Shown here: piece after piece, positions 1 to 58,994 of the stretch
Layout of the letters: every line of letters begins with the position of its first letter
Position numbering within the stretch: the stretch's first letter is position 1
NCBI GenBank assembly: GCA_964558645.1
Contig: CAZLEV010000017.1
Location: 1 to 58,994 of the forward strand
Source: an uncultured archaeon
GTDB taxonomy: Archaea > Asgardarchaeota > Thorarchaeia > Thorarchaeales > Thorarchaeaceae
DNA: 58,994 bases
Reading direction: 5' to 3'
Program-made: the position numbers and the translations under genes
The notes under the pieces: model-generated
Database searches by the model: none
The model's input: only the letters and a program-made list of their open reading frames with translations
What the model was told of the DNA's origin: nothing

Positions 1-120
1 TATCTCCAGAACAGAGGGGACTATAATCTGGTGGACATGCGCATCCACGACATCAGTGTGGTGGCGGACCTGACGCGGTCCAATCCGAATCCCATCATCA
101 GAGGTGCTGCGCCAATGTAG
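1..120 (+). CDS. Possible 3' end of a gene entering from the left edge (YLQNRGDYNLVDMRIHDISVVADLTRSNPNPIIRGAAPM*)
   Basis: Frame +1 is open from base 1 to TAG at 118-120; too short to assign, overlaps the minus-strand fragment. Confidence 0.25.
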   Translation, partial: YLQNRGDYNLVDMRIHDISVVADLTRSNPNPIIRGAAPM

Positions 121-290
121 AGTGGATGGTTAGGATATGTGTAGAGGCTTGGCATGAGTGCGACGATGTTCTCTCTTACAAAACCAAAGAGGAAGCCTCC
201 CGTGAAGAATACCACCGCCTTCCAGTACCCTCGTGTCAGCCAACTGTGGATGATACAGGGATACAACCTAAGGTCCTCTTGATATCTCAT
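21..290 (-). pseudogene. Fragment resembling a DUF422/CruF-like (carotenoid biosynthesis family) membrane protein
   Basis: Hydrophobic segment IIHSWLTRGYWKAVVFFTGGFLFGFVRENI...LYTYP...IGAAPLMMGFG resembles the N-terminal half of DUF422 proteins, then turns into non-membrane sequence and stops. Confidence 0.35.
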
Positions 291-641
291 CGAAACCACA
301 CATCCGTCATGTGACGACAAACCTACTCTAAAGAGTTGCCTCCGGTTCGTTGACTGACTTCCGCACTGAGTTCTTCGTGATGCTCTACTGCACTCTCCTC
401 CTTCGGGTTCTGTTCTCCCAGAATGGGGCCTGTGTGAAAAGTCGACGATAGGACAGGGATTGACACCATTCACACTAACCGTGCACGAATGTCAAAGGCA
501 TCATCGCTTCTTGTAACTATAATGATTCATGGTTGATGAGTTTCTACACAGAGCCAAATGGAGGATACCCAGGAACCTGTTCTGTATCCTCTGATATGAG
601 AAGAATAGAGAACTCCCTGAACCCAAACGCATACGGCGAAC

Positions 642-1823
642 CTATCGCTGCATCTCGTCACGAAGCCGGGCGGCAGAGAACTCATCCACACGGTCTTTGA
701 CTTCTTCTCTCGCAGTCTGGTGCTTCTCAAGAAAATCCATGACCATTGGTGCAAGTATCTGTTTGCATTCGCCACAGAGAAGGTCACCGCCTGTGCATCT
801 CCTCTCGATGTCAGCCAGGTCTCGGTCATCTGGCATGAAGAGAAACTTGTAGTACTTGAACACAGGACAGATGTAGGGATTGGCTCCAAGTCTTCGCTGC
901 TCCTCTGCCGTGGCTCTTCCGCCGGTAAAGGCATTCATCACCTTTTTCTTCGCCATCTTAGGGGAATCAGTTGTGAAGATGGCCGACATCGGATCTGAAG
1001 CAGACATCTTGCCCCCTTCACCCAGACCCGGAACGAACTTGTTTTGAATAGACGCAGGCTTATAGTAACCTAAACCCTCTGCAACGTCACGGGTTACGCG
1101 CCAGTATGGGTCCTGGTCAATGGCACACGGGATGAGACACGGGGTCTTTTCTCCAACCAGCTCACTGTGTAGGAATGCAGGGACAGCCTGCATAGCAGGA
1201 TACCAGATCCCACCTATGTTCATACTATTGTCAAACCCATAGACGGCCCTTGCAGTGGAGAATGTCACTTTCTTAGCCACCCTTACGGCTATCTCGTACA
1301 AGAGATCGATGTGCTTGATATCGTTGATAATGTAGGTGTCTTCAGGTTCAAAACCAAGCGCAAGAAGGTCAAGTGTGTTCTCGTACGTATACTTGTATAC
1401 ATCCTCCAGCTCCAGCTCAGGGTTGAAAAGAAACTTCTCATCATCAGTCATCTGGAAATAGAGTCGGGTGTCGAATCGCTCTTGAAGCCACTTCGTGAAT
1501 CGCCATGGAATGAGGTGTCCAATGTGTGTGTGACCGCTCGGACCTCTTCCAGTGTAGAGGATGAACTTGTTCCCTTTCTGATACTCCTTCAACAACCAGT
1601 TCAGGTCCCGATGAGAATAGACCAGATCTCGCTCTAGAAGAATGTGCCGCTCCCCTGCAACCCTGTAGAGTTTCTCCTTCAATTCATCAGTTATCCGCTC
1701 AGTCCCGAACTTCTCAATGAGCCTATCGTAGTCAACCTTGCCGCGTACTTCCCATGGTGTGACTACCATTTCTTCGTCATCATTTGACACACGGCTAACC
1801 TCATTTCTGGTATTTTGGTTCAT
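642..1823 (-). CDS. trpS: Tryptophanyl-tRNA synthetase (archaeal/eukaryotic type)
   Basis: VTPWEV, YTGRGPS, HIGH, CAIDQDPYWR and KMSAS motifs. Confidence 0.97.
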   Translation of the reverse strand: MNQNTRNEVSRVSNDDEEMVVTPWEVRGKVDYDRLIEKFGTERITDELKEKLYRVAGERHILLERDLVYSHRDLNWLLKEYQKGNKFILYTGRGPSGHTHIGHLIPWRFTKWLQERFDTRLYFQMTDDEKFLFNPELELEDVYKYTYENTLDLLALGFEPEDTYIINDIKHIDLLYEIAVRVAKKVTFSTARAVYGFDNSMNIGGIWYPAMQAVPAFLHSELVGEKTPCLIPCAIDQDPYWRVTRDVAEGLGYYKPASIQNKFVPGLGEGGKMSASDPMSAIFTTDSPKMAKKKVMNAFTGGRATAEEQRRLGANPYICPVFKYYKFLFMPDDRDLADIERRCTGGDLLCGECKQILAPMVMDFLEKHQTAREEVKDRVDEFSAARLRDEMQR

Positions 1824-2023
1824 GATGAACCAGTCAATTCCGATGTTCGAAGAAGCATGAAATTAAAGTTGCTGGTCATGAGAAGGCTTTTCTGTTAGTA
1901 CTCTGACTTTCACCGATTGGCAGAAGTTATCGGATCCTTGTTGAGAACAAGGTTCGGCTGACATCTATGATAGAGCCGCAACAGCGATACTTGAGATACA
2001 GGTGCGAGTGGTGATACTGATAG

Positions 2024-2683
2024 TCACCTGAATGAGGCTTTGCGTTGCATCTCTGGAATCCGGATGTTCGTCTTTCCCATGAACACATCTCGGAGTAGCT
2101 CAAAATGCTCATCCAGATCCTTCAACAACTTCTCAAGAGCCTGTGGTTCGATGTTCGGCTCCGCAGTCCAGATGGTGAGATAGTTGCTGACAACTCCAAC
2201 CTCTATTCCGCCCTCCTCAAGGTCTCTGAATATTGTGATCTTCACAAGGAACTCGGACTCGAACATATTAAGGATGTCATGAATGCTCATCACAATGAGA
2301 TCTAGAAAGCCAACCAGATCGTCGATTTCGGGTGATTCATTCGCGTTTCCACGGAGCGACTCCGTGAAGGTCTGGATTGTGGATGTCTTTTGTCTGAGAC
2401 TCTCGAACATCTTCATGAGTTTGGTGAACTGCTTGATTGATGACTCAAGAGCTGGAACAAGCTTATCGTACAGATTGACCAGAAGTTTTCCTCGTGCGTT
2501 CTCACGGATATTGTTGAATCCCGATAGTTTACCCAAGGGACCGTCTAGATGTTCAATCTGAACAAGTGTGTTTGTAACGGCCTGAATGCCCTTTACTGAG
2601 CTTCGCTGAATCTTAGTCCAGCGTTCAACGAAGGTGTCTATGCCCTCGCGGAGTTCATCCAGAACCTCAAGCTCTTGGGACAT
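2024..2683 (-). CDS. All-helical protein, candidate CINP/C1orf109 (AIRIM)-like
   Basis: 219 aa helical ORF; C-terminal ILNMFESEFLVKITIFRDL...NYLTIWTAEPNIE matches the recalled CINP/C1orf109 C-terminal pattern. Confidence 0.6.
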   Translation of the reverse strand: MSQELEVLDELREGIDTFVERWTKIQRSSVKGIQAVTNTLVQIEHLDGPLGKLSGFNNIRENARGKLLVNLYDKLVPALESSIKQFTKLMKMFESLRQKTSTIQTFTESLRGNANESPEIDDLVGFLDLIVMSIHDILNMFESEFLVKITIFRDLEEGGIEVGVVSNYLTIWTAEPNIEPQALEKLLKDLDEHFELLRDVFMGKTNIRIPEMQRKASFR

Positions 2684-2828
2684 TTCGTATTCTCCGATAG
2701 GTAAGCTCTCGAATGCATTTATAATTCATTCTGCGGGGGCATTTCACAAAAACCGAGTCCTCTTTGCACGGACTATCCTTTTCTATCATCTTCTGGCATT
2801 GATATGACATCTTTCGGTCACAGAGGCC

Positions 2829-3389
2829 TTAATCAGATTCCTGACTCGCTCGAAGGGAGTTATAGCCTTGTAGAAGGTCTGAACGGGTGATTATTCCTGA
2901 TAGCCTGCCACCAGTCACCACTAAGACCGCTTGGAAGGTATCAAAGAGCTGCAGAATCCAGGATATAGGTGTGGCCTCATCCACCTGTGGAGGAGCCATC
3001 GTTTCCATTACCGCTTGAACCGAGAGCTGGTTTAAATCGTGACTGAGATTTCTGATAATATCTCGCTCGGTGATCATCCCCACAAGATTGCGCCCCCGAA
3101 CCACAGGAAGCTGCGAGAACCCCTTCTGCAGCATTATCCTGACAACATCAGAGGCGCTATCACGAGCATCTACAGTGACTGGGTTCTGAGTCATCACCTC
3201 CGAACACCTGATGGAGTAACCAGCCAATACCTCATAGATTTTCGTCACAATAGAGAGCTTGGGATCAAGGTCGCCAGTTTCCACTCGGGCTACATATGAT
3301 TGTGACACACCGACCACTTCGGCCAGTTCTTTCTGTGTCATTCTTGCGCGTTTGCGAAGGCTTGCGATACTCTCTGTGCTAAGGGCCAT
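2829..3389 (-). CDS. XRE-type HTH transcription regulator with a C-terminal CBS pair (COG3620-like)
   Basis: LRKRARMTQKELAEVVGVSQSYVARVETG HTH; CBS motifs FSQLPVV..LVGMITERD and LSGIITRSDLL. Confidence 0.93.
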   Translation of the reverse strand: MALSTESIASLRKRARMTQKELAEVVGVSQSYVARVETGDLDPKLSIVTKIYEVLAGYSIRCSEVMTQNPVTVDARDSASDVVRIMLQKGFSQLPVVRGRNLVGMITERDIIRNLSHDLNQLSVQAVMETMAPPQVDEATPISWILQLFDTFQAVLVVTGGRLSGIITRSDLLQGYNSLRASQESD

Positions 3390-3401
3390 ATTGCATCAAA
3401 C

Positions 3402-3449
3402 AATTACTATTGGTAATTTGAAATCTCAAATCAATTATCTACAGTAATT
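3402..3449. promoter_or_regulatory. Two palindromic boxes AATTAY-N5-GTAATT (3402-3418, 3433-3449) between the divergent HTH-CBS and mat genes
   Basis: AATTAC-tattg-GTAATT and AATTAT-ctaca-GTAATT, 31 bp apart; TATA-like cttatat at about 3461. Confidence 0.7.
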
Positions 3450-3510
3450 CGCTCAATAGACTTATATGTTCCGATTTGGGGCCGCCCAAGTCAGCAACGA
3501 GTTGATTATC

Positions 3511-4707
3511 ATGATACAAGTCACACGCGGAGATGGCCGCTGCATCTCAGAACGAGAAGTGGAGATTGTTGAAAGAAAGGGCAAAGGCCATCCTGATACC
3601 TTATGCGATAAGGCAGCAGAAGAGTTGTCTGTTCGTCTGAGCGAATATTATCTAGAAACATTTGGGAGAGTACAGCACCATAATGTGGACAAGGTCCTCC
3701 TAGTTGGTGGCCAATCGAATGCAAGATTCGGAGGCGGCGATGTCATTGAGCCGATCTACCTTCTTCTGAGCGGAAGAGCAGTGGACGTGGTAGACAAAGA
3801 CTACGAAAGGCAGGTGCCTGTGGGGAAGTTTGCTGTTGAACATACTCGCCGCTGGCTGAGTGATGATCTTCCACACCTTGATGTGAACAGTGACCTCATC
3901 GTCGATTACAAGATAAGAGCCGGTAGCACCGACCTCGTTGGTAACTTCGACGTAGAACGAGAGATACCTCGAGCTAACGATACAAGTTTTGGAGTAGCAT
4001 ATGGACCTCTATCAGCCACTGAGAAACTCGTTCTGGAGTCTGAAAGGCTTCTTAACGAGGCCAAGACAAAGAAGAAGTGGCCGCAGATTGGTGAGGATAT
4101 AAAGGTCATGGGCACAAGAACCAACGAGAACATCTACTTGCAAGTGGCCGCCGCAATCATCTCCACCGAAACCAAAGACGCACACGAATATGCTAATGTC
4201 ATGGAAGGCATAGAGGACTTGTTGTTAGACCTCGCCCCCAAGGTTACCGACTTGCCAGTCGAAGTTGCGGTTAATACTGCGGACTGTCCCGAAGAGGGCC
4301 TGTTCTATCTGACTGTAACAGGCACATCAGCTGAGCATGGTGATGATGGACAGGTCGGCAGAGGTAATCGTGCAAATGGACTGATCACGCCGTACCGCCC
4401 GATGACTCTTGAGGCTGCAGCCGGAAAGAATCCGGTTTCTCATGTTGGAAAGACCTACAACGTTGCCGCCAAGGAGATTGTTGATCGGCTGGTTGAGGAA
4501 CATTCAGAGGTAGAACAGATCTACTGCTATATGGTCAGTCAGATTGGTGCACCAATAACTGAGCCACGAGCAGTGAATGTTGAGCTATATGGTGATTGTG
4601 ATATCAGTAGTATCCGAAGCTCGGTTGAGAGCATAGCTGAAGAAGTGATTGCAAAGCTACCTGATGTCTGGAAGGGCTTTGTAAAGAGAGAGTACCAACT
4701 CTGGTAG
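3511..4707 (+). CDS. mat: Archaeal S-adenosylmethionine synthetase (methionine adenosyltransferase)
   Basis: [51 protein letters not shown]; ATG 3511 preferred over 3466. Confidence 0.96.
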
Positions 4708-4811
4708 ATTAGGAAATGAATACGAGGTCCCACTGGGACCTCACCCAACTGTTCTCTTGATGGAGAAAAAACCAATTCGACAACCAATAATAGAATGAGG
4801 CTTGGAGTTCA

Positions 4812-5210
4812 TTGACAGTGAAGCGTCGTTGTTTCGATAATGAGGAAATGCTCTCCGCCATCATGCTAGCCGAGATGGGCAGCGAAGAAGAGGCTAAGGA
4901 AAACGCTGAGAAGATGGCATGTTGCCCCAAGGCAATACTCACAGGAGTAACGGGCTCCACAGCTGTGATGGTCTTTGTCGTCCCTCATTCCCAGAGATGG
5001 TGGCTTGAAGGACCAGAGGATGCCCCCGATCTCATAGGGGCTCAATCGGTCAAAGTGATATACGTTGAACAAACGATCTCTCGAGTTATGAGAGTAGATC
5101 ACACTGAGGACATGAGATTCGATGCACCCCCCTGTGGGTCCAGTTGTGTAGGCTGCCCAATGAAGGAGAAACATGGATGTCCAGGATGCCTTGCAGTTCA
5201 ACATGATTGA
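4812..5210 (+). CDS. Hypothetical protein with C-terminal Cys cluster (CxxxCxxC...CxxC), possible metal/Fe-S binding
   Basis: PPCGSSCVGCPMKEKHGCPGCLA; start codon uncertain. Confidence 0.6.
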   Translation: MTVKRRCFDNEEMLSAIMLAEMGSEEEAKENAEKMACCPKAILTGVTGSTAVMVFVVPHSQRWWLEGPEDAPDLIGAQSVKVIYVEQTISRVMRVDHTEDMRFDAPPCGSSCVGCPMKEKHGCPGCLAVQHD

Positions 5211-5361
5211 GAGTCATTGCATGATTACTGGTCACAATCGGTGCAGCCAGAATGCGTCTCTCTTGTTCCATGATTACCGACCAGAAGAAGCGAACTCAGT
5301 ACGACAGGGAGATAGTGAACTTTTTTTTGCTCTGATAGTCAGGGGAACGCGATGAACTGAA

Positions 5362-6075
5362 ATGAACCAAGAGAAGACTGGTAAAATCATTGTTATCACC
5401 GGCGGGTCTAGTGGTATCGGGAAGGAGATTGCGCTGGAGATGGCCAGAGATTCCCATTCATTCTTCTTAGTCGGAAGAACTCGAAGCAAGCTAGAAAAGG
5501 CAAAAGAAGAGATTGAGAAGGAGGGCGCCGAAGTCATGTTCTCCGTAGGAGACGTCTCGGTGGAGAAGGACGTCGAACGAATCTATGAAGAAGCTATGAA
5601 TGAGTTTGGGACCATTGATGTTCTGGTTGCAAATGCGGGCGTCGGACATTTCGGCAATCTCGAAGACATGACAATAGAGCAGTACGATCAACAGATGGAC
5701 ACGAATGTTAGAGGCGTGTTTCTCTGGCTTAGAAAGGTCTTACCGTTGATGAAAGAAAGGAATGAGGGACAGATAATTGTGACATCATCAAACTTGGGGC
5801 TCGAAACTTCACCTAGGGCAAGTATCTATTCGGCCACGAAACATGCAGTTCAAGCGATGGTCTGGTCGCTCCGCAAGGAACTAGCAGGAACGATGGTCAA
5901 AGCAGCCACCATCAATCCGGGTTCGGTCGCCACACCTTGGTTCGACGGCAAGGATGTAGACCCATCAAAAATGCTTACAGCACGAGATGTAGCAAAGGCA
6001 GTTCGACTGATAATCGACCAGTCAGAAACAAGTGACATCGACCACATCCACTTGCTGCCTAGCAGAAGAGACTGA
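5362..6075 (+). CDS. Short-chain dehydrogenase/reductase (SDR)
   Basis: TGGSSGIG, ANAG, YSATK, INPG motifs. Confidence 0.95.
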   Translation: MNQEKTGKIIVITGGSSGIGKEIALEMARDSHSFFLVGRTRSKLEKAKEEIEKEGAEVMFSVGDVSVEKDVERIYEEAMNEFGTIDVLVANAGVGHFGNLEDMTIEQYDQQMDTNVRGVFLWLRKVLPLMKERNEGQIIVTSSNLGLETSPRASIYSATKHAVQAMVWSLRKELAGTMVKAATINPGSVATPWFDGKDVDPSKMLTARDVAKAVRLIIDQSETSDIDHIHLLPSRRD

Positions 6076-6090
6076 TTCTACAATGAATTG

Positions 6091-6131
6091 AATAAAGAAA
6101 AGAGCAAGAGGCCGGCACGAGTACCAGCCTC
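6091..6131 (-). terminator. Hairpin plus pyrimidine tract downstream of the PAC2 gene
   Basis: gaggccgg...ccagcctc imperfect stem, followed on the minus strand by cttttctttatt. Confidence 0.45.
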
Positions 6132-6149
6132 ATCATCAAATGCTTAGTC

Positions 6150-6932
6150 TTAGGCATATAGCCGTTGGAATTCTTCGCCTTGGCTCTGAGCCTGCTGCTT
6201 GCGCATGCCATCTACTTGCTCTGCCATCTCGCGAAGTCGCCTGCGAATATCCTCGGCCTGCTCCTCCAGCTTGGATACGTCTATGTCAATATCGTACAGT
6301 TCTGCAAGACCCTTCAAGACCATTGAGGCGCCCTTTGGATCCGGCATCACTGCAACTGCGTGTGTCAAAAGGGCAAACCCCACCATCTTGTGTGTGAGAG
6401 TCTCCGAGAGGATCGACCCCGCAATACCAGTGATGATGCCTTTCTTGAGCATCTCCATCCCATCTATCTCAGAGAGGTCCTTCATCTTCTCAACCTCCGA
6501 GGCATAGAGAATCTTCCGATCTGAGGGGATACCCCCTACTGGAATGCCATCAAGAATCACGGTCTCCTCCACGCCTTGAGACTTCGCCCAGTCGAGCAGG
6601 CACGAACTCACATGATACATTCCTTGCTGAGCGACTGGAACCTCTGCGGTGACAACAATCAAGTTGTGTTCATCAGAAGCATGGATTCTAAAGGGATGTT
6701 TCAGTTGGCCCTCAAGGAATACAGCTGCTGATGGAATGAATCTGGATCGCACAAATGCAACTTGTTCCATCTCAAATTGCTCAATGATTGTGTTCGCAGC
6801 TATAGTTCCGACTAGTCCACTGGACGGAAAGCCGCAAATCATCAGAGGCTTCTCAGCCTTGATCTCCTTCACTTGGACTACTTTTGCGTCGGGTGCACCA
6901 AGACCACCTTCGCATTCAGTTTTGTTATTCAT
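6150..6932 (-). CDS. Proteasome assembly chaperone PAC2 family (PbaA/PbaB-like) with C-terminal HbYX motif
   Basis: GFPSSGLVGTIAA, HPFRI, PDPKGA, IDVSKLEEQAEDI; ends in LYA. Confidence 0.93.
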   Translation of the reverse strand: MNNKTECEGGLGAPDAKVVQVKEIKAEKPLMICGFPSSGLVGTIAANTIIEQFEMEQVAFVRSRFIPSAAVFLEGQLKHPFRIHASDEHNLIVVTAEVPVAQQGMYHVSSCLLDWAKSQGVEETVILDGIPVGGIPSDRKILYASEVEKMKDLSEIDGMEMLKKGIITGIAGSILSETLTHKMVGFALLTHAVAVMPDPKGASMVLKGLAELYDIDIDVSKLEEQAEDIRRRLREMAEQVDGMRKQQAQSQGEEFQRLYA

Positions 6933-7073
6933 GAGGCGTTGTTCTCCATCATTAACTATAGTTTCAAGCTATTATTAGTCTATGGCTACCCGAAGGACGG
7001 TGGTCGACCACACAGCACAACGCCATACTTCGCATATCCCAGCTCTCTTAAGGCCCCTCTGTAACTTAACAAT

Positions 7074-7382
7074 ATGCAAGACTTGATAATGAATTGGTAT
7101 TTCATAGCTTTCATCGCAGTGATCTTCGTGGTCCTTGTTGGATACCTGATCTATACGTCCATCATACGGGGCCCGGCGGTAAGACCTGAAACCAAGAGAG
7201 CGGTACGAGCAAATCCGCAAGACTCAGCGACATCACAAGCTGTAGGAGCAGAGAGCACGTACACACCCGGTCAACGGGTGTCGACAGCACAACCTCTGCC
7301 ACTACATGGCAAAGAAGAGCGAGAACCTACGTCTTCCTTCGATGACTATACCGAAGAGGAAACGTCTTCTAACGAAGAGTAG
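7074..7382 (+). CDS. Small single-pass membrane protein with low-complexity acidic tail
   Basis: N-terminal hydrophobic helix WYFIAFIAVIFVVLVGYLIY; followed by a terminator-like hairpin. Confidence 0.65.
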   Translation: MQDLIMNWYFIAFIAVIFVVLVGYLIYTSIIRGPAVRPETKRAVRANPQDSATSQAVGAESTYTPGQRVSTAQPLPLHGKEEREPTSSFDDYTEEETSSNEE

Positions 7383-7400
7383 AGAATCCGAAACGCGTTG

Positions 7401-7455
7401 AGGGAACAGAACCGTATGCCTAGTTGAATGCGGTTCGATCTCTTTCCCTTTTTTT
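7401..7455 (+). terminator. Hairpin plus T-tract
   Basis: agggaa..gaaccg...cggttc..ttccct followed by a T run. Confidence 0.55.
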
Positions 7456-7698
7456 GAATGAGTCTGTCTTTTCCTTTGCAGATTCGGAGAGACCAAGCTT
7501 CTTTGCACTATTTTTGCGATCGGACTACAGAGGCAGCGTGCATGAGGACGCGAAACATGGCAGCCGTAGTTCATTTTGAACAAAAGCGTAGCAATTAGCA
7601 TGGTTTCCAGTACGATTGTTTTTAAGGAAACAGTACATGTGCGTACCCAGCACAACCTGACTGGATAGGTTGCATAACTTGTTTGGAGATAAAATGAG

Positions 7699-8259
7699 AT
7701 GGGCAAAGTAAAAGACCCAATTGCCAAGCGCATCAGAGGGAAGGCAGCCAAGGACATCAAAGGCGGCATCTTCGGTAAGATAACCCACTATATTCCCGGG
7801 TGGCACGGCTATCAAGAGAAAGAGGAGAGACGTGCGGCGGACAAGGTCCTTCGAGAGTTCCTCGCGGACCAGCTTCGTCTTGTGAAGCAGGATCTCGAGA
7901 AGCTTCAGATGATGGTTGTCGACTATGACCTCACAAAGACGTGGGAGACCTTCGACAGAATGCTTGCCCTGGCAGATAAGATCGAGTCGTCAATTCGCTA
8001 CGCAGATTACGGCTACGCATCTTGGGGTTCAAAGGAAAAGATCAATGAAAAAGAGCTCGACAGAATGTACGAGTTCGATGCAACAATCATTGAGGACATC
8101 GGTCGGATAAATGATGTTGCAGAGAATTTCCTTGACGACATGAACCAAGGCAAGTTCGATGATGCCTGGCAGTACACTTATCGTATGTGGCAGATCATGC
8201 AGCGCCTCGAAGAGAAATGGAACCAGCGTGAGGGCTACATGAAGGGTTATCAAGACTAG
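7699..8259 (+). CDS. Conserved helical hypothetical protein
   Basis: 186 aa ORF with IPGWHGYQEKEERRAADKVLREFLA and IRYADYGY motifs; clean terminator downstream. Confidence 0.8.
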   Translation: MGKVKDPIAKRIRGKAAKDIKGGIFGKITHYIPGWHGYQEKEERRAADKVLREFLADQLRLVKQDLEKLQMMVVDYDLTKTWETFDRMLALADKIESSIRYADYGYASWGSKEKINEKELDRMYEFDATIIEDIGRINDVAENFLDDMNQGKFDDAWQYTYRMWQIMQRLEEKWNQREGYMKGYQD

Positions 8260-8269
8260 ACCAAACTAG

Positions 8270-8307
8270 GTTGGGGACATGTCCCCAACATCTTCTCTTT
8301 TTCTTTC
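8270..8307 (+). terminator. Perfect 20-bp palindrome GTTGGGGACATGTCCCCAAC plus pyrimidine tract
   Basis: Seen directly, 10 nt after the 7699..8259 stop codon. Confidence 0.7.
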
Positions 8308-8353
8308 GGAGTGATAAGATTCACGCCCGGCAATAGACCGCAGGTCGTGGACG

Positions 8354-9046
8354 TCAACCCACTGTTGTTCCGCAGTACTGACAGGTCACCTTCTTACCTC
8401 TACTGAGGTTCTCTGCCATCTCAACGTCGTATTTCGAGCCACAGACTGGGCACAGCCAGACTCGCATATCACTTGGCTGCCCCTTGGTTATGTCAACGCT
8501 GACCTCCTCTGCGAGCTTCTCAACCCATTCAACGTATGTTGTGTGGTTGAGAGACGAAAAGATGTCACGGGCTTCACTCAAGAGTGGACGAATCTCGTCA
8601 AGACGTCCTAGACCACGATAGGCCTTAGCCAGACCGAAAGAATTCCACGCGATGTACCATTTACTCGCAACTCTTCGAGCCTCTTCGAGTCCCTCGTGAT
8701 AGTGTTTTGCTGCAGAGTCATAATCCATGTGATATGACGCAATCTCGCCAAGACCCCAGCTTGCTGCTGCACGGTACATGCCAAGGTTGTTTGCTCTCGC
8801 CAAATCCATGAGCTCGCCGTAGTACCCCTCTGCCTTCTTCAAGTCACGCAGATTGAGATAGCTATCGGCCATCACTCTCAGTGCCTCTGCAGCTCGAGCG
8901 ACCAGCCCCTCCTTCTTGAATCGCTTCCGAGCCTTCTCTGCATGTTCTCTGCTCTTCTTGTAGTCACCCGCTTGGAATAGAGTATAGGATTGTTGCAGGT
9001 GCTTCTCTCCATCTTGCGACATATGTGAAGACTGGTTTTCCGACAT
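8354..9046 (-). CDS. TPR-repeat protein with C-terminal zinc ribbon
   Basis: Repeated A..L..LG/A helical pattern; CPVCG...CQYCG; likely start at the second Met. Confidence 0.85.
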   Translation of the reverse strand: MSENQSSHMSQDGEKHLQQSYTLFQAGDYKKSREHAEKARKRFKKEGLVARAAEALRVMADSYLNLRDLKKAEGYYGELMDLARANNLGMYRAAASWGLGEIASYHMDYDSAAKHYHEGLEEARRVASKWYIAWNSFGLAKAYRGLGRLDEIRPLLSEARDIFSSLNHTTYVEWVEKLAEEVSVDITKGQPSDMRVWLCPVCGSKYDVEMAENLSRGKKVTCQYCGTTVG

Positions 9047-9094
9047 ATAAAGGGCGTGAATCTAGGGATAGTTGTGGGGTCTATTCTCGCCTCA

Positions 9095-9955
9095 TCAATG
9101 GCCAGAGCTGGGCAGAGTGGTCTTGCACTCTACGCTATCTGCACCGTAGTCAAAGTTCACTATGCGTCTATACTGTCTTAGGAGGTCCTCAAGATACTCC
9201 GCACAGCCGACAAGGACCACCCAACTATCATAGATATCCTGATTCTTTCGAGCACGAACATAGATGTCGAAATTATGCGGGGCAAGGGTAGGAACCCAAC
9301 CGGCTAAGTCAGCAAGGGTAAACAGATGTGCGCTTGCCCATGGATAAGCTCGCTCTTCGAACATCACATACGGCCAATAGGGTTCCCTATCTGGGTGATC
9401 CTCAATAAGCCCGGAACAACTCTCTTTCGTCCAGAATCCGAGCTCATTCAGACGGACAATATGAGGACGGATCAGCTCATCAACATAATCGATGAAGTCA
9501 CTGGTTTTTGGCCTTGAAACATCAAATGCCAACCACATTGTTCTGAACCATGCCTGAGCATTACTCCCCCACACAACTCCGGGCATGTGCCCCTGCTCAA
9601 TCCAGACCCTGTACGAGCTAAGCCGAAACCCCAGGTCACGGGCCACCGAACGAAGCGCATCCCATCTTGATTCCAGCAAGAGTCTCGACTCAGGGTCTTC
9701 TTCGGTGCCTGAAGCTGTATCGCAAATGAGTAGAATGTCACCGTTCGCATCCAGTGTTGCTCCCCACATCACAGCATGAGCAAGGGTGAAGGCATGTGCT
9801 TCACACCCAGGGTAGCTTGTATGGTCAAGTCGTAACCAACTCCACGACTCCTCCTCTCTGCTTAGGGATGCTTCTAGTACAACGAATCCCGGTTCTTCAA
9901 GAGCAGACACCAATGCGGTCTCGGAGTGACCCCTGCTATTACTCATCCCACACAA
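9095..9955 (-). CDS. Hypothetical protein with a TYW3/Taw3-like VD..I..LN...T..SCSG motif
   Basis: YVDELIRPHIVRLNELGFWTKESCSG. Confidence 0.6.
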   Translation of the reverse strand: MCGMSNSRGHSETALVSALEEPGFVVLEASLSREEESWSWLRLDHTSYPGCEAHAFTLAHAVMWGATLDANGDILLICDTASGTEEDPESRLLLESRWDALRSVARDLGFRLSSYRVWIEQGHMPGVVWGSNAQAWFRTMWLAFDVSRPKTSDFIDYVDELIRPHIVRLNELGFWTKESCSGLIEDHPDREPYWPYVMFEERAYPWASAHLFTLADLAGWVPTLAPHNFDIYVRARKNQDIYDSWVVLVGCAEYLEDLLRQYRRIVNFDYGADSVECKTTLPSSGH

Positions 9956-10078
9956 CTAATCGTCGTCAGTGCCATTAAGTCATTCGCAAAGAGTAGTCAG
10001 TTACGAGGCTGTGGATATGGAGCACGGTATGACACGGTGATAAATACCATAGTGCCGAGTAAGACATAGGCGAACCAT

Positions 10079-10450
10079 ATGGAACCACGAGATTTCCAAG
10101 GGGAACACGTCAAAGGACGAAACGATAGATTGGGTCATTTGGTCCTGCAAGAACTTCATCGCACAGCAAGAGTGCTCAAACACGATATCTACGATTCCAT
10201 TGATCAGGCTGTTCTCCTAGAGTGCGGCCAGAGACTGCAACGCGCTGTGGACGACCTCGCGCAAGATGTCTATGGCGGGAGAGTCTCGGTTGATTCGTTG
10301 GGAGTGCTTAAGGCATTCAAGACCGTGAACTGTCCAGACCTGACAAAGGACCTTGTTATGAGAGATAAGAAAAGGTCAGAACTCGCAAAAGAGCTCCGGC
10401 TGATGATCAATACCTTCGAGAATATAATCAGGCCAAGAACCATCAGCTGA
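10079..10450 (+). CDS. Hypothetical helical protein
   Basis: 123 aa ORF filling the gap upstream of the MBL gene, same strand. Confidence 0.6.
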   Translation: MEPRDFQGEHVKGRNDRLGHLVLQELHRTARVLKHDIYDSIDQAVLLECGQRLQRAVDDLAQDVYGGRVSVDSLGVLKAFKTVNCPDLTKDLVMRDKKRSELAKELRLMINTFENIIRPRTIS

Positions 10451-10508
10451 ATCATCAAATGTGGGGCAATATTGATTACCTACCCGATGCCTTGTTCATT
10501 CGGTTGCC

Positions 10509-11264
10509 ATGAAGGTCACAATGCTAGGGACGGGAACGTCTTTTCCAGATCCAGACCGGGTGCAGTCTGGCGTCATGGTCGAAGCGGCAGATACCGTGCT
10601 TCTGTTTGACATCGGGTCCGGTGTCTTGCATCGTCTTGTTCAGACTGGAATCGAGATCACTAAGATTGAACACCTCTTCATAAGTCACTTTCACATCGAC
10701 CACTGCTCTGACTTTCTCACTCTTTGTCAGAGCCTTTGGCTGAGCGGCTACGAGAAGACACTGCATGTATACGCACCTTCGTATGTTAAGCGATGGTGGA
10801 AGGGTATTTTCGAGTATTCCTTCGAGTATATGACCGACAGGATAGACATCGAGGTCATCGAACTCGAGCCAGAACACGTGGTGGAGATTGGCGGAACAAC
10901 AGTGACGAGTTGCCAAACAGCCCATGGTGACCGTGACTCGCGGGCCTTCAAGGTGACGCATGAAAACAAGACGGTTGTCTACACGTCAGACACGGGCCCC
11001 CATGAGAGAATCGTGCGATTTGCCCAAGGTGCAGACATTCTCATCCATGAATGCAACTGGCTCGACGGCGAGCACGACAAGAATGTCCACACGACTCCAT
11101 CGGAGCTGAACGAGATTGTGAGGAGCACTGGAGCCAAGACGGTCATCATCGACCACGTGTCTCCTGATGTTGTGGAGAACGCCGAACACGTGCTCAGAGT
11201 AATCAGAACAGATACTGACGCCGAGGTCATACTCGGAGAGGATCTTATGGTTCGCCAGCTGTGA
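10509..11264 (+). CDS. MBL-fold metallo-hydrolase, RNase Z/AtsA-like
   Basis: LGTG, LFDIGSG, SHFHIDH, YTSDTG, LIHEC, HTTP motifs. Confidence 0.92.
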   Translation: MKVTMLGTGTSFPDPDRVQSGVMVEAADTVLLFDIGSGVLHRLVQTGIEITKIEHLFISHFHIDHCSDFLTLCQSLWLSGYEKTLHVYAPSYVKRWWKGIFEYSFEYMTDRIDIEVIELEPEHVVEIGGTTVTSCQTAHGDRDSRAFKVTHENKTVVYTSDTGPHERIVRFAQGADILIHECNWLDGEHDKNVHTTPSELNEIVRSTGAKTVIIDHVSPDVVENAEHVLRVIRTDTDAEVILGEDLMVRQL

Positions 11265-11443
11265 CCAGTCGGATGAGTATGTCATATGAGGATTTATTAG
11301 GTTATATGATAACGGTATGTCAGCGAGTGCGGGAATTACCTCGCGATAGCCCTGAAAAGCAATCATACTCCCCCTCCCTCAGAAATCAGGATTTCCTGAT
11401 TCTGGTGCACTACACTCTCTCTCTCCCGCACCCGCCTACTTCT

Positions 11444-11896
11444 TTACACCTTCTTGTCAGGAATGTACATCAGTCTGATGTTCCTCGACCCGAAGACGGA
11501 CATGAAGACAACTAGGGGAGCCATCAGGGTGAGTCCCTGAATCTCCGGCAAGATGAGTGGGATGCCATTCTGTACAATCCAGTATCCATTAACAGCTAAG
11601 ATGATGAAATAGGCCAGCCCATGAAGGGCGTTGAAGTATGCTGCACCCCTCGCAAACCTGTAGGAAAGGTGCTTGTGCACATAATGGGTTTCTTGAAAGA
11701 CCACCATCAGGAAGAACAGTGTCACTATAGTCAGTACAGTGTATCCGAAGGCGTAGAACAAGAGATAGCTGCCAATGATCCCTGATGCCACATAGAAGTA
11801 GGTCCTCATGGGGTTGAAGGGGCGGCGTTTCTCCTTCTGCTCATCTTCTTGAACTCCCGGTTCGGTCTTCTGATCTTGCTGATTGCCTTCTTCCAC
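11444..11896 (-). CDS. Multi-pass membrane hypothetical protein
   Basis: About 4 hydrophobic segments after a charged N-terminus. Confidence 0.7.
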   Translation of the reverse strand: MEEGNQQDQKTEPGVQEDEQKEKRRPFNPMRTYFYVASGIIGSYLLFYAFGYTVLTIVTLFFLMVVFQETHYVHKHLSYRFARGAAYFNALHGLAYFIILAVNGYWIVQNGIPLILPEIQGLTLMAPLVVFMSVFGSRNIRLMYIPDKKV

Positions 11897-12005
11897 TGAG
11901 GCACACCCATGCTGCTACCGGTCTGTATCCTAATAACTTCGGTCCTAGGAGCAACAGGGAGTCTCTGAGGCCCCCGTTGTGGGGAACCCTTCTTTTTCAT
12001 GTTCT

Positions 12006-12308
12006 TCAGTTCTCCACGTACCGGTCTCCCTTAGGAATCCGTTGTCGTATACGGTGACTCCTCACGGCAAGATAGGCGAAGTACAGGAAAGGTAGTTCTC
12101 CAAGCAGAATGAATGGATTCTCGGCGATATCCCCAAGGAAGAACAGGAAAAGGGCAAGACCCGTTATGACCATTAGGAGTTGCCATTTGAACTCACCTGC
12201 TATCTTACACTCTTGTGAGCAATAGAGTCTACCCGCACTGGCCACCCAGTCTATGCTCTCATCCGTCCCGCACCAGTCACACCGCGCGTGATACCCCGTT
12301 ATTTCCAC
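12006..12308 (-). CDS. Small zinc-finger (CxxC...YCSxxC) membrane protein
   Basis: CDWCG...LYCSQEC followed by two TM helices. Confidence 0.7.
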   Translation of the reverse strand: MEITGYHARCDWCGTDESIDWVASAGRLYCSQECKIAGEFKWQLLMVITGLALFLFFLGDIAENPFILLGELPFLYFAYLAVRSHRIRQRIPKGDRYVEN

Positions 12309-12457
12309 CTCTATCCTTTGACCGACACTCAGAGATAAGTCTTTCAGAGAATTAGATAGAACAGAACAGGTAGCCCCGAGAGCATCAGGTCAATGTTTTT
12401 AACATAAGAGGCCGGAATAGGACACAGAACCATAATACAATGGATACGGTGTGATAA

Positions 12458-13339
12458 ATGGCCGATGCAATTGAATGGACTAATGCTGGGGCTGATGAGA
12501 TAGTCTGGCGTTATCCTGATAATCGAATTAAATGGGGTTCCCAACTCGTCGTGATGGAGAACCAAGCCGCAATTTTCTACAGAGACGGAAAGGCTTTGGA
12601 CACTTTTATTGCTGGTCGTCACAAGCTGACCACAAGCAGCATGCCCAGCCTGGTGGGCTGGCTGCAGAAGAAGGTGAAAGGTGATGTATTCCAAGCGACC
12701 TGCATCTTCATCTCAAGAGGACAATTCCAGGGGAAGTTTGGCGGCCGAGGACAAACAAGCGATCTGGCGCCTCTGATGTTCCACGGAAACTTCTGGTTCA
12801 GAGTGAAGGAGCCAAAGATATTCGTCACTGAAGTAGTCGGTAATCAGAATGCATTCTCAACTAAGAAGATCAACGACTACCTACGCTCATTCATGAACGA
12901 GCGCGTGATTGACGAGTTTGCTCACTACGACCTCCAGGCAGTCTTCACTCAGCTAGATGAGACCTCAATGAAGGTCAAGACCAAGGTCAGAATGAACTTC
13001 GAGCGAATAGGACTTGAGCTTGTTGACCTAAAGTTTGAGGGAATCGACACAACTGAGAAGTACCGTGAGCGGCTCTTCTGGCTCCGCACTGGTGGTGTCA
13101 GTGGTGGTCAGGTTATGGGTTCCGAGACCATGAGGTCTGCAGCTGAATCTCTGGGCAAGAGTCCCGGAGCAGGATTCGGTGCAGGCATGGGATTCATGGG
13201 AGCTATGGGCCAGCAGATGCAGGGCGGCCAACAGCAGGGTGGCGGATCTGCTCCAGCAGGATCCAAGTTCTGTCCTAACTGCGGCACGAAACTTGAGGGC
13301 GCGAAGTTCTGCCCGAACTGCGGAACAAAAGTCGGATAG
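12458..13339 (+). CDS. SPFH/band-7 domain protein with double zinc ribbon (YdjI-like)
   Basis: IVWRYP..IKWGSQLVVMENQAAIF..DGK, GAGFGAGMG linker, two FCPNCGTK repeats. Confidence 0.92.
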   Translation: MADAIEWTNAGADEIVWRYPDNRIKWGSQLVVMENQAAIFYRDGKALDTFIAGRHKLTTSSMPSLVGWLQKKVKGDVFQATCIFISRGQFQGKFGGRGQTSDLAPLMFHGNFWFRVKEPKIFVTEVVGNQNAFSTKKINDYLRSFMNERVIDEFAHYDLQAVFTQLDETSMKVKTKVRMNFERIGLELVDLKFEGIDTTEKYRERLFWLRTGGVSGGQVMGSETMRSAAESLGKSPGAGFGAGMGFMGAMGQQMQGGQQQGGGSAPAGSKFCPNCGTKLEGAKFCPNCGTKVG

Positions 13340-13350
13340 TCTAGTTCAAG

Positions 13351-13384
13351 GGAGGTGCATGCACCTTCCTCACTCTTCTTTCTA
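13351..13384 (+). terminator. Palindromic hairpin (aggtgcatgcacct) plus pyrimidine tract
   Basis: Seen directly after the SPFH stop codon. Confidence 0.6.
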
Positions 13385-13500
13385 TTGTATCCACCCATTA
13401 GTCAGAGCTCGATTTGTAAGGCTGAGAGGTATCCTGGTTGCACTAGGGCATCCCTGAGCACGAATCAGACAACAGCCTTAGAGAACTAATAGGAGAGTAT

Positions 13501-15918
13501 GTGCTTCATCTCAATCACGTGAGAATGAGGTTGGTCGGGCACAGCACAGACTTCATAGAGTTGATTCGTTACCGTTCCATGGACGCACGACACTCTATAT
13601 CCAAGACTTTCCAACTCGCAATGAACTGTATTACCCTCGTAGTGCAAGGGAAGATTAGTGGCAAGACTCAGTATAACCTGAGACACTTGCAGAAAGGATA
13701 CGACAACCCTACGTTGGCAGACACACTTCTGTACGATATCTCAGGACCGGATGATATCGCACTGGACATAATACGACCTGAAGTGCCCCTGTCCACGGAT
13801 AAGCGTGAAGCGATTATCGAGTGCCTCTGGTCAGATATCCAGCAGGGGGAGAACCGTAGCACACTCCATGAGATGCTCCAGCGAGCAAGAGATGCGCATT
13901 TCCACTTGACAAGCACGCTGCTCGAACATAGAGGTCATCCTGAGAGGTCGAAGGCAAACAGACTGTTGGAGCTTCTTGGAAAGACCGCCACTAGACCTGC
14001 CTGCGGGTATGATCTAGCCGCAATCAGGGAGGGGACTTATTGGCACGACTGCATCTTAGATATCCTGCACGAACAGCTCATCGTGCCCCTCGCCACTGCA
14101 ACCTCTAACACTCAACTCAACGATGACCGGTCACTTCATTCTCTGCGGAAGAAGACCGGTTCATTCTATACGCCGCCGCGTGTGGCCAGATACATATCGG
14201 GCCAGACTCTCACCCGCTGGCTTGAACACAGAGCAGGGCCACCGACTGCTGACGGGGGATTTCATGCTCTAATTCCAAAGAGAAGAACTCGCATCTTGGA
14301 GTTCCTGAAGAGCGTTAGGATCTTGGACCCTGCCGTCGGAGCGGGGATCTTCTTGATTCAAGCAGGTGAATGGCTGCTCAAACTTAGAAGAGCATTTGGC
14401 GATAATCTCACTCTATCGGAGATGAAACGGGAGATTGTCGCCAAGAACTTGTACGGGGTCGACATTCTGCCAGATTCAGTAGTTGCATCACGCCGTCGTC
14501 TGGCCCTCTGGTGTTCATCAGGCGAAACCTCTCTTCAAGAAGGGCAAGTCCAGAGTATTGTCAATCGCATCAGGAAAGGGAATAGCTTACTAGGCATGAC
14601 CCTCCATTCGAAGAATGCCCCCTCATGTCTTGGAGATACTGACATCTTCTTCCATTGGCCGCAGAACTTACCTCATGTTTTTCGAAGCGGCGGCTTCGAC
14701 ATTGTCATTGGCAATCCTCCGTATGGAAATATTCTCTCTGACTATGAAAAGCGAGTCATTGATGCGACTGCCCGGTGGAGTGTGAGCGGAGGAAGGTCGG
14801 GAACATGGAATGCCGCACCTCTCTTCCTTGTAAGAGGAAGAGAACTGCTAAATGGGAATGGCCACATGGGAATGCTTCTTCCCAACAGCATCCTCCGAGT
14901 CGGCCAGTTCCAGAAGACAAGAGAGTTCATGCTGAAAGAGCTGGACATCTTAGAGATTCAAGATGAAGCCAGCCCAATCGACGATATCACGTTGGAGCTC
15001 TTCAGCCTGATTGCTGCCGTTCCGAAGTCCCGTCGAAGTCGCGATGTTCTCATCAGGTCAAATAGAAAGGGGATTCGGGAACGGAATGTGGTTCGCAGAA
15101 GCTCGTTGGAACAATCGAAGATCTTCGTCCTGTATCACGATGATATTCTGGAGTTAGCTCGCAAGAGAGGCAAGGCAGGCCTTCTGAGCGCCTCAAGGGG
15201 TAGAGACATCCCTTCGAGTCATGTTCGAAAAAAATCTGGAGGATCATTCTCTGTACCCTATGCAACAAGTGGCCGCAGCGTCCGACGGTACAGGATTGAT
15301 TGGGACTATCTCAGATATGTGGATGACTGGTTCAAAGAAGATGCTGCTCTTATGGAATCGTACGAGAACTCATTCCTGATAGCCACGAAGAACCTACCCT
15401 TTCCAAGAACCCTTCTCAAGCCAAGAGGGCTGATTCACGGAGGAGGTATCGTCAAGATTGACATCCATGATTCCGGAGTTGCTCCATCCACCGTGGGGAT
15501 GATCCTGAACTCAACTATGGCGAGGTATCTCTGTATCAGGTACCTCACTAATTATTCGGAGCTCACTACATGCCTCAATACTGGTATCATGGATGAGCTG
15601 CCGATAGTCCTCCCCGAGTGTCAGGAGGTCTACGGGTGGATATTCAACGAACTCCAAAGGCGACATTGCCATGCTCGCACACACGATAATCTCACCATGC
15701 AACTTGATGCTCTAGCGGATGCTCTGGTCTATGAGGCATACCTCTTGGATGATTCCTGCTTGGACCAGACGGCCCATGAGGTTCTGAAGAGGAACTGCTT
15801 ACATCATAATGGGCTGAGGACTACCAAGGAGATTGTGGAAGGCACATCAAAGCTCGTCTCAGAAATTATGAGTTCGGAGGAAGTCAAGAGGGTCGAGAAC
15901 TCCCCAAGGATGAACTGA
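13501..15918 (+). CDS. N6-adenine DNA methyltransferase, Eco57I/TaqI-like (gamma class) with C-terminal target-recognition region
   Basis: RKKTGSFYTP, ILDPAVGAGIFL, LYGVDI, GGFDIVIGNPPY; the true start is probably downstream of 13501. Confidence 0.88.
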   Translation: MLHLNHVRMRLVGHSTDFIELIRYRSMDARHSISKTFQLAMNCITLVVQGKISGKTQYNLRHLQKGYDNPTLADTLLYDISGPDDIALDIIRPEVPLSTDKREAIIECLWSDIQQGENRSTLHEMLQRARDAHFHLTSTLLEHRGHPERSKANRLLELLGKTATRPACGYDLAAIREGTYWHDCILDILHEQLIVPLATATSNTQLNDDRSLHSLRKKTGSFYTPPRVARYISGQTLTRWLEHRAGPPTADGGFHALIPKRRTRILEFLKSVRILDPAVGAGIFLIQAGEWLLKLRRAFGDNLTLSEMKREIVAKNLYGVDILPDSVVASRRRLALWCSSGETSLQEGQVQSIVNRIRKGNSLLGMTLHSKNAPSCLGDTDIFFHWPQNLPHVFRSGGFDIVIGNPPYGNILSDYEKRVIDATARWSVSGGRSGTWNAAPLFLVRGRELLNGNGHMGMLLPNSILRVGQFQKTREFMLKELDILEIQDEASPIDDITLELFSLIAAVPKSRRSRDVLIRSNRKGIRERNVVRRSSLEQSKIFVLYHDDILELARKRGKAGLLSASRGRDIPSSHVRKKSGGSFSVPYATSGRSVRRYRIDWDYLRYVDDWFKEDAALMESYENSFLIATKNLPFPRTLLKPRGLIHGGGIVKIDIHDSGVAPSTVGMILNSTMARYLCIRYLTNYSELTTCLNTGIMDELPIVLPECQEVYGWIFNELQRRHCHARTHDNLTMQLDALADALVYEAYLLDDSCLDQTAHEVLKRNCLHHNGLRTTKEIVEGTSKLVSEIMSSEEVKRVENSPRMN

Positions 15919-15976
15919 GAATCACATAGATACTGAACCTTAAATACTATCAAAGCGAGTCGCCGGCTGAGAACCG

Positions 15977-16567
15977 ATGGCTGAGAACAACGAGTCACAT
16001 TCCGAATCTTCAGAGATGGCAGATGATATTATCGGAGCGTTGGAGGAGCACGAAGATGATGATGGCCTGACCGAGAGAGAGCGGGAGATAGAAAGCAAGA
16101 GAGAAGAGGAGCGGATTCGCAAGGCCAGAGAGCTCAAGAAGCAACTTCGAAAACGAGAGCTTGGCCTTCTTCATTACAGATGGCCGGCGGTGATTCTTGT
16201 ACTGGCAGGGGTTCTAGCAATTCTAACAGAATTTGGACAAGTGATGACTCGTCCTCCAGAGATCGGCTTCGATAGTTTTCTCCATGGTTTTTCGATGACA
16301 GGAAATGTATTCTTTCTCTTCCCCGTAATCGCTGGAGCTTTATTCATTCTCTGTGGAGTCTGGGCTTATTCAGACCCCAGAGCCACCTTTGCATCACTAA
16401 TCCCCGGGGCACTGATGGCCATGGCTGGTGCGACTGTCTACATGTTGGTAGAATTTGCTCTGGTGGCCAATCCAGATGCAGAAGTGGCAACCACAAACAT
16501 ACCACTTAGTATGCTGATCGTGGCAGCACTTTCAGTACTGGCCATTCTCATGCGTGAAAAGGAATAA
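15977..16567 (+). CDS. Membrane protein with acidic/charged N-terminal helix and 4 TM segments
   Basis: Composition and hydrophobicity pattern. Confidence 0.75.
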   Translation: MAENNESHSESSEMADDIIGALEEHEDDDGLTEREREIESKREEERIRKARELKKQLRKRELGLLHYRWPAVILVLAGVLAILTEFGQVMTRPPEIGFDSFLHGFSMTGNVFFLFPVIAGALFILCGVWAYSDPRATFASLIPGALMAMAGATVYMLVEFALVANPDAEVATTNIPLSMLIVAALSVLAILMREKE

Positions 16568-16586
16568 ACAGAACGTGCCGAAGCCG

Positions 16587-17153
16587 TCACCTGATGTAGT
16601 CATCGAGTATTCCTTTCTCTTCGAGAAGATCCATCCAGTCAATACGTTTCGTCGGTTCATCAGAGTCAAAGAAACCAACAATCAGTTTCACTGCCTCTTC
16701 AGCAGACATATCGGAAGTGTCTATTTCAAATACAAATTCCTCTCCAAATGAATCAAGAGCGTCCAGCTGGCATACACCGAATACCTCGGCCTCTACGTTT
16801 TCAGCTATCTTAGGCTCAGAATACCCTCTAGAACGAAGACGCTCTCTCAAGATATCTGGATGGGTTCGCAGGATGACGGTGAAGTCAAGGGATGACCAGG
16901 GAACAAGGTCCACATAATGGCCTTCGATTATGAGATCCTCCTCTCTATCATATAGGACATCCATAAGCGCTTCCACTAGACAGTCTTCATCTATGACAGT
17001 TGTGTCACGCTCTAGGTCTTCCTCGGTGATACACCCTGATTCGATAGCAACATCTCCGAGGTTAATCACTTCTCTTCCAAGCGCTTTTCCCAGCCGTTCC
17101 GCAATCGTCGTCTTGCCTGTACAGGGTGTTCCGCCAATAGCAATTATCTTCAT
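16587..17153 (-). CDS. Adenylate kinase/ATPase, Fap7/AK6 (hCINAP) family
   Basis: MKIIAIGGTPCTGKTT P-loop, IIEGHY, RLRSRGYSEPKIAENVEAE; start re-called at ATG 17153. Confidence 0.93.
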   Translation of the reverse strand: MKIIAIGGTPCTGKTTIAERLGKALGREVINLGDVAIESGCITEEDLERDTTVIDEDCLVEALMDVLYDREEDLIIEGHYVDLVPWSSLDFTVILRTHPDILRERLRSRGYSEPKIAENVEAEVFGVCQLDALDSFGEEFVFEIDTSDMSAEEAVKLIVGFFDSDEPTKRIDWMDLLEEKGILDDYIR

Positions 17154-17280
17154 AGTCGATATCTGTCCTCCCTGACTTCTTAGCAGAACTAGTTGTGTGA
17201 AAAAGTAAACGGTACGAACAAGAAGACTGAGGACCCAAACCAAAGCTATTTCACCTAAGGGTTGATAGTAAATACAGAGG

Positions 17281-18033
17281 ATGAACTCAGTGTACTCAAA
17301 GCCACCAACATTGCTGCCGTTTGTGCTGTTCATAGTGACACTTGTAGCCGCGGTTATGCTTTGGTGGACGAACACTGTTCTGTCCATGATTCTGGTGATT
17401 CTTGGACTCTCAGCTCTTGTTTTTGGGTTATGCCATGGGTTAGACTTGCTGGCCGTCGAACAGAGAGCTAGAGAATCTCAGCAGAAACATGGGTATTCTA
17501 CACGATATCTGGACCAGTTCATGCAGGACCTTTCAGAACGTATGGAGAGGGACCTAGCAGAAGCCGCAGAAGATAAAAAGAAAGTGTCACTGGCCGAAGG
17601 ACTTGAGGCACTGGAGGACGGGTCAGAGGACATTCACAGGATACCTCCTTCGGTCATCAATGGAATCGGTCGAGAATATCAAGAGAAACTTGCGAGTTTC
17701 GGCATAACCAGAATTGAGCAGCTTGCGGATGCGGATCCAAAGATGGTAGCTGATCACTGTCGTGTGGATGTGGAGGAAGCGGAAGACTGGGTGTCTGATG
17801 CTGCGGCCATTGTCCACGGAGCCAGAATATCAAGTATCATAGAGTTGTCCATGTCTGTTCCCGAGGAGATACTCGAAAGAATCGACAGGTCTATCCGAGA
17901 GGGAAAACTTGACCTTCCAGATGACTATGAAGTTTCCATGTGGAGTGTTCGACAGTGGATAGAAGGGGCGAATAGAGCAATCACTGGAAGGGGTTCAGAG
18001 GACATGGAGAGATGGTGGCGACGAAGACCATAG
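17281..18033 (+). CDS. Membrane-anchored helix-hairpin-helix (DUF4332-like) protein
   Basis: Two N-terminal TM helices; INGIGREYQEKLASFGITRIEQLADAD HhH. Confidence 0.75.
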   Translation: MNSVYSKPPTLLPFVLFIVTLVAAVMLWWTNTVLSMILVILGLSALVFGLCHGLDLLAVEQRARESQQKHGYSTRYLDQFMQDLSERMERDLAEAAEDKKKVSLAEGLEALEDGSEDIHRIPPSVINGIGREYQEKLASFGITRIEQLADADPKMVADHCRVDVEEAEDWVSDAAAIVHGARISSIIELSMSVPEEILERIDRSIREGKLDLPDDYEVSMWSVRQWIEGANRAITGRGSEDMERWWRRRP

Positions 18034-18124
18034 AAACCCGACGCCTTAACTCATTATGCATGAGCTTGGCACAATCCATAAAAGAGGACTGAAATGCTAA
18101 GTTCGAAACGCAGCTGGGTAGGAA

Positions 18125-18634
18125 ATGATTCAAGTGACTAAGGACTGGGTCATCCGTCAGTTCAAAGAGGAAGACCTTCCGAGAGTTGTCAGGATAAATC
18201 GCGATTGTCTACCTGAGAACTATCCGGAACGTTTCTTCTTGGGTCTGCACTACCATGCACCGAAAGCATTTCTTGTGGCAGAGAAGGATGACGCCGTCAT
18301 TGGATACATGATGTGTAGAATCGAGAGGGGCATCTCAAGTTTCGGGAGACTTCCCACCAAGAAGGGACATATTGTTTCTGTGGCCGTCTTGCCCGAATTT
18401 CGACATCTTGGGATCGGTACAGACCTCGTAGAGCACGGAATCGAGGGGATGGTTGAGTATGGTGCCTCAGAGTTCTTTCTAGAGGTGCGAAACACAAACA
18501 AAGCTGCAATCTCAGTCTACGAAACTCTTGGATTTGAGGTAAAGAGAGTACTCAAAGGATACTACAGAGACGGAGAAGACGCCTACTTAATGGTGAAGGA
18601 ATATGACCAGCCTTCCGAGGGTGACTCCGATTGA
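18125..18634 (+). CDS. ard1: N-terminal acetyltransferase, Ard1/RimI family
   Basis: INRDCLPENY, GHIVSVAVLPEFRHLGIG, LEVRNTN, YYRDGEDA. Confidence 0.93.
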   Translation: MIQVTKDWVIRQFKEEDLPRVVRINRDCLPENYPERFFLGLHYHAPKAFLVAEKDDAVIGYMMCRIERGISSFGRLPTKKGHIVSVAVLPEFRHLGIGTDLVEHGIEGMVEYGASEFFLEVRNTNKAAISVYETLGFEVKRVLKGYYRDGEDAYLMVKEYDQPSEGDSD

Positions 18635-19554
18635 GCAATAGAGAGATTGATGTCCCGCTTATTCCTGATTGCTCCGCATGTATTGTGCAAAGTCTTCAGA
18701 TTCTGATATCAAGTCTGACCGATGACAAGGATCAGCAGTTTGCACTCTATAGCCACGCACTAAGAAGACTATCAGAGGGTTATGAGAACCGGGTCAGACC
18801 GCATCCCCTCTCAGTGAGCATCTACCAGGACCTCTATGAACTGGCCGAAGCAAGGGGTGACCCCTATCACGATATCAAGGTAGCCAGCAATCGTGCCGCA
18901 GCCAAGGCCCTTCCCTTCGTCCAGAGCATTGTTGATCAATATCAGGGGTACCAAAAACTGAGAGCTGCGGTTATGGCATCCATAGCGGGCAATCTCATAG
19001 ACTTCAACACTGCGGCCCATCAGCCCCAGCTGGATGAGCTCGAGGACGACTTTCTAAGGATGCTCAAGGAGGGATTCAGCCCGGATGACTCAAGAGAGCT
19101 TTATGACTTGATCATACGTTCTGCCGGTCGCATGGTCTACCTTGCCGATAATGCCGGAGAAACCCTACTTGACATACCCCTGCTCAGAGTTCTTGCGGCA
19201 CATGGCTGGAGAACAATCTATGTTGTAAAGGGTAGAGCCATGGTGAATGACGCAACACGTGACGACGTTGTGGGCACCGAGATTGAGCAGCTTGCAGAGA
19301 TGGCAGACACCGGTGCCTGGGCCCACGGTGTGCCACGTGGTCTTGTGAGTGACAAGTTCATGGAAACTGTCCTATCAGCTGACGTTGTGATCAGCAAGGG
19401 ACAGGCCAACATCGAGACCTTTCCGGAGATTCAAGACCAAACGGGAGTCTTGACCTATTATATCACCAGAGCGAAGTGTTCTCATATCGCTCAGGCTGTG
19501 GGCACGCAGAAGGGTGCCAATGTCGTACTCCGCAGGATCAGTCCAATAGACTGA
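18631..19554 (+). CDS. ARMT1/DUF89 damage-control phosphatase
   Basis: PDCSAC, DPY..IK..SN, IAGNLIDF, YLADNAGE, ISKGQANIET, AKC; TTG start overlapping ard1 stop. Confidence 0.9.
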   Translation: MSNREIDVPLIPDCSACIVQSLQILISSLTDDKDQQFALYSHALRRLSEGYENRVRPHPLSVSIYQDLYELAEARGDPYHDIKVASNRAAAKALPFVQSIVDQYQGYQKLRAAVMASIAGNLIDFNTAAHQPQLDELEDDFLRMLKEGFSPDDSRELYDLIIRSAGRMVYLADNAGETLLDIPLLRVLAAHGWRTIYVVKGRAMVNDATRDDVVGTEIEQLAEMADTGAWAHGVPRGLVSDKFMETVLSADVVISKGQANIETFPEIQDQTGVLTYYITRAKCSHIAQAVGTQKGANVVLRRISPID

Positions 19555-19620
19555 CAGTTGACAACCTTTTTATGTTCATGAAATCGCGTTTCGATTGGCC
19601 GGAAGACATCTAAGACAAGC

Positions 19621-19682
19621 TTTAAATGGGCAAGATATTTCGAAGTCCATGTACAGTTTTGTCACACTAGTTAATACACTAG
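19621..19682 (+). promoter_or_regulatory. Thermosome promoter region: TATA-like TTTAAA and CACTAG-N6-CACTAG motif
   Basis: tttaaat at 19621; CACTAGTTAATACACTAG at 19665-19682; GGAGG SD before ATG. Confidence 0.45.
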
Positions 19683-19699
19683 ATGGAGGAAACTAGAAG

Positions 19700-21331
19700 A
19701 TGAGTCAAGTACCAATAATCGTGCTCAAGGAAGACACTGAGAGGACGCGGGGTCGTGATGCTCAAAGAAACAACATCATGGCAGCTGTCGTCATCGCGGA
19801 GGCGGTCAAGTCTTCGCTAGGACCGAAAGGAATGGACAAGATGCTTGTTGATAGCTTTGGTGATGTAACCGTCAGCAACGACGGTGCCACAATCCTGAAA
19901 GAGATGGATGTGGCGCATCCTGCTGCGAAGATGGTTATCGAGGTATCAAAGACAGTCGACGACGAAGTGGGAGATGGCACCACAACCGCTGCAGTTCTAA
20001 CAGGTGAGTTACTCAAGAATGCAGAGGATCTTCTTGACCAGAAGATTCACCCGACAACCATCATCTCAGGCTACAGGAAAGCGGCTGAGAAATCAGCAGC
20101 AATACTAGATGAGATAGCAGAGAAGGTTGATACAACAAAGGCTGCAGCCTATAAGAAGACTCTGCGCGATATTGCAACAACCGCAATGTCAAGCAAGTTC
20201 ATTTCAGGCAATAAGGAAGCCCTCGCCGAAGTCGTTGTGGACGCGATCCTTGCACTTGCCAAGGACATGAAGGAGGGCGAGGAAATCGATATCGACGATA
20301 TCCCCCGCCAGAAGCAAGTGGGATTGCAGGCAGCAGAGACTGCACTTGTGAAAGGTCTTGTCTTAGACAAAGAAGTTGTTCACCCGGGTATGCCGAAGAA
20401 GGTTGAAGGTGCCAAGATTGCACTCTTTGAATGTCCTCTTGAGGTTTCAAAGACTGAATACGACGCGAAGATATCAATTTCGGATCCATCTTCGATGCAG
20501 GTCTTTCTCGATGAAGAGGAGAAGATGCTCAAGAACATGGTTGACAAAATCGTTGAAGTCGGTGCAAACGTTGTCATTGCCCAAAAGGGTATCGACGATG
20601 TTGTCCAGCACTACCTCGCGAAGAATGGTATCATGGCAGTGAGAAGAATCAAGAAGTCCGATGTCGAACGACTACACAAAACAACTGGAGCATCTATTGT
20701 TTCCAAGATTGCAAACCTGACAAAGAGTGACCTTGGAAAGGCAAAAGTTGTCGAGCAGCGGAGAGTTGGCGACGACAAAATGATTTTTGTCGAAGGCACT
20801 CCGAAATCAACATCTGTCACTCTTCTCGTAAGAGGGGGAACAGACCACGTTGTTGATGAAGTGGACCGTGCACTGAATGATGCCCTTTATGTCGTTAGAG
20901 ATGTGGTCAGTCATCCATACATCTTGTACGGTGGGGGTGCCTTAGAGAGCGAGCTTGCCATGAAGATCCGAGATTACGCCTCATCCCTCGAGGGTCGTGA
21001 GCAGTATGCAGCGAACGCCTTTGCTGACGCTGTAGAATCGATACCGGCCACGTTAGCAGAAAATGGCGGCTTGGATCCGATAGACATTCTCGTATCACTC
21101 AGGTCAGCTCACACCGAAGGAAAGACAACCTATGGTGTCGACCTAGTCACAGGGAAAGTTGCCGACATGAAGAAGAGTCGCATCATCGAACCGGCTGTTG
21201 TGAAGAAGCAGGTGATTGCATCCGCATCAGAGGCTGCTCAGATGCTCCTCAAGATTGATGATGTCATCAGCTCAAAGGGCGGAGGCATGCCTGAAGGGCC
21301 AGGTGGCGAAGGCGACTTCGACGAAGAATAG
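19700..21331 (+). CDS. ths: Thermosome (group II chaperonin) subunit
   Basis: [28 protein letters not shown] motifs. Confidence 0.98.
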
Positions 21332-21366
21332 AAAGACAGAACAGGACAGGCTCGTAGGTGTAGCTC

Positions 21367-22038
21367 ATGTACCAAGACCCCTCGAAAATAATGAAGAAGA
21401 AGCGAAAGCCCAAGCTTGAGCAGCTTGAGAACATCAAGCTTGTACTCACCTTCATCCAAGGAATCGGACCCAAGACCTCGGACAAGATGATTGAGGCGGG
21501 ATACGACACTGTAGAGAAGGTGATGGAAGCCTCTCCAGAAGAGATGGCTGAGGCAGTCAGCGGGTTGAGTGTTTCCAAGGCGAAATCAGTCATTGAAGAG
21601 ACCAAGGAGATCAAGGAGCAGGTCGAGGCTGCGAAGCTCGATCTAAAGAAGGCTCGAAGGGGTCGAAGGCGCAAGGTTGTTGACGAAGAACCAGATAGCT
21701 ATGGTCTCCCTCCTGCGGGAGAGATAGAGCATGAGATCGAGAGAACAAACCTGAAGACGGGACATGAGAGAGATAACGAGAAACTCGGTATTCCCATCGG
21801 CCCCAAATGGCTCACCAGATTCGAGAAGGCTCGAGTCATAGGGGCGAGAGCTCTTCAGATCTCGATGGGAGCTCCTACACTCCTCAGCATGGAGAAGGGG
21901 CCGGCTGAGCTCTTTGCCTTTGCCGAGGCTGAGCTCAAGGCTGGCGTTCTACCCATGACTGTTAGACGCTCTGCCCCTACAGGCGAAGTAGCTGACATCG
22001 CCCTTTCTGTCCTATTAGAACACACCCGGCTGGATTGA
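21367..22038 (+). CDS. rpoK: RNA polymerase subunit Rpo6/K with N-terminal helix-hairpin-helix domain
   Basis: C-terminal LTRFEKARVIGARALQISMGAP...ELKAGVLPMTVRR; N-terminal IQGIGPKTSDKMIEAGYDTVEKV..AS.EEM..VSGLS HhH. Confidence 0.9.
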   Translation: MYQDPSKIMKKKRKPKLEQLENIKLVLTFIQGIGPKTSDKMIEAGYDTVEKVMEASPEEMAEAVSGLSVSKAKSVIEETKEIKEQVEAAKLDLKKARRGRRRKVVDEEPDSYGLPPAGEIEHEIERTNLKTGHERDNEKLGIPIGPKWLTRFEKARVIGARALQISMGAPTLLSMEKGPAELFAFAEAELKAGVLPMTVRRSAPTGEVADIALSVLLEHTRLD

Positions 22039-22063
22039 TTCCAGCCAGTCCTCTTTTCTTTTT
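22028..22063 (+). terminator. Hairpin ggctgga/tccagcc spanning the rpoK stop, plus pyrimidine tract
   Basis: Seen directly. Confidence 0.55.
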
Positions 22064-22152
22064 GCTAATTCTACATGTGATGCATGATAGCGATTAACAC
22101 AATGCCTAAATGTATGAAACAACAATGACGATGGTCTGGACAGTGCTATGTC

Positions 22153-23481
22153 TTGCAAGAAATCTTACTAAGCCCAGACCTCGTCATTCGGTGTTTGATT
22201 GGCTTCGCAGTCGGAGCTCTCATCGGACTCGAGCGACAGAAGAGAATGACTGAAGAGTCATCCATAGGAGTAAGGTCTTTTGGACTTCATAGTCTCTTTG
22301 GTATGCTAGGAGCCTATACATACACAGTAACGGCGAATCCAGTTGTCTTGGTCTATTCTGTTGCGATATCCACAATTTTGGTTATGACCCACATCATCTA
22401 CAAAATCTTCAGAACCATGCGGAAAGGGATGACGACTTCGATTGTTTTTGCCCTGTCTTTCATCTTGGGCACACTCGTAGGGCTGGACTCGGCACCAGTG
22501 CCCCCACAAGTCATCGGGCCTCTATCAGTCCTTTCGATGACAGTATCATTCCTCGTTTTCTTGGTTCTCTCTTTCAAGCAAGAACTGTCTGAGGCAGTCG
22601 AGGTCATCACACGAGAAGAAATGATCAGTGCTGTCGAACTAGGAGTGCTCATCCTGTTCTTGTGGCCTTTGATCCCACAGACTGTCCAGATAGGAGCTGT
22701 TGCCTTTCCACTCTTTGAAACTTATCTTCTAATCGTTGTTCTCCTGTCAATTAGCTTCGCCAACTACATACTGGTGAAGAAATTCAAAGACCGCGGACCA
22801 TATTTCTTCGGCTTCTTCGGAGGGTTCGCGAATAGTGAGGCAACGGTCTCCTCCCTGACGGACTTCCATGTGCAGACGGAGTCCAGATATACTGGGAAGA
22901 TTTCACTATCTGTGATTTTTGCGAATCTCGCCATGGTTCTTAGAAATGGGTTCATCATTATCCTGTTTGACAGAGAGCTGAAAGTCATCCAGTACTTCCT
23001 CGTTCCTCTGGCCATCCTGTTCGTCATGGGCATCGTACGAATGTACTCTGAGAGGAGAACGGCTCATGAAGAAGAAAAGCAGGAGATGAGCGTCCGTATG
23101 GTTTCGCCTTTCGAGTTTGGTGCAGCCATTCGGTTCGCCGTTATTTTCACCGCAGTCTCACTCGCCTCTCTCTTCTTACAGGAATTCTTCAGTGAATGGG
23201 GTCTTGTAGCAGCGGCATTCATCGGCGGATTTGCTTCAGCAGGAGCAGTTGTGGCAGTCGCGAGCCAAGCATTCGCAGCAGGCACAGTCAGTCTATCAAC
23301 AGCTGTCTACGCCGTGATCATAGCGACCACAACATCAGTGTTCAACAAGATTGTATACGTCGCCGCGGGTGACCGAGACAGTAATCTTCTCCGACGGGTT
23401 TCGAGAGATGCCATTCTTATGGCAGCCGGAGTTGTACTCTACCTCATCTTTCTGATAGTGGGGGTCATTCCAGTAACATGA
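22153..23481 (+). CDS. MgtC/SapB-DUF4010 family membrane protein
   Basis: GALIGLERQ, IGVRSFGL, GMTT, SFANYI, GFFGGFANSEAT. Confidence 0.9.
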   Translation: MQEILLSPDLVIRCLIGFAVGALIGLERQKRMTEESSIGVRSFGLHSLFGMLGAYTYTVTANPVVLVYSVAISTILVMTHIIYKIFRTMRKGMTTSIVFALSFILGTLVGLDSAPVPPQVIGPLSVLSMTVSFLVFLVLSFKQELSEAVEVITREEMISAVELGVLILFLWPLIPQTVQIGAVAFPLFETYLLIVVLLSISFANYILVKKFKDRGPYFFGFFGGFANSEATVSSLTDFHVQTESRYTGKISLSVIFANLAMVLRNGFIIILFDRELKVIQYFLVPLAILFVMGIVRMYSERRTAHEEEKQEMSVRMVSPFEFGAAIRFAVIFTAVSLASLFLQEFFSEWGLVAAAFIGGFASAGAVVAVASQAFAAGTVSLSTAVYAVIIATTTSVFNKIVYVAAGDRDSNLLRRVSRDAILMAAGVVLYLIFLIVGVIPVT

Positions 23482-23651
23482 CCCACAAGGCGAAGACGAC
23501 GAGGAACGCAAGACTTAAACTGAATCAGGCGGCTCTCGCCTATGGTGACAATATTGACAGCTGGTGGATTGGTTCATCTGCTTCTGTAAGATTGCTCTGA
23601 AAAGGACACGAGCTGCCTTTGTTGCCGAAAGCAAGACTGGAGAATTGTATT

Positions 23652-24959
23652 TTGAGTGAACTCAGAACAGTCAGAGGAATGCGCGACTTGATGGGATCCG
23701 AAATTCTAATCAGAAACTATCTAGAGGACACCGCAGAGGAGGTCTTCAAGCTCTTTGGGTATGAACCTTTGGACTCTCCTGTGATGGAACTGTGGGAGAC
23801 CCTTTCGGCAAAGGGAGGAGAGGACGTTGAAGCTGAAACCTTCCGCTTTGAGGACAAAGGCGATCGGGAGGTAGGTCTCAGGTTTGATCTCACGGTTCCT
23901 CTAGCGCGCATTGTCGCGACCAATCTGCACCTGCCCAAACCATTCAAGAGGTATGCAGTCGGCAAGGCATGGAGGTACGACAGACCTCAGGCAGGAAGAT
24001 ACAGGGAGTTCACTCAAGCAGATGTAGACATTGTGGGTTCTAAAAGCCCAGCTGCCGATGCAGAGGTAGTTCTGGTTGCACTCGAGTTTCTGGAACGTGT
24101 CCTACAACAGGAATACTTGGTTAAGATCAACAGCAGGAAGGTCTTGAAAGGTCTGACAGAAAAGGCAGATGTCCCCGATGCACTTGCCCATGAATGCTTC
24201 AGAGCCATTGATAAGCTGGACAAAATAGGCAAAGAAGGTGTAGTAGAGGAGCTCAAGGAAAGGGGCATAGCCGACATATCAAGTCGGTTCCTCATTGATG
24301 CCATTGACCTCAGTGGAAAGAACATGTCAGTCCTTGACGAGTTCCAAGAAGTCCTGATAGGCTCAGAGGTCGGGCAAGAGGGTGTGGACGAACTCAGATT
24401 CATGGCTGAGATTTTCGAAGAATGCAGAAAGAGTGACTACATAGAGTTTGATATTTCTCTGGCAAGAGGACTCGATTACTATACGGGGCCCGTCTTTGAG
24501 GGAAGGTATCTGGGCGAACCAGATGTTGGTTCGATTCTGGGAGGCGGGAGATATGACAATCTGATAGAGAAATTCGGAGGACCACAGACTCCGGCTACTG
24601 GCATCTCGCTTGGAATCGGACGTCTGATTGATGTGATGTTAGAGAGGCGCTTGGATGAGGAGCTTGCCCCTGATCTTGATGCCTTCATAGCTCCTATCAA
24701 GCAGTCGATGGTCAAGCATGCAATGCGCATCCAATCGGAACTTGTGGCGGCCGGGATATCCTGCGAAGTAGACCTAATGGACCGCCCACTTGGTAAGCTA
24801 CTGGAGCTTGCGGATTCACGGAACGCAAGGTACACCGTCATCGTAGGCAAGAGAGACCTATCAAAAGGAGAAGTGAGTCTCCGCAATATGGCCACAAAAG
24901 AAACCGAACAGGTCAAACTGGATGATATCGTTGAGAGAATCCTTCGTTTCACTCAGTAG
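23652..24959 (+). CDS. hisS: Histidyl-tRNA synthetase
   Basis: RGMRD, GLRFDLTVPLAR, RYREFTQADVD, LARGLDYYTG, GGGRYDNL; likely TTG start at 23652. Confidence 0.97.
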   Translation: MSELRTVRGMRDLMGSEILIRNYLEDTAEEVFKLFGYEPLDSPVMELWETLSAKGGEDVEAETFRFEDKGDREVGLRFDLTVPLARIVATNLHLPKPFKRYAVGKAWRYDRPQAGRYREFTQADVDIVGSKSPAADAEVVLVALEFLERVLQQEYLVKINSRKVLKGLTEKADVPDALAHECFRAIDKLDKIGKEGVVEELKERGIADISSRFLIDAIDLSGKNMSVLDEFQEVLIGSEVGQEGVDELRFMAEIFEECRKSDYIEFDISLARGLDYYTGPVFEGRYLGEPDVGSILGGGRYDNLIEKFGGPQTPATGISLGIGRLIDVMLERRLDEELAPDLDAFIAPIKQSMVKHAMRIQSELVAAGISCEVDLMDRPLGKLLELADSRNARYTVIVGKRDLSKGEVSLRNMATKETEQVKLDDIVERILRFTQ

Positions 24960-25034
24960 CCTGAGATCACTTCGTGAACACGTTCGCGACAGGCAGGACC
25001 CGAGAAGCCCTGAATCAAAGCATTTTTCTCTCAC

Positions 25035-25901
25035 ATGACCTTAGCAATTATGGGATGCAAGATGGTTCGGATGCCTGTCGTCGCCGGAAGCTTCTACGAG
25101 GGGGAGGAGAGCCTCCTGAGAAATAGAATAGAGTCCTGCTTCAAATCAGAACTCGGTCCTGGTGTGCTTCCAGATGGCACCCCCGGAGAGAAGAGAGTCC
25201 TAAAAGCAGCTATAGCCCCTCATGCAGGATACGTCTATTCAGGACCTCCTGCGGCTCATACGTATCTTGAGATTTTCAGAGATGGAAGGCCCGACCATAT
25301 AGTAATTCTGGGACCTAATCATACGGGTTTCGGGGCGCGATTGGCTGTGTGCGAAGAGGACTGGATGACTCCCTTGGGAAGAGTCAAGTATGATGCCGAG
25401 CTGGGACAGTCCATAATCGAACAGAACACATATGCATCATCTGACTGCCTTGCTCATAACAACGAACACTCTATTGAAGTTCAATTGCCCTTTCTCCAGT
25501 ATATGTTCCCAGAGAGTCTGAGCTTTGTTCCAATTTGTATTTCAGATCAGAGTTGGGAAATCTGCATGTCCATAGGCAGAACCATATCTGACCTTTCAAA
25601 AGAAATGGATATTCTTGTGTTGGCAAGTTCTGATTTCACCCATCACGAACCAGCTGATGTTGCAAAGAAGAAAGATAACCAAGCGATAGAATACCTTGAA
25701 TATATGGATCCCAAGGGATTCTTGGATTTTGTGCAGAAACATCGAATCAGTATATGTGGGGCGGGCCCCATAGCAACAGCACTTGAGTATGCAAACCAAG
25801 TAGATGCGACGGAATTCCAGCTGCTGAAGTACACAAACTCAGGAGATGTGCTTGGTGACTACAAGAGTGTTGTAGCCTATGTGTCAGCCGTATTCAGATG
25901 A
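25035..25901 (+). CDS. MEMO1 family protein (AmmeMemoRadiSam protein B)
   Basis: VAGSFY, PHAGYVYSG, GPNHTG, EHSIEVQLPFLQ, SSDFTH, ICGAGP, SVVAY. Confidence 0.95.
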   Translation: MTLAIMGCKMVRMPVVAGSFYEGEESLLRNRIESCFKSELGPGVLPDGTPGEKRVLKAAIAPHAGYVYSGPPAAHTYLEIFRDGRPDHIVILGPNHTGFGARLAVCEEDWMTPLGRVKYDAELGQSIIEQNTYASSDCLAHNNEHSIEVQLPFLQYMFPESLSFVPICISDQSWEICMSIGRTISDLSKEMDILVLASSDFTHHEPADVAKKKDNQAIEYLEYMDPKGFLDFVQKHRISICGAGPIATALEYANQVDATEFQLLKYTNSGDVLGDYKSVVAYVSAVFR

Positions 25902-25922
25902 GCATCAGTCCGAAAAAGAGCC

Positions 25923-26432
25923 TCACTGCTTGAGAATAACCCTGCTGACGCCCTCGATTGCAGAGAGTACCTCGATTGCAGCTCCTGGGAGTGGGGTCTG
26001 CGTGATCACCTTGAGACAGGGTTCTCGGTGGATTGCAACATCCTCTGCGATGACCTGACGAATTGCCACGCCATAGCCAGAAATAGTAGAAGTGACTTGA
26101 GACAGAATGCCGGGATTCTCAGGGGACTCGACATGAATTATCACAACACCATATCCAAGAATCTTCCGGACCCCCTCAAGAGAAGACCCGGCGGGCTCAA
26201 GATTCGAGAAGAACCTGAACAGCCCCTCATCTTTACAGATGTCCTCGGTGGTCACACGGACTGTTCTCCGATCGATGCCCAAAGCGTCACCGATGGATTT
26301 CAGTGGGACACGAATTGAACCACAACTGATGTCGCCGGGTCCATTGACCTTGAACCCGTGACTGATTATGGCCTGGGCTACCTCTAATCTCATAGGAGTA
26401 TCCTGGAAATACTCAACAATCCTTCGCCACAT
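25923..26432 (-). CDS. ACT-domain regulator of amino-acid metabolism (COG2150-like)
   Basis: MWRRIVEYF start, GIDRRTVR HTH, PGILSQVT..IS..GVAIRQ ACT domain. Confidence 0.88.
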   Translation of the reverse strand: MWRRIVEYFQDTPMRLEVAQAIISHGFKVNGPGDISCGSIRVPLKSIGDALGIDRRTVRVTTEDICKDEGLFRFFSNLEPAGSSLEGVRKILGYGVVIIHVESPENPGILSQVTSTISGYGVAIRQVIAEDVAIHREPCLKVITQTPLPGAAIEVLSAIEGVSRVILKQ

Positions 26433-26455
26433 GGGGGAACACACATTCCAGCAAT

Positions 26456-26986
26456 TCAATGAAGCATCTTCTCATAGAGTACTTCATCAATATATCCCTT
26501 CGGCATTTTGAAATGCTTATGCCTTGTTCCCACGAGGCGATACCCAATTCCTTCGTATAGATGGCGGGCAATCTCATTGCCTGCAAAGGTACTAAGAGTG
26601 ATCTTCACATAGCCCTCATTCAGAGCTGCTTCTTCTGCACAAGTCATCAGAAACTTGCCTACACCCACACCTCTTGAGTCGCTGACCACGATAATCCCTA
26701 GTTTAGCTACATGCCGTGAAGCCTCCCATTCTTCTGGCTGCAGAGAGAGATGACCAGCATAAGCATCATCGATGCGAGCAACAAGAAGCACCTCTCTGAC
26801 TTCCTGAGCACGCTCTATCCAGGTGACCCAATCCGACGGTCCGGCCTTGGGTTTGAAGCTAGGTAGCCATTGACCCTCCTCAATTACGTCACAAAAACCG
26901 CGATACATATCCCGAGCATCCTCAGATCGCGCATGACGAACAACGAGTTCTCGTTCGTCTTTGGTCATGAGGTGCCACTCGGTCAA
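26456..26986 (-). CDS. GNAT family N-acetyltransferase
   Basis: RGVGVGKFLM motif A, NEIARHLYEGIGY. Confidence 0.9.
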   Translation of the reverse strand: MTEWHLMTKDERELVVRHARSEDARDMYRGFCDVIEEGQWLPSFKPKAGPSDWVTWIERAQEVREVLLVARIDDAYAGHLSLQPEEWEASRHVAKLGIIVVSDSRGVGVGKFLMTCAEEAALNEGYVKITLSTFAGNEIARHLYEGIGYRLVGTRHKHFKMPKGYIDEVLYEKMLH

Positions 26987-27147
26987 ATCACCATCTCAGT
27001 GCAGCAGGTAGAGGAGCCGACAAAAAAGATTATGGTAGTGACACAAATCTTAGTACATTGTCGGTGTTTGCGCTAGCTTTAAAAACGCCGTGCATTTTCA
27101 GCCCACATCGACCACGACAGGTGACTCGGTATCAGGAAGGCGTCAGG

Positions 27148-28725
27148 ATGAATGGCAAGAGAATCACGGTAATACTACTACTGACAGCAATATTTGTTGG
27201 GGCACTACAATTGCCTCCACTCGCCGGGAACGTCACAGCTAGTAACAGCGGTTTCAACGAAAGAAATCGCGGCTTGTTCGAAGCGTACTTCGAGTCGGAT
27301 AACATCACAATCACCCTGATTACTCCTGCAAATCAGAGTACCTTGGTCGGAACGGTGAACATCACCCTGGATGTTGTGTCAGACTACGACCCCCTGAATC
27401 TAACACTCTTTGTGGATGATGAGATCTACCCCGACCTGAACCGCACAGAGATTTCTGTTGGTCTGCAGAATGTAACAATAGACACGCTGACTCTTCCAGA
27501 GGGGTATCTGAATTTCACTTTCCTCTTTGAGAATGCGTCATCAGGTGTAGTCGATCGGCAGAGCTATCCTCTGCTCTTCGAGGTGGACAACCACGGTTAT
27601 CCAAGCGTAGAGATACTTGCACCGAGCGAGGAAGAAACATTCACAGGCCCAGATGAACTGTATCTAAACATCTCATCTTCCTACGAAGAAGTCTACCTGA
27701 ACATAACAGTCAACGGAGTTCCTACTGAGGAATGGAACGGTTCGCAGCTTGTCCCTGTAGGCCCAGCCAATTACACCATCAATGGCAGCAGATATGAGAA
27801 CGGGAATAACCTAGTCGAGGTCATCGTTGTGACCGAGGAAGGGCTCTCAGACCAAGCAGAGGCGGTTGTTCGGTTCCTAGATCATGTCCGATTCTCAATA
27901 GTGGGAATAAGCAACTATGGAACAGTGTCAGGAGAACAGGAGTTTGCAATCCGCGTGTTCACACCCTACGATTCTGTGAATCTGACAGCTTTCGTTGAAG
28001 GGGATATCGCGGATGACGTCAAGAACATAACCGTGCCTCAGGGCCGTAGTGACTTTACCATGAATACTACGGGATATGCAGAAGGAGAGCACGAATTCCT
28101 CTTCGTGGCTTATGATGGATTCGGGCATTCGTGGTCTCAGAAACTCATATTCATAGTCGACAACCACGGCGAGCCGAGTGTGTCATTCATTGCGCCCACC
28201 CGAGATATCGTTGTAGGGCTGGCAGAATTCACATTGGATATCGAAACCACGTATAGCACAGTTTCGCTCTCTGTCTATGTTGATGGAGAGGCTGTTGAGA
28301 GTTTGACCAATCTGACCGCTCCCGCAGGATCCTATACTTTCTTCCTTGACACCACACCATATAGCAAGTGGCAACATGAGGTGAAGGTCGTGGTGACCAC
28401 TGTGGAGGGACTAAGTGATGAGGCTACTTCGCTCCTTGGTTTTGCCAATTTCAAGATTGAAGAGATTCTCAGTGCAATTGTATTGATAGGAATCGCTCTG
28501 ACTATTCCGCTCATGCGACTGAAGAAAGGAGAGCCTGTCAAGACCACATTCATTGTGGATGCGATATTCATCCTTGTCTTCTTCGGTGTCTTCTTCGCAT
28601 TGGGTGTGTCCTCACTACCTGTCATGATATGGCACTTCAATCTTGCAAGCGTATGGGCCTTTGGCACAACACTGATTGCAACCAACTGGCTTATCCCTCT
28701 GTTCACCATGGAAACCAGTCAGTAG
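27148..28725 (+). CDS. Cell-surface glycoprotein with tandem Ig-like beta-sandwich repeats and C-terminal TM helices
   Basis: Signal peptide, duplicated VDNHG.PSV..AP units, many N-x-S/T sequons, about 3 C-terminal TM segments. Confidence 0.82.
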   Translation: MNGKRITVILLLTAIFVGALQLPPLAGNVTASNSGFNERNRGLFEAYFESDNITITLITPANQSTLVGTVNITLDVVSDYDPLNLTLFVDDEIYPDLNRTEISVGLQNVTIDTLTLPEGYLNFTFLFENASSGVVDRQSYPLLFEVDNHGYPSVEILAPSEEETFTGPDELYLNISSSYEEVYLNITVNGVPTEEWNGSQLVPVGPANYTINGSRYENGNNLVEVIVVTEEGLSDQAEAVVRFLDHVRFSIVGISNYGTVSGEQEFAIRVFTPYDSVNLTAFVEGDIADDVKNITVPQGRSDFTMNTTGYAEGEHEFLFVAYDGFGHSWSQKLIFIVDNHGEPSVSFIAPTRDIVVGLAEFTLDIETTYSTVSLSVYVDGEAVESLTNLTAPAGSYTFFLDTTPYSKWQHEVKVVVTTVEGLSDEATSLLGFANFKIEEILSAIVLIGIALTIPLMRLKKGEPVKTTFIVDAIFILVFFGVFFALGVSSLPVMIWHFNLASVWAFGTTLIATNWLIPLFTMETSQ

Positions 28726-28726
28726 C

Positions 28727-29578
28727 CTACAGCAGTCTGGTCACAGGAATGATTCTGCACGAGTCTACAGTCCACGGTGCAGCTTCCTCATAATACGGCA
28801 GACGGTCCTTAGGAATCATTGTAGAAACCTCTGTGGCTCTCCATCTATGGGTGGCTCTTGCCGTGTGAAGGATGACCTCTTCAAGATGCGATCTACCCCT
28901 TCTATTGACATCAGCCACGAAGTGCCCCATCTTATCATCATCAACCATCATCACACCTGTCCCTGCAGGTCGACCATTGAGTCCAAACTCTAACACACGT
29001 CCTTTCATCCCAAAGACGAGCACGTCTCGAGCCATATCGGCGAGGAGTCCAGGGTGAGCCATGTTCGAGTACTTGAGGCTGCTGGGTAACCTTCTGACAT
29101 CTGTTATCTCCTTGACGTCAAGACCTCTCTGGGAGGGCTTCGGCAGGCGCTCTCTCTGGATTGAGAGGTCTAAGAGCGATCCCCGTGCGAAGTAACCGAT
29201 CTTCATCCAGAAGTTATACGCCTCAGGAGGCGAATCAGCCACGACTCGTACAGCCTTCCTCTTGCGGAGCACAACCTCTGCTTCTTTCACGAGCAGGGTG
29301 CCAATGCCCTTCTTCTGATGGCGCACATCAACGTCCATGGTCCTGATGATTCCCATCTTGCCTGAAGTGGGATTTCGCTCAACACGAACGGTCACTTCTC
29401 CCACAACTTGACCGTCGATTTCAGCCACAAGCCAACCCCACCTTCTGAAAAACAACCCACGATGTTCTTGTCTCACCTGTTCGACAGTCATGTACTTCTT
29501 CTGTAACCAACGTGTCGTCTGATATATTGTTAGAATGTCAGCGCAGTCGCGCATGCGTCCTTTACGTATCTTGACCAT
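28727..29578 (-). CDS. GNAT family N-acetyltransferase (two-domain)
   Basis: HQKKGIGTLLVKEAE, AYNFWMKIGY; start re-called at ATG 29578. Confidence 0.85.
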   Translation of the reverse strand: MVKIRKGRMRDCADILTIYQTTRWLQKKYMTVEQVRQEHRGLFFRRWGWLVAEIDGQVVGEVTVRVERNPTSGKMGIIRTMDVDVRHQKKGIGTLLVKEAEVVLRKRKAVRVVADSPPEAYNFWMKIGYFARGSLLDLSIQRERLPKPSQRGLDVKEITDVRRLPSSLKYSNMAHPGLLADMARDVLVFGMKGRVLEFGLNGRPAGTGVMMVDDDKMGHFVADVNRRGRSHLEEVILHTARATHRWRATEVSTMIPKDRLPYYEEAAPWTVDSCRIIPVTRLL

Positions 29579-29651
29579 TAGCAACCAACTCGGGACCGTC
29601 AGAAGAAACCTAATCGAACAGAAAATAAGACTATGTAATAACCTGTCTATT

Positions 29652-30584
29652 CTACTGGTGAGCAGTCTCCTTGCTGATTGCCACACAGGTTTCTGCTAGA
29701 GAAACGGCGCTGTCACCGAAGAGATAGAGGATTGGCTCAATGCCCATTCCGCCAGGTACATGAATCGCCCACCTCTCTGCGATATCGAAATTAGAAGACA
29801 GCTTGTCTTCGACCGCGGAGGCAATTGTATCAACATCAAGGGTAGATTCATCCAGTTCGATCACTAGCAAACCGAGAACCTTTGCAGCACGTAGAACGCA
29901 ATCTTCACCACTTATACAGAAACATGCACGAACCTCAGCAGCCATGCTCTTCGCCCATAAGAGAAGGCTAGCTGTGTGTTGCGACGTACCGAAGCCAGGG
30001 GGCATAAGAGCCCTCGCTCGACCGGATATGACAGTGATTCGTCCGGGCACTCCAGCAACGTCTTCTGGAGAGGAAGCGTCTTCGCCACAGACAACAAGAT
30101 TTGCACGCACCTGTGGTACAATCCTGCTGAAATCAGAAGACGATTCAACCACCTCCAAAGCCATCTGGATCTCCTGCAATACATCAGACCGAACACGTAG
30201 GTGGGTCGCATCTCCCAAGAGCTCAGAGCATATGGAACATGAAACAGCACCTAGGCTGTCTATTTGCCGTCTATGCAGAGCGCAGATTTTGCCGCCTATT
30301 CGTGAAGTCATGCAGACAGTACAGAGCATCTTGACGAGCACATCTCGACGGTACTTCCCTTCAACAATCATCTCACTGATCGAGTCTGACAACTCCTTGA
30401 TGTCGGGGGTGACGTCCGGACGATTCTGGAGGTACTTGTGAATTGCTGCCTGTGTCACCTCAAGGTGTTCTGCAATCTCACTCTGCGAAAGACCCTCTTC
30501 GTTCAGAGAATGTGCAAGCTGGGATCTGACCTTTGGAAGGAAGTCCCGCTGTATCAGCTCACATGGAGGTCTCATCTGCTTCAC
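29652..30584 (-). CDS. thiR: ThiR-like thiamine regulator (HTH plus ThiN thiamine-phosphate-synthase-like domain)
   Basis: PPCE...LSQSEIAEHLEVTQAAIHKYL HTH; IVPQVRANL, DVAGVPGRIT, FGTSQHTA, GGMGIEPILY; divergent from a thiamine ABC transporter. Confidence 0.85.
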   Translation of the reverse strand: MKQMRPPCELIQRDFLPKVRSQLAHSLNEEGLSQSEIAEHLEVTQAAIHKYLQNRPDVTPDIKELSDSISEMIVEGKYRRDVLVKMLCTVCMTSRIGGKICALHRRQIDSLGAVSCSICSELLGDATHLRVRSDVLQEIQMALEVVESSSDFSRIVPQVRANLVVCGEDASSPEDVAGVPGRITVISGRARALMPPGFGTSQHTASLLLWAKSMAAEVRACFCISGEDCVLRAAKVLGLLVIELDESTLDVDTIASAVEDKLSSNFDIAERWAIHVPGGMGIEPILYLFGDSAVSLAETCVAISKETAHQ

Positions 30585-30653
30585 CAGTAGGGAAACTATA
30601 TATCATACCTTTGTCCATAACTCTGTTGTATAACTGACATATAAGGTGATGGG

Positions 30654-31784
30654 TTGATGTCCGAGTCGTACTACCCAAAGAGAAGGGACCCTCGCAAGAT
30701 TGTGGCGGCCATTGCAGCAGTAGTGATCATTGTTATCGCGGCCTTTGCGATTTTCACATGGCCGAAACCCAAGATTCACATCTACACGTATGATAGCTTT
30801 ATGCTGTGGGGCGATGACCCCGACAATATAGACAGTATAGTTTTTGGACCCTTTGAAGAGCGCTACGGTGTTGAGATCGAGATAACCAGATTGCATGCAG
30901 ACGCTAACGGAATAGTTGCGCGCCTAGCTGCGGAGGCAGAGAATCCCGTGGCAGATGTCGTCATAGGTATCGACAACATTCTGATCCTGCAATCATTGGC
31001 CAAACAGGTACTCACTCCATTCCAGCCGGAGAATCTCAGTCTTGTTGAGCAGCAACTCATAGATGCTCTAGACCCAGACCACTATGTCGTTCCGTTCGAC
31101 TACGGTCTTGTCACCCTCATATACAAGACAAGCAGAATAAACGAAACATCAAATCCCGAGATTGCCAACCTTACATTCGCAGATCTAGCAACTGCAAATC
31201 TTGCTTCGACACTCGTAACACAGAACCCCCATTTCAGCAGCCCAGGTCTGGCCTTTCTACTCAGCGAGATTGCAGTGCACGATAAGATTCTCGAATCAGA
31301 TTGGAAGCAGTGGTGGACTGACGTGAAACCACATCTAGAAGATTCCATCTATCAGGGATGGTCTGAGGCTTGGGCGGCATGGTATGATGATCCCTCAAAA
31401 TACTTCCTAGTGAGCTATGGCACAGACCCTGCCTATTCGGCATGGTGGACCGATTCAGAGCCTGATACAGGGGTTGCCCCATTCTACTACCAGGACAAGC
31501 ATTGGGCGTGGATGCAAGTAGAGGGAATGGGCCTCGTGAAGAATGGCCCCAACCCAGAAATGGGCAAGGCCTTCATCGAATACTGTCTATCTGAAGCAGT
31601 ACAGTCATATGTCGGCACTAACCAATGGATGTTCCCAGTCAACACGGACGTGGTGCTTGATCCGGTGTTTCAGTACGCAATACATCCAGACGAGGTGAGT
31701 ACTCTGAACTCGCTACTAGCGAGAGACGAGATTGAAGCCAACCTCACCCAATGGCTAAATGACTATGACAATGTAATGGCATAG
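30654..31784 (+). CDS. thiB: Thiamine ABC transporter substrate-binding protein
   Basis: IYTYDSF, ADVVIGIDN, PFDYG, SSPGLAFL, GWSEA, VSYGTDPAY, QVEG, NQWMFPVN. Confidence 0.9.
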   Translation: MMSESYYPKRRDPRKIVAAIAAVVIIVIAAFAIFTWPKPKIHIYTYDSFMLWGDDPDNIDSIVFGPFEERYGVEIEITRLHADANGIVARLAAEAENPVADVVIGIDNILILQSLAKQVLTPFQPENLSLVEQQLIDALDPDHYVVPFDYGLVTLIYKTSRINETSNPEIANLTFADLATANLASTLVTQNPHFSSPGLAFLLSEIAVHDKILESDWKQWWTDVKPHLEDSIYQGWSEAWAAWYDDPSKYFLVSYGTDPAYSAWWTDSEPDTGVAPFYYQDKHWAWMQVEGMGLVKNGPNPEMGKAFIEYCLSEAVQSYVGTNQWMFPVNTDVVLDPVFQYAIHPDEVSTLNSLLARDEIEANLTQWLNDYDNVMA

Positions 31785-31801
31785 ACAGCGAGGAAGAAGG
31801 A

Positions 31802-33508
31802 ATGGAGAGGAATCGAGCAGCTGAGTATGCGATAGTTGCTATTCCCCTCATCCTCCTCGCAATCTTCATACTCTATCCAGTCCTAATGGTGCTCTTCAGA
31901 GGAATCCTCTACGGACCTGGTCAAACTCCACCAGAGGTCCTTGAGTCTGCTTTAACCCAGCGAGCTATTGGATTCACGGTCATCCAAGCCCTGGTAAGCG
32001 CCCTGATCTCGTTAATTGTTGGAATCCCTGGCGCCTTCATTCTGGCAAGGCTTAGGTTCACAGGAAAGAGCTTCATCAGAGCGGCAATGATAGTACCCTT
32101 TGTACTCCCGCCAATTGTGGTGGTGGTCGGATTCTTGGGCATGTTTGGGGAATACGGAATCATTGACTTGTTCATTCAAGAACTGATTCGGCACTTGCAC
32201 ATACTTGGAGAACACGGAGTCATCGGGCTCTTCATCATGGGTCTGACTGGAATCAGGGGAACAGTCATCGCCTTGTCGTCGGGATTCACGGGAATCATCA
32301 TAGTGCACGTCTTCTATAATGCCCCCTTGGTGGTGTTGATGGTATCAGCATCGATACAACGTCTGAGACCAGAACTGGAGGAGAGCGCAGAACTGCTTGG
32401 TGCTGATCGTATCCAACGATTCAGACACATCTTTCTTCCCCACATTGCCCCAGCACTTCTTGCCTCTGCAAGCCTAGTATTCCTCTTCTGTTTCATGTCC
32501 TTTCCGATTGTCCTTGCCTTGGGAGGAGCCAGATACACCACGATTGAGGTCGAAATATGGAAATCGTTTGCATTCTTTGACTACGGACGGGCAAGCACTC
32601 TTGGGGCGATTCAGTTACTGGTCACTGTATCGGTAGCATGGGTCTATTTCTGGATAGGTAGAGCAGAGATGTCCAGGGCAGACAAGACCTCATACACCAA
32701 GACCGTCAGGTATTCGGAATTGGCCTTATCAGAGAAGATTGCCACAGCACTGTACTCTGTGGCACTGGTGATTCTAATCTCGGGGCCCATTGCTGCAATT
32801 AGTCACGCTGCAGTCTATGACCCAACCCGAAGGGAGTACACCCTTAGAGGTATCCAGAACCTGTTTGCGACGGGTCTCAGTGGAGGTCTTGTCCCTATGA
32901 CGAACTCGTTGTTCTATGCAGGTATTGCTACGCTCTGTTCGGTCGTCCTCGGCATACCGTTGGCGTATGCCCAACGGGGGCGCAGCAAGGAACTGGCCGG
33001 TTTGACTTCGTTCATGACAATGTTGCCTCTGGGAATCTCATCAATTACAATAGCTTACGGTCTAATGGTGGCAATCGCGGTTCCGCTCGGCCTGAGTACA
33101 AACCCCTGGCCGCTCATAGTTGTTGCTCAGACCATAATTGGACTGCCGTTGAGTGCACGGTCTATCGAGATCTCACTGAAGGACATCGACCAGAACGTAA
33201 TCGACCAAGCTGACTCACTCGGAGCATCAAGGTTCCAGAGGTTGTTCTTCGTGGAGCTTCCTCTACTCGCCCCTGGCATCATGGTGGGAGGTGTTTTTGC
33301 CTTCGCTATGGCAATAGGAGAGATGTCAGCTACCCTCTTCATTGCTCTACCACAGAACTTCACACTAGCTGTGGCAATATACCAGCATCTTGCCGTAAGA
33401 AGATTCGTGGAGGCGGGAGCACAGGCACTGGTGCTTGCTCTTGCTTGCTTCGCGGCGTTCTTGGCGATTGAGAGAATCTCTGGCGAGTCGGCAGGGAGGG
33501 CGCTATGA
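31802..33508 (+). CDS. thiP: Thiamine ABC transporter permease (duplicated TM domain)
   Basis: VPFVLPPIVV, HVFYNAP, two EAA loops (EESAELLGA, DQADSLGAS). Confidence 0.9.
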   Translation: MERNRAAEYAIVAIPLILLAIFILYPVLMVLFRGILYGPGQTPPEVLESALTQRAIGFTVIQALVSALISLIVGIPGAFILARLRFTGKSFIRAAMIVPFVLPPIVVVVGFLGMFGEYGIIDLFIQELIRHLHILGEHGVIGLFIMGLTGIRGTVIALSSGFTGIIIVHVFYNAPLVVLMVSASIQRLRPELEESAELLGADRIQRFRHIFLPHIAPALLASASLVFLFCFMSFPIVLALGGARYTTIEVEIWKSFAFFDYGRASTLGAIQLLVTVSVAWVYFWIGRAEMSRADKTSYTKTVRYSELALSEKIATALYSVALVILISGPIAAISHAAVYDPTRREYTLRGIQNLFATGLSGGLVPMTNSLFYAGIATLCSVVLGIPLAYAQRGRSKELAGLTSFMTMLPLGISSITIAYGLMVAIAVPLGLSTNPWPLIVVAQTIIGLPLSARSIEISLKDIDQNVIDQADSLGASRFQRLFFVELPLLAPGIMVGGVFAFAMAIGEMSATLFIALPQNFTLAVAIYQHLAVRRFVEAGAQALVLALACFAAFLAIERISGESAGRAL

Positions 33509-34566
33509 TGGTTCAGATCGAATTGGAAAGCATGCAGAGAGTCTTTCGTGACGGAACAAGAATAGGCCCAATTGACCTCACAGTCGATGACGGTGAACTG
33601 GTCACGCTCTTAGGTCCAAGCGGTTCGGGTAAGACAACAACACTCAGAATGATTTCTGGTTTCATCAAGCCGGAAACCGGCTCTCTCCGCTTTGATGGAA
33701 GAGATGTGCTGAATGTGCCGCCAAGAGAGAGAGGAATTGGTATGGTATTCCAGTCCACATCTTTGTTTCCAAACATGAATGTCTTCCAGAACATATCGTT
33801 CTCTCTGGACATGGCTAATTGGGAACGCAGGGATGTGATTGAGAGAGTAGAGGAGTTGGCCCGGCTTCTGGATATCGAGAAGCTTCTCTCCCGAAGAATA
33901 GATGAAATCAGTGGAGGCGAAGCACAGCGAGTTGCACTTGCTCGTGCACTAGCCATACGTCCGCGTCTGCTTCTCTTAGATGAACCGCTCTCAGCGCTCG
34001 ACGCACAACTCAAGGAGAGACTGCAATTTGAGGTGAAGAGAATACAACGAAGACTCGATATCACCACAATCTATGTGACACATGCCCAGTCAGAAGCATT
34101 TGCAGTATCCGACAGAATTGCAGTTCTCAATGATGGAGTCATTGTTCAACATGGCACACCGGAAGAGCTATACGATGACCCGAAGACCGAGTTTGTGGCG
34201 AGATTCGTTGGAGGAGGGAATGTATTCAAAGGCACAGTAGTTGATGTCGAGAACGGCCATGTTCAAGTAGAGATTGCAGGACATATCTTCAATCTGCGCG
34301 GTGATGCCGAGAGAGGTGAAGAGATTGTTTTCACAATCAAACCCGAGGACATAATCTGTGACCTCTCTGACAGAGGAGTGCCCGTCACAGTACTCTCAGT
34401 GGTTCCTCAGATAGGAGCATACAGAGTCATTCTCCAGTTCAACGGAATGGAGGTTGATTCGCTAACAAATGATATGAACTTCCTGCGCAGCGTCCGGTCG
34501 TCCCATGACAAGAGCGCACGTATGCGGTTCAGGAGTGGCGAAGCTGTGATTCTAGAGAGAAAATGA
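33505..34566 (+). CDS. thiQ: ABC transporter ATP-binding protein (thiamine)
   Basis: GPSGSGKTT, ISGGEAQRVALARA, LLLLDEP, VTH; overlaps thiP stop. Confidence 0.9.
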   Translation: MMVQIELESMQRVFRDGTRIGPIDLTVDDGELVTLLGPSGSGKTTTLRMISGFIKPETGSLRFDGRDVLNVPPRERGIGMVFQSTSLFPNMNVFQNISFSLDMANWERRDVIERVEELARLLDIEKLLSRRIDEISGGEAQRVALARALAIRPRLLLLDEPLSALDAQLKERLQFEVKRIQRRLDITTIYVTHAQSEAFAVSDRIAVLNDGVIVQHGTPEELYDDPKTEFVARFVGGGNVFKGTVVDVENGHVQVEIAGHIFNLRGDAERGEEIVFTIKPEDIICDLSDRGVPVTVLSVVPQIGAYRVILQFNGMEVDSLTNDMNFLRSVRSSHDKSARMRFRSGEAVILERK

Positions 34567-34693
34567 GCAGTGGTCTGTGGATTCTCATGATACGGATGGA
34601 TCCATGGCCCACAAACTTGCGACTATTTCCTCTGCCCAAATATCACATATCTAACAGACAAATACTCATATAGGCCGAGAAATGATATGCTGG

Positions 34694-34778
34694 TTGACTG
34701 AAGTGGTGGCCATTTGTGATGAGTCACCGACTCATCAAGGGGCGTTCAATGGCAGTTCCGAAGCGCCCCACAGGTCAA
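34694..34778 (+). other. Predicted multi-stem structured leader upstream of the gelsolin-domain gene
   Basis: tgatgagtc/gactcatca perfect stem (34717-34737); ggggcgttc/gaagcgcccc stem; outer ttgac/gtcaa. Confidence 0.4.
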
Positions 34779-34805
34779 TTAGCAAAGGCAGCGTCGTGAT
34801 AGATT

Positions 34806-35723
34806 ATGGTCAAAGGATACGAAGTATCTGAGGATGGGACTCTTCAGGAAGTGGAGCTTACTAAGGAGACCCTTGAGTCTGGTAGTGTTGTCTGTGTGAT
34901 CGATGACGCAACAAAGAGCATCTATCTCTGGAAAGGGACAGGAGCGGGAATTCGAAAGAAATTCATCGGTGCAAGGGTTGCCACAAACCTGCGGACAGAA
35001 TACGGGTTTCACTTCAAGGTGAGACCTCTTGATGAAGGAGAGGAGCCACCAACTTTCTTCACAGCACTCTCAGGTGAAACAGCAGCTGAGCCGGTAATCA
35101 AGCCTGGGGAAACAGCACCACCATCACCTCCCACCCCGAAGACACAGCCCACAACACCAGAGGCCCCGTCAACTACATCAGCACCACCCCCAAAGCCAAA
35201 ACCAGCCAAACCAAAGACTGCCGATGTTCCATCGAAACCACCTACCCCACCACCAACTAGAGCACCGCCCAGTTCTTCGGCTTCTAGTACATCTTCAGCC
35301 ACTGTTGCTCCCAAGGTGCCGTCTGGCGCAATAGAAGAAATGATCAAGGAACTCGAAGATAGTGAACCTCCAGAAGGATATAGAAGAGAACTACTCATCG
35401 TCTACAACGAACTGTTCACTGTGGCAGAACGAACCATAAGGCTCTTCGATCAGGTGAAGGTGGAGAGGAGGTTTGAGAAGGTGAAAGAGCCTCCTGAAGG
35501 AACGTTCATGGCAGAGGGCTTCATCCCTAGAGTTATAGTAAAAGACGGCAGAGTGCTGGGTATTGAGTTACTCAAAGGAACGCCTGACGCGATACTCAGT
35601 CCAATCAAGTCCGAGATGAAAGAACGCCTTGGCGACCTTATCAGTTTCTTCAAGTCGGAAGTTGAGCAGGGTGAGGTCCCCTCAGCCGAGACCAAGAAGA
35701 AGAAGAAACTCGTAGCCAAGTGA
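34806..35723 (+). CDS. Asgard gelsolin-domain protein, 1DGelX-like (gelsolin domain, Pro-rich linker, X domain, basic tail)
   Basis: VIDDATKSIYLWKGTGAGIRKKFIGARVA...LDEGEEPPTF gelsolin core; PPEGYRRELLIV second domain; KKKKKLVAK C-terminus. Confidence 0.85.
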   Translation: MVKGYEVSEDGTLQEVELTKETLESGSVVCVIDDATKSIYLWKGTGAGIRKKFIGARVATNLRTEYGFHFKVRPLDEGEEPPTFFTALSGETAAEPVIKPGETAPPSPPTPKTQPTTPEAPSTTSAPPPKPKPAKPKTADVPSKPPTPPPTRAPPSSSASSTSSATVAPKVPSGAIEEMIKELEDSEPPEGYRRELLIVYNELFTVAERTIRLFDQVKVERRFEKVKEPPEGTFMAEGFIPRVIVKDGRVLGIELLKGTPDAILSPIKSEMKERLGDLISFFKSEVEQGEVPSAETKKKKKLVAK

Positions 35724-35787
35724 GTCAGTCCGGCAAAGGTATTTATCATGTACTGTGGTTAGCCCATCAGTTGGAGACGAAGCAATA

Positions 35788-36177
35788 ATGTCAACCCATC
35801 TTGATCCAGCCAAGGAGAAGGAACTAGTCGAACTGCTCATGGGACTGACTGACATCACAGACCTTGATGCCATAGCAGTTGTAAGCAAACAGGGAGTTAA
35901 GTTGGCTTATTTCGCCACAGAGGAATCTGATGCCGACCCCGACCTCATGGCCGCAGTCAGTGCCGCTCTTCTCGTTCAAGGAGAAATGGCATCGGATAAA
36001 CTGTATTTGGATGAGCTCTATGAGGTTATCGTCAGGGGAAAGGATGGCTTCGTCGTCCTATCACATGCAGGCGATTTTCTGATCATGGGTTCGGCAAAGG
36101 ATCTTACGTCAATGGGACTCGCAATCACCCAGATGAGGAAGTACGCCAAAGAGATTGGTGATCTACTCGCCGCGTGA
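35788..36177 (+). CDS. Roadblock/LC7 domain protein
   Basis: AIAVVSKQG...DPDLMAAVSAALL...EVIVRGKDGFVVL...MGLA pattern. Confidence 0.9.
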   Translation: MSTHLDPAKEKELVELLMGLTDITDLDAIAVVSKQGVKLAYFATEESDADPDLMAAVSAALLVQGEMASDKLYLDELYEVIVRGKDGFVVLSHAGDFLIMGSAKDLTSMGLAITQMRKYAKEIGDLLAA

Positions 36178-36285
36178 TTCATCGGAGCCTTTGTTTCAAG
36201 ACCAGCACCGTTAGTTCTCAGATGGCGAGCTCAGTCCACAAATAACATATAGCTGTAGAGTCGCCCTAGTTTTGGGTGCCTTGCG

Positions 36286-37491
36286 GTGAAACTCGATATT
36301 ACATCACGTGCTGCAGACTTGAGATATGCTATTCGCGACATCGTCGTTGCGGCAAAGGAGTACGAGAAGAAAAGAGGGAAAACGCCCCTATACCTGAATA
36401 TCGGAGACCCGCTCAAGTACGACTGGGAGACCCCTAGATTCATGATAGACGCACTTCACGAGGCCTCATCAAAAGGGAGGAATGGATACGCTCCTTCTGA
36501 GGGCGAGGATGAGCTCCGTAATGCAGCAGCTGAAAAGGAGAAGCGTGTTAACGGCACTGATATCGACCCTGAACGGATGATCATAACTGCAGGGGTATCT
36601 GAGGCGATTCAGTTTCTGACCGGCGCGTTAATCTCGGAGGAAGCCGAATTTCTCGTACCAGGACCCGCATATCCACCGTACATCTCATACATCAGTTATT
36701 TCGGTGGGAAGCCCGTAACGTATAGAACCATAGAGGAAGAAGGCTGGATTCCTGATGTGGATGACCTGAGAGGAAAGATAAACGAGAGAACCAAGGGAAT
36801 TCTGGTCATAAACCCAAACAACCCGACAGGAGCAGTCTATGATAGAAACACCCTCAAACAGATTGCAGACATCGCAGGTGAATACGAACTCCCACTTGTA
36901 TCTGACGAGATCTATGACCAGCTCACTTTTGATATGAAACAGACGCCAATGGCGGGGGTTGTGGGGGACGTGCCCATGATAGGATTCAACGGTATAAGCA
37001 AAGTCTACCTAGCACCCGGTTGGAGAATTGGATACGTCTACTTCCAAGATGAGAACGGCGAGCTCGAACCCCTAAGAGATGCCATGGTACGCCAAGCCAG
37101 GATCAGGATCTGCACTAACACCCCCACCCAGCTTGCAGCTGCTGCTGCCCTCCGAAGCGATGGAGGCCACATCAATGGAATGCTAGAGCGTCTCAGAAAG
37201 CGACGACAGATAATTTGGGAACGTTTGAACGACATTGATGGGGTCTCAGCATCTCTCCCTCAGGCAGCGTTCTACATAATGGCAAAGGTGGAGCTGGACG
37301 GAATCTGGAGAAATGACCATGACTTCGTTCTCGACTTGCTCAATGATACGGGAGTGGTATTCGTTCCCGGTTCCGGGTTCTGTGCCGACTACGGCCGTAA
37401 TCATTTCAGAAGCGTATTCTTGCCGCCACCAGATATGATAGCTGAGGCAATGGACCGATTAGAGAGATTCATGGACAAGAAGCGAATCTAG
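36286..37491 (+). CDS. Aminotransferase class I/II (alanine aminotransferase-like)
   Basis: YAIRD, LNIGDP, INPNNPTG, SDEIY, GISKVYLAPGWRIG, VPGSGF. Confidence 0.95.
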   Translation: MKLDITSRAADLRYAIRDIVVAAKEYEKKRGKTPLYLNIGDPLKYDWETPRFMIDALHEASSKGRNGYAPSEGEDELRNAAAEKEKRVNGTDIDPERMIITAGVSEAIQFLTGALISEEAEFLVPGPAYPPYISYISYFGGKPVTYRTIEEEGWIPDVDDLRGKINERTKGILVINPNNPTGAVYDRNTLKQIADIAGEYELPLVSDEIYDQLTFDMKQTPMAGVVGDVPMIGFNGISKVYLAPGWRIGYVYFQDENGELEPLRDAMVRQARIRICTNTPTQLAAAAALRSDGGHINGMLERLRKRRQIIWERLNDIDGVSASLPQAAFYIMAKVELDGIWRNDHDFVLDLLNDTGVVFVPGSGFCADYGRNHFRSVFLPPPDMIAEAMDRLERFMDKKRI

Positions 37492-39263
37492 GAAAGCTCT
37501 TGTCTCTTACTCTCGATAACCTCACGAATCTTGCTTCGGATTGAATCGATCAATTCCTTGGCAAACTTCAGACCAGCCGGCTCGCGCAAGGAAGCAGCGG
37601 TCAGGTAGGGGTCATTGATAATCCTCTCAATCCCTTCACGTAGTACGGCGACTTCAGAGCTGACACGAGTCACTGTTGTTCGGATCTCGGTTCTTCTCGC
37701 AGCTTCAGAGGGGTCATCAGTTGTGGCGGCACTTGGAAGCCTTGAATGTAGCTGCTCAAGCTGCTCTGCAATATCTGAGGCCTTCTTATGCAGTACCTTG
37801 GTTCTTTCAACCAGCGAAGAACGGGTTTCAAGGTCAGTCTTCTGTTCATCTTTGACGCTATCGAGCTCGGTCTCGAAATCTCTTGCCAGTGTCTTCAGCC
37901 GTTCCATCAGGAGATCCTCAATTGGACCCAGGTGCTCTCTAGCGAATTTCTTCTTCTCTTCCAATCGAGCGGTTTCAATGCTCTTGATCAGGTCTTCATC
38001 TCCAATGACGGAGTCCAGGGTATTGACAAGCTCGTTCACAACTGCAATCCTCGACTTAGCCGACTGCAATTCCTGATTCTCAATGTTGGTTCTTGCTCTG
38101 CTGAGAGCTTGTGAAACGCCTTCTGCTATTCTGTCGAGAGGTTCGGCTTGGAACGAAGAAACATCAATAGAGGACTTCAACAGACTGAGCCGTGCCTCCG
38201 TGACATCGGCGTCATGGAGTAGTTTTTCCGTCATTTTGAAATCGCGTAGAATGAAGGTCGCGGGACCGGCTTGGAATGAGTATTCTGAGTTCAACATGTC
38301 TCTATAGGAACCACGCAGAACTACCTCGTATTCTCGTTCTCCACTCATGTCTTGTGACGCCTTTGCAATGAGTTCGAGATTCAGACTGTCATCGGGTCCA
38401 AGTTTCGACAGCTTGGTCGTCTTATCGCCCCTGACAAGAACTAGCTCTTCGTCTATAAACCACTCAAGAGATAGTCCGAGCGCATCACCATCACCATTGT
38501 TTGTGATGGTGCCCCGTATAGGAAACTCTTCTGTGAAAGTCATGTCCACAGGAAGATCCAGTTGCCCGACGAGTTTCGGCACCTTAAGTTTGCCTCGAAG
38601 CATCTCTCGTGCCATGTCAAGACCCTTGTCTACATACTTCGTGAAATCCTGAGCATTTGCATTTGTCAGAGCTGACTTGAGCTCGGTGACAGTAGCATTC
38701 TCGGCACTTGAGAAAGAGGAGATATCAACAGACTCGATGGCAGATTGTAACTGCTGAGGTATTTGTGTGATTCTGACAACGCCCGGATAGGTCAGCTTCG
38801 AGGCATTCTCAGCACAGAACGCTCTGGCCTTGTTGAATCCTTCAGCATCTTTTCCAATCATTAAATACATCATGCTGGCGGCAGTGGCAAGAGCTGCACC
38901 CTTACGAGTCTCTGCATCTTCTCCCCACATGAGATGCTCATCTGATGCAGCCAGAAGGTCTTCTGCAGCCCTCTCATAGGCATCCATTGCCTTTTGACTC
39001 TCTGCAAGTGTTAAGTAGACATCACCGGCAGCACACATATTGCGTGCAGCGCTCTTATAGCTCTTGGAGGATCGGAATTCTCCAGCGGCCTTCTTGTAGG
39101 TCTCAGCAGCTTGCGTATAGATCTTCTGTGCCTCTTCGATTTCTCCACGTTGTTCAGAAAGCTCAGCTGCGATCTCGTATTTCTTGCCGGCCTCCGTAAA
39201 GGATTGTCTCAAGGACTCCTTCGTCGCCTCTTCAATGATACGTCGAACGTCTTCATCAGACAT
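37488..39263 (-). CDS. SNAP-like TPR solenoid, Ig-like (CARDB-type) domain and long coiled coil; candidate arcadin-4-like
   Basis: EAGKKYEIAAE/QAAETYKKAA/KAMDAYERAAE repeats; ITNNGDGDA...RGSYRD beta domain; heptad-rich C-terminus. Confidence 0.75.
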   Translation of the reverse strand: MSDEDVRRIIEEATKESLRQSFTEAGKKYEIAAELSEQRGEIEEAQKIYTQAAETYKKAAGEFRSSKSYKSAARNMCAAGDVYLTLAESQKAMDAYERAAEDLLAASDEHLMWGEDAETRKGAALATAASMMYLMIGKDAEGFNKARAFCAENASKLTYPGVVRITQIPQQLQSAIESVDISSFSSAENATVTELKSALTNANAQDFTKYVDKGLDMAREMLRGKLKVPKLVGQLDLPVDMTFTEEFPIRGTITNNGDGDALGLSLEWFIDEELVLVRGDKTTKLSKLGPDDSLNLELIAKASQDMSGEREYEVVLRGSYRDMLNSEYSFQAGPATFILRDFKMTEKLLHDADVTEARLSLLKSSIDVSSFQAEPLDRIAEGVSQALSRARTNIENQELQSAKSRIAVVNELVNTLDSVIGDEDLIKSIETARLEEKKKFAREHLGPIEDLLMERLKTLARDFETELDSVKDEQKTDLETRSSLVERTKVLHKKASDIAEQLEQLHSRLPSAATTDDPSEAARRTEIRTTVTRVSSEVAVLREGIERIINDPYLTAASLREPAGLKFAKELIDSIRSKIREVIESKRQELS

Positions 39264-39332
39264 GATTTGTTCAGACTCCTTTCCATGTTGGCAGTATTCC
39301 TTGAGAGTGCTCTTGGAGGACCCGAATAGTCC

Positions 39333-39623
39333 TCAATAGACCTCTCTCGGAGAATGCTTCAGACGATCTGGAAGTGCCCCTCCATGACCTTCGAAAACGA
39401 GTTCATAACCACGCCCGATTCGGCCCTTGCTGGCGGTCTGAAATCCCGACTTCTGGATTGAGCGTGCGTTTCTCTCAGCAGCTCTTCGCTGTATCATGCT
39501 TGTACCACTTGGTACAACAAGAACCAGCTTCTTCTGTGAGTCATCCACCTTCAGCGTGATATCAGTAGACGGCTGACTAGAGCATTCATGGAATTGGTTA
39601 TCACGATATTCTAGAGTTGTCAT
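39333..39623 (-). CDS. Small 96-aa protein with degenerate gelsolin-like pattern; candidate arcadin-3-like
   Basis: Start re-called at ATG 39623 with purine-rich SD-like sequence; LKVDDSQKKLVLVVPSGTSMIQRRAAERNARSI parallels VIDDATKSIYLWKGTGAGIRKKFIGARVATNL of the 34806 gene. Confidence 0.65.
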   Translation of the reverse strand: MTTLEYRDNQFHECSSQPSTDITLKVDDSQKKLVLVVPSGTSMIQRRAAERNARSIQKSGFQTASKGRIGRGYELVFEGHGGALPDRLKHSPREVY

Positions 39624-39775
39624 CTGGACATTCCCATCCTGAAACCTTCTAGTGTTTCTGTAGCTTGCTAGCATATTAGCATTTGGCCGACGAAGCAAAA
39701 AGAAAAAGAGAGGACAAGAGGTGTTCCCAGCACACCCAGAGCGAGGGGAAACCTCCTGCAACTACTCCAACCAGT

Positions 39776-40051
39776 TTAGCTTGGTGGGGGTGGGGGTGGA
39801 GGAGTGTCGTCCTGCCTGGTGTCAACTGGTCTGGTGACTGAATCCCGCTTCTTGGAAGTGAAGAAGAAGCCAACCAGAATGAAGATGAGGCCCACAATGG
39901 CCACAACTGCTCCGATGATGACCTGATAGTCTTCCACAAACACGTATCCCATGCCTGGAAGCAGTGCAATCACTGCACCAGCAATCACGAGAAGTGCACC
40001 CAAGCAGACAGGTCCGGTTCGAACGTATTCACGCCATGTTAGATAAGACAT
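39776..40051 (-). CDS. Small two-TM membrane protein with C-terminal poly-proline (PPPPPPPS*)
   Basis: Two hydrophobic helices, KKR after TM2, codons cct cca ccc cca ccc cca cca before the stop. Confidence 0.75.
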   Translation of the reverse strand: MSYLTWREYVRTGPVCLGALLVIAGAVIALLPGMGYVFVEDYQVIIGAVVAIVGLIFILVGFFFTSKKRDSVTRPVDTRQDDTPPPPPPPS

Positions 40052-40137
40052 TGTAATTTCTCCTAGTCGCGAAAGCCCAGTGGCTACTCTTTCTAGTCAG
40101 TCTTCTGGATTGATTTAAGATTGTCGGGGGTATATTC

Positions 40138-41013
40138 TCACTCTACTCTGAACGTGACCACACAACCGGTAGAAGATGTGTTCACCATGATGTCAACACC
40201 TGTTAGCTCGCTGACCTTTTTCGCAAGGATCTCGTGATATGCACAGGGGTATCCTGCCGGCAACAAAGTGCCTTCAGGATCAATTCTTCGTGTCAGCTCG
40301 AGAAGATAGCACGAACCTGTTTCGATTGTTTCCCGATCTGTCCCGGTCCTAGGTATCTGACTTTCATAGGAGCAACTCTGGATAAGCTCTGCAAAACCAC
40401 GGATCAGATCTTCTGAACTACCGCCAGCACTCCAGAGCCCGATGAGTGTTTGCGCTGCCTGCTCAAACATTTCCTCTAAGTGTCCCTCTGGCAGATTCGA
40501 GCCGTAGACAGCCATTTCTACAAGCGCTACAGCTCTCCCGTCTGTGCTGCTTTTCCATAGGTTTCGATCCGCAATCTTTTCGAGCGTGGGCACCGCGCCA
40601 AGCTTTGGAAGATCCAGTGCAGTTTCAGGTTCGACGGACTCGGCCATGCCTACAGAGCCAGTATCTGGATGTGCACTGCTTGCCGAGGCCTCCGCAGGAC
40701 CCTCATCATCCCGCACCAAATCTGGAATCTCAAAGTTGGGAGCGACGCCGGACTGCTGATATCTTCGGGCAAACTGCATTAGACGACCAGCGCACATAGC
40801 CACAGCATGACGGCTTAATCCCTCAATCCGCGCATGTCCATAGACTATCCCCACTAGATTATCCAGATTGAGATCGTTCATCGTCTTCTCGGCGATAATC
40901 TTCTTTCCGCGTACTACTCTAGCAGCCCATCGCTCGTTCATCACTCCAGCCTGTGCAGCATAGCTAGTGTTTGTGATGCCAATCAGCGGTGAGATCGGGT
41001 AGAAATCACTCAT
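40138..41013 (-). CDS. Candidate arcadin-2-like N-terminal domain fused to a V4R/MetOD1-like Cys-containing C-terminal domain
   Basis: PISPLIGITNTSYAAQAG...WAARVVRGKK..LSRHAV N-terminus; low-complexity linker; SCYLL...YPCAYHE...TGCVVTF. Confidence 0.6.
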   Translation of the reverse strand: MSDFYPISPLIGITNTSYAAQAGVMNERWAARVVRGKKIIAEKTMNDLNLDNLVGIVYGHARIEGLSRHAVAMCAGRLMQFARRYQQSGVAPNFEIPDLVRDDEGPAEASASSAHPDTGSVGMAESVEPETALDLPKLGAVPTLEKIADRNLWKSSTDGRAVALVEMAVYGSNLPEGHLEEMFEQAAQTLIGLWSAGGSSEDLIRGFAELIQSCSYESQIPRTGTDRETIETGSCYLLELTRRIDPEGTLLPAGYPCAYHEILAKKVSELTGVDIMVNTSSTGCVVTFRVE

Positions 41014-41098
41014 GAATAGACCTCTTGATTCGTCTACTGAACCAGTTGCTCTTTGCTCTGATGATTCAAAAGGGTATCGCGAGTGTAATTAGAAACCT

Positions 41099-43597
41099 TC
41101 AGACTCGGCTACCCATTCTGAGCCTGAGTGTAATGATTGAATGTGCATCAACGGGTATCTCCACCCTGCGATTAGAGTGAGCAAGCTCTCCGATGTCCTT
41201 CTCACACAGATCAACAAGCTTGACCGACTCGATATCTCGATTGAAAATGAGCTCTGACTTCCCGGCTTCACCCTTTGGTTCGTAAAGGCGTACTACGTAT
41301 TCATTCTCTTGTCCCGTCGGTTTGAAACAACTCAACATGAGTTCATTCCCGGTGATTCTAAGCAGGGATCCTTCAAGAACATCGCCGTGCGTATTCTCAT
41401 CCAATGGATAAGCAATCAGAGGTAGACGGTGTTCAGTCGATTTACGCCACACCTCTCCGTTCAACCAGTTGCCATGGTGGGGATAGATGCAATACTTGAA
41501 TCTATGATGTCCATTCTCGCGCGCTGTGGAACTCTCAAGAGTGTCATCGTCGAGTCCCCTAGACAGATAGTCAACACTTCGGAGGAGTGTGAAGACTAGC
41601 TCCCCGTCAGCGAACTGAAACTCGTGGATGCCCGGCGCAGAAATCATAACCCCTCTATCTGGGCCTGAGCAGTCAACCCAGTCGAGTGCAGCAAAAGACT
41701 TCTTGGCATTGGGTCCATTATCCTCCGAGGGGCACATGTCTGTTCCTCGCTTCTCAGCTGCAAACTGAGCACCAACAGTCACTTCCTCGGTGAACACTGA
41801 GAGTGGGAATCTCAGGGAAACGCGTTGGTCTTGCCCCCGGAAGTCGATATCGGTTTCCATATCTATACGATCGATTCCCTCATAGACAATAATCCGTTGC
41901 TGGACAGGACAGCCATGAACTTCTGTATTCACTTCCGCTACCGCGCGCAGTGGCCCGTTTTCAATCATTCGTACCTTGGCACCTGATCGTAGAGAAGTAA
42001 TCACCGATGATTTGCCTGCCAGAGGACTTCGCGAGGATCTATAGAGGTCTCCAACATCAGTCTCAAATGTAAGGCAGTTTGCATTTGAAGTGAGGATTTC
42101 GAACTGATTTCGTTTATCATAGAGCCTCACCAGTGTGCCATTGAAACTGTCGAATTCGACTATCAGGGTGTCTGACTCAATCCAATCCTTTCCCGTACGA
42201 ATGGAAGTCTCATCTGGTGGGGCAGTCTGAGACGGTTTGATGGTGAATACACGAAAACCAAGGCTGGGCACCTCTTCAGCGACGAAGAGAACTTCAGCAT
42301 GATTTACATCCACGTCTTCATCGCCAAGTACCTGGCAGGGAAGAGACAAACCGGAACCATCTTCGACAATGACGTGACCCTCTTTGCTCAGCTCTGGAGA
42401 AAGCGGGACCCGTACAACATCAGTCCTCGACCAAGGAAGGGGATTGAATACCACATAGCTGTCGCCCTCATTAAGCCTGCTGATCCCTGAAGCGGCTTGT
42501 GCAACTGCCTTCTCAAGCAAACCCTGTGCTTTCTCAATCGCCTGGTTATATCGTCTCTTGGCGAAGAGATAGGGCTCGTCTGCGATGGTTCCCCTGATGA
42601 TGTTATGGCCTTGGTTGAACAGAAGAATGCGCCACACGTTTTCTAGTTCAGGATGCCGATCAGTGTCTCCTGCAAGCGACAAGAAGACTTCAACAAGATA
42701 GAGAAGGCCCTCAAGCTCTCGGTTCTTGAGTTTCAGCTTAATCCTAGAACTGAGACTACCTTCATACATGGAGAAGAAGCGCCCGGACATGAGTGGACCA
42801 CTGATTGCAGGCAACTGAGCTTGAACAGCCTTTAGCTTCTCGGTGAATTCCTGCGGTGTAACGATAACCATCTTCATATCGGGGATAGTGTTGTTCCATT
42901 GATTCGTGATATCGTGCAGATGAGGCAGAGGCGGAATGAGTTCGCCCCCCACAGGGACGAATAGATTCTTGGACACAGCGGCAGATTCCATGGTATCAAC
43001 AACATCAAGAAGTCTGGTGAAAGCCTCACGAGTGTTCTCTGAAAGCCAAGACGCACACGAATAGCCTTGAGAGAGCCAGACAGCGTTAACATGACTACCA
43101 TCCGGACCCTTCCATACGAACTCTGAAGGCGCCTGATAGGGCATACCTTTCCAGAAGAAGTAAGAGTCAATACCACATTGCCGAAGGATTTGCGGTAACT
43201 GAGAACAGTGACCGGTAACGTCTATTCCCCAGCCGGTCCTAACATCGATCCCAAAACGCTCACGGAAAAACCCGATTCCATGAAGAAACTGCCGGACCAG
43301 TGACTCGCCATCTGGAATCAACATGTCTGGCATCACGTATGTTCCACCAACAATCTCTATCCTGCCCTCCAGTACTCTTTGCTTCAGTGCATCCCAGTAG
43401 TTAGGAAACAGCCGTTCAAAGCCTTCGAGGAGACTCACTTGATCAAGACAGAACCTGTGGGTTTCTGCAACCTCTAGGTAATCTAGTACGCTCTTGATAT
43501 TCCACGAAGCAATGCTGATGTTATGCTCATAGGTTTGGGTTCGAGAGTTGTCGAAATGCAGAAACGGGCACAGATTGACAATCCAACGGTCGTCCAT
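41099..43597 (-). CDS. Glycoside hydrolase family 38 (alpha-mannosidase-like)
   Basis: HFD, GRIEIVGGTYVMPD, GESLVRQF, GWGIDVTGH..QLPQIL, FVWKGPDGS, VFNPLPWSR, TLLRSV. Confidence 0.9.
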   Translation of the reverse strand: MDDRWIVNLCPFLHFDNSRTQTYEHNISIASWNIKSVLDYLEVAETHRFCLDQVSLLEGFERLFPNYWDALKQRVLEGRIEIVGGTYVMPDMLIPDGESLVRQFLHGIGFFRERFGIDVRTGWGIDVTGHCSQLPQILRQCGIDSYFFWKGMPYQAPSEFVWKGPDGSHVNAVWLSQGYSCASWLSENTREAFTRLLDVVDTMESAAVSKNLFVPVGGELIPPLPHLHDITNQWNNTIPDMKMVIVTPQEFTEKLKAVQAQLPAISGPLMSGRFFSMYEGSLSSRIKLKLKNRELEGLLYLVEVFLSLAGDTDRHPELENVWRILLFNQGHNIIRGTIADEPYLFAKRRYNQAIEKAQGLLEKAVAQAASGISRLNEGDSYVVFNPLPWSRTDVVRVPLSPELSKEGHVIVEDGSGLSLPCQVLGDEDVDVNHAEVLFVAEEVPSLGFRVFTIKPSQTAPPDETSIRTGKDWIESDTLIVEFDSFNGTLVRLYDKRNQFEILTSNANCLTFETDVGDLYRSSRSPLAGKSSVITSLRSGAKVRMIENGPLRAVAEVNTEVHGCPVQQRIIVYEGIDRIDMETDIDFRGQDQRVSLRFPLSVFTEEVTVGAQFAAEKRGTDMCPSEDNGPNAKKSFAALDWVDCSGPDRGVMISAPGIHEFQFADGELVFTLLRSVDYLSRGLDDDTLESSTARENGHHRFKYCIYPHHGNWLNGEVWRKSTEHRLPLIAYPLDENTHGDVLEGSLLRITGNELMLSCFKPTGQENEYVVRLYEPKGEAGKSELIFNRDIESVKLVDLCEKDIGELAHSNRRVEIPVDAHSIITLRLRMGSRV

Positions 43598-43680
43598 TAT
43601 GAGTCACTACACCAGCAAGTATGGTATTTGTTCTGCCCGTAAGTGTCAGTTCATTTATAGGTGTTCTATGCTTGAATCGC

Positions 43681-43720
43681 AAAAAGAAGAGGGAGTGACG
43701 AGTCTATGCATGACTCGTCA
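43681..43720 (-). terminator. Hairpin tgacgagtc/gactcgtca plus ctcttcttttt on the minus strand, downstream of cdc48
   Basis: Perfect 9-bp stem 43696-43720. Confidence 0.65.
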
Positions 43721-43751
43721 TTAGCACGAACCGATGGATACCTGCTCTTGT

Positions 43752-45938
43752 CTAGATGTAACCAGGGATACTCTTAGATCCTTCAGGAGCCCTGCGATAG
43801 ACCCTGTCTTTCTGGTCCTGATATCGCTTGACATCATCCTGAGAGATGCTTGGTCGAACCTCATCCATGGCCTGCCTGAAGTGTTTCATCTCAACTGGTT
43901 TGACAGTCCAGTCATCTCTGACTGCCGCCATGGCCGCTTCTCTGCACAGTCCCTCAATATCAGCACCCGAATAGCCCTCCGTCATTTGACTGAGCTCTTC
44001 GAGGTCAACATCGTCGGCAAGAGGCATGTCACGGGTATGCACCTTGAATATCTCAACCCGAGCCTCTTTGTCAGGAGGAGGCACGAAGACCACATTATCG
44101 AATCGTCCGGGTCTTAGAACTGCAGGGTCAAGTATGTCAGCCCGATTAGTGGCACCGATAACAAGAACATTCTGAAGAGCCTGCATTCCATCCAGCTCTG
44201 CAAGGAACTGGTTGACTATTCGCTTGCTTACACCAGTTTCATCTCGTTGGCTTCTCGAAGCCATCACAGCATCGATTTCGTCGAAGAATAGGACACAGGG
44301 GGCAGTCTGTCTTGCCTTCTTGAATATCTCACGCACTGCCTTTTCAGATTCTCCAACGTATTTGTTGAAGATTTCAGGGCCGCGAATCGAGATGAAGTTG
44401 GCCTCGCTCTCCGTCGCGACAGCCTTGGCCAATAGGGTCTTGCCAGTACCTGGTGGACCGAACAGCAGAACGCCCTTTGGTGCTCGAATCCCCATATCCT
44501 TGAAGACATCCGGATGATTCAGCGGGGCTTCAACAGCCTCTCGGAGTTGCATCTTCACTTTCTCCAGGCCGCCAACATCACTCCAGCGCACGTTTGGTTT
44601 CTCAACAAGCACTTCTCTCAGTGCTGATGGCGAAACCTCTGCCAGAGCAGCATCAAAGTCACTCTGAGTCACATAGAGGTCATTCAAGATATCCGCGGGG
44701 ATATCACCGGTTTCAGGATCAACATGCGGGAGCGCCCGTCTCAGCGCCTGCATTGCAGCCTCTCTTGCAAGAGATGCGAGGTCTGCACCAACAAAACCAT
44801 GAGTGGTCGCAGCAAGACGTTCGAGATCAAGGTCTTCCTCCAGCGGCATAGAACGAGTATGGATCTGAAGAATCTCAAGTCGGCCCTGCTTGTCCGGAAC
44901 ACCGATTACAATCTCCCGGTCGAATCGCCCAGGTCGCCTGAGTGCTTCATCAACATCATCAACTCTGTTGGTAGCACCTATGACTATGACTTGCCCCCGT
45001 CCAGCTAAGCCGTCCATCAGCGATAGGAGCTGAGCAACTACTCTTCGCTCAACCTCTCCTGATACTTCGGCTCGCTTTGGAGCAATGCTATCCAATTCGT
45101 CGATGAAGATGATGCTGGGCGCGTTCTTCTCTGCCTCTTCAAAGACCTCTCTCAGTTTCCCTTCTGACTCACCATAGAACTTGGACATGATCTCTGGGCC
45201 ATTTATCAGCCGAAACGTAGCACCAGACTCGTTGGCGACAGCCTTCGCAATCAGTGTCTTGCCAGTTCCCGGTGGACCGTGAAGCAATACACCCTTAGGA
45301 GGTGTGATACCCAGCCTCCTGAATAGCTCGGGCGACTTCATGGGTAGCTCGACCATCTCACGAATCTTCGTGAGTTCCTTACCAAGGCCACCAATGTCTT
45401 CGTATGTCACTTGAGGAACTGTGACATCTTCGGGCTTGGCGGGCTTTGTCAATACCTCTAACTCAGTGCCTGCCACGACCCGAACATGCTTTCCGGGAGC
45501 GGCCGCCGTGACCGTGAATTGCAGTCCCTGACCTATTGAGGAAATGATCACAATATCTCCACGTGTCACAGGCCTATTCAGAATCTGCTGCTTCACATAG
45601 TTCGCAAAACCAGACTCGAATCTTACAGGTTGACTGGGAGCGAGTACAACTCGGCTCGCTTCAGGGATAGTCACAGCTGATACTTCAACCATCTCACCTA
45701 GTTTGACACCGGCATTGGCTCTTATCAAGCCGTCCATCCGTATCATGTCAAGTACTTCATCTTCCTTCAGACTAGGCCAGCATATCGCAACTGTTTCTTT
45801 TGATCCTTTCAGGAGTACATAATCACCAGAGCGCACTCCAAGTTTGTTTCGTACTTGGGAATTCAGTCGAACTATACCTCGACCTTGGTCTTTCGGCATC
45901 GCAGCTGCGGCTTTCAGTCTTACACTGTCGTCTGCCAT
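43752..45938 (-). CDS. cdc48: CDC48/VCP/VAT-family AAA+ ATPase
   Basis: N-domain DQGRGIVRL; two AAA modules ([35 protein letters not shown]); HbYX-like GYI end. Confidence 0.97.
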
Positions 45939-45959
45939 CCTACTCTCGCACCTTCTCCT

Positions 45960-46394
45960 CTATTTTCCTCTCAATTCTACTTCTCTGAAGTCAGAACTAG
46001 TATCTTCGTTGTCGGCCTTAACCAGTTCAAGCTCAACTATGCCATGGTTGAATGACATTGAAGACTTCTCACTGTCAATCGGATATGGTAGTTCTTCAAC
46101 CAAGTCGTTGTGCTGGCGGCTATTGAATTCGAGCTTCAACTGCCTTCCCTCAATCTCAGCGACGGGTTCCAGATTGTTAGTGAGCCCATCAACTACGATA
46201 ATAATCCTATCATCTAGTTCTATCTTCTCTACACGAAGGTCCTCTTCCCGCGATTCACTGACAGATTCATTGTCGGTTCGCGAGATTCTGAATCTCATTC
46301 TTGCTTCATTTGGACCCATTGGTATCGTCTTGCCGAAAATCTCTTCTAGCATTCGGCGCATCATCTTATCGAAATCATCGTCTATCATTATCAT
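45960..46394 (-). CDS. Hsp20/alpha-crystallin-like small heat shock protein
   Basis: FDKMMRRMLEEIFG N-terminus, ELPYPID..KSSMSFNHGIVELEL; directly upstream of cdc48. Confidence 0.8.
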   Translation of the reverse strand: MIMIDDDFDKMMRRMLEEIFGKTIPMGPNEARMRFRISRTDNESVSESREEDLRVEKIELDDRIIIVVDGLTNNLEPVAEIEGRQLKLEFNSRQHNDLVEELPYPIDSEKSSMSFNHGIVELELVKADNEDTSSDFREVELRGK

Positions 46395-46408
46395 TGGTCC
46401 TCGTATTG

Positions 46409-46519
46409 GGAAGCCCCAGGGCGGACATAGCCGCCCTTTGAGTCACATTGTGTGCGGGCTTCCGTGCTTGTTAGCTATCGCCCCTATCACTAGGGACTAG
46501 TTAGTCACTAGTATAGCTA
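46409..46519 (-). promoter_or_regulatory. Structured leader and CTAG-repeat motif upstream of hsp20-cdc48
   Basis: Stems ggaagccc/gggcttcc, agggcgg/ccgccct, caca/tgtg; GACTAGTTAGTCACTAG at 46495-46511; TATA-like element at about 46532-46538. Confidence 0.5.
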
Positions 46520-46559
46520 CCGACCTTCAACATATAAGCCTTTGGAAGAGTGAACTGAC

Positions 46560-47960
46560 TTATGAATCCGTTTCAATAGCCACACCCTCTTTTCTCAGGA
46601 TATCTCTCGCAACAAGCACTCCTGAAACAGATGCCTGCATCAACCCTCTGGTGATTCCAGCACCGTCTCCTGCACCATAGAAGTTCCTCACCTGTGTTTC
46701 GAGAGAGGGTTTCACTCTCAGACGGGAGCTATAGAATTTGACCTCGATTCCGTAGAGAAGCGTACCCATGTCTGCAACTCCTGGGCAGAGCCTATCAAGA
46801 GCATCGAGCATCTCCATAATCGAACTAAGATGACGGTATGGCAGGGCGAAACTGATGTCTCCAGGACAGGCGCTGGGTAGAGTAGGTTTGATGGGAGAAC
46901 GCTTTATGCGGTCCTCTGTGCTCCTCTTGCCCCGCCTGAGATCGGCAAGACGCTGGATTAGTACACCATCTCCCAACATGTTTGCCAGTCGGGCGACATG
47001 CTGTCCGTATGATATTGGATGCTTGAATGGTGCCGTGAAACGTGTGGAAACAAGCAAGGCGAAATTAGTATTCGGCGTCTTCTTGTTTGCAAAGGACTGA
47101 CCATTCACTGTGAGAATCTCATCATAATACTCGCTTGTTACGACCCCACCCGGATTGAAACAGAACAAGCGTACTTTGTCATCGAACTGCTTCGAGTAGT
47201 AGACAAGCTTGGGTTCGTAAAGAGATTCCGCGATGTCTTCCATTACTGGAGCCGGAATCTCAACCCTGACACCAATGTCAACGAAGTTGCTTTCGGTGTC
47301 CAGACCGAGACGGTTGGCTTGGCGAGACAGCCATTGATTGCCCACACGCCCAGGGGCAGCTACGACATACTTAGCAGCTAGATAGTCGCCGCCATTGGTT
47401 TCGAGACCCTCAACGGCCTCTCCATTCACGCGGATGTCTTTTGCTTCTGTGTTGAATCTGATATCGACTTTCTCATCTATGGCCTGATGCATTCGTCCCA
47501 TTACTTCAATACAGCCCTCACGGCCCATATGGCGAACCCTCTGAGGAATGAGCTCTAGTCCAACTTTGGCAGCCTTACGAGACCAGGCTTCTATCTCATC
47601 GGGATTATCGCCGTACATCTCCTCAGGAGCACCATACTCAAGATAATGAGAGTCCACGTAGTCAATCATCTCCGAGAGTCGGACATCGCCAATGATGTCG
47701 TTGAGCCAACCGCCTACTCGGGTTGAAATGGTCAGCTTACCATCAGAGAAGGCGCCAGCACCACCCCATCCTGCAAGAATATGGCAAGGATTGCATTTCT
47801 TGCAGCCTCGAGCACGGGTTGAATTGGGGCAGGTTCTGCGATCGATTGGATTGCCTTTCTCAATCATCACAATTCGAAGATCAGGTTTGTATTGCAGAAG
47901 CTCTAGGGCACAGAATATGCCAGCGGGTCCGCTGCCGACAATAGCTACATCGTAGTCCAA
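46560..47960 (-). CDS. FAD-dependent oxidoreductase (COG2509-like)
   Basis: IVGSGPAG, C..C.PC, GWGGAGAFSDGKL, VDIGVRVE, EVKFYS, GDGAGITRGL. Confidence 0.92.
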   Translation of the reverse strand: MDYDVAIVGSGPAGIFCALELLQYKPDLRIVMIEKGNPIDRRTCPNSTRARGCKKCNPCHILAGWGGAGAFSDGKLTISTRVGGWLNDIIGDVRLSEMIDYVDSHYLEYGAPEEMYGDNPDEIEAWSRKAAKVGLELIPQRVRHMGREGCIEVMGRMHQAIDEKVDIRFNTEAKDIRVNGEAVEGLETNGGDYLAAKYVVAAPGRVGNQWLSRQANRLGLDTESNFVDIGVRVEIPAPVMEDIAESLYEPKLVYYSKQFDDKVRLFCFNPGGVVTSEYYDEILTVNGQSFANKKTPNTNFALLVSTRFTAPFKHPISYGQHVARLANMLGDGVLIQRLADLRRGKRSTEDRIKRSPIKPTLPSACPGDISFALPYRHLSSIMEMLDALDRLCPGVADMGTLLYGIEVKFYSSRLRVKPSLETQVRNFYGAGDGAGITRGLMQASVSGVLVARDILRKEGVAIETDS

Positions 47961-48133
47961 TCAGTTTCTCTCCTCTAAGAGGGTCAGAAAACGCGACTGA
48001 GCATCAGAGCCCGCAACTTAAGCCTTTGCCTCTGTATCGTATCCTCCCATGTATTACTGCAGGAAGAGGAGTCATAGCGATATAGCCAAAAGAGGATAAG
48101 AGCAGAAGGACAAAGACCACGGGTGCATAGAGA

Positions 48134-49009
48134 ATGGCTAGATGTTCGTTATGCGGGAAAGAAGACCTCTGCTTCAGCTGTCCGTACTGCAATGGAGTCT
48201 ACTGCTCAGAACATAGACTGCCTGAGAGTCATGGATGTCCTGGCCTTCATTTGGCAAAACAAAGGGCCAGAGAGAAGCTGTCAGATGCGTACTCTGAGAC
48301 CTATCAGAAGCCTCGAAAATCAGGTCTTGGCCGCGGGTCGAGGGGCCCAAGTAAGAGAAGGCGTTTCTCGCAGAGAGAGCTGCGTGACCTTGGAATCGCC
48401 GTCTTTCTGGTCATACTCGTTGGAATCTCTATCATGGGACGAACCCCCATAGGCATCCTCAACGGAATAGTGACAATCTACGCACTTGCAGGGACCGCCT
48501 TCTGGTGGTTTCCAGTCGTAGTCATTCTAATCTTCCTTGCATCTTTCATGCTTCATGAGTTGGCCCACAAGTTCGTTGCCCAACACTACGGAATGTGGAG
48601 CGAGTTCAGAATGTCACCTCAAGGTTACTATCTGTCAACATTGGCCATCATTTTTGCATTTCCTATCTTCGGAACGGGAGTGGTCTACACGAGCGGGTCA
48701 GCAAGTCGCGATGAAAACGCCAAGTCTAATCTGGCGGGGCCGCTCTCGAACTTTGTATTAGCTTTTGCTGCTGCCTCAGCGGTTGTTCTTTCTGCATTAT
48801 TGCTTGGAGGGGTGCCGTATCCTTTCGGATTCATCGCCCAGTACACAATAAGTCTCAATGCGATGCTTGGGCTCTTCAACATGATTCCCATCCAGCCTTT
48901 TGACGGGGCGACAATTCTGCAATGGAACAAAGCGGTCTGGGTGACCGTGGCCGTTTCACTACTTGTACTGCTAGTATTTGGATATGTCCTGCTCCCACTC
49001 ATCTTGTAA
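48134..49009 (+). CDS. AN1-type zinc finger fused to an M50 (site-2-like) intramembrane metalloprotease
   Basis: CSLCG..FSCPYCNGVYCSEHRLPESHGC; HELAHK; LAGPLSN; FNMIPIQPFDG. Confidence 0.9.
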   Translation: MARCSLCGKEDLCFSCPYCNGVYCSEHRLPESHGCPGLHLAKQRAREKLSDAYSETYQKPRKSGLGRGSRGPSKRRRFSQRELRDLGIAVFLVILVGISIMGRTPIGILNGIVTIYALAGTAFWWFPVVVILIFLASFMLHELAHKFVAQHYGMWSEFRMSPQGYYLSTLAIIFAFPIFGTGVVYTSGSASRDENAKSNLAGPLSNFVLAFAAASAVVLSALLLGGVPYPFGFIAQYTISLNAMLGLFNMIPIQPFDGATILQWNKAVWVTVAVSLLVLLVFGYVLLPLIL

Positions 49010-49087
49010 GGCATAATGCCTCAGTAATACTGTGCTTCATAGTGGCACATTGTATTCTATGTATCAGATCACAGAAGAGGATGAGCC

Positions 49088-50614
49088 TTGCAGTCAGTCC
49101 AGTCACACTCAAGCGACATAGTGGAATTGTCGGTCTCATCATGGTTCTACAGAAACAGAACGATTGCGGGTTTCGATAATCCTGCTCGCTCTCTGTATGT
49201 CTCCGTGAGGGAGCTGGTTGAGAATAGCTTGGACTCATGCGAAGAGAACGGGTATCTGCCTTCTATCCGCATCAGATTAGTTCTGGCATCTGAGGAGGAC
49301 TCTCTTGCCGGATTTGACGACGGGCCACAGACCTTCGAACTTGAGATCAGTGACAATGGTGGAGGGATGGAACGTGAGGCGATACCTTTGCTTCTCGGGA
49401 GAATGCTCACTGGGACGAAGTTCTCCCACAAACAGAGCCGGGGAACATTTGGACTTGGAGGTAGTTTAGCCCTTCTCTATGGACAGGTTACAACACAAGA
49501 ACCAATCAAGGTCATAACCTCACTCTCAGGAAGTGAGGTCCAGAATGAGATCATCATCAGACTTGATATAGACGAGAATCGGCCCACTATAATAGGCGAG
49601 GCACAGTCGCTCAAGCCACCAGACATGCATGGGACGACTGTGAAGTTCAGCCTCCAAGGAGATTGGCTACGGAGTAAGCGCAAGATCATTGAATACATAA
49701 ACCAGACAAGCATCATTGTTCCGTACGCCTCCATCGTGTTTGAGAACCCAGATGGTGATACGCTTTCATTTCCAAGAATCATTAATGAAATGCCTGAACC
49801 ACCGCAAGAGATGCAGCCCCATCCCAAGGGTATTGATGTTGAGATGCTGAAAAGGCTACTCGCAGAAACCAACTCACGCACGTTGGGTACATTCATGATA
49901 AGCTCATTTCAAAGAGTTGGAGAGGCGACTGCACGGACCTTTCTTGAGCGTGCAGACCTGGAGTATACAAGAGCACCAGATTCGCTTGATACCCGCGAGG
50001 TCACAGCAATGATGAGAGCAATGGAGAGATTCGATGATTTCATGTCTCCATCGTCAGACTGCCTCTCTCCCCTCGGTGAAGATGTACTGCATGCAGGACT
50101 CAAGCGGCTGAAGCCAGAGTTCAGCATCACTGCACAAAGAGATCCAAGTGCTTACGAGGGGCATCCTTTCATAGTTGAAGTCGGAATCGGATACGGGGGC
50201 GAGGTTGAGGGTGGGATATATCGGTTCGCCAACAAGATCCCGTTGCTATATGATGAAGGCTCCGATGTTTCTACTAAAGTGGTTAAGGAACTGAACTTGA
50301 AGCACTATGGTCTGAGGAAAGACGATCCTATAGCATTTCTCACACATGTGTGCTCTACGAAGATTCCTTACAAGACGGTCGGAAAGGAATACATAGGCGA
50401 CGTTGATGTCATTCGGCGTGAGATCGAGCTTGGCTTTAAGGAATGCCTGAGGAATCTTGGGAGAAGAGTCCGCCGTAAGAACAGGGCGAGGCGAGCGAGG
50501 AAACGAGAGAGCCGATTGCAGACATATTACGAGTTCATCTCGAAGGTCTTGAGTCTAAGCTTGGAGAGAGAGATTAGAACAGACCAGTTATTTTCAGAGG
50601 GGGAGAATCCTTGA
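49088..50614 (+). CDS. top6B: DNA topoisomerase VI subunit B
   Basis: GFDNPAR..RELVENSLD, DNGGG, QSRGTFGLG, PHPKG, RFANKIPLLYD, GKEYI. Confidence 0.95.
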   Translation: MQSVQSHSSDIVELSVSSWFYRNRTIAGFDNPARSLYVSVRELVENSLDSCEENGYLPSIRIRLVLASEEDSLAGFDDGPQTFELEISDNGGGMEREAIPLLLGRMLTGTKFSHKQSRGTFGLGGSLALLYGQVTTQEPIKVITSLSGSEVQNEIIIRLDIDENRPTIIGEAQSLKPPDMHGTTVKFSLQGDWLRSKRKIIEYINQTSIIVPYASIVFENPDGDTLSFPRIINEMPEPPQEMQPHPKGIDVEMLKRLLAETNSRTLGTFMISSFQRVGEATARTFLERADLEYTRAPDSLDTREVTAMMRAMERFDDFMSPSSDCLSPLGEDVLHAGLKRLKPEFSITAQRDPSAYEGHPFIVEVGIGYGGEVEGGIYRFANKIPLLYDEGSDVSTKVVKELNLKHYGLRKDDPIAFLTHVCSTKIPYKTVGKEYIGDVDVIRREIELGFKECLRNLGRRVRRKNRARRARKRESRLQTYYEFISKVLSLSLEREIRTDQLFSEGENP

Positions 50615-51759
50615 CTACTGTGAGCAGAGATTCCTACAAAGTTCACGAAGTTCTGGACATGATAGGTAACGTACTGAATAGATTGGGTGAAACCCTAGAA
50701 GATGGGCTGTTCCCCGAAATAGGCTACTATGCATCGTCCAAACGAAACATCAGATATGAGAGAAACAAGGGCTATACGCCTCTTGATGAAAAGCCATCAT
50801 TCCTTGACGGAAGAAAAGTTGAGAGTGCCAGGACAATTGCGGGCCTGGTCTACGGACTCACCCAATTCAAGGAACACCTGGAACACGGTATGTCGATGTC
50901 CCTCCGAGACTTCTACTATGTTCACAAAGTGAAAGCAGTCCAAGATGCAATGAATATCAAAGACCAGAATGAAACCAACAGGATGATCAATCTCTGTGAG
51001 AGAATCCTTAGGATTTCTGGCGAGTCGATTCCCAGAGAGGAGTTCGGCGTAGTTAGTTCACCCAAGGGCACGTTCTATGGAGATGTTACGCTCTCTGACC
51101 TGTCAGGAAAGAAGTTGAACTGCAATGCTGCAGGTGAATATGGGTGGTTTATCTCATCAAGACCCCATGAAGTGGTCATTCATGACATAAACATCGATGC
51201 AGCTGTTCTCGTTGAGAAGGAGGCAATGGCAAGAAACCTCATCGAACTAGGCATTGCCGAAGAACTCGATGTGGGAATAGGAGCCCTCTTCGGCCAACCA
51301 GGTCGAAATATGAGAGCTTGGATTCGCAAACTTGCAGACAACGGCATTCCAGTTCTGGTTCTTGTCGACATGTCGCCCTGGTCTCTCAGAATCTTTAGCA
51401 CGATCAAGAGCAACTCCATTGAACTGGCGAATATTTCTGGATTGGCAACGCCTGATGCCAAGCTTCTCGGCCTGACAACTGACGACTTCTGGTCTAAACA
51501 TGGAATGTTGAGTGAGATAGAGCACTCGCTTGAACAGATGAGCAACTCTGACAAGAGATGTGCCAGACAGAACAAGAGTATCCCGGCCATTGAACAAGAT
51601 CCCGTCCTAAAGAGGGAGAACGAGATTCTGTTGAAGAGAGGGAAGAAGGGAGAGCTTGAGGCCTTCAAGGCCTTCGGTCTTCCGCTCACAGAGCTGAGGG
51701 ATCTGTACAAATCATACGTTGCAAACAAAGCACGTATGTCTGATGTGAAACTGATATAG
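50611..51759 (+). CDS. top6A: DNA topoisomerase VI subunit A / Spo11-like (divergent)
   Basis: SLRDFYY catalytic Tyr region, LVEKEA TOPRIM Glu, GQP, VDMSPW in place of DxDPxG, KGELEA; overlaps top6B stop. Confidence 0.85.
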   Translation: MTTVSRDSYKVHEVLDMIGNVLNRLGETLEDGLFPEIGYYASSKRNIRYERNKGYTPLDEKPSFLDGRKVESARTIAGLVYGLTQFKEHLEHGMSMSLRDFYYVHKVKAVQDAMNIKDQNETNRMINLCERILRISGESIPREEFGVVSSPKGTFYGDVTLSDLSGKKLNCNAAGEYGWFISSRPHEVVIHDINIDAAVLVEKEAMARNLIELGIAEELDVGIGALFGQPGRNMRAWIRKLADNGIPVLVLVDMSPWSLRIFSTIKSNSIELANISGLATPDAKLLGLTTDDFWSKHGMLSEIEHSLEQMSNSDKRCARQNKSIPAIEQDPVLKRENEILLKRGKKGELEAFKAFGLPLTELRDLYKSYVANKARMSDVKLI

Positions 51760-51795
51760 GGGAGTGTTCCCAATAGAGAAAGGAGGAGACTGTCC

Positions 51796-52467
51796 ATGTC
51801 ATCCCAGAGAGAACAAGTCGCAGAACAGCTAGAGACACTGAAGTCAACCATTGATGAGTTGATTAAGAAATCCGAAGAACTGGAAGAAGAAACAGAAGAG
51901 CTTCGCAAGACCCGCAGAGAGGCAGAGGAAAAAGCATGGGCTGCTGAAGAGAAGTTGGAGCAGTTGACGAAAGAAGCTGAGGATACTGAAGCAGAACTCA
52001 GTAAAGCAAGAGATAGAATCGCGGAACTGGAAACACAGTTCGAAGAAACGAAAGCGCGAGCAGACCAGCTTGAATCGTCAATGGAGGAGGCAGTTGGAGA
52101 TCTTAGGAAAGAAAGAGATGAACTCAAGCGTGAGATGGACGAAATAGACCAACAGCTGAATCGCGTATCGGAATTGTACCGTGAAACTGCTGCCGAGAAA
52201 GAGAAGCTTGAAGAGAAGGTTGACGTTTCAGATCTGCTTGCAATATACATCACACTGATTGAAACAGTCTTTGCTGGCAAGCCACATGCCCGGGTATTGT
52301 ACACCCTTCACGACACGGGAGCTGCCATCACCAGAAAACATATTGAGGGAAGCACTGGCATCATGCCCACACATGTCATAAAGGCCATACACGACCTCAG
52401 GAACGCGGACCTTGTTTCGTATGACGAACAGACTCAAGAAGTCGAGCTCATTCGAGATATCCTGTAA
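51796..52467 (+). CDS. Long coiled-coil protein with C-terminal winged-helix domain
   Basis: About 140 aa E/K-rich heptads, then PHARVLYTLH..ITRKHIEGSTGI..VIKAIHDL..ADLVSYD; AGGAGG SD. Confidence 0.85.
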   Translation: MSSQREQVAEQLETLKSTIDELIKKSEELEEETEELRKTRREAEEKAWAAEEKLEQLTKEAEDTEAELSKARDRIAELETQFEETKARADQLESSMEEAVGDLRKERDELKREMDEIDQQLNRVSELYRETAAEKEKLEEKVDVSDLLAIYITLIETVFAGKPHARVLYTLHDTGAAITRKHIEGSTGIMPTHVIKAIHDLRNADLVSYDEQTQEVELIRDIL

Positions 52468-52511
52468 GAGAAGGTCATTAATCACCAGAAGCTAACACAG
52501 AGAGGAATGTT

Positions 52512-53516
52512 TTGGGTTACAAAGTGAAATACCCACAAGAACTTAGAAAGCATATGCGGAAGTACAACCTGCATCAGAAATTGCGGTCAATCACGGATTT
52601 ATTCGGAAATGATGCACAGGATGTAGTAGACTGGGCGGTCGACGAGGCAGAGAGACGAATCGCAGAAGATGAGCTCCCCGAGAATTACAGCCTCGGAAAG
52701 GCAATCTATGAACTCATTGGAACTGAAGCTGCAATACGATTGGTACAAGACAACCATGCTCGGGGACGATTAACGACTAAGAGCGAGGTGAAGAGGAAGA
52801 CGGGAAGAAACCCAGAGATGCCGGTGCTCTTTCGTCAGGCAGGTCTTCGACACCCGCAAGAGGCCAGGAATCTACGCCATAACATGTTTCATTGCTCCTT
52901 TGAAGCCTTGGTCAGCAAACTCTTCTCGAATGTAGATACAGATGTGCCGAGTACAGGTAATGGTTTAACCCCCGACCTGATAATAACTTCTAGGAACCCG
53001 GGATGGCAAATCTCGGTGGAGTACAAAGGATACCGTTCACTTACATTGCTTAGCGAGTCCGAGATTCTCAAGGGCATGAGGTACCAAGCGGAGTACGGAA
53101 CGGCTTGGCTTGTCACGAGTACTGCAAAGACCGTAACGGACCTCTATGACGGAGTGATCACAGCTGAAGAACTGATAGAGAGAGGGATTCCCAGACTCAG
53201 GAGGATTGCAAGGAGAAGGGCATACACCAATGAACAGAAGGAGAATCGTGGTATTGCCAGAAAGGGCATCTCACATCTCGAGAAGCATAAGGGAGAAAAG
53301 CTGAGTTGTAGACTCCTGTCAGCAGATGAAATAATTGAATCATGTCAGAACGGAAAGCCAAAAGAGGGTTTGGCAATAACCAACGGCATGGAATATGTTG
53401 ACCTGCTTCGGAAGAATGGTCTCCAGGAACACGCCGATAATGTCCTTCAGATAATGAAGAGCCCAGCAGACCTTCTGCACAGTGACACCATAACTTCTGT
53501 CAGGCTCATCGAGTAG
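52512..53516 (+). CDS. Putative PD-(D/E)XK nuclease-fold protein
   Basis: FE...GLTPDLII...ISVEYKGY...EILKGMRY. Confidence 0.7.
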   Translation: MGYKVKYPQELRKHMRKYNLHQKLRSITDLFGNDAQDVVDWAVDEAERRIAEDELPENYSLGKAIYELIGTEAAIRLVQDNHARGRLTTKSEVKRKTGRNPEMPVLFRQAGLRHPQEARNLRHNMFHCSFEALVSKLFSNVDTDVPSTGNGLTPDLIITSRNPGWQISVEYKGYRSLTLLSESEILKGMRYQAEYGTAWLVTSTAKTVTDLYDGVITAEELIERGIPRLRRIARRRAYTNEQKENRGIARKGISHLEKHKGEKLSCRLLSADEIIESCQNGKPKEGLAITNGMEYVDLLRKNGLQEHADNVLQIMKSPADLLHSDTITSVRLIE

Positions 53517-53636
53517 CTAATCAGTTCTTCCCGAGAGAGAACGACCAGCTCCTAACCTTTATGTGCTGAGAGTTTATTAGAGAGGTTTGTAGATTGCAAA
53601 CGATTCTCCAGCAGTAAAGAACACGAGGTGTAAGAC

Positions 53637-54029
53637 TTGCACAGACAGAGCGCAGTTGATGTTACTGAACTGATAAAGGAACTACTGAAAGATCTCTCCA
53701 TCAACTCGCCAATACTCGGCTCCGCCATATTCTCCGTTGAAGGGCTTCCTTTTGTCAGCTACTTCCACACGGGAATGGAAGATGTTGGCATCGCAGCCAT
53801 GGTAGCAAGCGTCTACTCTGCTGGTGAGCAGACGGTCCGTGAACTTCGGCAGGGTAATCTGGAGTCAATCATAATCCAAGGAACGCTAGGAACAACTCTG
53901 GTAGTTTCTGTCACTGAAGACTACTTGCTTACAGTGACAGCTCCAGAGAATGCAACTCTTGGTCTGATATTCAACGACACGAAACGTGCAGCCAGAGAGG
54001 CTGCTAGACTTCTTCAAGAACTCATATGA
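53637..54029 (+). CDS. Roadblock/LC7 domain protein
   Basis: GSAIFSVEGLP, IAAMVAS, ELRQGNLESIIIQG, TLGLI. Confidence 0.92.
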   Translation: MHRQSAVDVTELIKELLKDLSINSPILGSAIFSVEGLPFVSYFHTGMEDVGIAAMVASVYSAGEQTVRELRQGNLESIIIQGTLGTTLVVSVTEDYLLTVTAPENATLGLIFNDTKRAAREAARLLQELI

Positions 54030-54039
54030 GTCAAGTATA

Positions 54040-54861
54040 ATGGACAAGGACTATCCCTATGATCTGCATCCATGCTGGGCCAGCGATAGAGAGGGGCTTT
54101 GGGAACGGATACACGTACCGGTGGCTGCAGGATGTAATGTGCAATGCGGTTTCTGTGAGAACGCGATTGGTGGTTGTAACACCTTACAGCCAGCCTATTC
54201 AACCAGAGTTATCTCGGTAGCTAAGGCGGTAGAGATAATCGAACGCGAGTTGAGAAGTCGACCTAATCTGAGGATTGTGGCCGTTTCGGGTCCAGGCGAA
54301 CCACTTCTGAATGGAAGGGCACTCGAAGTCTTCGAGCAGATTAGAAGAACACGAGATGATATCGAGTTCTGCCTGAGCACGAATGGTACTCTCCTTTCCG
54401 AATGCAGCAAGAGACTTGCTAACCTTGGGACAACAACTATCACTGTCTCTATCAGTGCATCTATCCCAGAAACGGCGGCAAGAATCTATGACTGGGCAGT
54501 TCTTGGTGGGAAACGTCTTAAAGACCTTGAGATGGCGAGAGCAATAATAGAAAGACAGTTTCGAGGCATTGATGCTGCGGTTGATGAAGGCATGCTGATC
54601 AAAGTCAACACTGTTCTCATCCCGGGTATCAATGACAAGGATATTTCCATACTTGCCGAATCTCTCTCTGACCACGACGTATCATTGCAGAACATAATCC
54701 CCCTAGTCCCTCTTGGACGCATGAAGACACGCAGAGCACCGACACATAAAGAGATAGAAGCCGCCCGTCTTCAGGCCTCAGAATGGCTCCCTCAGTTCTC
54801 TCACTGCAAGCTATGCCGAAGTGACGTTGTGGGAATTCCCGGGTGCGATACCCCAATCTAG
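54040..54861 (+). CDS. NifB-like stand-alone radical SAM protein
   Basis: HPC, RIHVPVAAGCNVQCGFC, SGPGEPL, CLSTNG, KVNTVLIPGIND, HCKLCRSD; start re-called at ATG 54040. Confidence 0.85.
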   Translation: MDKDYPYDLHPCWASDREGLWERIHVPVAAGCNVQCGFCENAIGGCNTLQPAYSTRVISVAKAVEIIERELRSRPNLRIVAVSGPGEPLLNGRALEVFEQIRRTRDDIEFCLSTNGTLLSECSKRLANLGTTTITVSISASIPETAARIYDWAVLGGKRLKDLEMARAIIERQFRGIDAAVDEGMLIKVNTVLIPGINDKDISILAESLSDHDVSLQNIIPLVPLGRMKTRRAPTHKEIEAARLQASEWLPQFSHCKLCRSDVVGIPGCDTPI

Positions 54862-55031
54862 ATAATCCGTTTCTTATAATTTGGTGAGTGAACGTCACCT
54901 GGAAGAGACTTCTGCGTTCCATCCCTCCCCTGAGAGTGTTCAAGACTACATGTCAGCAAGGAGGAAATCTTACACATATCTGAAACTTTTTTCTGACAAA
55001 ATGACTAGGAAATCAAGGCGTTTTTAAGATT

Positions 55032-55874
55032 CTAGAGTGTGCCTTTCAGACACAAACAACCCTCTTCCACAAGTTTGTTAATCAAGAACCAAATCGCGTT
55101 GCGGTCAAAACCGAAAGGTGCGTCTTCAAGCTTGGCAATAACAGACTCGATGGAATCCTCACCATCCATAGCATCGAGAAGATCATCGACTGGGGCGCCA
55201 TATTGCTGACGAAGACGCATCATGTTAGATTCTGAGCAATCTCTTTGTTCCAAGATATCACTGGGTCTGAGCCGTCGCCTGAAATCAATCCACTTGTATT
55301 TCTTCAATAGGGAGATGAGGGCGATAACTTCTTCGTCAGGCAGGTCAATCAGCCCAAGAATCTCAGCGATGTTTCTCTTTCCATTGATGTAGTTCTCAAG
55401 AGTCTCAAGCTTTCTGTCAACGATACCGACACGGTATGGGATGTCAATGCCATTTTTTCTACGAATGGGTACCAAGTCCATGTCAGGGATGGAGAAGGGG
55501 AATTCCATAATGACATTCAATGCAAAGTCACGGAACTTCCGAACGTCGCCCTCGAACCTACGAAGACTCTCCCCGTGTTCGGCTTCTACACGATCAAGGA
55601 TTGCTCGGAGCTTCTTCCTATATGGCTCCTCATTCGGAACTGGGTCGACGACAAGCAAAACCAACACAGTCTCGCCGACTTCAATTAAGATATCGTAGGC
55701 AGCCTTGCGAATCGTTCTGATTGGCGTCTTGGCAAAGATAATCACAGCAGTAACAAAGCCTGCGATGAGATCGGGGTCAACAGTGAGCTCTGCATATGGG
55801 ATGTTAAGAATGGATTCGCCGCCTTCCAGTCGGATCAGGGAGATATACCGGACATTGGAGAGGTCGTAGCCCAT
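55032..55874 (-). CDS. Longin-like domain plus two winged helices (NPRL2-like), paralogue 2
   Basis: VDPDLIAGFVTAV longin-type helix; YINGKRNIAEI..LPDEEV..L.KYKWI; MDGEDSIESV. Confidence 0.75.
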   Translation of the reverse strand: MGYDLSNVRYISLIRLEGGESILNIPYAELTVDPDLIAGFVTAVIIFAKTPIRTIRKAAYDILIEVGETVLVLLVVDPVPNEEPYRKKLRAILDRVEAEHGESLRRFEGDVRKFRDFALNVIMEFPFSIPDMDLVPIRRKNGIDIPYRVGIVDRKLETLENYINGKRNIAEILGLIDLPDEEVIALISLLKKYKWIDFRRRLRPSDILEQRDCSESNMMRLRQQYGAPVDDLLDAMDGEDSIESVIAKLEDAPFGFDRNAIWFLINKLVEEGCLCLKGTL

Positions 55875-55933
55875 TGTATCACATCCCCTCCTCAGATGCT
55901 TCTCCTACATCCAGACTGCTTCTCATGACTGAC

Positions 55934-56776
55934 CTACTCCTCATAGCCCAACACCCCTGCCTCAATCAAGTTCCGTGCTACAGTTCGCACAACCTCGAGA
56001 CTATATGGGACCTCTTCGACGACCTGAATCAGAGACCTTGACCCGTCACAGAGCTCAACCAGCTGGACAATCTCGTCACCATATACACCTAGAAGGAATT
56101 GAGGAGGATCGCTCAACTTCCGCAAGACCGTATCAGCCTCGAGGGGTCGGCTCAATGAAACCCAGTTGTACTTAATCAGCATCGAAAATATCGCCATAAT
56201 CTCATCTTCTGAGAGGCCAGATGCATCCTCTATCTCTAAGATGCTTCTCTTGCCGTTAACATAACTGAGAATCATCTGCAGTTTCTCGTCTGTTTCTCCG
56301 ACGCTCCAAGGAATTTTCTGCTGCCGGTCGGGAACGGCTTCAGATTTCTGTACAACTCGTGGCACTAGACTAGAGTCAAATCGCTGGTATGGGAAGAACC
56401 CAAGAATGTCGAGGGCGAACTCTCGAAACGGACGAATGTCACCATCCCATCGTTCCAGTTGTTTCGAATATCGCCGTTCGAACTCTGCTATCACCTCTTT
56501 GAGAGTATCACGATAAGGAGTATCGTCGTCAACCAAATCAACGATGAGCAGTCCGACAACATAATCGCCCTCTTCTATGACAACGACATACCCCTCCTTT
56601 TGGAATGTCTTGAGTTGACGGTTCTCAAAAATCACCACGGCCAAGACGAAGCTTGCCACCAAGTCCGGGTCAACTCTCATCTCTCTATATGGTATGCCCA
56701 ATATTGGCTCACCACCCTCTTTTCGTACAAGAGAGATATATCGGACCTTTTCTTCGTCGATGGCGACTGAGTTCAT
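55934..56776 (-). CDS. Longin-like domain plus two winged helices (NPRL2-like), paralogue 1
   Basis: VDPDLVASFVLAV; ILSYVNGKRSILEIEDASGLSEDEI..MLIKYNWV; LCDGSRSL..V..RNLIEAGVL; same length as and clearly paralogous to 55032..55874. Confidence 0.75.
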   Translation of the reverse strand: MNSVAIDEEKVRYISLVRKEGGEPILGIPYREMRVDPDLVASFVLAVVIFENRQLKTFQKEGYVVVIEEGDYVVGLLIVDLVDDDTPYRDTLKEVIAEFERRYSKQLERWDGDIRPFREFALDILGFFPYQRFDSSLVPRVVQKSEAVPDRQQKIPWSVGETDEKLQMILSYVNGKRSILEIEDASGLSEDEIMAIFSMLIKYNWVSLSRPLEADTVLRKLSDPPQFLLGVYGDEIVQLVELCDGSRSLIQVVEEVPYSLEVVRTVARNLIEAGVLGYEE

Positions 56777-56896
56777 CTCAACCAGCCTATTACATACTAG
56801 AATAATAAGCTAAGGGTGCTAAACACATTCTCACTGGGTCAAACTTTGTGTAGTGCCTCTCTTATCTCCCAGTCAGAGGTTGTCTTTTTACCTCTA

Positions 56897-57811
56897 TCAG
56901 AAGTGTTCGAGCAGGCTTGACTGAGAAACATAGTTGACCTCACTCTCCTCATCTATGGTGTACCCAACCAGCCTCTTCAGGTTGATAGAAGTCATGACCT
57001 TGCCGGTCTCAACAAGGAGGAGTGGTCCTTTCATTCCCAGAATCTCACCAAGAATTTGTTGCCCATGGAGTCCGCGCGACCCCCCTGGCCAGACATTGGG
57101 GACCGTATCTACCTGTGGAAGCCCATAGTAGGAATCGAGTAATCGAAGCTTGAGTTTCTGCGGTTCTAGACCAGACTTGCTGAAGGCCTCAGAGAATACA
57201 GCGCTGTCACAGAAAGACTGTACCATCTTCTCAGCCTCAGCAAGCGAGATGGGGCGAGTCAAGGCATCGAGCTTGCGACCGAATCTGACGGATTTTGTGA
57301 CATTTGCATTTTGTGAGAGCAGCCTTTCTAGGGTCCTAGCTCTCTTCCCATCACGGATCTCTGCTAACACTGCACCAACATCCGCCCCCTGCTCCAACCA
57401 ACGTATCATGAGTCGCTCACGCACAGAAACCCCGACCTTCAAGATTGCGTCACCGAACACTGTGGCGTAGACTGAGTAGTTGGCGTTTCTGCATCGTTCC
57501 CTGCGTTCCGGTGAAGCCCTGCAGATGCTACCATCGCAATAGACACACTCGTCATAGAAATCCATTGCTGAGCACGGGCCACATCGTTTCTGACCGCTCT
57601 TCACAAGAGCGCGTTCAGGGCATCTTCGGTCTCTCCCCTGGCTATCTCTGTACCCAACGCACCGTCGAGGACCTGTCAGTATCCAAGTAATGGTTGTTCC
57701 TTGGCTTAGATCCTTCATCACTGGACCCTTCTCTTCGTCGCTCCACACCTGTAGTCCATGCTTGTACAGCTGATTATCAGCGAGGAACCATCGAACACCC
57801 AGGACGTGCAT
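56897..57811 (-). CDS. DUF2797 family Cys-rich protein
   Basis: RRCVG..CP..CGPC..CVYC..C, YSVYAT.FG..LKVGVS, RWLEQGA, GEILGMKG; start re-called at ATG 57811. Confidence 0.82.
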   Translation of the reverse strand: MHVLGVRWFLADNQLYKHGLQVWSDEEKGPVMKDLSQGTTITWILTGPRRCVGYRDSQGRDRRCPERALVKSGQKRCGPCSAMDFYDECVYCDGSICRASPERRERCRNANYSVYATVFGDAILKVGVSVRERLMIRWLEQGADVGAVLAEIRDGKRARTLERLLSQNANVTKSVRFGRKLDALTRPISLAEAEKMVQSFCDSAVFSEAFSKSGLEPQKLKLRLLDSYYGLPQVDTVPNVWPGGSRGLHGQQILGEILGMKGPLLLVETGKVMTSINLKRLVGYTIDEESEVNYVSQSSLLEHF

Positions 57812-57822
57812 GAGGGATCTCC

Positions 57823-58881
57823 TCAGAGGAACGGTCTGCGACCTGCACCACGTTTCATCCACTGCACCCCGCCTATGTTCAAGTCATGCCCGCAATTCGG
57901 ACACTTACCTTTCTCATCGAGGTTGTTGCTCTTCAAGTAGACAGAATATCTTTCTACAGCCTTGTATCCACAGTCTGGACAATACGTGTTCTCACCATCA
58001 TGACCGGGAACATTTCCAGAGTAGACAAACTCGAGTCCCGCAGCCTTTGCCACCTTCATGTGTTTCTCGAGGGTGGATGGGCTTGTCCTAGGTAAATCAG
58101 TCATCTGATACGTGGGCCCAAATGCAGTCAGATGGAGAGGAGTCAGGCTTCCGAGGTTGTCAACAATCCATTTGGCAAGCTCACGTGTGTCATCCTCAAA
58201 ATCCCCGAGCTCTGGGATGATGAGGTTAGTGAGTTCTATGAAGATATCCTCTTCCTTGAACTTCTTCAGTGCAGTGAAAATCGGCTTGGTGCTTGGAACG
58301 TCCATGTATTCCTTGTAGAAGTCCTTGTTTCCGCTACCCTTGAAGTCAACTGTCACAGCATCAAGATAGGGTGCAATATACTCTATGGCTTCTGATGTTT
58401 CATAGCCATTGGTGACAAATGTATTGTACATATCCTCGGAATGGGCTATCTCTGCTGTATCATGCGCGAGCTCCATGAAGATGGTAGGTTCAGTGTAAGT
58501 GTAGCTGATTCCTTGGCAGTCGTACTTCTTCGCAAGAGACACAACGTCGTCTGGACTCATCTTTCTTCCAGTGGGTTCTTCTCGTTGAGAAGAGTGGTAA
58601 TTCAGACAGAACTTACAGTGGAAGTTGCAGCACGAAGTACTGATTGAGAACGTGTGCGAACCAGGAGCGAAGTGAAACATCGGTTTCTTCTCGATTGGGT
58701 CCGGTGCCATGCCGTCGATTAGACCATAGACTTTCGTGTACAGCTCCCCTTCTTTCACAACTCGTACTCTGCAATAGCCGGTTTCGCCCTCACCTAGGAC
58801 ACAGTGTCTCGCACAAAGGTCACAACGTATACGATCCTTTATCTTGGTGTATAGCTCCGCTCGCTTCATTCTGGATACCAT
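57823..58881 (-). CDS. AmmeMemoRadiSam system radical SAM enzyme
   Basis: CDLCARHC..GYCRVR, DPIEKKPMFHFAPG, CNFHCKFCLN, YTYTEPT, VTNGY, YSGNVPGH..ENTYCPDC. Confidence 0.93.
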   Translation of the reverse strand: MVSRMKRAELYTKIKDRIRCDLCARHCVLGEGETGYCRVRVVKEGELYTKVYGLIDGMAPDPIEKKPMFHFAPGSHTFSISTSCCNFHCKFCLNYHSSQREEPTGRKMSPDDVVSLAKKYDCQGISYTYTEPTIFMELAHDTAEIAHSEDMYNTFVTNGYETSEAIEYIAPYLDAVTVDFKGSGNKDFYKEYMDVPSTKPIFTALKKFKEEDIFIELTNLIIPELGDFEDDTRELAKWIVDNLGSLTPLHLTAFGPTYQMTDLPRTSPSTLEKHMKVAKAAGLEFVYSGNVPGHDGENTYCPDCGYKAVERYSVYLKSNNLDEKGKCPNCGHDLNIGGVQWMKRGAGRRPFL

Positions 58882-58994
58882 ATTTCCACCGTTCTTATTC
58901 GTGTTTTGGTATCAGAAGAGGTGGTCGGGCTTCTTGAGAACCAGTAGATTTGCAAATCACATGATCTCACCACCATGAGGAAGAATCTCGAGTA

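Follow-up and report, generated by a model that had tools for sequence, protein, structure and literature searches.

The window analysed here, a 58,994-nucleotide stretch forming contig CAZLEV010000017.1, carries at positions 2024..2683 of the minus strand a single open frame of 219 amino acids plus stop, which is an Asgard CINP-like (CINP/C1orf109-family) gene by sequence, profile searches and AlphaFold model, and single-copy by genome search. The preliminary description of this DNA, from which the strand was absent, had quoted a set of motifs for this ORF, all of which are present in the 219-residue translation, namely ERWTKI (residues 20-25), LGKLSGFNNIRE..RGKL (50-67), SPEIDD (117-122), MFESEFLVK (140-148) and NYLTIWTAEPNIE (167-179). 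The human motifs that it cited occur as such in the CINP and C1orf109 chains of the PDB, and its plant-type motif matches the sequences P0171/P0176. The loop between helix 1 and helix 2 (residues 50-63; 2495..2536, minus strand) is recognised by alignment to C1orf109, by the mutagenesis in PMC11055677 and by conservation. The motif M-[FY]-E-x-E-x-x-x-K (residues 140-148; 2240..2266, minus strand) is common to CINP, C1orf109 and the Asgard members, and a C-terminal motif of CINP type, Y-L-x-x-W-x-x-E-P (residues 167-178; 2150..2185, minus strand), is identified by alignment to CINP and conservation. The closest relatives of the ORF are 67-99% identical and mostly named Thorarchaeota. A likeness once seen between SPEIDD and the SPSVAD of C1orf109 is rejected as probably coincidental, being four residues out of register with PSVAD in an hhalign alignment of low confidence; conservation of SPEIDD stops at Thorarchaeia in the 30-sequence Asgard alignment.

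The neighbours serve as context only. Upstream lies an HTH-CBS regulator (2829..3389, minus strand), which neighbourhood comparison reveals as a frequent neighbour in Thorarchaeia and their sister family and not in other Asgard lineages, and downstream lies a class I (Trp/Tyr-type) tRNA synthetase (642..1823, minus strand), present beside the CINP-like gene at 8 of 40 loci. In the loci examined, the neighbourhoods consist of lineage-specific housekeeping genes, and no CDC48 or ribosome-assembly gene lies near the CINP-like gene at any of them. Elsewhere in the window, a cluster at 7699-13339 comprises an SPFH/Band 7 protein with a terminal zinc ribbon (12458-13339), a TPR protein with a terminal zinc ribbon (8354-9046) and a helical protein (7699-8259). 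An Eco57I-type restriction-modification methylase is found at 13501-15918 (plus strand), and three long ORFs are without a Pfam match at E 1e-5 (27058-28725, plus strand, 555 aa; 37488-39263, minus strand, 591 aa; 9095-9955, minus strand, 286 aa).

Homology to CINP and C1orf109

The gene is almost certainly the Thorarchaeia member of an Asgard CINP-like family, truly homologous to CINP and C1orf109/AIRIM of eukaryotes and sharing their helical bundle. In phmmer, the ORF alone finds human CINP as its top PDB match (E 0.0026), and its first Pfam match is PF15011 (E 3.3e-4; 21 bits against a gathering cut-off of 27 bits), a model that gives E 0.1 or lower with 29 of 30 Asgard members, reaching 1.7e-14 in the best case, and yields nothing above its cut-off in 14 control genomes. 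A profile made from an alignment of 30 Asgard sequences, and of Asgard sequences only, retrieves human CINP with an alignment that spans about 170 residues (E 8.5e-10); the next non-family match is at E 0.008 and human C1orf109 at E 0.07. Searched against 1.84 billion proteins, this profile gives 170 matches, including named fungi, a heterolobosean and a choanoflagellate; among the presumed eukaryotic matches, identity by name is confirmed for 5. The eukaryotic matches fall into two groups, one anchored by human C1orf109 (E 3.8e-24) and the other by human CINP (E 3.7e-28), and this anchoring is independent of selection by the Asgard profile. The comparison with CINP and C1orf109 profiles that the preliminary description had proposed bears out its claim of homology: hhalign aligns the Asgard profile with the C1orf109-like and the CINP-like group at 99.6% each (E 6e-24 and 7e-25, respectively). 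In the reverse search, each eukaryotic-group profile picks out this ORF alone among the 22,276 six-frame ORFs of the genome, with scores of 64.7 and 65.9 bits. Eukaryotic members reach 36-76 bits on the Asgard profile, compared with at most 14.8 bits for reversed and 10.2 bits for shuffled sequences, their scores being inflated because the same profile selected them.

The AlphaFold model of the ORF consists of helices only (pLDDT 88.6, pTM 0.82). The proposed structural comparison with the 55LCC subunits likewise came out in favour of the family, as CINP chains rank top at Z 15.4-16.2, the best giving VIA Z 16.2 with an rmsd of 3.2 over 183 residues and 16% identity; for C1orf109, Z is 13.4, with an rmsd of 3.6 over 186 residues. 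Because these values stand only modestly above those of de novo bundles, one of which, at Z 13.9, is placed between CINP and C1orf109, the fold backs the family assignment but the sequence carries it. Foldseek with the ORF model returned no match at E < 0.001, its E being only about 3e-3 with a de novo tetramer tied first, and a structure search of the Atlas with the model gave unrelated bundles only. These structural results, together with the score of the lone ORF under the PF15011 cut-off, are the points in favour of a generic helical bundle whose likeness to CINP and C1orf109 is convergent, which we regard as scarcely conceivable. Convergence is refuted by the Asgard-profile search, by hhalign to both groups and by the reverse search with its controls: significance is reached at the sequence level, the Trp, Glu and Pro motifs are shared in register, the ORF is the reciprocal best match in its genome, and reversed and shuffled controls score far lower. 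Among CINP-like proteins, those of one Asgard family (f16; L028-L030) carry about 38 extra residues, apparently helical, inserted between long helices 2 and 3.

Distribution and ancestry of the Asgard gene

The supposition that this is a eukaryotic signature protein not yet described fails, because Koestlbacher et al. (bioRxiv 10.1101/2024.07.03.601958; Nat Microbiol 2026, PMC12962969) published CINP homologues ("CINPL") from five Asgard clades, reporting none in other prokaryotes and placing eukaryotes beside Hodarchaeales. As a eukaryotic signature protein, the gene is therefore already published, and we infer that the locus belongs to the sequence set of these authors, with which it shares full-length CINP homology in an Asgard genome. 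The main text of PMC12962969 names CINP alone, C1orf109 occurring solely in a reference title, and gives no partner, oligomer, function or mechanism for Asgard CINPL. Beyond that text, the present analysis shows one copy of the gene, at equal distance from the CINP and C1orf109 groups.

The distribution check that had been suggested was carried out in Asgard archaea and revealed a patchy pattern, with the Asgard profile positive in 129 of 400 genomes and one copy in nearly all of them. The gene occurs in 79/85 genomes of Thorarchaeia, in 21/22 of a Hodarchaeales family and in 17/19 of Hermodarchaeia, with five smaller families bringing the total to eight, and members are also found in "Asgardarchaeia" records, beside Hodarchaeales and Hermodarchaeia. 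In the searched genomes of about 20 other Asgard families, none was found, apart from one marginal match (largest family, 135 genomes). This patchiness, together with the 6.3% contamination estimated for the source genome (92.8% complete), could point to transfer from a eukaryote or to a contaminated assembly. We consider this very improbable and effectively refuted, since 79 of the 85 genomes of the Thorarchaeia family have the gene, among archaeal genes, and the Asgard sequences lie on one side of a 97/96 branch, sorted by host lineage. A divergent CINP-like gene of the Asgard branch (P0149) lies on a 2610-bp contig (Logan SRR11241200) after six short co-directional ORFs without Pfam matches; the contig resembles viral or mobile-element DNA, and neither the Thorarchaeia alignment nor P0149 has a match in IMG/VR.

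A tree of 63 sequences, built without an outgroup, with groups chosen from a first tree and long rows left out, gives an unrooted three-way split into Asgard (97/96), CINP (100/99) and C1orf109 (96/94). Here too, in agreement with PMC12962969, eukaryotes attach beside the Hodarchaeales group, between it and the remaining Asgard lineages. Because the tree has three groups, the gene is single-copy and the scores with both eukaryotic groups are equal, the simplest reading is a duplication after the Asgard/eukaryote split; thus, the gene probably descends from a single gene whose later duplication, in the eukaryotic stem, gave rise to CINP and C1orf109. The single ancestral form put forward in the preliminary description is favoured by these three observations; it is not proven, since AU tests reject neither CINP with Hodarchaeales (p 0.088) nor C1orf109 with Hodarchaeales (p 0.093). 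Alternatively, the gene would be an orthologue of CINP specifically, with C1orf109 older or separately derived and the archaeal protein a monomer or joined to an unrelated partner. This is improbable, despite the far better score of human CINP than of human C1orf109 on the Asgard profile (E 8.5e-10 versus 0.07), the higher structural Z of CINP, the W-x-x-E-P motif of CINP type at the C-terminus, and an unrooted tree in which CINP with Hodarchaeales is retained at p 0.088. At group level, the scores are equal both in hhalign and in the reverse search, and the C1orf109 group drifts from the C-terminal motif, which may account for the score gap between the two human proteins. Additionally, nearly all of the 129 positive genomes hold one copy by this profile, and the loop motif is of C1orf109 type and is missing from human CINP.

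Interface residues and possible self-association

In 55LCC, C1orf109 and CINP make a T-shaped dimer in which the loop between helix 1 and helix 2 of C1orf109 is packed against CINP; mutating L63, L69 or L73 of C1orf109 breaks CINP binding, and L162, S181 and S184 of CINP are needed for complex formation (PMC11055677). Both sets of residues can be placed on the archaeal chain. In particular, L63/F66/L69/L73 of C1orf109 align with L53/F56/I59/A63 of the ORF, and L162/S181/S184 of CINP align with V147/N167/T170. Across 149 Asgard sequences, L53 and F56 are near-invariant, positions 59 and 147 are hydrophobic throughout and A63 is small; the positions equivalent to S181 and S184 vary. Compared with human CINP (55LCC/SPATA5; PDB 8cih, 9gwj_B, 8rhn, 9lgo), the archaeal protein shares the fold, the N-terminal Trp, the motifs M-Y-x-x-E-x-x-x-K and Y-L-x-x-W-x-x-x-P and the counterparts of L162, S181 and S184, but it adds the C1orf109-type loop and has no conserved acidic counterpart, in the Asgard alignment, of CINP E147, which contacts R84 of SPATA5. 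With human C1orf109/AIRIM and plant OPNR (PF15011), it shares the fold, the CINP-binding loop L-x-x-F-x-x-L and PF15011 as top Pfam match; unlike them, it has a CINP-type C-terminus and a segment out of register with PSVAD, and human C1orf109 scores weakly on the Asgard profile.

One chain thus combines the two sides of the interface that in humans joins CINP to C1orf109, which suggests, as read from the alignments, that the protein may form a homo-oligomer. Because one chain has both surfaces, self-association would run from loop to side, the C1orf109-type loop of one chain packing on the CINP-type receiving surface of another, and could produce a T-shaped dimer or a small ring, possibly like the modelled plant trimer; in the published model, the OPNR-OAP1-OAP2 trio of plants makes a ring around a pore (PMC12332008). 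For a hetero-oligomer, two or more family paralogues would be expected, and the genome, 92.8% complete, holds one copy. On the other hand, folding alone may explain why the interface residues are conserved. Human CINP and human C1orf109 are each monomeric alone (PMC11055677). A complex prediction with two copies of the ORF (149-row alignment) and the N-domain of a CDC48 encoded on contig C6 of the same genome (21 rows) scored 0.15 against a mark of 0.32, a result that, being without controls, gives no verdict.

Candidate CDC48 partners and substrates

The human and plant members of the family work on the N-domains of CDC48-family ATPases (PMC12019325, PMC11055677, PMC12332008). The source genome has two CDC48 genes, and Asgard paralogues fall into about four groups. 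The CDC48/VAT-family gene noted earlier in the window is real (43752-45938, minus strand, 728 aa) and unlinked to the CINP-like gene, yet it is the weaker of two candidates, because its clade is missing from most lineages with the CINP-like gene: strongly supported relatives occur in Thorarchaeia only, with one further family at weaker support. The clade of the second candidate (contig C6:37771-39990), found by genome search and assessed by clade distribution, is represented in 7 of the 8 families that carry the CINP-like gene, the eighth having partial copies that were not taken in. The AFG2A-to-p97 bit ratio is 0.95 for the C6 CDC48 and 0.84 for the window CDC48, and two other clades have 0.89 and 0.90; coming from single sequences, this is a weak hint. 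Judging from these sequences, the C6 CDC48 appears the likelier partner. All four paralogues tested score best on VAT, then on p97, ahead of AFG2, and no CDC48 paralogue co-distributes with the CINP-like gene, the C6 clade being present also in lineages without it. As for gene number, the searched genomes have 2 CDC48 genes in Thorarchaeia and 4 in Hodarchaeales.

Human CINP docks on residues 452-474 of GTPBP4 and on the RLP24 tail (PMC12019325). The source genome has a single eL24 of 65 aa, and its Nog1 open frame of 370 aa is shorter than the 452-474 site, a shortness consistent with PMC8481954. Therefore, relative to the 55LCC and OPNR complexes, the tailed Rlp24-type substrate and the Nog1/GTPBP4 docking region have no counterpart here, and release of Rlp24 is unlikely because the tails gripped by the human complex are missing from both proteins. 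As far as predicted gene lengths tell, this genome cannot have the ribosome step in the form known from eukaryotes, and the substrate is probably something other than an Rlp24-like ribosomal placeholder.

Taken together, we propose that a chain carrying both surfaces self-associates and that the resulting oligomer may cap the N-domains of a CDC48/VAT hexamer, more likely that of contig C6, which would then receive substrates funnelled to its pore without ubiquitin, an Rlp24-like substrate being improbable. We give this reading a probability of roughly 0.45. A seriously possible, if doubtful, alternative is that the protein is a true homologue that works without CDC48 in archaea, for example as a helical scaffold or an oligomer binding nucleic acid or the ribosome, and that the role of lid on AFG2 is eukaryotic. 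It would fit the lack of linkage to and co-distribution with any CDC48 paralogue, the lack of an evident AFG2 orthologue among the paralogues tested, the lack of a tailed eL24 and a long Nog1 in the genome, and the contact of human CINP itself with rRNA ES27A (PMC12019325); furthermore, many Asgard families have 2-4 CDC48 genes, yet most of their searched genomes gave no match to the CINP-like gene. Against it, all characterised members, human and plant, work on CDC48-family N-domains, and an ATPase can outlast its adaptors, as in yeast, which has Drg1 without the other members (PMC11055677). Because adaptors can vanish while the ATPase remains, a patchy distribution is expected with or without a CDC48 partner.

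If a single chain both self-associates and binds a CDC48 N-domain, as we propose, it would offer a two-protein model for the origin of the SPATA5-SPATA5L1-C1orf109-CINP machine. This human machine is asymmetric and is mutated in neurodevelopmental disease. The job of the adaptor before Rlp24 would in that case also become visible, which bears on the debate over a ribosome or replisome role. A bolder extension, which we hold to be rather unlikely, is that the Asgard protein is the lid from before the duplication, that it homo-oligomerises via both interface halves and that it caps one specific archaeal CDC48 paralogue, so that a 55LCC-like adaptor-unfoldase would predate both eukaryotes and Rlp24, and the 4:2:2:2 complex would have arisen by duplication from a symmetric ancestor. 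One Asgard CDC48 paralogue (L082) is 934 aa long, with a long C-terminal extension. Most Asgard eL24 proteins have about 60-70 aa, and one family without the CINP-like gene has an 87-aa form (L120). In Hermodarchaeia, which carry the gene, eL24 proteins of 138, 140 and 86 aa (L118, L129 and L125) have long Lys-rich C-terminal tails, reminiscent of those of eukaryotic eL24/Rlp24.

Follow-up and report, generated by a model that had tools for sequence, protein, structure and literature searches.

A Thorarchaeal gene neighbourhood encoding a proline-tailed membrane protein and a divergent gelsolin fold

The question raised by this locus is whether four neighbouring genes of an uncultured Thorarchaeaceae archaeon form one cytoskeletal module and whether such a module descends from the arcade locus of Thermoproteales, as had been proposed in the initial annotation. 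The window, by which we mean the whole stretch of 58,994 nucleotides that was analysed, carries these genes (here i to iv) co-oriented on the minus strand at 37488-41013, and all of the ORFs were found where they had been placed (Table 1).

Table 1. Genes and transcription-related elements of the locus (window coordinates)
Feature	Position	Strand	Description
Gene i	40138..41013	-	291 aa; unnamed Asgard N-domain, linker, V4R/Bet3-type domain
Gene ii	39776..40051	-	91 aa; two predicted membrane helices; C-terminus is Pro7 then Ser
Gene iii	39333..39623	-	96 aa counted from the ATG common to orthologues; divergent single gelsolin fold
Gene iv	37488..39263	-	591 aa; SNAP/TPR-like solenoid, Ig-like domain, helical/coiled-coil tail
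1DGelX-type gelsolin neighbour	34806..35723	+	Pro-rich linker; gelsolin core with W-x-G aligns to ProGel-type proteins
Roadblock/LC7 neighbour	35785..36177	+	PF03259, E 5.6e-11
Class I/II aminotransferase neighbour	36286..37491	+	PF00155, E 1e-58; convergent with gene iv
TATA-like box before gene ii	40112..40125	-	TTAAATC in 28/36 loci, 67-76 nt 5' of ATG; 0.004 expected per window
Promoter-like box before gene iii	39672..39688	-	CTAATATG-type in 25/34 loci; 0.014 expected per window
Terminator-like hairpin then U-rich tract after gene ii	39690..39775	-	fold -27.4 kcal/mol

Layout of the locus and comparison with the arcade

The four genes are coding; compared with one orthologous locus, mismatches by position in the codon number 25/13/57 in gene ii and 17/13/57 in gene iii. 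The aminotransferase ORF overlaps the stop of gene iv, and 1.8 kb separate gene iv from the 1DGelX-type gene, in keeping with the roughly 2 kb given earlier. An Rfam search of the locus returned no match. The terminator-like and TATA-like elements that had been noticed between the genes are real and conserved, and a pyrimidine tract occupies the equivalent place after gene ii in orthologous loci. Given the conserved promoter-like boxes, the cluster is probably not one transcript, as had been suspected; the arrangement of these sequence elements suggests about three (gene i; gene ii; genes iii-iv).

The Thermoproteales arcade encodes crenactin and arcadin-1 to -4 (PMC5173319; NF053560-NF053563), and the four genes had been read as an Asgard descendant of it that lost actin. 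Both are runs of co-oriented archaeal genes that close with a large coiled-coil gene, both are suspected of acting in the cytoskeleton, and both show a loose size pattern (medium, small and large coiled-coil gene). They differ in that no gene here is homologous, actin is absent from the locus, the order is another one, no SMC ATPase is encoded and the promoter-like boxes are separate. Arcade loci were fetched from Thermoproteales with a short crenactin motif as probe and confirmed by NCBIfam, Pfam and PDB. The Rkd2, Rkd3 and Rkd4 NCBIfam models exceed their cut-offs on the real arcadins and not on these genes, and neither the Rkd2 nor the Rkd3 model has a match anywhere in the genome at E<=1. 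The suggested resemblance of the gene i N-terminus to arcadin-2 was not borne out: hhalign gave probabilities of 0.3-0.4%, and NF053561, which scores 300 bits on a real rkd2, matches neither gene i nor any of its 19 relatives, and nothing else in the genome. (In the literature consulted, the solved structure of arcadin-2 covers the peptide 187-203 only, not the core.) The likeness of gene iii to arcadin-3 failed similarly (hhalign 0.1%, no NF053562 match), arcadin-3 being a 56 aa protein as against a gelsolin fold of 96 aa. Gene iv reached a blastp E of 0.25 against arcadin-4 with no NF053563 match; arcadin-4 is a Rad50-derived SMC-type ATPase, whereas gene iv lacks a P-loop, with no ATPase motifs and no Walker A in 37 orthologues.

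The arcade order had been given as rkd-2, crenactin, rkd-3, rkd-4, and is in fact rkd1-crenactin-rkd2-rkd3-rkd4 in every sufficiently long locus. Since rkd2 lies downstream of crenactin, gene ii does not stand where actin would be, contrary to the earlier description, and the cluster itself contains neither crenactin nor any other actin gene. Family models, profile-profile comparison and pairwise tests thus refute arcade descent at the sequence and profile level, and we regard it as scarcely credible; the supposed Asgard-crenarchaeal arcade link is removed as false.

A membrane protein with a terminal proline run

Besides its two predicted membrane helices, gene ii encodes a basic cluster, an invariant RDSV and a tail of 24-25 aa, which probably faces the cytoplasm because of the basic cluster under the positive-inside rule. 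The last 12 residues hold 5-7 prolines in all 36 of the 36 orthologues, with a run of 6-7 in 34 and exactly seven in a row in 29, and the spacing between proline tail and membrane is constant. Strong selection acts on this proline tail of a membrane protein. Strong matches are limited to the order Thorarchaeales, where the gene is usually single copy; among 3,683 ORFs of the genome it is one of two that encode Pro7 proteins and the sole membrane one. No description of a Thorarchaeal or Asgard membrane polyproline protein was found in the literature, of which coverage was incomplete.

The proline tracts of formin FH1, Ena/VASP and WASP recruit profilin. Gene ii resembles them in that a flexible tail close to the membrane carries a run of about seven prolines, in a genome that encodes a cognate profilin reported to bind polyproline. 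It differs in being non-homologous, in lacking an FH2, EVH or WH2 domain, and in having a single tract on an integral membrane protein of 91 aa. The profilin gene (contig C2, 358968-359348) was missed by the Pfam Profilin model and recovered via relatives; its product is orthologous to the Thor profilin of known structure, 7PBH (E 4e-53), and retains 7/7 of the residues named as the polyproline site of 7PBH. The only actin match of the genome lies on contig C4, beside 2DGel, and is unlinked to the profilin gene. Thor and Heimdall profilins are reported to bind polyproline, while the machineries that would use this in Asgard archaea still await discovery (PMC9433394); a recent study of how Asgard cells crawl mentions no factor resembling formin or VASP (PMC13716822).

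In the most likely working mechanism, the gene ii protein would be embedded in the membrane and expose its Pro7 tail to the cytoplasm, where the tail would bind the profilin of the genome; such docking could make more profilin-actin available locally, in the manner of the FH1 or VASP proline tracts. As gene ii lacks an actin-binding domain, its role would be docking rather than nucleation. We consider gene ii, as candidate native membrane ligand of the genome's profilin, the best lead of the analysis; if this is true, it would be a free-standing archaeal counterpart of the proline tract found in formin FH1 or VASP. The reported affinity of profilin for polyproline is low (7PBH binds a VASP-type proline peptide at 250-500 uM; PMC8410842), and polyproline has other readers.

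A divergent gelsolin fold and its larger neighbours

The gelsolin-like core attributed to gene iii was confirmed as a gelsolin fold. Its model (pLDDT 80) is closest to Thor ProGel 7c2f (Z 8.9, rmsd 3.0, 72 aligned residues, 14% identity), and in a search of 48,161 chains ranks 1-17 are all gelsolin domains and ranks 18-37 mostly gelsolin or ADF/cofilin. Sequence searches gave no Pfam gelsolin match and no PDB match, and the profile of the gene compares weakly with canonical Asgard gelsolins (probability 4-6%). Like ProGel (PMC7444086), the protein is one small gelsolin/cofilin-fold domain; unlike ProGel, it has its own signature (a basic helix, then GF and G-x-R-x-G) and lacks the W-x-G (DWG) motif of ProGel, 1DGelX and 2DGel, having no Trp at the aligned place, a residue that is invariant in the ProGel-type alignment. 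The true ProGel orthologue of this genome is a separate gene on contig C12, and a paralogue of gene iii (59%) lies on contig C7. The family is present in 154 of 251 Asgard genomes, no characterisation of gene iii was found in the literature, and the family adds a gelsolin-fold family that Pfam-based Asgard gelsolin counts would overlook. ProGel binds actin weakly (Kd 337 uM; PMC7444086), and gene iii may bind on the actin side as ProGel does, independently of calcium and probably weakly, or may serve as an adaptor retaining the fold. A WH2 reading of the C-terminal LKHS is doubtful, as in the alignment these residues coincide with the E-P-x-x-F helix that closes the gelsolin fold.

The SNAP/TPR-Ig-coiled-coil architecture described for gene iv holds, each part at weak E-values only. 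The best natural match is alpha-SNAP (E 4.5e-4), followed along the protein by an Ig-like domain (CARDB/TRAP-beta-like) at about residues 229-335 and then a helical tail; across the family, SNAP is matched in 9/22 members, CARDB in 9/22 and TRAP-beta in 8/22, again weakly. The likeness to alpha-SNAP and to TPR-solenoid/Ig scaffolds thus consists of weak SNAP/TPR and Ig matches, and differs from alpha-SNAP proper in that about 60 residues match and SNAP lacks Ig or coiled-coil parts. Full-length relatives were found in many Asgard families, but not in Loki-type families. Gene iv is a likely scaffold partner of gene iii. Haemagglutinin rows among its matches are noise from coiled-coil composition.

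For gene i, the AlphaFold model (pLDDT 85) and structure matches agree with the architecture given before: an N-domain, a flexible linker and a Cys-bearing V4R-type domain. The N-domain (residues 1-95) is a three-stranded sheet plus two helices, and residues 104-129 of the linker are disordered (pLDDT <50). The C-domain matches TRAPP Bet3/TPC6, BcsD, YslB and DmpR/PoxR sensors at Z 5-6, and also ATC-hydrolase-like clusters in a structure atlas (TM 0.58-0.72 by target). It keeps conserved C235, P256-C257, H260 and C284, of which the Cys are retained across Asgard relatives, and the Cys/His residues are a probable metal site. In its probable fold and conserved Cys/His residues the C-domain resembles V4R / TRAPP-Bet3 / H-NOX proteins (Thor TRAPPC3 7yh2, YslB, DmpR/PoxR), whereas gene i carries a fused unnamed Asgard domain and its C-domain has no family match at the sequence level; a PDB sequence search of the gene gave none either. 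The N-domain, present in 154/251 Asgard genomes fused to differing partner domains, has no clear counterpart among solved structures. Its WW (Z 4.9) and EVH1 (Z 4.2) rows lie within noise, so that a role as reader of the Pro7 tail is a lead only. Gene i is probably a sensor or adaptor, and its link to the other three genes is the weakest.

Conservation of the neighbourhood and competing explanations

Conservation of gene order in relatives stood in part: the four genes keep their order across Thorarchaeota, but the cluster is loose. Within Thorarchaeota this says little, because order is conserved over about 20 kb anyway, including mannosidase, ABC transporter and Cdc48 genes. Foreign genes separate ii from iii in two genomes (G230, G242), another gene takes the place of iii in G236, and in a sister family ii adjoins iv without i or iii. 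Farther away, 11/14 genomes of a Hodarchaeales-like family carry a relative of gene iii at a distance of 2-4 kb from their gene-iv orthologue; in family f5 the distance is 5-22 kb in all nine genomes that have both on one contig, and in three other families the two are 70-300 kb apart. In Atabeyarchaeia, 3 kb separate the gene-i orthologue from that of 1DGelX, and in Jordarchaeales and family f12 gene-i orthologues adjoin the equivalent aminotransferase; none was found in several Heimdall-type families. The setting is an old Asgard neighbourhood that also holds the 1DGelX and roadblock genes.

With about three transcripts suggested and order generally conserved over about 20 kb, the support for a four-gene module is weak. 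The reading we tentatively prefer, at somewhat less than an even chance, is that the locus is not an arcade, is probably not one operon, and comprises about three transcription units, at least part of which would serve actin control at the membrane. The analysis establishes the genes, their folds and conservation, the promoter-like boxes and the occurrence of actin and profilin in the genome; membrane topology, all interactions and the function are inferred. A membrane-anchored actin-organising system is plausible, and the idea draws mostly on genes ii and iii separately, not on the cluster; both are unproven candidates for placing the regulation of archaeal actin at the cell membrane. Rather unlikely is the fuller version, in which gene ii is the native membrane polyproline ligand of Thorarchaeal profilin and genes iii and iv are an Asgard-wide gelsolin-fold/scaffold pair acting on the delivered actin.

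The genes may instead be unrelated neighbours kept together by slow genome rearrangement, with Pro7 serving another reader or a structural role and gene iii no longer acting on actin. The conserved 20 kb do include housekeeping genes, the promoter-like boxes and terminator separate the genes, insertions and losses occur within the cluster, and taxonomic ranges differ (ii in one order; i not seen in several Heimdall-type families; no full-length iv seen in Loki-type ones); yet iii-iv proximity recurs in two distant families, and 6.3 kb hold two gelsolin-fold genes, a roadblock gene and the only Pro7 membrane protein of the proteome. We rate this account as rather unlikely, though a serious one. 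Less likely still is a membrane-trafficking or tethering module unconnected with actin, combining a Bet3/V4R protein (i), a membrane receptor (ii), a Sec23-like gelsolin (iii), a SNAP-like solenoid with Ig as in coat or tether subunits (iv) and roadblock as GTPase regulator. TRAPP subunits are among the best matches of gene i, alpha-SNAP heads those of gene iv, Sec23 matches gene iii, and a roadblock gene lies 0.6-2.3 kb from gene-iv orthologues in families f4 and f16, with a small GTPase gene near the f22 locus. All of these matches are weak, however, and the folds common; gene i retains the Cys/His set typical of V4R-type sensors, and gene iii is clearly nearer to actin-binding gelsolins than to Sec23 (Z 8.9 vs 5.1).

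Polyproline stalls ribosomes, and gene ii might accordingly encode a pause or attenuator peptide: a ribosome stalled at Pro7-stop with helix 2 still in the exit tunnel would make read-through of the hairpin into iii-iv depend on membrane insertion or on the supply of aIF5A. The proline run is indeed terminal, about 20 residues past helix 2, and the terminator-like hairpin comes next. We consider this very improbable, as a separate conserved promoter-like box precedes gene iii, inserted genes between ii and iii are tolerated, and the gene following ii differs in G236 and G112 while the proline tail stays the same.

Comparison with the arcade locus

The initial annotation derived genes i–iv from the arcade locus of Thermoproteales, which encodes crenactin and arcadins-1 to -4. 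At 21 arcade loci retrieved by a crenactin motif, with arcadin-1 recognised by Pfam and PDB 5ly5, the order, wherever the locus is long enough, is arcadin-1, crenactin, arcadin-2 (203 aa), arcadin-3 (56 aa), arcadin-4 (794 aa). This contradicts the arcade order given initially, and the position of gene ii is not that of actin as had been proposed. Profiles of the Asgard genes matched no arcadin among 900 ORFs of these loci; the supposed resemblances of gene i to arcadin-2 and of gene iii to arcadin-3 were not borne out by profile–profile comparison (probabilities of 0.3% and 0.4% for the former and 0.1% for the latter), and E was 0.25 when gene iv was compared with arcadin-4. The NCBIfam models Rkd2, Rkd3 and Rkd4 detect the real arcade proteins and gave no match to genes i–iv; nothing was found across the source genome with Rkd2 and Rkd3. 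Arcadin-4 is an ATPase derived from Rad50 (PMC9389158), whereas Walker A is absent from gene-iv orthologues (n = 37). The arcade interpretation is refuted. No paper on these gene families was found in a literature search.

Coordinates of the genes and loci discussed (G000, source genome; C, contig; L, fetched locus; G182 and G236, relatives' genomes)
Feature	Location	Description
Gene i	window 40138–41013 (−)	291 aa
Gene ii	window 39776–40051 (−)	91 aa, Pro7 tail
Gene iii	window 39333–39623 (−)	96 aa
Gene iv	window 37488–39263 (−)	591 aa
1DGelX-type and roadblock genes	window 34806–36177	1DGelX-type gene with long Pro-rich linker; roadblock gene directly after it
Cdc48/p97-like AAA ATPase and Hsp20-like genes	window 43752–46394	within the conserved Thorarchaeal block
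Profilin gene and tandem paralogue	G000:C2:358506–359348 = L172:3507–4349 (−)	profilin gene, then profilin-like paralogue, ~30% identical
Third profilin-like ORF	G000:C12, near 103.6 kb	more distant
Soluble polyproline protein	G000:C5:76408–77793	461 aa, Pro7 near C-terminus
Membrane protein	G000:C19:9222–13088	1,288 aa, Pro5 just past basic cluster
Actin C-terminal repeats	G182:C13, 25–34 kb	last ~20 codons as three short copies near actin gene
Gene in place of gene iii	L123:9704–10429 (G236)	241 aa, unrelated, between ii and iv

Genes ii and iii and a possible link to actin

What survives, tentatively and at somewhat less than even probability, is the idea of actin organisation at the membrane, as a hypothesis on genes ii and iii. 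Two hydrophobic helices, a basic cluster and an invariant RDSV are common to all 36 distinct gene ii orthologues, each of which ends in a tail of 24–25 residues with 5–7 prolines (exactly seven in 29 of the 36). Among 251 Asgard genomes, strong matches are confined to its own family (50 of the 59 other genomes) and a sister family. Pro7 is found in 2 of 3,683 ORFs of the source genome, gene ii being the only membrane protein of the two; its tail carries no recognisable actin-binding motif. The source genome encodes an orthologue of the solved Thor profilin in which all seven residues named as the polyproline site are kept, and binding of Thor profilin to a VASP-type proline peptide was reported at 250–500 µM (PMC8410842). 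We infer that the tail is linked to this profilin. None of the three profilin or profilin-like ORFs is matched by Pfam Profilin. In G182, an in-frame stop interrupts the actin match; this and the repeated C-terminal codons may represent either an assembly artefact or a variable C-terminus.

The gelsolin likeness noted initially for gene iii is upheld by its structural model (pLDDT 80), for which Thor ProGel is the best match (Z 8.9, rmsd 3.0, 72 residues, 14% identity) in a ranking headed by gelsolin domains only; in a language-model atlas it adjoins gelsolin-bearing clusters. It differs in lacking W-x-G, is not detected by Pfam and has a paralogue on C7. The published ProGel is a different protein, with its orthologue on C12. 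Proteins of the gene iii family are encoded by 154 of the 251 Asgard genomes, and some of them carry long Pro-rich extensions.

Genes i and iv across Asgard archaea

In the predicted structure of gene i, a disordered linker joins a small β3-α2 N-domain to a C-domain of V4R/Bet3 type, in which Cys and His residues are conserved among Asgard relatives. The N-domain, which gave no family match and no clear solved fold, occurs, usually in single copy, in 154 of the 251 Asgard genomes with varying partners: a zinc ribbon (Loki-type genomes), C-terminal placement (family f3) or none (f12). An exhaustive profile search yielded 24 matches, of which the named ones are Asgard and 2 are repeat artefacts. 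Close relatives of gene i are all Thorarchaeota, the group to which the source genome, with the window as its contig C17, is assigned. In Atabeyarchaeia, orthologues of gene i are close to 1DGelX, and in Jordarchaeales and f12 they adjoin the same aminotransferase as in the window, so this neighbourhood is older than Thorarchaeota. At Loki-type loci (L048, L049, L056–L059 and L062), where the zinc ribbon is C-terminal, two or three mutually similar genes of 310–530 aa stand alongside in a conserved arrangement.

Gene iv encodes a SNAP/TPR-like solenoid, an Ig-like domain that holds what few invariant positions there are, and a helical tail that varies; relatives spanning its full length are found in Thor and in many families of Heimdall type. 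A gene-iii relative lies 2–4 kb from the gene-iv orthologue in 11 of 14 genomes, all from a single genus, of f22 (apparently Hodarchaeales, judging by the source labels on its proteins and on relatives of these) and 5–22 kb away in all 9 f5 genomes with both on one contig; in three other families the distance is 70–300 kb. A iii–iv pair thus has modest support from two lineages besides Thor. Five f22 loci (L102, L103, L104, L108 and L109) contain a fixed run: the gene-iv orthologue, a divergent PRTase-like gene, a Pro-rich protein whose conserved tail is acidic, a gene-iii-family protein with an extension, a TrmB-coiled-coil gene and, in 4 of 5, a Ras-like GTPase.

One module or several

The four ORFs lie in the window as initially described, and in 12 of 12 fetched loci their order is kept, to the limit of each contig, between a mannosidase gene on the upstream side and, downstream, genes for the aminotransferase, roadblock and 1DGelX. 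Thorarchaeal order is conserved over ~20 kb, unrelated genes included, and the cluster itself varies: in some genomes other genes intervene between ii and iii or iii is replaced, and in a sister family ii directly precedes iv. A single four-gene module is probably not present. That genes i–iv are unrelated neighbours, a reading to be set against the iii–iv pairing, is somewhat unlikely; a trafficking module, which may be considered given the folds of genes i and iv and the gelsolin likeness of gene iii, is decidedly so.

About three transcripts are suggested by conserved boxes preceding genes ii and iii, together with a hairpin of terminator-like form that follows gene ii; this agrees with the doubt expressed initially about a single transcript. 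That gene ii is an attenuator peptide, a reading for which this hairpin might speak, is very improbable. Divergence of the two small genes is biased to third codon positions, which shows that they are real. The actin-related hypothesis on genes ii and iii is kept as the tentative reading. Roadblock genes also lie 0.6–2.3 kb from gene-iv orthologues in f4 and f16.

Follow-up and report, generated by a model that had tools for sequence, protein, structure and literature searches.

A two-helix membrane protein with a heptaproline end

The window analysed here is a 58,994-nucleotide stretch of DNA from an uncultured archaeon of the Thorarchaeaceae (contig CAZLEV010000017.1). On its reverse strand lies an open reading frame for a protein of 91 amino acids, made up of a transmembrane (TM) hairpin and a charged tail that ends in seven consecutive prolines. 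The coding region, its segments and the candidate expression signals around it are as follows.

40112..40126, reverse strand: promoter-like box CGACAATCTTAAATC, about 60 nt upstream of the ATG and 12 nt past the stop codon of the upstream gene; near-identical in 19 of the 19 orthologous loci shown
40060..40063, reverse strand: Shine-Dalgarno-like GGAG, 8 nt 5' of the ATG; GGAG or GGGAG at the same spacing in most orthologous loci shown
39776..40051, reverse strand: open reading frame of the 91-aa membrane protein with the polyproline tail; TAA stop at 39776-39778
40013..40051, reverse strand: N-terminus, residues 1-13, predicted cytoplasmic; consensus MSYLTWREYVRSGP, with Y3, L4, T5, R7 and R11 nearly invariant
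39959..40012, reverse strand: TM helix 1, residues 14-31; hydropathy peak 2.8
39923..39958, reverse strand: acidic loop, residues 32-43, predicted to lie outside the cell; 0 Lys/Arg, 1.7 Asp/Glu
39860..39922, reverse strand: TM helix 2, residues 44-64; G47, G54, G61 and F62 invariant; hydropathy 3.2
39803..39859, reverse strand: predicted cytoplasmic linker, residues 65-83; juxtamembrane KKR, RDSV motif and an acidic stretch up to D-D-T
39779..39802, reverse strand: heptaproline tract (Pro codons 39782-39802) and terminal residue, which is Ser in this protein
39697..39709, reverse strand: T-rich, terminator-like run TCTTTTTCTTTTT (coding strand), about 65 nt past the stop codon; T-rich in most orthologous loci
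39672..39687, reverse strand: second promoter-like box GCCAAATGCTAATATG (pattern CCAAAT.CTAATATG), for the downstream 96-aa gene; strict pattern in 13 of 20 loci

Beyond TM helix 2 the chain reads SKKRDS, the charged linker, DDT, seven prolines, Ser and the stop codon; the hairpin, the KKR and the TPPPPPPPS ending named in the preliminary description are thus all present in the translated frame. Within the linker, K68, R69, D70, S71, V72, V76, T78 and D82 are nearly invariant across the family described below. TM helix 1 lacks charged residues in all 81 near-full-length members counted, and the three invariant glycines of TM helix 2 (G47, G54 and G61) follow one another at a spacing of seven residues. 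Hairpin and tail account for the whole chain, with no FH2, EVH2 or WH2/VCA actin-assembly module. A Pfam search with the protein returned no family above cut-off; DUF7269, DUF6114 and DUF7541 scored 17.5-19 bits against gathering cut-offs of 28-29, too low for membership in any of them, and these matches covered the hydrophobic hairpin alone. We likewise set aside the LPXTG cell-wall anchor label that NCBI gives to one homologue (P0057), as neither the sequence nor the family consensus contains LPXTG; the label was probably prompted by the TM segment followed by KKKR.

The open reading frame is a real gene under purifying selection. Among 11 equal-length orthologues, median pN was 0.22 against a pS of 0.74, giving a dN/dS of about 0.13 at a divergence where synonymous sites are saturated, and a promoter-like box and a ribosome-binding site of its own precede the coding region. 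The CGACAATCTTAAATC box, whose form suggests a BRE/TATA-like element, is recognisable even at the most distant locus, where the encoded protein is 45% identical. Past the stop codon, several orthologous loci show an apparent G+C-rich inverted repeat 5' of the T-rich run, judged by eye; a scan for bacterial-type terminators made no call for the run itself. The T-rich run and the separate conserved box both lie in a spacer of about 150 nt between the 91-aa gene and the 96-aa gene, and the latter box is also visible in further loci that the strict pattern misses. We take this separate box as evidence against a translational coupling of the two genes. For the 5' UTR of the 91-aa gene, RNAalifold returned no structure, and a hairpin drawn there by hand is backed by pair counts.

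To predict the topology of the hairpin, we counted charged residues in the 81 near-full-length family members. The N-terminus has a mean Lys+Arg of 2.0 and the first 15 residues of the tail one of 5.4, against 0.0 in the loop, and such charged residues as the loop does carry are acidic only. By the positive-inside rule, both termini should therefore be cytoplasmic. The preliminary description had predicted a cytoplasmic tail from the KKR of this one protein, and the charge pattern that favours this prediction holds across the family. G47, G54 and G61 would line one face of TM helix 2, an arrangement that may serve helix packing or oligomerisation and, in the latter case, multivalent display of the tail.

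Conservation and distribution of the family

A word-indexed search recovered 87 homologues at 58-91% identity, and the named taxa among them were all Thorarchaeota or Promethearchaeota. The tail, whose conservation among orthologues the preliminary description had put forward as a check, proved to be the most conserved segment of the protein: the majority fraction was 0.98 for the heptaproline end, 0.91 for the N-terminus, 0.83 for the linker, 0.82 for TM helix 1, 0.70 for TM helix 2 and 0.54 for the loop. Exactly seven consecutive prolines occur in 73 of the 87 homologues and more than seven in none, and 85 of the 87 have a run of at least four. The terminal residue is Asp in 81/87, so that the Ser of the window copy, like the Asn of a congener, is a rare variant. 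The spacing between RDSV and the C-terminus is also kept, at 22 residues in 67/87. The copy from a second Thorarchaeia family (genome G025), only 45% identical, ends DTDV-P7-D. Since the predicted cytoplasmic tail is the best-kept segment and the predicted outside loop the least, the function of the protein most likely lies on the cytoplasmic side.

The tract is maintained as protein rather than as DNA. In the window its seven codons are CCT CCA CCC CCA CCC CCA CCA, and among 15 orthologues three or four of the CCN codons are in use at every position of the tract, which argues that selection acts on the amino acids. This codon diversity rules out slippage or a low-complexity artefact and bears out the earlier remark that mixed codons speak against a slippage homopolymer. 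Proline codon usage in the tract resembles that of the flanking genes, with no bias towards rare codons.

Whole-genome searches found the gene in 70 of 87 Thorarchaeia genomes, in one copy per genome, with 17/17 genera and 21 of 24 high-quality genomes represented, one of them from the second family. In three family members that lacked it, the neighbouring genes were also absent or at a contig edge, and these absences therefore look like assembly gaps. The gene was not found in 15 genomes from 12 other Asgard families. When 1.84 billion representative proteins were searched with a profile and without filters, seven matched; six were the family itself and the seventh was marginal (E ~1e-3) and confined to the TM region. 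The ESM Atlas likewise yielded no relatives beyond the family. As neither the census nor the profile search found relatives outside, the family is, on this sequence evidence, an invention specific to Thorarchaeia. None of the papers covered by a literature search describes it.

We also asked how common a C-terminal polyproline end is at the DNA level, by scanning 400 genomes of the phylum for six proline codons, one further codon and a stop, with the reversed pattern as a control. The pattern matched in 61 of 85 genomes of the main Thorarchaeia family, mostly as Asp plus stop, as in the 91-aa gene. Outside that family the match rate was roughly that of the reversed control, and 20 non-Thorarchaeia matches that we fetched were mostly short or spurious frames. 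The sole TM-anchored case among them was a 157-aa protein with two TM segments ending RARRKSA-P9-S, which occurs in one genome alone, on a 2.5-kb contig.

Polyproline is also rare within the genome that contains the window. Among 31,589 six-frame open reading frames of at least 50 aa (3.63 Mb), only six reach five consecutive prolines and three reach seven, a scarcity that places the P7 tail far beyond chance. One of the three P7 frames is spurious, being antisense to a 676-aa open reading frame. The other real P7 protein (461 aa; G000:C5:76411-77793) is acidic and disordered, with its tract in the context T-P7-E. The two proteins are alike in having Thr, seven prolines and then an acidic residue or Ser, and this common context suggests a shared reader. 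In other respects they differ: the 461-aa protein is soluble, strongly acidic and unrelated in sequence, and it carries its tract internally, with a basic RRRR..LFFGA end beyond it.

Candidate readers in the genome and at the locus

The actin machinery of Asgard archaea includes profilins and gelsolins, and for two of the profilins binding to polyproline has been shown in vitro (PMC8410842). In the genome analysed here, two tandem profilin genes lie on another contig (C2), with no linkage to the 91-aa gene. One of them (G000:C2:358971-359348) matches thorProfilin (PDB 7PBH) over its full length with E 3.6e-53, and the other is an adjoining paralogue. Seven polyproline-site residues have been listed for thorProfilin (bioRxiv 10.1101/2021.08.06.455371), and the 7PBH orthologue is identical at 7/7 of them (V24, Y28, T29, W53, K139, L141 and I145), so that a profilin, which the preliminary description had assumed from Asgard archaea in general, is encoded by the same genome with its binding site intact. 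A profilin of the 7PBH type is present in 24/24 genomes of the main family; the profilin of G025 is more divergent. The published affinity is low: NMR titration of thorProfilin with a VASP polyproline peptide gave a KD of 200-500 uM, and the authors pointed to proline motifs in Asgard genomes while leaving the native ligand undefined (PMC8410842). The same study notes that no protein linking actin to the membrane has been defined in Asgard archaea (PMC8410842).

As for other proline-binding domains, Pfam SH3_1, WW, GYF and WH1 have no match in the genome, a negative that carries little weight because Pfam Profilin has no match there either, despite the real profilins. The tract itself is of the homopolymeric kind and stands nearer to profilin ligands than to SH3 (PxxP), WW (PPxY), EVH1 (FPPPP) or GYF (PPG) motifs.

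The genes around the 91-aa gene are the following.

40138..41013, reverse strand: 291-aa protein, directly upstream on the same strand; syntenic in 17 of the 19 other loci
39333..39623, reverse strand: 96-aa protein with a cryptic gelsolin fold, directly downstream; AF2 pLDDT 80, VIA Z 8.8 to Thor ProGel 7C2F
37488..39263, reverse strand: 591-aa scaffold-like protein; AF2 pLDDT 85, with helical repeats at 1-225, a beta-sandwich at 231-340 and a coiled coil at 344-590
35755..36177, forward strand: Roadblock/LC7 gene; Robl_LC7 E 6.8e-11
34806..35723, forward strand: 1DGelX-type gelsolin of 305 aa, with a gelsolin domain, a Pro-rich linker, domain X and a KKKKK tail; 7C2F_B E 1.4e-13

The gelsolin-like neighbours invoked in the preliminary description are genuine, on the evidence of sequence for the 305-aa protein, which has the 1DGelX architecture defined in PMC7444086, and of a structural model for the 96-aa protein. 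Compared with 48,161 chains, the 96-aa model matched 7C2F best (Z 8.8 over 72 residues, rmsd 3.0), followed by about 20 gelsolin/ADF domains, among the matches also the Sec23 gelsolin domain (2nup_A, Z 5.1); Foldseek likewise placed 7c2f_B on top. At the sequence level the 96-aa protein had no match, including in a PDB sequence search, and it is not a Sec23 homologue. It contains no Trp, and it therefore lacks the DWG motif typical of actin-binding ProGel/2DGel proteins (PMC7444086); Y6, F11 and Y96 are invariant in its family.

The 591-aa protein has weak Pfam matches to TPR_12, SNAP and CARDB. Its full-length model found architecture-level matches alone in Foldseek (TM <=0.17, to Integrator INTS7 and gamma-COP), together with a local match of the beta-sandwich to TRAP subunits. 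The 291-aa protein gave no Pfam, PDB-sequence or Atlas match, and a comparison with V4R stayed negative up to E 10.

In the main family the gene order 291-aa, 91-aa, 96-aa, 591-aa is conserved, and the 1DGelX gelsolin and the gelsolin-fold gene both lie within 5 kb of the 91-aa gene (the 1DGelX gene at about 4 kb). However, this proximity is weak evidence of a functional link, because synteny within the family extends over all 20 kb of the block, including the 1DGelX gelsolin, Roadblock, an aminotransferase, a GH38 mannosidase and CDC48. The 591-aa gene neighbours the 91-aa gene in both Thorarchaeia families and directly follows it in G025, where the 96-aa gene lies elsewhere; a second 96-aa paralogue is found away from the block in most Thorarchaeia. 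Homologues of the 96-aa and 591-aa proteins also occur in Asgard families without the 91-aa gene, which makes the 91-aa gene a later addition among older genes. No small open reading frame with a TM segment and polyproline stood beside the 591-aa homologues in six non-Thorarchaeia loci.

A proposed membrane docking peptide and its possible readers

We propose that the tail is a docking peptide held at the membrane and that thorarchaeal profilin is its most likely reader, a reading to which we assign a probability of roughly 0.4. A docking function in the cytoplasm as such, with profilin the single most likely partner, seems to us somewhat more likely than not. That Thorarchaeia evolved the protein specifically as a minimal receptor at the membrane, for profilin or for profilin-actin, is a narrower claim, and one we regard as rather doubtful. 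In the proposed mechanism, the two-helix hairpin would probably pack or oligomerise through the G47/G54/G61 face of TM helix 2 and would display a charged linker of about 20 residues ending in a seven-proline rod of polyproline II (PPII) conformation with an acidic cap. The rod could then dock a soluble reader at the membrane. With thorarchaeal profilin as the reader, either free or in complex with actin, more polymerisable actin might become available locally at the membrane, near the gelsolin-type regulators of the same block. The preliminary description had called such a protein a primitive membrane-anchored recruiter of profilin and actin. The anchor part of this interpretation has gained from the conserved tail, its predicted cytoplasmic location, the profilin and the gelsolin-type neighbours; the word primitive is doubtful, as the family is a Thorarchaeia-specific addition and neither Asgard-wide nor ancestral.

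Several observations favour profilin. The tail is kept more strictly than any other segment, and P7-Asp survives at 45% identity although synonymous sites are saturated; the Lys/Arg pattern of 2.0, 0 and 5.4 predicts that the tail faces the cytoplasm; the genome encodes the 7PBH orthologue with its identical polyproline site; the profilin type is present throughout the main family; and the two real P7 proteins of the genome share a context in a genome where the searched Pfam domains reveal no other proline reader. The 1DGelX gelsolin and the gelsolin-fold gene nearby fit as well, with the reservation about synteny given above. Against profilin stand the weak affinity measured for thorProfilin, the position of its genes on another contig, and the strict count of seven with a terminal Asp, which suggests a tighter fit than profilin usually needs; the number of prolines varies among eukaryotic profilin ligands. 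In a rival reading, the docking peptide is read by a protein of the same block, either the 96-aa gelsolin-fold protein or the N-terminal domain of the 591-aa protein. The strictly kept terminal Asp fits recognition of a C-terminus. TPR domains clamp EEVD ends, and by analogy the helical repeats of the 591-aa protein, whose gene adjoins the 91-aa gene in G025, could clamp the carboxylate of a C-terminal Pro-Pro-Asp. For the 96-aa protein the precedent is the binding of PPP motifs by a gelsolin domain through four aromatic residues (PMC7594496), with its own invariant Y6, F11 and Y96 at most candidates for such a cleft. The fold of the 96-aa protein, which lacks Trp and the DWG motif, resembles 7C2F and, less closely, the gelsolin domain of Sec23. 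However, both candidate families are older and wider than the 91-aa family, the 96-aa protein commonly has a second paralogue and is not encoded beside the 91-aa gene in G025, and no small TM-plus-polyproline gene accompanies the 591-aa homologues outside Thorarchaeia. Sec23, moreover, requires PPP alone and not P7, and since the tract of the other P7 protein is internal, a reader shared by the two would need no free C-terminus. We consider a reader from the same block unlikely.

Two further explanations dispense with docking. The heptaproline could act during translation, as an aIF5A-dependent pause that serves membrane targeting or dosage or, in its strongest form, as an arrest of the MifM/SecM kind. 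In work on EF-P/eIF5A, few known contexts stall the ribosome as strongly as consecutive prolines with Asp after them, the XBP1u pause aids co-translational membrane targeting, and a PPP motif in CadC depends on EF-P. Here the tract lies immediately 5' of the stop codon of a 91-aa membrane protein and in a genome otherwise nearly devoid of polyproline; TM helix 2 ends about 20-26 residues before it and would sit in the exit tunnel during a pause, with TM helix 1 exposed; and the linker is fixed in length (22 residues in 67/87) and conserved in sequence, as in arrest peptides. XBP1u, MifM and SecM similarly combine a hydrophobic segment with a conserved C-terminal stretch, here of about 27 residues, whose end is expected to slow the ribosome. 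Unlike MifM and SecM, the 91-aa gene has no coupled downstream cistron, and its mature protein is itself conserved. MifM/SecM-type control of the downstream gene was rejected, because a terminator-like T-rich run separates the genes and a conserved promoter-like box precedes the 96-aa gene. A plain pause would not depend on a count of exactly seven or on the conserved Thr in front of the prolines, the tract shows no bias towards rare codons, and the strong conservation of the N-terminus and the TM glycines argues that the mature protein has a function; a translational role is accordingly, in our estimate, quite improbable. We rate as similarly improbable that the protein belongs to a membrane complex as a small structural subunit, with the proline rod as a rigid, protease-resistant cap or spacer that recruits nothing. 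The invariant glycines on one face of the hairpin, the single copy close to universal in the class and the lack of homology to anything else would all suit such a subunit. However, a passive cap needs no exact seven with flanking Thr and Asp preserved across saturated synonymous divergence, and no membrane-complex genes are encoded beside the 91-aa gene.

The profilin reading places the protein beside well-studied eukaryotic systems. Formin FH1 domains, Ena/VASP and WASP are proline-rich profilin ligands, and plant class I formins are membrane-anchored versions. The resemblance lies in six or more prolines without interruption within a disordered segment on the cytoplasmic side, here predicted to be such, and in a profilin of the same organism with an intact, conserved polyproline site. 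Unlike these ligands, the 91-aa protein has no FH2, WH2, EVH2 or other actin-assembly domain, and it differs from formins, VASP and WASP in its single tract of fixed length at the extreme C-terminus, in its size of 91 residues and in the absence of sequence homology.

A second comparison is with TANGO1. In the description of Ma and Goldberg (2016) that is given in PMC7594496, the PPP motifs of TANGO1/cTAGE5, Sec31 and Sec16 bind the gelsolin domain of Sec23 through four aromatic residues. TANGO1, too, is a membrane protein with cytoplasmic proline triplets, and a gelsolin-fold protein is a possible reader here, with the two genes side by side in the window. Unlike Sec23, the 96-aa protein is free-standing, with no Sec23/24 coat, and its nearest structure is an actin-binding ProGel; in TANGO1, PPP motifs are also numerous and set in a long disordered region rather than in a single tail.

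Should the tail bind profilin, a polyproline ligand anchored in a membrane would be known from a prokaryote for the first time, and the polyproline site of Asgard profilins would have gained the native partner it has so far lacked. The 91-aa protein would also tie actin directly to the membrane, with neither formins nor phosphoinositides. Polyproline-mediated recruitment of profilin to membranes would then have arisen in archaea, in at least one lineage, independently of formins. Binding to the gelsolin-fold neighbour instead would extend the Sec23-type interaction between PPP motifs and gelsolin domains to archaea. In either case, a short, exact peptide fixed to a membrane anchor is encoded in almost all Thorarchaeia genomes, and a profilin of the cognate type has already been purified and its structure solved (7PBH).

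A conserved hairpin upstream of the anchor gene

The 5'UTR of the gene for the anchor, the 91-aa two-TM protein with a polyproline tail, contains a hairpin that recurs at the equivalent position in the orthologous loci L002-L020.

Window 40064-40105 (-): 5'UTR hairpin of the anchor gene

Its consensus stem, CGAGAC / GTCTCG, encloses 10-12 nt and is followed directly 3' by GGAG. Across 17 orthologues, 87.6% of cells in the stem were paired, compared with 24-47% when the partners were slid, and four of the six stem pairs showed two-sided changes. The window's own copy has a stem sequence that differs from the consensus. This hairpin may exert translational control.

Neighbours of the anchor gene and matches to the gelsolin-fold family

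Window 34806-36177 (+): 1DGelX-type gelsolin and Roadblock/LC7 genes
Window 37488-39263 (-): 591-aa scaffold-like protein
Window 39333-39623 (-): 96-aa gelsolin-fold protein
Window 40138-41013 (-): 291-aa conserved protein, upstream of the anchor gene
G000:C7:93772-94044: paralogue of the 96-aa protein, in the genome containing the window
G026:C1:1056854-1057859 and G037:C1:950579-951589: ORFs of 253-256 aa weakly matching the 96-aa family

Most Thorarchaeia carry two members of the family to which the 96-aa protein belongs, and homologues also occur in further Asgard families. The family has a conserved C-terminal end, L-P-D-R-L-K-H-S-P-R-E-V-Y. It contains no Trp and therefore lacks the DWG motif of actin-binding ProGel/2DGel. 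The ORFs of 253-256 aa come from two f3-family Asgard genomes of small size (1.4 Mb), each with its profilin gene no more than about 550 bp from the ORF.

In the 1DGelX-type gelsolin, PP/PPP motifs are abundant in a linker some 75 residues long, and the protein ends in KKKKKLVAK. The Roadblock/LC7 gene begins about 30 nt after the gelsolin gene, and the pair is kept across the family and in G025, a genome from a second Thorarchaeia family.

In the model of the 591-aa protein, a nine-helix repeat domain is followed by a beta-sandwich and then by some 250 residues of coiled coil. Sequence comparison gave a weak similarity to alpha-SNAP (E 0.08 only), and gamma-COP and Integrator INTS7 are among the Foldseek matches to the model, with low TM scores. 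Other Asgard families have homologues that are 24-26% identical to the protein. Searches of Pfam, PDB sequences, Atlas and V4R with the 291-aa protein returned no match.

Profilins and other polyproline proteins

G000:C2:358515-359348 (-), L039: tandem profilin pair
L073:51-524 (-), = G392:C89: 157-aa two-TM protein of an f3 Asgard genome
G000:C5:76411-77793 (-), L048: 461-aa protein with seven consecutive prolines (P7)
G000:C21:15958-16254 (+), L047: 99-aa soluble protein

The first gene of the profilin pair is the orthologue of thorProfilin (7PBH), and the second encodes a divergent paralogue (28% identity). The 157-aa protein, which ends RARRKSA-P9-S, resembles the anchor in having a TM segment, a basic patch and a terminal polyproline in the same layout. 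A search for it in three sister genomes found no copy, and its gene lies on a contig of 2.5 kb. Besides the anchor, the sole real P7 protein of G000 is the 461-aa protein, which is strongly acidic and largely disordered and carries T-P7-E followed by ...RRRRARRLFFGA. The 99-aa protein ends ...DHVPPPPP, and its family is confined to two of the 28 genera searched, g1 and g5.
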